In this document: positions 1 to 64,000 of the stretch, one piece after another
Position numbering within the stretch: position 1 is the stretch's first letter
Layout of the letters: each line of letters starts with the position of its first letter
Assembly (NCBI RefSeq): GCF_058153355.1
Contig: NZ_CM177019.1
DNA length: 64,000 nucleotides
Direction: 5' to 3' (one strand)
Made by a program: the position numbers and the translations under genes
Notes under the pieces: generated by a model
Told to the model about the DNA's origin: nothing
The model's input: only the letters and a program-made list of their open reading frames with translations
Databases searched by the model: none

Positions 1-27102: not shown

Positions 27103-27750
27103 GTGAAGCTATACATTTACGATCACTGCCCTTACTGCCTCAAAGCCCGCATGATTTTCGGCCTGAAAAATATCCCCGTCGAATTACATGTTCTGCTCAA
27201 TGACGACGCAGAAACACCCACCCGGATGGTCGGTCAAAAACAGGTTCCCATTCTGCAAAAAGATGACAGCCGCTATATGCCAGAAAGCATGGACATCGTT
27301 CACTATGTCGATAAACTCGACGGCAAACCGTTACTGACCGGCAAACGTTCACCTGCCATTGAAGAATGGCTGCGCAAGGTCAACGGCTACGCCAACAAAC
27401 TGCTGTTACCGCGTTTTGCCAAATCGGCATTTGATGAGTTTTCTACTCCCGCCGCGCGCAAATATTTTGTCGACAAGAAAGAAGCCAGCGCGGGTAATTT
27501 TGCCGACCTGCTGGCCCACTCTGACGGTCTGATTAAGAATATCAGCGATGATTTACGTGCGCTGGACAAACTTATCGTCAAACCGAACGCCGTGAATGGC
27601 GAACTTTCGGAAGATGATATTCAGCTATTTCCGCTCCTGCGGAATCTGACGCTAGTAGCCGGAATCAACTGGCCAAGCCGCGTTGCTGATTACCGCGATA
27701 ATATGGCGAAACAGACACAAATCAATTTGTTATCATCAATGGCGATTTAA
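27103..27750 (+). CDS. grxB: glutaredoxin 2
   Basis: 215-aa ORF MKLYIYDHCPYCLKARMIFGLKNIP with CPYC active site. Confidence 0.93.
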   Translation: MKLYIYDHCPYCLKARMIFGLKNIPVELHVLLNDDAETPTRMVGQKQVPILQKDDSRYMPESMDIVHYVDKLDGKPLLTGKRSPAIEEWLRKVNGYANKLLLPRFAKSAFDEFSTPAARKYFVDKKEASAGNFADLLAHSDGLIKNISDDLRALDKLIVKPNAVNGELSEDDIQLFPLLRNLTLVAGINWPSRVADYRDNMAKQTQINLLSSMAI

Positions 27751-27883
27751 TCCTGACCCGCCGCGGCAGCCTGTATTCGCGGGTTGCCGCCGTTTTCAGT
27801 TTTTTCTGCTGGCTAGTTTATCGCTGGTGACACATGCTGCGTTGTGTCAGGATATTGACGCAGATTTCATGTCGAGGACTACC

Positions 27884-28444
27884 ATGAACAAGTTTTTATT
27901 TGCCGCTGTATTGTTCGTCAGTGGCCTGCTCGTTGGCTGTAATCAACTCACCCAATACACCATCACCGAACAAGAAATTAACCAGTCGCTTGCGAAACAT
28001 AATAATTTCTCAAAAGATATCGGTTTACCCGGCGTGGCTGACGCTCATATTGTTCTGACAAACCTGACCAGCCAAATTGGTCGCGAAGAGCCGAATAAGG
28101 TTACCCTAACCGGAGACGCCAATCTGGACATGAACTCCCTGTTCGGTAGCCAGAAAGCGACCATGAAACTGAAGCTGAAAGCGCTGCCTGTGTTTGATAA
28201 AGAAAAAGGCGCGATCTTCCTGAAAGAGATGGAAGTAGTCGATGCGACGGTACAACCGGAAAAAATGCAAACGGTGATGCAAACGTTGCTTCCCTATTTG
28301 AACCAGGCATTACGCAATTACTTTAACCAGCAACCTGCTTATGTCCTGCGCGAAGATGGCAGTAAGGGCGAAGCAATGGCGAAGAAACTGGCGAAAGGTA
28401 TTGAAGTGAAGCCTGGTGAAATTGTCATTCCGTTTACTGATTAA
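27884..28444 (+). CDS. yceB: lipoprotein YceB (DUF1439)
   Basis: ORF 27683-28444; start placed at MNKFLFAAVLFVSGLLVGC (lipobox), 186 aa. Confidence 0.88.
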   Translation: MNKFLFAAVLFVSGLLVGCNQLTQYTITEQEINQSLAKHNNFSKDIGLPGVADAHIVLTNLTSQIGREEPNKVTLTGDANLDMNSLFGSQKATMKLKLKALPVFDKEKGAIFLKEMEVVDATVQPEKMQTVMQTLLPYLNQALRNYFNQQPAYVLREDGSKGEAMAKKLAKGIEVKPGEIVIPFTD

Positions 28445-28450
28445 TCACGA

Positions 28451-28478
28451 GGGCGCATTTGCGCCCTTTATTTTTCGT
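28451..28478 (+). terminator. rho-independent terminator after yceB
   Basis: gggcgca-ttt-gcgccc hairpin followed by tttatttttcg. Confidence 0.65.
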
Positions 28479-28480
28479 GC

Positions 28481-28500
28481 AAAGGAAAACGTTTCCGCTT
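28481..28500 (+). promoter_or_regulatory. PurR operator upstream of pyrC
   Basis: aaaggaAAACGTTTccgctt palindromic core matching the PurR box. Confidence 0.6.
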
Positions 28501-28511
28501 ATCCTTTGTGT

Positions 28512-28538
28512 CCGGCAAAAACATCCCTTCAGCCGGAG
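28512..28538 (+). promoter_or_regulatory. pyrC leader hairpin overlapping the Shine-Dalgarno sequence
   Basis: ccggc...gccgg inverted repeat with ggag SD just before the ATG at 28550. Confidence 0.5.
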
Positions 28539-28549
28539 CATAGAGATTA

Positions 28550-29596
28550 ATGACTGCACCATCCCAGGTATTAAAGATCCGCCGCCCAGACGACTGGCAC
28601 CTTCACCTCCGCGATGGCGACATGTTAAAAACTGTCGTGCCTTATACCAGCGAAATATATGGGCGGGCTATCGTAATGCCCAATCTGGCTCCGCCCGTGA
28701 CCACCGTTGAGGCTGCCGTGGCATATCGCCAGCGTATTCTCGACGCCGTACCTGCCGGGCACGATTTCACCCCGCTGATGACCTGTTATTTAACAGATTC
28801 GCTGGACCCTAATGAGCTGGAACGTGGATTTAACGAAGGCGTGTTCACCGCTGCAAAACTTTACCCCGCAAACGCAACCACTAACTCCAGCCACGGCGTG
28901 ACGTCAGTTGACGCAATCATGCCGGTACTTGAGCGCATGGAAAAAATCGGTATGCCGTTACTGGTGCATGGTGAAGTGACACATGCAGATATCGACATTT
29001 TTGATCGTGAAGCGCGCTTTATTGAAAGCGTAATGGAACCGCTTCGCCAGCGCCTGACCGCGCTGAAAGTCGTTTTTGAGCACATCACCACCAAAGAAGC
29101 TGCCGACTATGTCCGTGACGGAAATGAACGTCTGGCGGCCACCATCACTCCTCAGCATCTGATGTTTAACCGTAACCATATGCTGGTTGGTGGCGTGCAT
29201 CCACACCTGTACTGTCTGCCAATACTCAAACGCAATATTCACCAACAGGCATTACGTGAACTGGTCGCTAGCGGTTTTAATCGTGTATTCCTCGGCACGG
29301 ATTCTGCGCCACATGCACGTCATCGCAAAGAAAGCAGTTGCGGCTGTGCGGGCTGCTTCAACGCGCCTACTGCGCTGGGCAGTTACGCTACCGTCTTTGA
29401 AGAGATGAATGCTCTACAGCACTTTGAAGCATTCTGTTCTGTAAACGGACCGCAGTTCTATGGTTTGCCGGTCAACGACACATTCATCGAACTGGTACGC
29501 AAAGAACAGCAGGTTGCTGAAAGCATCGCACTGACTGATGACACGCTGGTGCCATTCCTCGCCGGGGAAACGGTACGCTGGTCCGTTAAACAATAA
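28550..29596 (+). CDS. pyrC: dihydroorotase
   Basis: 348-aa [30 protein letters not shown] with HxH metal-binding motif. Confidence 0.95.
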
Positions 29597-29630
29597 AAAT
29601 CGTAGCTACCTGTTGTCATTAGGTTATTTT

Positions 29631-29650
29631 ACCTGTATAAATAACCAGTA
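29631..29650 (+). promoter_or_regulatory. LexA box (SOS operator) for dinI
   Basis: acCTGTataaataaCCAGta fits CTGT-N8-ACAG-type LexA operators; 20 bp upstream of the dinI start. Confidence 0.75.
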
Positions 29651-29669
29651 TATTCAACAGGGGGCTATT

Positions 29670-29915
29670 ATGCGAATTGAAGTCACCATAGCGAAAACTT
29701 CTCCATTGCCAGCGGGGGCTATTGACGCCCTGGCTGGCGAACTTTCTCGCCGTATTCAGTATGCGTTTCCTGATAATGAAGGCCACGTATCGGTACGTTA
29801 TGCTGCAGCGAATAATTTATCGGTTATTGGCGCGACAAAAGAAGATAAACAGCGCATTAGCGAAATTCTCCAGGAAACGTGGGAAAGCGCCGATGACTGG
29901 TTTGTCAGCGAATAA
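29670..29915 (+). CDS. dinI: DNA damage-inducible protein DinI
   Basis: 81-aa frame MRIEVTIAKTSPLPAGAIDALAGELSRRIQYAFPD... inside ORF 29538-29915. Confidence 0.9.
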   Translation: MRIEVTIAKTSPLPAGAIDALAGELSRRIQYAFPDNEGHVSVRYAAANNLSVIGATKEDKQRISEILQETWESADDWFVSE

Positions 29916-30204
29916 TATGCAGTGATTTTTGTTTTTGCCGGGTCGCCCCGGCTTTTTTATTTTACTTACGAATTTCGAGTACAAAATTTCTACACTTCCT
30001 CAAAATAATTGCACAATTTGCTAAAAAAATATGAATGACATGCTGTTTTATTGTTCATATAAATCTTAAAAGCAAAAATTTATCTGTTCCCCCCTTTAAA
30101 AATTCGGTGAATACCCTTACTTATTGGTATACTGAAGTTGCTTCAGATAAAAACGCATTGAACCTCGAATAACGTTGTCTAGTAACACGAATTAGGGGGC
30201 CATG

Positions 30205-30459
30205 ATGGAAAAAAATAATGAAGTCATTCAGACTCATCCGCTCGTAGGGTGGGACATCAGCACCGTTGATAGCTATGATGCGCTGATGTTGCGTTTGCAT
30301 TACCAGACCCCAAATAAGTCCGAGCAGGAAGGGACTGAAGTTGGTCAGACGCTCTGGTTAACCACTGATGTTGCCAGACAATTTATTTCGATATTAGAAG
30401 CAGGAATCGCCAAAATTGAATCCGGTGATTTCCCGGTAAACGAGTATCGGCGTCATTAA
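30205..30459 (+). CDS. bssS: biofilm regulator BssS
   Basis: 84-aa frame MEKNNEVIQTHPLVGWDISTVDSYD... Confidence 0.88.
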   Translation: MEKNNEVIQTHPLVGWDISTVDSYDALMLRLHYQTPNKSEQEGTEVGQTLWLTTDVARQFISILEAGIAKIESGDFPVNEYRRH

Positions 30460-30573
30460 CATGACATGACCATCCACCCAAAAGGCACCTCACCGGTGCC
30501 TTTACCATTTCTGGGTTGTATATCTGCATTCAGTTAATTACTCTGCTTAAACCATGAGAGCAGAGAGAAAAAA

Positions 30574-31692
30574 ATGAAATACGATCTCATCATTATTGGC
30601 AGCGGTTCCGTAGGCGCTGCCGCCGGGTATTATGCAACCCGTGCCGGTTTAAACGTGCTAATGACCGACGCCCATATGCCACCGCATCAACACGGCAGCC
30701 ACCACGGCGATACGCGATTAATTCGCCATGCTTATGGTGAAGGCGAAAAGTATGTCCCGCTGGTCCTCCGCGCGCAAACGCTGTGGGATGAACTCTCCCG
30801 CCACAACGAAGAAGATCCCATTTTTGTACGCTCGGGTGTCATTAACCTTGGCCCGGCTGATTCCGCATTTCTCGCCAACGTCGCCCACAGCGCTGAACAG
30901 TGGCAACTCAACGTTGAAAAGCTCGATGCGCAAGGGATTATGGCACGCTGGCCAGAAATACGCGTCCCGGACAACTACATCGGCTTATTTGAGACTGATT
31001 CCGGCTTTTTACGCAGCGAACTGGCGATTAAAACCTGGATCCAACTGGCGAAGGAAGCGGGTTGTGCGCAGTTGTTCAACTGCCCGGTCACCGCAATTCG
31101 TCATGACGATGATGGCGTAACTATTGAAACCGCTGACGGTGAGTATCAGGCGAAAAAAGCGATCGTCTGCACGGGAACATGGGTAAAAGATCTGCTCCCG
31201 GAACTGCCTGTCCAGCCCGTACGCAAAGTATTTGCCTGGTATCAGGCCGATGGTCGCTATAGCGTGAAGAATAAATTCCCGGCGTTTACCGGTGAACTGC
31301 CCAATGGCGATCAATATTATGGTTTTCCGGCAGAAAACGACGCGTTGAAGATTGGCAAACATAACGGAGGCCAGCTTATCCATTCAGCGGATGAACGTGT
31401 TCCGTTTGCGGAAGTGGCCAGTGATGGGTCAGAAGCCTTCCCGTTCTTGCGCAATGTATTGCCGGGTATCGGTTGCTGCCTGTACGGCGCTGCCTGCACC
31501 TATGATAATTCGCCTGACGAAGATTTTATTATCGATACTCTACCCGGCCACGATAATACACTGCTCATTACCGGCCTGAGCGGGCACGGTTTTAAATTTG
31601 CGTCAGTTTTAGGGGAAATAGCTGCCGATTTTGCGCAAGACAAAAAAAGCGATTTTGATTTGACGCCATTCAGGCTTTCCCGCTTCCAATAA
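30574..31692 (+). CDS. solA: N-methyl-L-tryptophan oxidase
   Basis: 372-aa [28 protein letters not shown] with FAD-binding GxGxxG. Confidence 0.93.
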
Positions 31693-31712
31693 TCATCATT
31701 ACGGCCTCCAGA

Positions 31713-31853
31713 ATGAGGCCGTTTTTACAGGAGTATTTAATGCGTCGGCTGTTGCACTATCTCATCAATAATATTCGCGAGCATCTGATGCTTTATCTTT
31801 TTCTCTGGGGACTGTTGGCAATTATGGACCTGATCTACGTGTTTTATTTTTAG
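31713..31853 (+). CDS. yceO: small membrane protein YceO (46 aa)
   Basis: Hand-translated [46 protein letters not shown]; below the ORF-track length cutoff. Confidence 0.7.
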
Positions 31854-32114
31854 TTTTTCCGCACTGACATAAACTGACAAATATTTAATCTCCCTTTCAT
31901 TTAGCGTGAAAAATTGAATGAGATTCTTCCTGCCTCTACAGCACTCACCAGACCTTCCAGATGCTGAACCCACTAAACTTATGAAGTTTCTTTCATTATT
32001 AATTCAAAATTATTGAAATAAAAATAAATATCATTCAATTTGTTATTTTTGTGTTGCAATTCATTCTCCGACACGCCATTTTCTTTCTCTCGCAAATTCG
32101 TTTTGGATGCACTT

Positions 32115-32681
32115 ATGTCATTCACAAATACCCCTGAACGCTATGGTGTTATATCTGCGGCCTTCCATTGGCTAAGCGCAATTATTGTCTATGGCATGTT
32201 TGCTTTAGGTCTGTGGATGGTCACGCTCAGTTATTACGATGGCTGGTACCACAAAGCACCCGAATTGCATAAAAGCATCGGCATTTTGTTAATGATGGGG
32301 CTGGTTATTCGCGTTCTTTGGCGCTTCATATCTCCACCGCCGGGTCCGCTGCAAAGTTATTCGCCCATGACTCGTGTTGGCGCAAAGGCTGGACATCTTG
32401 CATTGTACCTATTGCTGTTCGCCATCGGCATCAGCGGCTATCTGATCTCAACTGCCGATGGTAAACCGATCAGCGTTTTTGGCTGGTTTGACGTCCCCGC
32501 GACCCTCGCCGACGCTGGCGCACAGGCTGACTTTGCCGGTGCCCTGCATTTTTGGCTCGCGTGGAGCGTCGTAGTACTGTCCGTTATGCACGGATTTATG
32601 GCCCTGAAGCATCATTTCATCGATAAAGACGACACTCTGAAGCGCATGCTGGGAAAGTCGTCATCTGACTATGGAGTATAA
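32115..32681 (+). CDS. yceJ: cytochrome b561-family protein YceJ
   Basis: ORF 32040-32681; start placed at MSFTNTPERYGVISAAFHWLSAIIVYG (188 aa). Confidence 0.88.
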   Translation: MSFTNTPERYGVISAAFHWLSAIIVYGMFALGLWMVTLSYYDGWYHKAPELHKSIGILLMMGLVIRVLWRFISPPPGPLQSYSPMTRVGAKAGHLALYLLLFAIGISGYLISTADGKPISVFGWFDVPATLADAGAQADFAGALHFWLAWSVVVLSVMHGFMALKHHFIDKDDTLKRMLGKSSSDYGV

Positions 32682-32684
32682 AAA

Positions 32685-33260
32685 ATGAAAAAAAGCCTGC
32701 TTGGTTTAACCTTCGCTTCCATGATGTTCTCTGCCGGTTCAGCGGTTGCCGCCGATTACAAAATTGACAAAGAAGGTCAGCACGCCTTTGTTAATTTCCG
32801 CATCCAGCACCTTGGCTACAGCTGGTTATATGGCACCTTTAAAGATTTCGACGGTACTTTTACCTTTGATGAAAAAAATCCCGCTGCCGATAAAGTGAAT
32901 GTGACAATTAACACCACCAGCGTCGATACTAATCACGCCGAACGCGATAAACATCTTCGCAGTGCGGATTTCCTCAATACCGCAAAATATCCACAGGCAA
33001 CATTCACCTCCACTAGCGTAAAGAAAGACGGTGATGAGCTGGATATTACCGGCGATCTGACGCTGAACGGGGTCACCAAACCCGTCACGCTGGAAGCGAA
33101 ATTAATTGGTCAGGGCGACGACCCGTGGGGCGGTAAACGTGCAGGCTTTGAGGCCGAAGGCAAAATTAAGCTCAAAGACTTCAATATCAAGACAGATTTA
33201 GGTTCAGCTTCTCAGGAAGTGGATCTGATTATTTCAGTGGAAGGCGTACAGCAGAAGTAA
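32685..33260 (+). CDS. yceI: periplasmic YceI-family protein
   Basis: 191-aa ORF with signal peptide [22 protein letters not shown]. Confidence 0.9.
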
Positions 33261-33269
33261 GCGTGAAAT

Positions 33270-33292
33270 GTTGCCGGATGACACGCATCCGG
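33270..33292. terminator. bidirectional terminator hairpin between yceI and trhO
   Basis: ccggatgacacgcatccgg inverted repeat. Confidence 0.55.
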
Positions 33293-33301
33293 CAATGATA
33301 T

Positions 33302-34354
33302 TTATTCTGTTGGATCAGGAATGCCCAGTGTTGTATTCAGACGTCCACGAGACTTATTAAAGATCTTATTGCCATTTTCACGTCCTGCCCGACGGCGTCG
33401 CTGTTCTTCTGGCGGTAACGCGCTTTCTTCGCAGCAAATCTCACTGCAACAACCTTTGTATTTTTCTGCACATACTGGACACTGAATAAACAGCAGGTGG
33501 CAGCCATCATTTTTACAGTTGGTATGGCTGTCGCACGGCGCACCGCACTGGTGGCAATGCGCGATAATCTCATCAGAGATACGTTCGCCCATCCGCTCGT
33601 CAAACACAAAATTTTTGCCAATAAAACGCACCGGTAAGCCCTGCTCGCGCGCCTTACGGGCGTATTCAATAATTCCGCCTTCGATATGCCAGACTTTATT
33701 GAATCCGTTATGTTTCATCCAGGCACTGGCCTTTTCACAACGAATGCCGCCGGTGCAGTACATAACGATTTTTTTATCTTTATGTTCCTGCATCATCTCG
33801 ACTGCTTTTGGTAGCTGCTCACGGAAGGTATCTGCCGGAATTTCCAGCGCGTTTTCAAAGTGCCCCACTTCATACTCATAATGATTACGCATGTCGATAA
33901 ACAGTGCATCGGGATCGTCAAGCATGGCGTTCACTTCTGCCGCTTGCAGATACTCACCAACATTACTGGCATCGAAGTGAGGATCGTCAATACCGTCGGC
34001 TACGATGCGATCGCGCACCTTCATGCGCAGTACCCAGAAGGATTTCCCGTCATCATCCAACGCGATATTCAGGCGTAAGCCATCTAAAGCCGGGTCGAAG
34101 CCGTATAGCTGTGCGCGAAATGTTTCAACATTGCTCGCAGGTACACTGATTTGCGCGTTAATCCCCTCATGCGCCAGATACACTCGCCCAAAAATATTCA
34201 GCGCAGTAAACAGCTGATATAAAGCGTCACGGGTCGCTTTCGGATCGGCGATGTGGAAATACTTATAAAACGAAATGGTGGTGCGCGGTTCGCGCTCAGC
34301 CAACATTTTGGCTTTCAGCGCGTCGTTGGAAATGCGGTTGTGTAACACTGGCAT
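33302..34354 (-). CDS. trhO: rhodanese-domain tRNA uridine(34) hydroxylase TrhO (YceA)
   Basis: ORF 33302-34408; start placed at [16 protein letters not shown] (350 aa). Confidence 0.88.
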
Positions 34355-34578
34355 GGTGTACGGTTCCTGCGAGATGGGAAAGTAAAAATCCGCGGCATGA
34401 TATAGCAATTATCGATAATTAACATCCACGCATTTTACGCTACATTTGTGCATTAAAAATTATTTATTATTTACAAGCGCGGTAATTTCGCCCAGTCTTC
34501 AGCCACAAATTTTGGTTGCGGGCGAAAAAATGCGACAATACATACAATTGCCCGAATAGGTTGAAAAACAGGATTGAT

Positions 34579-35499
34579 ATGACGAATCTACCCAAGTTCT
34601 CCACCGCACTGCTTCATCCGCGTTATTGGTTAACCTGGTTGGGTATTGGCGTACTTTGGTTGGTCGTGCAATTGCCCTACCCGGTTATCTACCGCCTCGG
34701 TTGTGGATTAGGAAAACTGGCGTTACGTTTTATGAAACGACGCGCAAAAATTGTGCATCGCAACCTGGAACTGTGCTTCCCGAAAATGAGCGAACAAGAA
34801 CGCCGTAAAATGGTGGTGAAGAATTTCGAATCCGTTGGCATGGGACTGATGGAAACTGGCATGGCGTGGTTCTGGCCGGACCGCCGAATCGCCCGCTGGA
34901 CGGAAGTGATCGGCATGGAACACATTCGTGACGTGCAGGCGCAAAAACGCGGCATCCTGTTAGTTGGCATCCATTTTCTGACCCTGGAGCTGGGTGCGCG
35001 GCAGTTTGGTATGCAGGAGCCGGGCATTGGCGTTTACCGCCCGAACGATAATCCACTGATTGACTGGCTACAAACCTGGGGCCGTTTGCGCTCAAATAAA
35101 TCGATGCTCGACCGCAAAGATTTAAAAGGCATGATTAAAGCCCTGAAAAAAGGCGAAGTGGTCTGGTACGCACCGGATCATGATTACGGCCCGCGCTCAA
35201 GCGTTTTCGTCCCGTTGTTTGCCGTTGAGCAGGCTGCGACCACAACCGGAACCTGGATGCTGGCACGGATGTCCGGCGCATGTCTGGTGCCCTTCGTTCC
35301 ACGCCGTAAGCCAGATGGCAAAGGGTATCAGTTGATTATGCTACCGCCAGAGTGTTCTCCGCCGCTGGATGATGCCGAAACCACCGCCGCGTGGATGAAC
35401 AAAGTGGTCGAAAAATGCATCATGATGGCACCAGAGCAGTATATGTGGTTACACCGTCGCTTTAAAACACGTCCGGAAGGCGTTCCTTCACGCTATTAA
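34579..35499 (+). CDS. lpxL: lipid A lauroyl acyltransferase LpxL (HtrB)
   Basis: ORF 34516-35499; start placed at [17 protein letters not shown] (306 aa). Confidence 0.92.
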
Positions 35500-35506
35500 A
35501 TCTCCC

Positions 35507-35534
35507 ATGCCGGATGCTTCAAAATGGCATCCGG
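35507..35534 (+). terminator. terminator hairpin after lpxL
   Basis: gccggatgcttcaaaatggcatccggc inverted repeat. Confidence 0.5.
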
Positions 35535-35670
35535 CATTCCCACAGCAAATCCTCCTGATTTAGCGATAAAAGCTCTCTGGATTGCGCCCCCTGGAAGTCG
35601 GGCGCATAATTAGTGTGCTTATCTTTTCTTCTTATGTTCACCGCGCCTGGCGCACCAACAGCGGATTGCT

Positions 35671-36897
35671 ATGTCACCCTGTGAAAATGACACCCCTATA
35701 AACTGGAAACGAAACCTGATCGTCGCCTGGCTAGGCTGTTTTCTTACCGGTGCCGCCTTCAGCCTGGTAATGCCCTTCTTACCCCTCTACGTTGAGCAGC
35801 TTGGCGTTACGGGCCACTCCGCCTTGAATATGTGGTCCGGTATTGTCTTCAGCATTACATTTTTATTTTCGGCCATCGCCTCACCGTTTTGGGGTGGGCT
35901 TGCCGACCGTAAAGGCCGAAAACTCATGCTATTACGCTCTGCCCTTGGGATGGGCATCGTGATGGTGTTAATGGGGATGGCACAAAATATCTGGCAGTTT
36001 TTGATCCTGCGGGCGCTGCTTGGTTTGCTTGGCGGATTTGTTCCCAACGCTAATGCTCTTATCGCCACACAAGTACCGCGTAATAAAAGCGGCTGGGCGC
36101 TGGGTACGCTCTCCACAGGCGGCGTTAGCGGCGCGTTGCTCGGCCCAATGGCTGGTGGTTTGCTTGCCGATAGCTACGGCTTACGTCCGGTATTCTTTAT
36201 TACCGCCAGTGTGCTGATACTTTGCTTTTTCGTCACCCTGTTTTGCATCCGAGAAAAATTCCAGCCTGTCAGCAAAAAAGAGATGCTGCACATGCGAGAA
36301 GTGGTGACATCACTTAAAAACCCGAAACTGGTACTCAGCCTGTTTGTCACCACGTTAATCATCCAGGTGGCGACGGGTTCAATTGCCCCTATTCTGACGC
36401 TGTATGTACGCGAACTGGCGGGTAACGTCAGTAATGTCGCCTTTATCAGCGGCATGATCGCCTCGGTGCCAGGCGTGGCTGCTCTGCTGAGTGCACCACG
36501 ACTCGGCAAACTTGGCGATCGAATCGGACCCGAAAAGATCCTGATTACAGCGTTGATCTTTTCTGTACTGCTGTTGATCCCAATGTCTTACGTTCAGACA
36601 CCGTTACAACTTGGGATCTTACGCTTTTTGCTCGGTGCTGCCGATGGTGCACTACTCCCCGCCGTACAGACACTATTGGTTTACAACTCAAGCAACCAAA
36701 TCGCCGGGCGTATTTTCAGCTATAACCAATCGTTTCGTGATATTGGCAACGTTACCGGACCATTGATGGGAGCAGCGATTTCAGCGAACTACGGTTTCAG
36801 AGCGGTATTCCTCGTCACCGCTGGCGTAGTGTTATTCAACGCAGTCTATTCATGGAACAGTCTGCGCCGTCGTCGGATACCCCAGGTATCAAACTGA
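35671..36897 (+). CDS. mdtG: MFS multidrug efflux transporter MdtG
   Basis: 408-aa [36 protein letters not shown]... Confidence 0.93.
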
Positions 36898-36979
36898 TTT
36901 TTCGCCTTTCATACTTGCAATAGCGGAGAATCAGCTATCCTTTTCCCTGAAACCTCATCAACTCAAAGGGAGAATCGTG

Positions 36980-37354
36980 ATGACCATGTACGCAACGCTT
37001 GAAGAAGCCATTGACGCTGCACGCGAAGAATTTCTTGCAGACAACCCCGGCATCGACGCCGAAAATGCGAATGTGCAACAGTTCAATGCCCAAAAATACG
37101 TTTTGCAGGACGGCGACATCATGTGGCAAGTTGAGTTTTTTGCCGACGAAGGGGAAGAAGGTGAATGTTTACCTATGCTTAGCGGTGAAGCCGCGCAAAG
37201 TGTTTTTGATGGCGACTATGATGAGATAGAAATCCGCCAGGAGTGGCAGGAAGAGAATACATTACATGAATGGGACGAGGGGGAATTTCAGCTTGAGCCA
37301 CCGCTGGATACGGAAGAAGGACGGGCAGCTGCTGATGAGTGGGATGAACGCTAA
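36980..37354 (+). CDS. msyB: acidic protein MsyB
   Basis: 124-aa highly acidic frame MTMYATLEEAIDAAREEFLADNPG... Confidence 0.9.
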   Translation: MTMYATLEEAIDAAREEFLADNPGIDAENANVQQFNAQKYVLQDGDIMWQVEFFADEGEEGECLPMLSGEAAQSVFDGDYDEIEIRQEWQEENTLHEWDEGEFQLEPPLDTEEGRAAADEWDER

Positions 37355-37582
37355 TTACTCATACGAGCCATGATGAATGTCGATCGGCAGCAGTAAAGTA
37401 TCAAAAACCAGGGAGAATGGCAGATCAAGGATCGTGACGTAACGCCAGGCGGAGTCACGCACATCCCATTGCACACCGGGATAATATTGGTTGCCATGCC
37501 CCTGCCCCGGTATAGTGCGACTAATGATGCTGCCACAGCCACACAGCAAGGTCACCATGATGCTCACCATAATTAAACGCAT
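37355..37582 (-). CDS. yceK: lipoprotein YceK
   Basis: 75-aa ORF MRLIMVSIMVTLLCGCGS (lipobox). Confidence 0.88.
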   Translation of the reverse strand: MRLIMVSIMVTLLCGCGSIISRTIPGQGHGNQYYPGVQWDVRDSAWRYVTILDLPFSLVFDTLLLPIDIHHGSYE

Positions 37583-37608
37583 TTGATACCCCTTCCGTAA
37601 AAAAATAC

Positions 37609-37621
37609 CGGCATAACGCCG
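37609..37621. repeat. IS4 target-site duplication, left copy (cggcataacgccg)
   Basis: 13-bp direct repeat immediately flanking the IS4 end; identical copy at 39048-39060. Confidence 0.8.
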
Positions 37622-39047
37622 TAATGCCAGTCAGTTAAGCAACTGACTGGCTCTTTTTCGGGGCTGTGGGGTATTTCCAGGGCCTCTCCTTTACCACTCT
37701 CGGGAAGGCCCTTTCCCTTCTTGTCGGTAATTTCACAAGTTGTCCCATACTTGCAAGATCGCGCATCAGCTCCGGTATACGTCCCGGTGAAGCGCCCTGC
37801 AATGTCATCAGCATTCTCATCACCATTCCGCATGATTCTGAGAAACTCAGTTGATTCGGCCAGTAACCTTTCAGATGTTCCGCCATTTTAATCATCTGAT
37901 ATCTCACCAGATTATAAGCCAGTAAGACACCCCACAGCTCTTGCTCCACAAGCTCCGGCTTTTTACTTCTCAGCGTCAGCCTGCTCAGTTGCATCGTCTG
38001 TTTTATCTCCCTGTATCCCAGTTCGATTTCCCAGCGATGACTGTACAGATCCGCCATTTCTCCTCCGGGGAAGCGCATGGCGTCCGTCATCGACGTCAGC
38101 AGATGGCAGACTTTTCCTTTGCGCGTCACGGTCAGCAGGCGGGCTGTCACTTCATTTCCCAGTCCCGGCCACTTTTTTCGTGCCTGCGGGCTGGTTTTCA
38201 GCTTCACCAGATGATCGCCTTTACCCAGTTTTCTGATCTCTTCATATTGCGCTCCCTTTCTGAGAGGTATCATCCAGTGGCGGTGTTCTCCCGCCAGGCT
38301 CCAGGCATTTAACAGTCCCAGTGAGTAATAACCTTTATCCATTAACGTCAGAGTGTTATCGCCGGTTTGTTCTATAAGTTGCTCAGCAAGCTCATTTTCG
38401 CTGTTCTTCATCGTGCCGAAGGCTGCAGCCGTCAGCAGATGGCTGGTCAGTTCCATCTGGCAGACCATTTTGACCTGCGGGTAGAGCGCCGGGTTCCCGG
38501 CATGTGTCTGGCGGGGGAAGGCTGCATCGTTCTCTGGTGTATCCGGTGTGCGCCAGAACACACCATCGATGGCCAGCAGGGTCAGGCCGCACCAGTGCGG
38601 ATGCGGCGTGGCGTTATGCCAGAGCTGCGCTGTTTTCGTGAACACGCGGCGGACAGCCTCACTTCCCAGGCGCTGGCGGGCCTGAATAACGGCACTGGGG
38701 GCAACGAAGGGGCGATTGCCCGGCAGCATGATGTCCAGGCGATTCACAATCTGGTGAAGAGGTTCTTTACGCTCAAGCGCCATGCCAACAATACACCAGA
38801 CCATCATTTCGAGGGGAAGACGGCGCTTGCGTAGCGTTACAGTACCTGATTCGGCAAGGCAACGAGAGATGAGTTCGGGGTCGAGGTAATCCCCCAGAGA
38901 AGTCAGTGGGTTACGCAGAGAATCGTAACGGGATACCAGATCAAGAGCCTGTCCAATGTGCATAAAAAAATCCGGAAACAAGTGAGCGTTTCCGGATTCT
39001 TACACAGCCACTGGATCGGTCAACTGATCCTTAACTGATCGGCATTA
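37622..39047 (-). mobile_element. IS4 insertion sequence, complete (1426 bp)
   Basis: Terminal inverted repeats TAATGCCAGTCAGTTAAG / TAATGCCGATCAGTTAAG (right end as reverse complement), IS4-type transposase inside, 13-bp flanking direct repeat. Confidence 0.93.
37635..38963 (-). CDS. insG: IS4 transposase InsG
   Basis: ORF 37635-38981; start placed at [16 protein letters not shown] (442 aa); recognised as the IS4 transposase. Confidence 0.93.
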
Positions 39048-39060
39048 CGGCATAACGCCG
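39048..39060. repeat. IS4 target-site duplication, right copy (cggcataacgccg)
   Basis: Identical to 37609-37621. Confidence 0.8.
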
Positions 39061-39085
39061 GTATTTTTATTGGCTCGTTGTTTTT

Positions 39086-39182
39086 GCCTAATGCGGCGTG
39101 AACGCCTTATCCGACCTACAAAATCTTGCAAAATCAATACATCGTAGAACGTTGTAGGCCTGGTAAGCGTAGCGCATCAGGC
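39086..39182. repeat. REP/BIME cluster downstream of opgH
   Basis: gcctaatgcggcgtgaacgccttatccgacctac and gtaggcctggtaagcgtagcgcatcaggc motifs. Confidence 0.7.
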
Positions 39183-39191
39183 AACTACGTT

Positions 39192-43374
<4,183 letters not shown>

Positions 43375-43656
43375 TCAGCACGCTGGCTCATGGATTAAGC
43401 ACCTGATTGCAACCGTTTTCACTTTCCGTGCTTCTCCTAAAGACAGAAGCATCGACTTCGTGTAGGGTTTGCCAGCAAATTTATTTATCAACCGTCTTAC
43501 AGACGCTTCCATTCTGGTTAGTGGTAGCGATGATGCTATGCATAAAAACCTTGAAGCCTGCGTCTGGCGCGGTCAGGTCGGTGTCGCTATGGCAACAAGC
43601 CTAAAGGCATAACCCGACAGGGATAAGACGAAAAATCCGAGATTAGTTAACCATAT

Positions 43657-44814
43657 ATGAATCCAGTACCCGCGCAACGTGAATATTTCCTCGACTCCAT
43701 CCGCGCCTGGCTGATGTTGTTAGGGATCCCTTTTCATATTTCTTTAATCTATTCGAGCCATACATGGCATGTGAATAGCGCCGAACCGTCATTGTGGCTG
43801 ACCCTTTTTAATGACTTCATCCACTCGTTCCGCATGCAGGTATTTTTCGTTATATCCGGGTACTTTTCTTACATGCTTTTTTTACGCTATCCCTTGAAAA
43901 AATGGTGGAAAGTACGTGTCGAACGTGTAGGGATCCCGATGTTAACAGCCATCCCCCTACTGACATTGCCGCAATTTATTATGCTGCAATACGTCAAAGG
44001 GAAAGCGGAAAGTTGGCCTGGGCTGTCATTGTATGACAAATATAATACGTTGGCCTGGGAATTAATATCACACCTGTGGTTTTTACTGGTGTTAGTGGTC
44101 ATGACGACGCTGTGCGTATGGATATTTAAACGCATCAGAAATAATTTAGAAAATTCTGATAAAACGAATAAAAAATTCTCGATGGTAAAATTATCGGTGA
44201 TTTTTTTGTGCCTCGGCATCGGTTATGCGGTAATAAGAAGAACGATTTTTATTGTGTATCCACCCATTCTGAGTAACGGCATGTTCAATTTTATTGTCAT
44301 GCAAACGTTATTTTATTTGCCGTTCTTTATCCTCGGCGCACTGGCTTTCATTTTCCCTCATCTTAAAGCCTTGTTTACCACGCCGTCTCGTGGCTGTACC
44401 CTCGCAGCAGCATTGGCATTTGTCGCTTACTTACTCAACCAGCGCTATGGCAGTGGCGATGCCTGGATGTACGAAACCGAGTCGGTGATCACCATGGTCC
44501 TCGGTCTGTGGATGGTGAATGTGGTCTTCTCCTTCGGCCACCGTTTGCTTAACTTCCAGTCAGCGCGGGTGACTTACTTTGTTAACGCATCGCTATTTAT
44601 CTATCTGGTTCACCACCCGTTAACGCTGTTTTTCGGCGCGTACATTACACCGCACATCACCTCCAACTGGCTTGGTTTTCTCTGTGGCCTGATATTCGTA
44701 GTAGGGATTGCGATAATTCTGTATGAAATTCATTTACGCATCCCGTTACTGAAGTTTTTGTTCTCTGGTAAACCGGTTGTTAAGCGTGAGAACGATAAAG
44801 CACCAGCCCGTTAA
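43657..44814 (+). CDS. opgC: periplasmic glucan succinyltransferase OpgC (MdoC)
   Basis: 385-aa polytopic membrane acyltransferase-3 family ORF, divergent from opgGH. Confidence 0.9.
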
Positions 44815-44821
44815 GCCGCGT

Positions 44822-46252
44822 TTACAATAACCATTCCACAGGCAATATCGACGCCAGTCTGACCATAACCCGCTTCCAGAAACTGGTAGCGGGTTCTTTT
44901 TTGAGAACAATTTCTTTCTTAGCATGACGATCAACCCAGTTGATCCGCCCCCACCTGTCCAGACGGAGCTGCCAGGCCGCATCATACTGGCTCTGAATAA
45001 AGCGTTTATCAATTAACTGTGCCAGCGTTTCGCTCTCTATCACGAACCCCATTTCAGTATTGAGCAATGTCGAACGTGGATCGAAATTGAAAGAGCCAAT
45101 AAACACCGTTTTACCATCGATGCTAAAGGTTTTAGCATGCAGGCTGGCACCGGAATTACCGGTTATGCCGCGATCGTGTAACGTACTACTTTGTTCACGC
45201 GTCGGCTTGAGTTCATATAATTCCACGCCGTAGCGGAGCAATTTTTTGCGCCAGCGCGCGTATCCGGCATGGACGACAGCAACATCGTTAGCGGCAAGAG
45301 AATTGGTTAGGATCGCAATCTTTACCCCTTTTCTCACCATCCGTAAGAGTTGCGCCACACCTGCGCGTGTCGGTACAAAATAGGAAGAGATAATATCGAT
45401 GCGTTCACTGGGTGAGCCCATGATATCGAACAGGCGCTGCGGTAACAGTGAATGCCGTTTTGCCTTGCCTTCCCCTTTCGCCGGATCATCACTTAATAAA
45501 CGTGTTTTCGCCCAGATAAGCGGCAACGTTCCCTCAACCAGATGATTTATAAACGGGCTGGATTCCATTTTGCGTAAATAACGATGCGTCATGGCATCGT
45601 CATGCCAGGAGGCGGGTAACTCGATGCGATCCGCCATTTCACCTTCCGGGACATCCAGCACCTGCTGTAAGGGTGAAACCGATTTACAATACCAGTAGCG
45701 GGCGAAATCATCGGCAACGTCCTCTACAACTGGTCCTATTGCCATGACATCTAAATCCGAAAAAAGTGGCTCTTCCCCTGCACCAAAATAGGCATCACCA
45801 ATATTTCGCCCTCCTACCAGCGTCACCACGCCATCGACAGTGAAACTTTTATTGTGCATACGGCGATTGAGACGGGAAAAGTCGGTGATATAACCAAGCG
45901 GACGTAGCAAGCGAAACGAGAAAGGATTAAAAAGCCGGACTTCAATGCGGGGATGACTGTCAAGCAAGCGTAAAATGTCGTCAAGTCCGGGTGTATTGTT
46001 GTCGTCCAGCAACAAACGGACGCGAACGCCACGCTTTGCTGCGGCTAACAGGGCGGAAAACAGTAACCGACCCGACATATCGTCCTGCCAGATGTAATAC
46101 TGAACATCCAGCGTATGCTCTGCCATTTCGGCCAGACGATACCGGGCGGCAAACGCATCCAGACTTTTCTCCAGAGGGAAAAGGCCACACTGACCGGGAT
46201 GTTGCGAACACAGTGGCAGCACCGCGCTCGCCAGCCGGGGCAAATCATTCAT
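44822..46252 (-). CDS. clsC: cardiolipin synthase C (phospholipase D family)
   Basis: ORF 44822-46312; start placed at the ATG behind an AAGGAG Shine-Dalgarno ([14 protein letters not shown], 476 aa); exact start uncertain. Confidence 0.85.
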
Positions 46253-46778
46253 CTCCTTGTTGGGTAAGGAGTCTTTCGTAGAGGTGGGCGTTTTCTTCAT
46301 CATAACAGACAAAGTATACCTGTTCGGGTAAAGCGTGACGGGTAATAAATTCTGAAACGGTTTTTACTGCGATTTCAGCCGCTGCCGCACGAGGGTAACC
46401 ATAAACCCCAGTACTAATTGCAGGAAAAGCCACTGACGTATAGCTGTTTGCCGCCACCAGTCGTAGGCTATTGAGATAGGCATCCTGCAAAAGCTGGTCT
46501 TCGTTTTGTTCACCACCACGCCAGACTGGCCCGACGGTGTGCACTACGGCTTTCGCGGGAAGATCGCCTGCAAGCGTAATAACGGCATGCCCCGTAGGGC
46601 AATCGCCCTGCTGCTGCCTGACTTTTAAACAGGCATCCAGCAGGGCCGGACCCGCTGCGCGATGAATGGCCCCATCGACGCCGCCGCCTCCCATTAATGA
46701 CGGATTAGCAGCATTCACAATCACATCAACGGCCAGTTTGGTAATATCACCCTGCACAACATGAATACGCGTTTTCAT
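46245..46778 (-). CDS. ymdB: macrodomain O-acetyl-ADP-ribose deacetylase YmdB
   Basis: 177-aa [46 protein letters not shown]. Confidence 0.92.
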
Positions 46779-46872
46779 AACGCCTCCTTACACCTTCTTG
46801 TTTCTTAAGTGTACAGCAGGCTTTTTGGTTAAATCGCATTTTTCTGCTCAGCAAGGTGAGTTGTTCAGAAAC

Positions 46873-47252
<380 letters not shown>

Positions 47253-47253
47253 C

Positions 47254-47637
<384 letters not shown>

Positions 47638-47695
47638 ATTCTTCTCCCGAAAAAAAACAGGGCTTGCGCCCTGTTTCTTTAATACAGAGGATGTA

Positions 47696-48151
47696 TTAGT
47701 ACTGATGAGCGGTCGCGTTGTTACCAAAGCCAACCTGAGTGACGTTAACGCTGGAGTTAGATGCAGTCTGGTCAACAGCAGCACCGTTACCGCCACCGAA
47801 CTGTTTAACAGTCATAGTAGAATCTTTACCATTCCACTGATCAAGAGTGGCGCTGTTACCGAAGCCACGCTGAGTCAGATCGATTGAGCTGTCATCTGAG
47901 CCCTGACCAACATCTGCACCGTTACCACCGCCATGCTGGGTAATAGTCAAGTCAGAGTTACGGGCATCAGTTTGCAGAGCAAGTGCAGAGTTACCGCCAC
48001 CGTACTGGTAAATGTTCAGCTCTGAATTTGGGCCGCTATTATTACCGCCACCACCGTGGTTACCGCCGCCGCCGTACTGAGGAACAACACCTGCCAGAGC
48101 GCTACCAGAGAATACGATTGCTGCAATTGCTGCTACTTTTAAAAGTTTCAT
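47696..48151 (-). CDS. csgA: major curlin subunit CsgA
   Basis: 151-aa ORF with signal peptide and five imperfect Ser-X5-Gln-X-Gly-X-Gly-Asn-X-Ala-type repeats. Confidence 0.95.
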   Translation of the reverse strand: MKLLKVAAIAAIVFSGSALAGVVPQYGGGGNHGGGGNNSGPNSELNIYQYGGGNSALALQTDARNSDLTITQHGGGNGADVGQGSDDSSIDLTQRGFGNSATLDQWNGKDSTMTVKQFGGGNGAAVDQTASNSSVNVTQVGFGNNATAHQY

Positions 48152-48191
48152 GTAAAACCCCCATCGGATTGATTTAAAAGTCGAATGGAAA

Positions 48192-48647
48192 TTAACGTTG
48201 TGTCACGCGAATAGCCATTTGCGACTGTCTCTGCACTACAATTGCCGTTTTTTGAGTACCATACTGTGTAATATTTGCTTTATTACCAGAACCTTTCTGG
48301 ATAATCATCGCAGTATTACCATAAGCACCTTGCGAAATACTGGCATCGTTGGCATTGCCCGCCTGATCAATATATGCAAGGTTATAATCTCCTGTCTGGT
48401 CAATCTTTGCCCGGTTGCTACTACCTTCTTGCGCAACAACCGCCAAAAGTTTTGAGCCTCCCTGCCGTAACTGAGCACTATTATTAGTCCCAGCTTGACC
48501 AATTATGGCTGCCTGATTAAATGAAGACTTACTCAATTCATTTACCGCGAAGTTATATTCTGAATTAGCTAAATCATAACCTGCTGCGGCTGCAATCCCA
48601 GGCGCACCCAGTATTGTTAACATCATAAATAACAATTTGTTTTTCAT
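48192..48647 (-). CDS. csgB: minor curlin nucleator subunit CsgB
   Basis: ORF 48192-48674; start placed at MKNKLLFMMLTILGAPGIAAA (151 aa). Confidence 0.93.
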   Translation of the reverse strand: MKNKLLFMMLTILGAPGIAAAAGYDLANSEYNFAVNELSKSSFNQAAIIGQAGTNNSAQLRQGGSKLLAVVAQEGSSNRAKIDQTGDYNLAYIDQAGNANDASISQGAYGNTAMIIQKGSGNKANITQYGTQKTAIVVQRQSQMAIRVTQR

Positions 48648-49401
48648 GTTGTCACCCTGGACCTGGTCGTACATTTAAGAAATTAAATCATTTCAACTTG
48701 GTTGTTAACGCAACCTGTATTTTGTTAACGCCGCGTTACGATGGAAAGTATGTCTGCGGAAATATTTTTAATAACTCACCCGCGCGTTGTATTTTTCTTT
48801 TTTTGTTCATACCAAAGTATTAAAACCCACGTAAATACGCTGTTATCTACGCAAAAAAAATATTTTGTTTTCTTTCAAATTTCGGTTTTCCGCAATCAAA
48901 AATCACCAGACAGTCATTCTTCTTGCCCGTCGCTGATTGCTGCGATATGTATTGCGCACAAGCCGTGACAAACCTCGTCTTTTTGCAGTAAAAAATTGTC
49001 CACGGAGGTGTGGAGAAAAAACAAGAACGTTTTACATGACGAAAGGACTACACCGAAATATTTTTATATGCATTATTAGCAAGTTAGCACCATTTGTATG
49101 ATTTTTTAAAATTGTGCAAGAAAAACCAAATGTACAACTTTTCTATCATTTCTAAACTTAATAAAACCTTCAGATTAACATTTTAATATAACGAGTTACA
49201 TTTAGTTACATGTTTAACACTTGATTTAAGATTTGTAATGGCTAGATTGAAATCAGATGTAATCCATTAGTTTTATATTTTACCCATTTAGGGCTGATTT
49301 ATTACTACACACAGCAGTGCAACATCTGTCAGTACTTCTGGTGCTTCTATTTTAGAGGCAGCTGTCAGGTGTGCGATCAATAAAAAAAGCGGGGTTTCAT
49401 C
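48648..49401. promoter_or_regulatory. csgBAC / csgDEFG divergent intergenic control region
   Basis: 754-bp AT-rich divergent intergenic region; the many regulators acting here (RpoS, OmpR, CpxR, IHF, H-NS, sRNAs) are established knowledge, individual sites not mapped. Confidence 0.7.
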
Positions 49402-50052
<651 letters not shown>

Positions 50053-50056
50053 AGCC

Positions 50057-50446
50057 ATGAAACGTTATTTACGCTGGATTGTGGCGGCAGAATTCCTGTT
50101 CGCCGCAGGGAATCTTCACGCCGTTGAGGTAGAAGTCCCGGGCTTGTTAACTGACCATACTGTTTCATCTATTGGCCATGATTTTTACCGAGCCTTTAGT
50201 GATAAATGGGAAAGTGACTATACGGGTAACTTAACGATTAATGAAAGGCCCAGTGCACGATGGGGAAGTTGGATCACAATAACGGTCAATCAGGACGTTA
50301 TTTTCCAGACTTTTTTATTCCCGTTGAAAAGAGACTTCGAAAAAACTGTCGTCTTTGCACTGATTCAAACTGAAGAAGCACTAAATCGTCGCCAGATAAA
50401 TCAGGCGTTATTGAGTACGGGCGATTTGGCGCATGATGAATTCTAA
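50057..50446 (+). CDS. csgE: curli secretion specificity factor CsgE
   Basis: 129-aa ORF. Confidence 0.92.
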
Positions 50447-50470
50447 ATAAAAAATTGTTCGGAGGCTGCA

Positions 50471-50887
50471 ATGCGTGTCAAACATGCAGTAGTTCTACTC
50501 ATGCTTATTTCGCCTTTAAGTTGGGCTGGAACCATGACTTTCCAGTTCCGTAATCCAAACTTTGGTGGTAACCCAAATAACGGTGCTTTTTTATTAAATA
50601 GCGCCCAGGCACAAAACTCTTATAAAGATCCGAGCTATAACGATGACTTTGGTATTGAAACGCCATCAGCGTTAGATAACTTTACCCAGGCCATCCAGTC
50701 ACAAATTTTAGGTGGGCTACTGTCGAATATTAATACCGGTAAACCGGGCCGCATGGTGACCAACGATTATATTGTCGATATCGCTAACCGCGATGGTCAA
50801 TTGCAGTTGAATGTGACGGATCGCAAAACCGGACAAACCTCGACCATCCAGGTTTCGGGTTTACAAAATAACTCAACCGATTTTTAA
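50471..50887 (+). CDS. csgF: curli assembly protein CsgF
   Basis: 138-aa ORF. Confidence 0.92.
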
Positions 50888-50913
50888 GCCCCAGCTTCAT
50901 AAGGAAAATAATC

Positions 50914-51747
50914 ATGCAGCGCTTATTTCTTTTGGTTGCCGTCATGTTACTGAGCGGATGCTTAACCGCCCCGCCTAAAGAAGCCGCCAGACCGACATTA
51001 ATGCCTCGTGCTCAGAGCTACAAAGATTTGACCCATCTGCCAGCGCCGACGGGTAAGATCTTTGTTTCGGTATACAACATTCAGGACGAAACCGGGCAAT
51101 TTAAACCCTACCCGGCAAGTAACTTCTCCACTGCTGTTCCGCAAAGCGCCACGGCAATGCTGGTCACGGCATTGAAAGATTCTCGCTGGTTTATACCGCT
51201 GGAGCGCCAGGGCTTACAAAACCTGCTTAACGAGCGCAAGATTATTCGTGCGGCACAAGAAAACGGTACGGTTGCCATTAATAACCGAATCCCGCTGCAG
51301 TCTTTAACGGCGGCAAATATCATGGTTGAAGGTTCAATTATCGGTTATGAAAGCAACGTCAAATCGGGCGGGGTTGGGGCAAGATATTTTGGGATCGGTG
51401 CCGACACGCAATACCAGCTTGATCAGATTGCCGTGAACCTGCGCGTCGTCAATGTGAGTACCGGCGAGATCCTCTCCTCGGTGAACACCAGTAAGACGAT
51501 ACTTTCCTATGAAGTTCAGGCCGGGGTTTTCCGCTTTATTGACTACCAGCGCTTGCTGGAAGGGGAAGTGGGTTACACCTCGAACGAACCCGTTATGCTG
51601 TGCCTGATGTCGGCTATCGAAACAGGGGTCATTTTCCTGATTAATGATGGTATTGACCGTGGTCTGTGGGATTTGCAGAACAAAGCAGAACGGCAGAACG
51701 ACATTCTGGTGAAATACCGCCATATGTCGGTTCCACCGGAATCCTGA
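50914..51747 (+). CDS. csgG: curli secretion channel lipoprotein CsgG
   Basis: 277-aa ORF MQRLFLLVAVMLLSGC (lipobox). Confidence 0.95.
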   Translation: MQRLFLLVAVMLLSGCLTAPPKEAARPTLMPRAQSYKDLTHLPAPTGKIFVSVYNIQDETGQFKPYPASNFSTAVPQSATAMLVTALKDSRWFIPLERQGLQNLLNERKIIRAAQENGTVAINNRIPLQSLTAANIMVEGSIIGYESNVKSGGVGARYFGIGADTQYQLDQIAVNLRVVNVSTGEILSSVNTSKTILSYEVQAGVFRFIDYQRLLEGEVGYTSNEPVMLCLMSAIETGVIFLINDGIDRGLWDLQNKAERQNDILVKYRHMSVPPES

Positions 51748-51811
51748 TAGATAAAAATGCCGGAATTAATAATCCGGCATTTTACTGTTTAAGCGAAAGC
51801 GTGAGTGCCCC

Positions 51812-52303
51812 TCACGCTTTATTTTTGATTTGCTGCTCACGGTGAGCCGTCTTTGCACTACGCGCCGCCAGCCACAAGCCGCTGTTTTTCATTGCGTAAC
51901 CAAATACCAGTCCAAGCGCCAGCGAAGGTAACACCAGTTTCCAGTCACCCTGCCCGGCAAACGTCGCGCATGCGCCTATAAACGTCCCCGGAACAAATGA
52001 AAGCAGCAGCTGTTTCGCCTGAATACACATCAGAAACGCGACAATACCGGTTATGACATAACCGAGAATTTCCAGATGTGGTGCCAGTGCACTACCGTAA
52101 ATAATGACCATCGCCCACACCACGCCACTAAGCAGGGTTGCAGCGGAGATCGCCAGCCCTTTCAGCCCACCTTGCGGGCAGGCAAAGTAGGCCGTACAGC
52201 CCAGGAAGCCCGCCCAGCTTAGTAAGCCCAGGGAAACAGCCACCCATCCCCAGATACCTGAGAGAATGCCTGTTGTGATTGCAATAGAGAGAAGTATGTT
52301 CAT
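51812..52303 (-). CDS. ycdZ: inner membrane protein YcdZ (DUF1097)
   Basis: ORF 51812-52351; start placed at MNILLSIAITTGILSGIWG (163 aa). Confidence 0.85.
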   Translation of the reverse strand: MNILLSIAITTGILSGIWGWVAVSLGLLSWAGFLGCTAYFACPQGGLKGLAISAATLLSGVVWAMVIIYGSALAPHLEILGYVITGIVAFLMCIQAKQLLLSFVPGTFIGACATFAGQGDWKLVLPSLALGLVFGYAMKNSGLWLAARSAKTAHREQQIKNKA

Positions 52304-52404
52304 GCCGCGCATGATAGCAGAAAACGCGGCCATGAATGAGATCGAGCACACATTTTATGCAACAACAAATTATCTGTTGCAGTTATGAGTGATGGAGATC
52401 ACAT

Positions 52405-52959
52405 TTACTCTTCAGAATCTTCTTCCAGCTCGTCCCACATTGCACTAATAGCATCGCGGGTTAGCGGTGCCATGGTGCGCCAGAAAGGCGTAGTTGCATG
52501 GGCCTCCACTTTGCCAAGGAACGCACCACACCAGGGTAACAGATACTCACTGAACAGTGTTTCCAGTGCTTCGCTCTCATCTTCCGTTGACTGATCTTCC
52601 AGCCAGGAAGCCGCGAGCAGCAATGTACCGATGTGATCGGCTGGCGTATCCGCTAATGGCATCCCTCGTTCGGAAAGAAAAGCGCGCACTTCCGCTTCCG
52701 TCGCGCCCTCAACCCATGCGCTACGATATGGCGGCACAGCACATTCATCGCCGATAAACAACGCATTGTATTCGGCAGAGACTTGCGCCATATCACAGCT
52801 TTTCTGTAAACGTGTCAGTAACTCATCCTGCTCCAGTGGCCAGTTCGCAGCCAGTTTCCCCTCACGAATCAGGGTAAACAGCGGCACCAGTAAAGGATCT
52901 TGCGGTTGGCGGTAATAGAGCGAACCCAGCACACGACAGAGGATAGAAAACTCGTTCAT
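52405..52959 (-). CDS. ycdY: TorD-family chaperone YcdY
   Basis: 184-aa ORF MNEFSILCRVLGSLYYRQPQDPLLVPLF... Confidence 0.88.
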   Translation of the reverse strand: MNEFSILCRVLGSLYYRQPQDPLLVPLFTLIREGKLAANWPLEQDELLTRLQKSCDMAQVSAEYNALFIGDECAVPPYRSAWVEGATEAEVRAFLSERGMPLADTPADHIGTLLLAASWLEDQSTEDESEALETLFSEYLLPWCGAFLGKVEAHATTPFWRTMAPLTRDAISAMWDELEEDSEE

Positions 52960-52982
52960 TAATATATTTCCATTACTAGTAA

Positions 52983-53720
52983 TTAAAGGTCTGCAAATTC
53001 CGCAATCGGTGCCATACCGCGAGATTCAAGGAAGTTCAGTAAGCGGCGCGGAGAAACATTCAAAATGCGCTCTGGCGGAAAATCTACCGCGTCGAGGATT
53101 TTAAGACACTCTTCAAATTCACCCATGGTAAACGCGGTGTGAGAATCCGAGCCTAATGCCACCCAACCTCCAGCGTCACGTACCGCTGCGGCTACCGCAC
53201 GACAGTTGTCTTCACTGCCCTTACGTGAGTGTAAAAATGAGGAATTATTGATTTCCAGCGCCACCTGATGTTTCGCAGCTGCTTCAGCAACGGCTTTAAC
53301 ATCTATTTCATATTTCGGATTTCCGGGATGGCTTATTATATGCACATTGCCGCTGGCGATAGTGGCGATCATCGCTTGCGTATTGGTCGCTTTGTCATGC
53401 GGCGCAAACACCGGCTCATGAAAACCGGCAATAATCAGATCCAGCGAATCAAACATTTTGCCACTGCAGTCAATTTCACCGTCAACATTTTTAATGTTAG
53501 CTTCGATGCCGCGCAGGATCCCTACCCCATCAACCACTCGCGGCCAGATACGCATGTTAATGAAGTGCCAGTGATGCGGCGCATCTTCCATATCCGGGCC
53601 ATGATCGGTGATCGCAAAAAGTTTAATGCCCTTTTGTTTGGCCTGGGCAATGTAATCACTCAATGTGCTATATGCATGCGTGCTGGCAACGGTATGCATA
53701 TGAAGGTCGACGGGATACAT
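52983..53720 (-). CDS. ycdX: PHP-family zinc phosphatase YcdX
   Basis: 245-aa [21 protein letters not shown] with PHP-domain histidines. Confidence 0.9.
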
Positions 53721-53774
53721 AACTCTCTCCTGTATTCAATTCCCGCCAAGGATAGCAGGAAACCTGATGCTTTA

Positions 53775-54752
<978 letters not shown>

Positions 54753-54946
54753 TTATCGTTATGATCTACAAAGGCCACCAGCATAACAAATCCGTGGTCG
54801 GTGGCAAAAAAAGCAGATTTCGCTTATTAAAACTGCATATTGATTGAAGTTTGAATAAACGCGCGATTTTTTTAAAAAGTTTGTTGACCTCAGGTCATGA
54901 TTTCCCTAAATTAGCGCCCGTTCCAGCAAGACAGGAACGACAATTT

Positions 54947-55034
54947 GGTGAGGTGTCCGAGTGGCTGAAGGAGCACGCCTGGAAAGTGTGTATACGGCAA
55001 CGTATCGGGGGTTCGAATCCCCCCCTCACCGCCA
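54947..55034 (+). tRNA. serX: tRNA-Ser (anticodon GGA)
   Basis: 88-nt type II tRNA ggtgaggtgtccgagtggctgaagg...ggttcgaatccccccctcaccgCCA with long variable arm and encoded CCA; -35 TTGACC / -10 TAAATT upstream. Confidence 0.93.
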
Positions 55035-55480
55035 TCTTTAAAGAAGAGCTCGTACGAAAGTACGGGCTTTTTTTTTCGTATATTGCACACACCGGGGGGA
55101 TGAGAAGCCCCGACAGGGGTTCGACAACTGGCGACAGCCAGTTGGACAGACCGTGAACGCAGTGAGCGGGCTGCCCGCAGGGCGAGCGAAGCGAGTCAAT
55201 CCCCCCCTCACCGCCATCTTTAAAGAAGAGCTCGTACGAAGGTACGGGCTTTTTTTTCGTATATTGCACACACCGGGGGATGAAAAGCCCCGACCGGGGT
55301 TCGACAACTGGCGACAGCCAGTTGGACAGACCGTGAACGCAGTGAGCGGGCTGCCCGCAGGGCGAGCGAAGCGAGTCAATCCCCCCCTCACCGCCATCTT
55401 TAAAGAAGAGCTCGTACGAAGGTACGGGCTTTTTTTTCGTATATTGCACACACCGGGGATGAAAAGCCCTGACCGGGGTA
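55016..55480 (+). repeat. tandem direct repeat, ~181-bp unit x ~2.6, each unit beginning with the last 19 nt of serX
   Basis: aatccccccctcaccgcca occurs at 55016, 55198 and 55378; units near-identical apart from a few SNPs and homopolymer length; each carries a hairpin plus T-run terminator and a ggggttcga T-loop-like motif. Confidence 0.85.
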
Positions 55481-55485
55481 CTTAG

Positions 55486-64000: not shown

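Follow-up and report, generated by a model that had tools for sequence, protein, structure and literature searches.

We found that an ordinary, intact, essentially reference-type IS4 lies between opgH and yceK in the window, by which we mean the whole 64,000-nucleotide stretch of contig NZ_CM177019.1 (assembly GCF_058153355.1) that was analysed. With a probability that we put at roughly 90%, this intact element transposed into the type of target that IS4 prefers, a GC-rich palindrome between A- and T-runs about 20 bp apart, which at this locus is the terminator-like hairpin between opgH and yceK. The finding is already known in kind: both the insertion sequence and its type of target are textbook cases, and public annotations of 17 E. 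coli genomes already include this insertion.

An intact IS4 and its empty site

The element has the same length as the IS4 of K-12 MG1655 (NC_000913.3 4502090-4503515) and differs from it at 3 of 1426 nucleotides (1423/1426 identical); the other E. coli copies that we compared are 1-12 nucleotides away from the window copy. Its terminal inverted repeats, TAATGCCGATCAGTTAAG and TAATGCCAGTCAGTTAAG, match at 16 of 18 positions and begin TAATGCC, as IS4 ends do, and the IS-end pattern occurs at only two places in the 64-kb window, both of them termini of this element, against an expectation of 0.04. The transposase, a single uninterrupted ORF in whose translation the Y-2-R-3-E-6-K signature is visible, gave a full-length match to the IS4 family transposase model NF033592 of NCBIfam (304 bits; cut-off 115). 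The protein is identical to that of four other E. coli copies and differs from K-12 InsG by two amino acids (440/442 identical). The ORF, predicted to encode a DDE transposase, and the two IS4 ends are intact. Length, ends, near-identity to the reference, ORF, duplication and target type all place the element in the IS4 subgroup of the IS4 family, and the first-pass annotation, which had called a complete 1426-bp IS4 with imperfect 18-bp ends, described it accurately (Table 1).

Table 1 Positions of the IS4 element, its target and neighbouring features in the window
Feature	Position	Strand	Description
msyB	36980..37354	+	Convergent with yceK, stops abutting; from ORF and annotation
yceK (YceK/YidQ lipoprotein, 75 aa)	37355..37582	-	NCBIfam NF007555, 163.6 bits, cut-off 123; homologous-locus annotation
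Outer left arm of split palindrome	37599..37608		A7 followed by TAC; read as minus strand, the T-run 3' of the residual mini-hairpin
Target-site duplication, yceK-side copy	37609..37621		CGGCATAACGCCG; direct repeat
Complete IS4	37622..39047	-	1426 bp; transposase sense is minus; IRL at 39047, IRR at 37622
IRR, 18-bp terminal inverted repeat	37622..37639	+	TAATGCCAGTCAGTTAAG inward; 16/18 positions match IRL
IRR-proximal hairpin	37626..37661	+	11-bp stem GCCAGTCAGTT/AACTGACTGGC, then TCTTTTT; terminator-like in scan, inverted repeat, fold
IS4 transposase gene (insG type)	37635..38963	-	442 aa, intact; ATG 38963, stop 37635
IRL-proximal hairpin	38966..39001	-	AATCCGGAAAC/GTTTCCGGATT, then T7, then transposase ATG; inverted repeat
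Promoter-like site for transposase	38996..39023	-	TTGACC, 16-nt spacer, AAGAAT, TG ahead of -10; consensus match only
IRL, 18-bp terminal inverted repeat	39030..39047	-	TAATGCCGATCAGTTAAG inward on minus strand
Target-site duplication, opgH-side copy	39048..39060		CGGCATAACGCCG; direct repeat
Outer right arm of split palindrome	39061..39068		GTA then T5
Inverted REP-like pair (BIME)	39079..39185		Inverted repeat between opgH stop and hairpin; outside IS4 target
opgH (mdoH)	39192..41735	-	ORF; start set by the annotated 2544-nt mdoH of L001

The 13-bp target duplication that had been proposed is exact: CGGCATAACGCCG abuts both IS4 ends, and an exact 13-mer at both termini is not a chance match. 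Removal of IS4 and one duplicate in silico gives GTAAAAAAATACCGGCATAACGCCGGTATTTTTATTGG, that is, A7-TACCGGC-ATAAC-GCCGGTA-T5, a perfect palindrome that also reads AAA-taccggcataacgccggtat-TTT (AAA, 20 nucleotides, TTT), the duplication lying midway between its arms. The empty sites of K-12, O157:H7 and the goat isolate R32_14_1F match this reconstruction base for base, and that of ATCC 25922 has the same sequence with an A-run shorter by one A. The first-pass annotation had predicted that removal would restore a perfect hairpin between A- and T-runs, and had named an empty site of different sequence as the observation that would count against it; the palindrome was present in all four E. coli genomes. 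Its arms now lie on opposite sides of IS4, in keeping with the further claim that the insertion splits the hairpin. No gene is disrupted by the insertion.

Misassembly commonly arises at repeats, and an assembler might in principle have misplaced an IS4 copy here. We regard such an artefact as very unlikely, to the point of being practically negligible: the 13 bp duplicated at the two junctions are without mismatch and are precisely the bases predicted from the empty site, and the same structure is present in 17 complete genomes, each assembled independently.

Recurrent occupation of the opgH-yceK position

The locus is uninterrupted in 5390 of 5426 complete E. coli genomes. Seventeen complete E. 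coli genomes in RefSeq, among them P27_L1_05.20, TW10690, MS 21-1 and APEC 789, have IS4 at the opgH-yceK position, where it is annotated as 'IS4-like element IS4 family transposase'; three of the 17 have the orientation seen in the window and 14 the opposite one. Ten of the occupied sites were compared, and these comprise at least four flank haplotypes and at least four IS variants. Both orientations occur among them, and the duplication is the same 13 bp at nine sites and 12 bp in one genome. The window flanks form a haplotype separate from those of the other occupied sites (14-17 differences per 400 nucleotides), and the genomes nearest to the window flanks, at 99.0-99.4% identity, are not among the 17 that are occupied; in R32_14_1F, the nearest on the yceK side, the site was empty on reading. 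On this evidence the opgH-yceK hairpin is a recurrent IS4 hotspot, which unrelated lineages of E. coli have had hit repeatedly and in either orientation, the count of independent insertions being drawn from haplotypes of short flanks rather than from genome phylogeny.

A single ancient insertion, inherited or spread by recombination, would instead account readily for the identical position at all occupied sites and for the 13-bp duplication shared by nine of the ten sites examined. It is highly improbable given the presence of both orientations and of a genome with a 12-bp duplication, the divergence of the at least four flank haplotypes starting within 20-30 bp of the IS, IS variants up to 16 nucleotides apart, and the lack of IS4 in the closest relatives of the window flanks. 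Identical IS variants also sit on identical flanks in opposite orientations (L001 versus L133; L003 versus L137). For L001 and L133, independent insertion appears likelier than inversion in situ, since no more than about 8-12 bp of inverted homology flanks the IS.

Other IS4 copies showed 21-bp flank matches to the window, which raised the idea that IS4 carries flanking DNA or sits within a repeat family; this was rejected, since the matches proved to be either this palindromic site occupied the other way round or further hairpins that resemble terminators. As a repeatedly occupied position, the opgH-yceK hairpin is a handy natural marker and a ready substrate for the study of IS4 target choice.

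Target choice across IS4-type sites

One layout is common to four E. coli loci, opgH-yceK, pgi-yjbE, obgE-dacB and pdeA-nupC: a GC hairpin lies between an A-run and a T-run, and its dyad is the centre of the duplication. We surveyed IS4-type insertions more widely, using 113 unique flanks from many Gammaproteobacteria, recovered by a scan of 100,044 species genomes. T's occupy positions +17 to +19 in 78-85% of these flanks, TTTT lies near the junction in 73% (7% in background), and a perfect inner palindrome is present in 50% (2% in background); by comparison, 2.1% of 671 AAA-N20-TTT control sites hold a palindrome. Further base preferences are C at +1, C at +3/+4 and G at +9 to +13. Duplications of 11-14 bp flank 12 of 17 complete copies, and most reconstructed targets fold as A-run, GC hairpin and T-run; the stems of these targets differ in sequence from site to site yet remain self-complementary. 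An ORF of at least 100 amino acids ends 15-60 nucleotides from the junction at 49% of the sites, compared with 2.9% of random points. The statement that the window insertion adds a structured, palindromic target does not hold as a novelty, because nearly all of the IS4 targets that we examined are such palindromes.

The AAA-N20-TTT consensus is said to have been derived by Mayaux et al. from IS4 insertions in galT and in the pheST attenuator. The window target fits this rule, and the T's conserved at +17 to +19 across the 113 sites fall where AAA-N20-TTT predicts them for a 12-bp duplication; what the survey adds is that the core is usually a self-complementary, GC-rich stem just past a stop codon, resembling an intrinsic terminator. 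The resident IS4 of K-12 (insG) has in common with the window copy its length of 1426 bp, its terminal repeats, a duplication in the 11-13 bp class and an AAA-N20-TTT site, but it lies elsewhere, between yjgZ and nanX, with a 12-bp duplication and a target of little hairpin potential, in contrast to the hairpin target of the window copy. The weak hairpin at the K-12 site indicates that a hairpin is not obligatory for IS4. Literature searches on IS4 target structure returned nothing beyond De Palmenaer 2008 (PMC2266710), which describes a striking target-arm specificity in the IS4 subgroup, in agreement with the palindromic targets seen here; Lee et al. 2016 report eight new IS4 insertions in mutation-accumulation lines.

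The symmetry of the insertion about the dyad is visible in the sequence. Following the chemistry of the IS4 family, the 13-bp duplication would have arisen from attack by the two IS ends at points 13 bp apart, equally far from the hairpin dyad, and from repair of the staggered joints. In the reading that we favour, the position of the insertion reflects the target preference of the transposase, not selection on yceK.

We tentatively entertain a bolder and rather doubtful model in which IS4 is a dedicated terminator-homing element: its transposase would read the architecture of a bidirectional terminator, possibly as an extruded hairpin or cruciform, in place of a fixed sequence, and the element would bring inward-facing replacement terminators at its ends. 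Under terminator homing, such terminators at both ends would make insertions nearly silent transcriptionally, and few natural landing pads in E. coli would be hotter than the opgH-yceK hairpin. The target data fit equally well with a symmetric transposase dimer that recognises a degenerate, palindromic preference in sequence.

Homing to extragenic palindromes is known from other elements, Tn7, which inserts downstream of glmS, being a further example. IS1397 and ISKpn1 insert in REP/BIME sequences, and the IS4-family element ISRm22 inserts in REPs (Tobes and Pareja 2006, PMC1525189). IS4 shares with these elements a strategy of inserting into intergenic palindromic DNA at gene ends, which spares coding sequence; what defines an IS4 target, unlike theirs, is its architecture rather than membership of a single repeat family. 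IS4 bypassed a pair of elements about 20 bp away (39079-39185), which we take to be REPs from the REP consensus, and used the hairpin flanked by A- and T-runs. The bypassed BIME segment has several matches per genome. That more than 100 Gammaproteobacteria sites lie in terminator-like hairpins just past stop codons may explain why IS4-type elements are so often harmless.

Transcription around the insertion

The intact hairpin has an 8-bp GC-rich core stem, a 5-nucleotide loop and A7 and T5 flanks, giving a U-run of 5-7 on either strand, and its predicted folding energies on the two strands are -18.3 and -17.9 kcal/mol (z-scores -2.8 and -3.2). A bidirectional terminator is plausible on these predictions. 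On the minus strand opgH lies upstream of the hairpin, with its stop 131 bp away and the BIME between them, and yceK itself lies downstream, a layout that is tandem plus convergent. The yceK-msyB pair is listed as a convergent excludon (PMC12288877), and because the two genes adjoin stop to stop, plus-strand transcripts of msyB would meet no terminator before the hairpin or, in the occupied locus, before the IRR hairpin of IS4.

It may be that the palindrome is simply an IS4 recognition sequence with no terminator function, and that the insertion has no transcriptional meaning. Three observations point that way: the supplementary tables of Adams et al. 2021, in the part available to us, list no mapped RNA 3' end at the hairpin, the nearby entry being only a Rho-dependent 3' end antisense to msyB; a simple scan for terminators passes over the intact K-12 hairpin; and a BIME is already present between opgH and the hairpin. 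As we read the algorithm, the scan would miss the hairpin because its stem extends into the A- and T-runs, leaving no T tail. The stem, loop, paired U-runs and stability of the hairpin, together with the location of 49% of IS4 targets across genera 15-60 nucleotides past stop codons, the usual place of intrinsic terminators, make a palindrome without terminator function unlikely.

The insertion is predicted to have destroyed the original hairpin as a unit. The IRR-proximal hairpin looks like an inward-facing terminator for transcripts that arrive from the yceK/msyB side, and msyB transcripts would be expected to stop there. Transcripts of opgGH would stop about 50-85 nucleotides inside IRL, at an inward-facing terminator-like hairpin. 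A weakened hairpin of 4-5 bp with a T-run would be left directly upstream of yceK; on the minus strand this remnant, CGGC-GTTAT-GCCG (37621-37609) with the tail GTATTTTTTT, was flagged as terminator-like. With inward hairpins at the IS ends and this residual hairpin, yceK probably loses any transcription that had reached it from opgH, while the IS contributes little in return. Strains with this insertion would be predicted to show altered 3' ends for yceK, msyB and opgGH, not gene activation.

The transposase does read toward yceK, as the first-pass annotation had noted, both genes being on the minus strand (37635-38963 and 37355-37582). We found no support for its suggestion of yceK expression through read-through or an outward promoter. 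Between the transposase and yceK lie the 11-bp IS-end hairpin and then the residual hairpin with its T7, and the standard scan detected no sigma-70-like yceK promoter, whether the site was occupied or empty. With no such promoter even in the empty site, the further claim that the insertion cuts yceK off from any upstream promoter is unsupported. A looser scan around yceK gave weak candidates only. The best one at the junction (CTGGCA, 17-nucleotide spacer, TATTTT), 39 bp separating the IS4 end from the yceK ATG, ends 19 nucleotides before that ATG and scores 8/12, one point above the 7/12 that this -10 reaches in the empty site and below the scan threshold of 9/12.

An adaptive reading, in which IS4 was retained for altered yceK expression by read-through or by this hybrid promoter (-35 from the IS end, -10 from the flank), would draw on the orientation of the window transposase and on the one-point gain in promoter score. 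We consider it decidedly unlikely, given the weakness of the hybrid promoter and the two hairpins between the transposase stop and yceK. The yceK-activating orientation is not common to the insertions either, since 14 of the 17 occupied genomes have IS4 pointing away, and occupation of only 17 of 5426 genomes gives no sign of a sweep; moreover, the general IS4 target rule fully explains the choice of site. Insertion by target preference is the reading that we retain. Rfam gave no hit in 33000-44000, and its hits across the whole window are ordinary E. coli features.

The element may also be buffered against transcription from outside. IS10 and IS50 are guarded from activation by outside transcription through fold-back inhibition. 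In a similar way, by structure prediction only, read-through RNA entering past the IRL of IS4 can fold into a long hairpin with U7 at its end and the transposase ATG hidden inside (-43 to -54 kcal/mol), whereas RNA from the element's own predicted start site cannot, folding at only -7 kcal/mol. The IRL-proximal hairpin is thus predicted to stop, or to mask translationally, transcripts that read in from outside. The promoter-like site ahead of the transposase is the sole sigma-70-like hit (9/12; standard scan, threshold 9/12) within 37200-39400.

The IS4 copy and its surroundings

Judged by its sequence, the element between opgH and yceK is IS4 itself and intact: it is bounded by 18-bp inverted repeats that agree at 16 positions (TAATGCCGATCAGTTAAG and TAATGCCAGTCAGTTAAG), each end adjoins one copy of an exact target duplication, and the transposase carries the IS4-family signature and covers the whole NCBIfam profile NF033592 (IS4 family transposase) with a score of 304 bits (cut-off 115). 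It differs from the annotated copy of K-12 MG1655 (NC_000913.3 4502090-4503515) by 3 of 1426 nt and 2 of 442 aa, and four other E. coli copies encode the identical protein. The first-pass annotation of a complete 1426-bp IS4 with imperfect repeats and a 13-bp duplication, lying about 40 bp upstream of yceK with its transposase reading toward that gene, is therefore borne out, the yceK ATG being 39 bp from the IS4 end. Within the transposase gene, the 11-nt GGCGTTATGCC at 38610-38620 is the exact reverse complement of the duplication core GGCATAACGCC; chance alone would give roughly 0.0007 such matches over both strands of a 1426-bp sequence, and this may be coincidence, as other IS4 targets have different cores.

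Features of the opgH-yceK locus and its IS4 insertion
Feature	Coordinates	Strand	Remarks
IS4 element	37622-39047	minus (transposase sense)	1426 bp
Transposase ORF	ATG 38963 to stop 37635	minus	sole long ORF of IS4, 442 aa
Target-site duplication	37609-37621 and 39048-39060		exact 13-bp direct repeat CGGCATAACGCCG, adjoins each IS4 end
opgH	stop at 39192	minus	
REP-like inverted pair (BIME)	39079-39185		between opgH stop and hairpin
yceK	37582-37355	minus	NF007555, 163.6 bits
msyB	36980-37354	plus	convergent with yceK

Read along the minus strand, opgG and opgH are followed by the REP-like pair, then by a hairpin split by IS4, and finally by yceK. The stop codons of yceK and msyB adjoin at 37352-37357 with zero intergenic bases, meaning that the transcript of each must cross the other gene antisense; in K-12 this pair has been named as a convergent excludon (PMC12288877), and 3'-end data place a Rho-dependent 3' end antisense to msyB. 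The REP-like pair was not chosen as an IS4 target; much of what sets the window apart from other E. coli lies in it, two 1-nt gaps among them. The flanks reach at best 99.0-99.4% identity to complete RefSeq E. coli genomes, placing the source in an E. coli-group lineage outside that collection. Taken as a whole, the window is a commonplace piece of E. coli-type chromosome from the region of rne, pyrC and opgGH; Rfam and ARAGORN matches elsewhere in it (4420-4588, 6449-6785, 28500-28549 and 54947-55034), among them SraB, the rne 5' UTR element, the PyrC leader and tRNA-Ser(GGA), are nothing unusual.

The opgH-yceK hairpin as a recurrent target

Deleting IS4 and one repeat in silico yielded GTAAAAAAATACCGGCATAACGCCGGTATTTTTATTGG, the palindromic empty site predicted at first pass, which is identical to the real uninterrupted loci of K-12, O157:H7 and R32_14_1F and lacks only one A in ATCC 25922; the locus is uninterrupted in 5390 of 5426 complete genomes. 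With an 8-bp GC-rich core stem, a 5-nt loop and flanking A7 and T5 runs, the palindrome is predicted to fold as RNA at -18.3 kcal/mol on the minus strand and -17.9 on the plus strand (z-scores -2.8 and -3.2), and it looks like a bidirectional intrinsic terminator. No experimental 3'-end data for this hairpin turned up in the literature searched, and its terminator function is putative. A simple terminator scan did not flag the intact palindrome in K-12 (900-940 of the extracted locus, L005); the same scan flags the shortened half-hairpin left after insertion (37600-37621). The miss probably arises because the intact stem takes in both runs, A and T, and no T tail is left over; such scans need care when applied to bidirectional terminators.

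IS4 occupies this position in the window's orientation in three complete E. coli genomes, and searching with the IS turned round brought up 14 further genomes that have it in the opposite orientation. Among ten occupied sites compared in detail, the window included, its position is identical in all ten and the duplication is 13 bp in nine; the exception, E. coli VL46 (NZ_CM177010.1; L002, locus ~3410-4860), shares the window's IS4 position and orientation but has a 12-bp duplication, which stems either from a separate insertion event with another stagger or from an assembly error of 1 nt. The ten represent at least four flank haplotypes, whose differences start within 20-30 bp of the IS, and their IS4 variants are up to 16 nt apart. 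The window's haplotype differs from each of the other nine at 14-17 of 400 nt, and R32_14_1F, its nearest relative on the yceK side, has the empty site. On these sequence comparisons, several independent insertions into a recurrent hotspot are much the simplest account. Two pairs of E. coli genomes (L001 and L133; L003 and L137) share the same 400-nt flanks and the same IS4 sequence with the IS in opposite orientations; these could be independent insertions of one variant or could have arisen by inversion of IS4 in situ.

Across the opgH-side junction, the duplicated bases and the IS terminus form a new 9-bp hairpin (CGGCGUUAU/GUAAUGCCG, -16.2 kcal/mol), because the IS4 terminus TAATGCCG is similar to the target half-site TTATGCCG (39040-39060, minus strand). 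ATGCCG-like half-sites also occur in several other IS4 targets, a hint that IS4 might recognise its targets and its own ends in related ways.

Predicted effects on transcription

Minus-strand opgGH transcripts would first meet this fortuitous junction hairpin, which has no U-run after it, and would then reach an 11-bp hairpin with U7 at 39001-38966, just before the transposase ATG. Read-through RNA over this region is predicted to fold at -43 to -54 kcal/mol with the start codon buried, compared with only -7 kcal/mol for RNA from IS4's own promoter-like site (39023-38996). IS10 and IS50 are protected against outside transcription, and the predicted folding of the IS4 read-through RNA resembles that protection. 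On the plus strand, msyB transcripts would meet the hairpin of the inverted repeat IRR (37626-37651), which is followed by TCTTTTT and flagged as terminator-like.

Between the transposase stop and yceK lie the 11-bp IRR hairpin and then a residual CGGC-GTTAT-GCCG hairpin with GTATTTTTTT, also flagged as terminator-like. A standard scan detected no sigma-70-like yceK promoter, whether the site was empty or occupied. At the junction the best candidate is CTGGCA-17-TATTTT with 8/12, the same -10 scores 7/12 in the empty site, and the literature searched contained nothing on a yceK promoter. The earlier suggestion that read-through or an outward promoter could drive yceK is unsupported: the intervening hairpins, the weak promoters and the predominance of the opposite orientation argue against the insertion serving that end. 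More probably, yceK would lose whatever transcription came from upstream.

IS4 targets beyond this locus

Other E. coli copies lie between pgi and yjbE, obgE and dacB, and pdeA and nupC (the last in both orientations); at each, the midpoint of the 13-bp duplication falls on a GC-rich hairpin with an A run and a T run at its sides. A survey with the 22-nt end of the inverted repeat IRL, covering a single genome for each bacterial species, gave at least 120 loci (Aeromonas, Budvicia, Kosakonia, Pectobacterium, Photorhabdus, Edwardsiella, Silvania, Dryocola and others). In 113 unique outward flanks, C stands at +1 in 70% and T at +17, +18 and +19 in 81%, 85% and 78%; TTTT falls within +12 to +28 in 73% versus 7% of background, and the inner 4+4 bases are perfectly complementary in 50% versus 2%. 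The duplication is 11-14 bp in 12 of 17 complete copies with both flanks, most of whose reconstructed targets fold as A-run, GC-hairpin and T-run. Of 100 sites, 49% have an ORF (100 aa or longer) that faces the IS and stops 15-60 nt short of the junction, compared with 2.9% of random points.

The 1984 pheST-attenuator paper and the 1998 Insertion Sequences review reportedly give AAA-N20-TTT as the IS4 target consensus, and the T run at +17 to +19 is where that consensus predicts it for a 12-bp duplication. Of 671 control AAA-N20-TTT sites 2.1% have a palindromic core, so self-complementarity is an additional feature of the target; the resident K-12 copy has an AAA-N20-TTT target and a 12-bp duplication but little hairpin, showing that the hairpin is preferred, not obligatory. 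Striking specificity in target arms has been described for the IS4 subgroup (De Palmenaer et al. 2008, PMC2266710). The survey of more than 100 sites sharpens the target statement to terminator-like hairpins just past stop codons, which may already be in print. With the window's insertion, a known element has entered a kind of target already known for it, at a position where 17 public genomes carry annotated copies. Of the first-pass reading, the terminator-like target and its splitting stand, the palindromic target is no addition to what is known of IS4, and yceK activation is unsupported.

Among the surveyed loci, a very short, 265-bp contig of Methylobacterium mesophilicum NBRC 15688 (L066) has an IS4 flank (ATCTTGGTTCTGGTGTTTGTAAC...) identical to the K-12 MG1655 junction and is therefore probably E. 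coli K-12 contamination in that assembly. Two IS4-like copies (L122 and L123) have exchanged flanks, the left of one and the right of the other forming a proper duplication, a signature of inversion via recombination between two IS copies. The exact 22-nt IRL end occurs, among the matches listed, at at least 20 loci in Kosakonia oryziphila REICA_142 (L068-L087) and at least 13 in the soil MAG CTSoil_132 (L013-L025); these many copies, mostly at contig ends, indicate large and recent expansions of IS4-type elements outside Escherichia.

What the first reader, a model, noticed from the sequence alone, without database searches (positions are those of the whole stretch)
55016..55480. Tandem ~181-bp repeats downstream of serX, each re-starting with the tRNA 3' end
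The last 19 nt of tRNA-Ser (aatccccccctcaccgcca) recur at 55016, 55198 and 55378, a period of 180-182 bp. Each unit also contains the tRNA terminator hairpin (gctcgtac-gaaa-gtacgggc plus T run), a perfect inverted repeat caactggc-gaca-gccagttg, and a ggggttcga motif resembling the tRNA T-loop, so each unit looks like a tRNA 3' half split by a ~70-nt insert. This architecture parallels the tyrT locus, where 178-bp repeats carrying the tRNA-Tyr 3' end give rise to rtT RNA. It could reflect repeated site-specific recombination at a tRNA attachment site or a processed small RNA. The six-frame ORFs across it (110, 137 and 184 aa) are repeat-induced artefacts.
Basis: partly seen in the sequence, partly recalled or inferred. 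Interest (0 to 1): 0.72.

Follow-up and report, generated by a model that had tools for sequence, protein, structure and literature searches.

The report
RtT-type tRNA-linked repeats after serX
The ~181-bp tandem repeats after the serine tRNA gene serX are real. They are the serine-tRNA version of the known "RtT" repeat family first described at the tyrosine tRNA locus tyrT, so this is an ordinary, already annotated feature and not a strain-specific recombination scar.

Summary
**Observation confirmed.** Window 55016-55479 holds 2.6 tandem copies of a 180-182-bp unit. Each copy starts with the last 19 nt of tRNA-Ser(GGA), which lies at 54947-55034.

**What it is.** The units are homologous to the tyrT rtT repeats, not just similar in layout.
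- They match Rfam RtT (RF00391) at 41.7 and 39.9 bits, E about 1e-5, just under the 45-bit gathering score.
- The same array in K-12 scores 46.3 bits and RefSeq annotates it as "RtT sRNA".

**Distribution.** A scan of species-representative genomes found the RtT core motif only 60-70 nt, plus multiples of about 180 nt, downstream of tRNA-Ser(GGA) or tRNA-Tyr(GUA). All genuine hits were in Enterobacterales.

**Unit anatomy.** Each Ser-linked unit has three parts:
- the tRNA 3' end;
- a strong intrinsic terminator;
- a structured RNA core, with 20 of 49 predicted pairs showing compensatory changes.

**Variation.** A sample of the 5,426 complete E. coli genomes shows 0 to 5 complete units, and K-12 sublines carry 3 or 4. 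Units within one array are more alike than units between species.

**Genomic islands.** serX islands join only at the genuine tRNA end, never at an internal copy of the repeated segment.

**Verdict.** This is a known family with an unknown RNA function. The site-specific recombination scar reading is not supported, and the ORFs across the array are artefacts.

The parts
54884..54912 (+). Promoter-like site upstream of serX (TTGACC, 17 nt, TAAATT)
   Evidence: Consensus scan. It lies about 35 nt upstream of the tRNA start. A consensus match only; function is inferred.
54947..55034 (+). tRNA-Ser(GGA) gene, serX
   Evidence: ARAGORN; Rfam tRNA 53.8 bits; annotated tRNA-Ser next to ghrA in matching genomes.
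55016..55034 (+). Copy 1 of the repeated 19-nt segment, which is the true tRNA 3' end. Its last 14 nt (55021-55034) are the attachment core used by serX genomic islands.
   Evidence: Exact 19-mer. Island right junctions in L006/L007 read ...caggcggt|CCCCCTCACCGCCA. The SRL island at serX is flanked by 14-bp direct repeats (PMC7545054).
55040..55077 (+). Intrinsic terminator 1 (hairpin plus a run of 9 U)
   Evidence: Fold dG -20.4 kcal/mol, z -5.8. The hairpin is kept by compensatory changes across 31 Ser-linked units: helix 2 has 6 of 7 pairs with changes on both sides.
55080..55216 (+). RtT-like unit 1: structured core ending in copy 2 of the tRNA 3' end (55198-55216)
   Evidence: Rfam RF00391 RtT, 41.7 bits, E 4.3e-6, full model 1-130. 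The fold is a multi-hairpin junction closed by GGGGGGAU/AUCCCCCC.
55222..55257 (+). Intrinsic terminator 2
   Evidence: Fold dG -20.5 kcal/mol, z -6.5, run of 8 U.
55259..55396 (+). RtT-like unit 2: structured core ending in copy 3 of the tRNA 3' end (55378-55396)
   Evidence: Rfam RF00391 RtT, 39.9 bits, E 1.2e-5, full model 1-130.
55402..55437 (+). Intrinsic terminator 3. It is also the first hairpin met by transcription from the convergent DUF2726 gene.
   Evidence: Fold dG -20.5 on the + strand and -9.0 on the - strand. Terminator-like sites on the - strand at the three hairpins.
55439..55479 (+). Truncated third RtT core. The array ends after ...GACCGGGGT.
   Evidence: Sequence; unit comparison. 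The same end type, 83 nt into a unit with a DUF2726 flank, recurs in other E. coli; K-12 ends 61 nt into a unit.

Best explanation
This is the serX member of the RtT family of tRNA-linked tandem repeats (Rfam RF00391; the archetype is the 178-bp tyrT repeats that yield rtT/RttR RNA). It belongs to a divergent, serine-tRNA-linked subfamily.

**Unit design.** Each 180-182-bp unit is a module of four parts:
- the last 19 nt of tRNA-Ser, including CCA;
- an A/U-rich stretch and a strong intrinsic terminator;
- a short spacer;
- a ~100-nt structured core, whose closing helix pairs an upstream G-run with the C-run of the next tRNA-3'-end copy.

**Shown here.**
- Homology to RtT.
- Conservation of the design after tRNA-Ser(GGA) across Enterobacteriaceae.
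- Compensatory base changes that keep the hairpins.
- Bases in the core that match the T-stem of the cognate tRNA: GGGG/CCCC in Ser units, AAGG/CCTT in Tyr units.
- Variable copy number, with units in one array evolving together.

**Inferred.**
- At the DNA level the array grows and shrinks by unequal homologous exchange or replication slippage between units.
- At the RNA level most serX transcripts stop at terminator 1.
- Read-through transcripts fold into the RtT structure. The tRNA 3'-maturation enzymes then trim them to the CCA of the next pseudo-3'-end, releasing an RtT-like RNA as at tyrT.
- The serial two-way terminators also shield the convergent downstream gene.

The cellular role of the released RNA is unknown, for this array as for rtT itself.
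For: **Homology to RtT.**
- Rfam RtT matches over the full model at E 4e-6 and 1e-5.
- Comparison scores: K-12 serX units 46.3 bits, serW units 41.6-48.6, tyrT units 133-137.
- RefSeq annotates 'RtT sRNA' in this array in many E. coli genomes.

**Linkage to two tRNAs.**
- The scan pattern left the T-stem-matching bases free.
- Every enterobacterial hit with an upstream tRNA in the fetched locus (one Enterobacter locus, L088, aside) lies 60-70 nt, or that plus multiples of about 180, after tRNA-Ser(GGA) or tRNA-Tyr(GUA).
- Arrays hold 0-4 complete Ser-linked units and 0-7 Tyr-linked units.

**Structure.**
- 96.7% of cells form standard pairs.
- 20 pairs have changes on both sides, against 9.9 +/- 1.6 in shuffles (0 of 500 reach 20) and 3-7 when partners are slid.
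- Comparing Ser and Tyr units, the closing helix and hairpin 1 switch G-C to A-U at two positions each.
- The core motif is xCCC..CGGG in nearly all Ser units and, in most Tyr units, xCTT..xAAG.

**Terminators.** dG -20.4/-20.5 kcal/mol with a run of 8-9 U.

**Array dynamics.**
- 0-5 complete units in E. coli, and 3 or 4 in K-12 records.
- Within-array identity is 0.95, against 0.83 between species.

**Precedent.** rtT RNA is released by processing of the tyrT transcript (Bosl and Kersten 1991, as cited in PMC3318445 and PMC4986893).
Against: - No expression data for the serX array were available.
- A strong terminator precedes every RtT core, and no promoter-like site was found inside the units. 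Any RtT-like RNA from serX may therefore be scarce.
- The window's two units fall below the Rfam gathering score (41.7 and 39.9 against 45).
- Many E. coli strains keep only a partial unit (spans of 396-437 bp), so the array is dispensable in the species.
- The compensatory changes in the closing helix between Ser and Tyr types amount to a single evolutionary event. They are also confounded with copying of the tRNA sequence.
- The scan pattern required a fixed core motif, so 'only Ser(GGA) and Tyr' holds only for that pattern. Rfam-based work reports RtT hits near Asn and Lys tRNAs in Pasteurellaceae (PMC4986893).
Confidence: 0.78

Rival explanations
1. The array is a scar of repeated site-specific recombination. 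Successive integrations and excisions of integrase-bearing elements at the tRNA 3' end left duplicated attachment sites, or the repeated cores serve as spare attachment sites.
For: - The last 14 nt of every repeated segment equal the direct repeat that flanks serX islands. The right junction in L006/L007 is ...caggcggt|CCCCCTCACCGCCA, with a tyrosine integrase gene 160 bp away. The SRL island has 14-bp repeats and integrase-dependent excision (PMC7545054).
- serX is a known island hotspot (PMC7545054), and the flank to the right of the array differs between strains.
Against: - The unit is 181 bp and includes a conserved structured core and a terminator, not just an att core.
- The same design follows tRNA-Ser(GGA) and tRNA-Tyr in many genera, without an integrase gene between units in the loci whose annotation was read.
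- A chimeric query (RtT core + att core + island left end) found no genome among 5,426 with 80% or more coverage. Every match starts at the 19 nt of the genuine tRNA.
- The unit has no match in 50,697 phage records. The 'plasmid' matches are mostly very large records predicted non-mobilizable, apparently chromosomal DNA filed as plasmid.
- Copy number differs among K-12 records; no serX-type integrase gene was looked for in K-12.
Confidence: 0.05
2. The array is neutral repetitive DNA. An old tandem duplication of the serX 3' end and trailer drifts in copy number, with no RNA or DNA function beyond the first terminator.
For: - Copy number runs from 0 to 5 complete units among E. coli, and many lineages keep only a partial unit.
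- An IS3 insertion and deletions are tolerated.
- A terminator precedes each core and no internal promoter was found.
- Concerted evolution is what unequal exchange alone would produce.
Against: - Hairpins outside the terminator keep pairing through changes on both sides: helices 8 and 9/10 have 6 of 8 and 6 of 8 pairs with such changes.
- The core motif and overall design persist across Enterobacteriaceae genera and at two different tRNA types, with bases that track the cognate tRNA.
Confidence: 0.12
3. The array mainly acts as a stack of two-way terminators that separates the strong tRNA promoter from the convergent downstream gene. The RtT cores are spacers.
For: - Three identical strong hairpins, each followed by a U run, on the + strand.
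- Terminator-like sites on the - strand at the same hairpins.
- The DUF2726 gene ends 7 nt beyond the array and converges on it.
- The terminator hairpin is conserved with compensatory changes.
Against: - tyrT-type units have no intrinsic terminator yet keep the same core, so the core is not explained.
- The - strand hairpin is weak (-9 kcal/mol).
- One terminator suffices in the many strains that have no complete unit.
Confidence: 0.1
4. The long ORFs across the array (110, 137 and 184 aa) encode proteins.
For: The ORFs exist. A few RefSeq records carry a 'hypothetical protein' under related arrays (rows H56 and H57).
Against: - One ORF overlaps the tRNA gene.
- Unit lengths of 180-182 bp, and 173-185 bp in other species, do not preserve a reading frame.
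- K-12 has a different ORF set.
- No PADLOC family hit for any of the three; they were not searched against NCBIfam.
- RefSeq annotates no CDS there in a strain 98.8% identical over the queried 1.1 kb (window 54700-55800).
- The substitution pattern is RNA-like, with paired changes.
Confidence: 0.01

Closest known systems
RtT RNA (Rfam RF00391; rttR/rtT of the E. coli tyrT-tyrV operon, 178-bp repeats x 3.1)
   Same: - Tandem units directly after a tRNA gene, each ending in the last ~19 nt of that tRNA including CCA.
- Shared core motif GATGAGAA..CGAC..GTTCGA and shared ...CCCGnAGGGCGA... segment.
- A closing helix between an upstream purine run and the tRNA-derived C-rich 3' strand.
- Significant full-length covariance-model match.

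   Different: - Scores are near the family threshold (40-48 bits, against 133-137 for tyrT units).
- The T-stem-like bases are GGGG/CCCC instead of AAGG/CCTT.
- The internal hairpins differ in sequence and length.
- Every Ser-linked unit starts with an intrinsic terminator. tyrT units lack one; from my own knowledge, tyrT termination is Rho-dependent.
- No experimental RNA has been reported for the serX array.
The serW array (the other tRNA-Ser(GGA) gene, between infA and clpA)
   Same: Identical tRNA and the same unit design: ~179-bp units, 3 complete copies plus a partial copy in strain 98224, about 92% identical to the serX units, annotated RtT sRNA.
   Different: A different chromosomal locus and flanks. 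The array there ends after a terminator and abuts CRISPR-repeat-like sequence.
attB/attL/attR direct repeats of tRNA-integrating genomic islands (SRL island, O-islands 43/48, PAI-CFT073-serX)
   Same: The 14-nt 3' end of serX is the island direct repeat, and each unit carries a copy of it (PMC7545054; PMC3064760 for islands at serW and serX).
   Different: - Island repeats are 14 bp and flank tens of kilobases that include an integrase gene.
- Here the repeats are 181-bp head-to-tail units with no mobile DNA between them.
- Internal copies are not used by the island tested.
tRNA 3' external transcribed spacers that act as small-RNA sponges (3'ETS-leuZ; from my own knowledge, Lalaouna et al. 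2015)
   Same: A stable RNA derived from the 3' trailer of a tRNA transcript. This is a possible model for a function.
   Different: No pairing partner, Hfq binding or expression was tested here. 3'ETS-leuZ is not a tandem repeat and does not end in a tRNA 3' end.

Membership tests
Rfam RF00391 RtT RNA | Match to the family covariance model at or above the curated gathering score (45 bits) | tested here: not met
   The window units score 41.7 and 39.9 bits. The matches are nonetheless full-length (model 1-130) with E 4e-6 and 1e-5. The orthologous K-12 units reach 46.3 bits and are annotated RtT by RefSeq.
Rfam RF00391 RtT RNA | Position directly downstream of a tRNA gene, in tandem units that each end with the 3'-terminal ~19 nt of that tRNA including CCA | tested here: met
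   The same layout is seen at tyrT in K-12.
Rfam RF00391 RtT RNA | Shared core sequence and closing helix between an upstream purine run and the tRNA-derived 3' strand | tested here: met
   - The core motif is found only after tRNA-Ser(GGA) or tRNA-Tyr.
- Ser and Tyr cores align.
- The closing helix and hairpin 1 keep pairing through G-C to A-U switches.
- Hairpins within Ser units are supported by changes on both sides.
Rfam RF00391 RtT RNA | RNA released from the tRNA operon transcript by processing | not testable with these tools
   No transcript data are available. No paper in the library mentions RtT together with serX.
Attachment-site scars of tRNA-integrating elements | Direct repeats limited to the att core and flanking mobile DNA that carries an integrase gene | tested here: not met
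   The units are 180-182 bp and lie head to tail with nothing between them. No integrase gene lies in or next to the array in the window.
Attachment-site scars of tRNA-integrating elements | Internal repeated cores used as integration sites | tested here: not met
   The chimeric junction query gave 0 of 5,426 genomes with 80% or more coverage; all matches begin at the genuine tRNA 3' end. Only one island left end (the O157 type) was tested.
Intrinsic (Rho-independent) terminator | G+C-rich hairpin directly followed by a U run, conserved by compensatory change | tested here: met
   dG -20.4/-20.5 kcal/mol, run of 8-9 U. Helix 2 has 6 of 7 pairs with changes on both sides. Termination efficiency was not measured.
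tRNA gene or tRNA pseudogene | Cloverleaf recognised by a tRNA finder | tested here: not met
   ARAGORN finds only serX in 50000-60000. The Rfam tRNA model matches only 54947-55031.

The most novel reading that the evidence does not exclude
RtT units are not passive by-products. They are mimics of their cognate tRNA kept by selection. Three or four segments of each unit track the T-stem and 3' end of the tRNA they follow: GGGG/CCCC with G73-CCA after tRNA-Ser(GGA), and AAGG/CCTT with A73-CCA after tRNA-Tyr. The released RNA could then act as a tRNA-specific decoy or sensor, for example for 3'-end maturation enzymes or for the ribosome/RelA response to uncharged tRNA. On this reading the Ser-linked subfamily arose by retargeting an older Tyr-linked element. 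Tyr-linked units reach Sodalis, Xenorhabdus and Edaphovirga, whereas Ser-linked units were seen only in Enterobacteriaceae.
Probability: 0.12. Interest if true: 0.6.

Novelty: already known. Interest (0 to 1): 0.28.

Why it matters
As found, it matters little. It is a correctly spotted but already catalogued repeat family, and annotation pipelines label the same array in K-12.

Three modest points have some value:
- **Annotation.** The Ser-linked units straddle the Rfam gathering score, so identical arrays are annotated in some genomes and missed in others, including this window.
- **Assembly and typing.** The array varies from 0 to 5 complete units, and between K-12 records. It can collapse in assemblies and could serve as a typing marker.
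- **The open question of what rtT RNA does.** This has stood for 35 years. There are now two diverged subfamilies with compensatory evolution and tRNA-matched bases, which argues that the structure is under selection and provides natural variants for experiments.

Tried and rejected
- **Literature.**
  - RtT together with serX: no paper.
  - 'rttR' alone: noise from unrelated fields.
  - 'rtT RNA'/tyrT: nothing new on function.
  - The original Bosl and Kersten paper is not held.
- **Mobile-element origin.** The unit has no match in phage records. The plasmid-collection matches are mostly very large records predicted non-mobilizable, which look like chromosomal DNA filed as plasmid.
- **Spare attachment sites.** The chimeric junction query found no island at an internal core.
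- **Coding.** The three ORFs have no PADLOC hit; the DUF2726 protein has no NCBIfam or PADLOC hit.
- **Internal promoter.** None was found in the units. A conserved (C/T)ATATT stretch upstream of the G-run in both subfamilies was noticed by eye but has no matching -35.
- **Other Rfam matches in the region.** sX4 and Thr_leader score far below their gathering scores. They reflect the tRNA and the terminator hairpins respectively.
- **Copy-number census.** The synthetic 8-unit query gives array lengths from record spans for 39 of 60 rank-spread rows. It is not an unbiased distribution over all genomes.

Full report
**1.
- ARAGORN finds one tRNA in 50-60 kb: tRNA-Ser(GGA) at 54947-55034 on the + strand.
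- Tandem Repeats Finder reports 55016-55479 as 2.6 copies of a 180-bp unit, 97% matches, score 875.
- The 19-mer AATCCCCCCCTCACCGCCA, the tRNA 3' end, occurs at 55016, 55198 and 55378 and nowhere else in 64 kb. None is expected by chance, even with two mismatches allowed.
- The units are 182 and 180 bp. The third copy is cut off after ...GACCGGGGT at 55479.
One detail differs: the terminator loop is GAAA only in copy 1 and GAAG in copies 2 and 3.

**2. Genomic context.**
- The locus is ghrA (- strand), serX (+), the array, then a convergent gene for a DUF2726-domain protein (55486-56172, -), then phoH and efeB/efeO.
- K-12 has ycdU, ymdE, IS3 and dgcT directly to the right of the array. Other strains have dgcT followed by pgaA there.
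- The window contains no DNA similar to ycdU, dgcT or pgaA.
- The window's arrangement, with 80% or more of 54700-55800 covered, occurs in 480 of 5,426 complete E. coli genomes.

**3. The units are RtT elements.**
- A permissive Rfam search matches RF00391 (RtT RNA) over the whole model at 55080-55216 (41.7 bits, E 4.3e-6) and 55259-55396 (39.9 bits, E 1.2e-5). The gathering score is 45.
- Scored the same way, the tyrT-tyrV units of K-12 reach 133-137 bits, the K-12-type serX units 46.3, and the serW units 41.6-48.6.
- RefSeq therefore annotates 'RtT sRNA' one to five times in this array in many E. coli genomes. It annotates nothing in a strain 98.8% identical to the window over the queried 1.1 kb.
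- The tyrT locus itself has 3.1 copies of a 178-bp unit, and the annotated rttR RNA lies in the first of them.

**4. Distribution.**
- I scanned one genome per bacterial and archaeal species for GATGAGAANNNNCGACNNNNGTTCGA. This pattern leaves the T-stem-like bases free.
Nearly all are from Enterobacterales, plus a few evident chance hits in unrelated phyla.
- With one exception (L088, Enterobacter sp. EA-1), every enterobacterial hit that has an upstream tRNA in the fetched locus lies 60-70 nt after tRNA-Ser(GGA) or tRNA-Tyr(GUA), or that distance plus multiples of about 180 nt. No other identified tRNA type appears.
- Arrays hold 0-4 complete units of mostly 173-185 nt after tRNA-Ser(GGA), and 0-7 complete units of 167-180 nt after tRNA-Tyr.
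- Ser-linked arrays were seen in Escherichia, Citrobacter, Enterobacter, Klebsiella, Salmonella, Kosakonia, Pluralibacter, Franconibacter, Atlantibacter and other Enterobacteriaceae.
- Tyr-linked arrays also occur in Sodalis, Xenorhabdus, Edaphovirga and Acerihabitans.
- The fixed motif limits this statement. Rfam-based work reports RtT hits near Asn and Lys tRNA genes in Pasteurellaceae (PMC4986893).

**5. Anatomy and structure.**
- Each Ser-linked unit reads, in order: tRNA 3' end, an A/U-rich stretch, an intrinsic terminator (dG -20.4/-20.5 kcal/mol, run of 8-9 U), a short spacer, and a ~100-nt core.
- A single unit folds well below shuffled controls (z -5.3). It forms a junction closed by GGGGGGAU/AUCCCCCC, with three internal hairpins and a free 3' tail CUCACCGCCA.
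- On an alignment of 31 diverse Ser-linked units (A1), the consensus structure has 49 pairs.
  - 96.7% of cells form standard pairs.
  - 20 pairs show changes on both sides, against 9.9 +/- 1.6 in shuffles (0 of 500 reach 20) and 3-7 when partners are slid by 1-3 columns.
  - The support lies in the terminator hairpin and in two core hairpins. The closing helix does not vary within the subfamily.
- Between subfamilies (A2), the closing helix and the first hairpin each switch G-C to A-U at two positions.
- The core motif is xCCC...CGGG in nearly all Ser-linked units (about 60 of 64) and, in most Tyr-linked units (about 94 of 112), xCTT...xAAG. These bases equal the T-stem of the cognate tRNA.
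- A second pairing register, with two T-arm-like elements, fits the same covariation and cannot be excluded.

**6. Dynamics.**
- I made a synthetic query of the ghrA-side flank, the tRNA and eight consensus units, and read array length from the span matched in each record.
- Among rank-spread rows that include the ghrA flank, the number of complete units after serX was:

| Complete units | Rows |
|---|---|
| 0 | 14 |
| 1 | 10 |
| 2 | 8 |
| 3 | 3 |
| 4 | 2 |
| 5 | 1 |

- One further ghrA-flank row (H45) has unit 1 cut short by an IS3 insertion.
- The sample is not unbiased, so it gives a range and not frequencies.
- NC_000913 has 3 units. Other K-12 records (g62, CP010443, EC600) have 4. This is either real instability or assembly collapse.
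- Three right-end types recur. Arrays end 61 nt (ycdU flank), 83 nt (DUF2726 flank, as in the window) or 102 nt (dgcT flank) into a unit. An IS3 insertion into unit 1 also occurs.
- Units within one array are more alike than units of different species: median identity 0.95 against 0.83 for Ser-linked, and 0.97 against 0.79 for Tyr-linked.
- This is the pattern expected from unequal exchange or gene conversion between units.

**7. Relation to genomic islands.**
- serX is a known island site. The SRL island is flanked by 14-bp direct repeats and excises by its integrase (PMC7545054).
- In two genomes the island's right junction reads ...caggcggt|CCCCCTCACCGCCA and is followed by the array, with a tyrosine integrase gene 160 bp to the left.
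- In O157:H7 the match to the window stops exactly at the tRNA CCA, and island genes follow.
- Each unit therefore carries a copy of the 14-nt core.
- A chimeric query joined the end of an RtT core, the core and 150 nt of the O157 island's left end.
  - It found no genome among 5,426 with 80% or more coverage.
  - The listed matches all begin at the 19 nt shared with the genuine tRNA and lie under an annotated tRNA-Ser.
- The unit has no match in phage records.
- The array is thus a neighbour of the attachment site. It is not a product of it.

**8. Most likely mechanism.**
- Shown: identity as an RtT-family array, its modular design, selection on structure, and copy-number change with concerted evolution.
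- Inferred by homology with tyrT:
  - Transcription starts at the serX promoter (a promoter-like site at 54884-54912) and mostly ends at terminator 1.
  - Read-through RNA folds into the RtT structure.
  - It is trimmed to the CCA of the next pseudo-3'-end by the enzymes that mature tRNA 3' ends. From established knowledge, RNase E cuts in A/U-rich trailers and RNase T stalls at CC.
- The stacked two-way hairpins may also shield the convergent gene.
- The function of the RNA is unknown, as it is for rtT, which has only been proposed to modulate the stringent response (cited in PMC4986893 and in 10.1101/2024.07.17.603846).

**9. ORFs.**
- The 110-, 137- and 184-aa ORFs are by-products of the repeat.
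- One overlaps the tRNA gene, and unit lengths do not preserve a frame.
- K-12 has a different set (three overlapping 137-aa ORFs).
- None has a PADLOC family hit.

**10. Verdict.** The recombination-scar reading is not supported. The feature is already catalogued and is of low to moderate interest. The residual interest lies in the unexplained matching between RtT cores and their cognate tRNAs.

Noticed in passing
window 55486-57700: Between the serX array and phoH this strain has only a gene for a DUF2726-domain protein (55486-56172, - strand). K-12 has ycdU, ymdE, IS3 and dgcT immediately beyond the array; other strains have dgcT followed by pgaA. No DNA similar to ycdU, dgcT or pgaA is in the window, so the strain may lack this block, including the start of the PGA biofilm locus. 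The DUF2726 protein has no NCBIfam or PADLOC hit.
   Followed up: partly
window 56766-56959 (+): Strong Rfam match to Ysr251 (Yersinia antisense sRNA), 182.9 bits against a gathering score of 100, on the strand opposite the 3' part of phoH. The same match appears in locus L006 (189 bits). It may simply reflect conservation of the phoH coding sequence.
   Followed up: no
window 58102-58179 (-), 49255-49346 (+), 4420-4588 (-), 6449-6785 (+), 28500-28549 (+): Other Rfam matches above their gathering scores: naRNA4 (a REP-derived RNA between phoH and efeB), ES056 sRNA, SraB, the rne 5' UTR element and the pyrC leader. All are as expected for this E. coli chromosome region.
   Followed up: no
L001 (NC_000913) versus L004 (K-12-like strain g62) and hits H47, H51, H76: K-12 records differ in the number of complete units after serX: 3 in NC_000913 and CETR1G40, 4 in g62, CP010443 and EC600. 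This is either real instability on a laboratory time scale or collapse of the repeat in some assemblies.
   Followed up: partly
L005 4080-4770 (E. coli strain 98224, serW locus): The paralogous serW gene carries its own array of ~179-bp RtT-like units. Just beyond it lie two copies of a sequence matching the CRISPR-DR4 repeat model (40 bits, gathering score 35), then an IS200 element.
   Followed up: no
L011, L020, L024, L034, L037, L076, L087, L089, L104, L114: In many Enterobacteriaceae two tRNA-Ser(GGA) genes lie 1-6 kb apart on the same strand (often about 3 kb), several of them with their own RtT-like unit or units. In Kosakonia (L011) three units fill most of the ~0.9-kb gap between the two genes, like the tyrT-unit-tyrV layout.
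   Followed up: no
window 55077-55094 and equivalents; Tyr-linked units: A short (C/T)ATATT stretch 12-16 nt upstream of the G-run is shared by Ser-linked and Tyr-linked units. It looks like a -10 element, but there is no matching -35 and the promoter scan found nothing.
   Followed up: partly
L073, L074, L113, L114 (Enterobacter sp. JUb54, Raoultella, Franconibacter): Some Ser-linked units are 257-259 nt instead of about 182 nt, which suggests an insertion of about 76 nt inside a unit.
   Followed up: no
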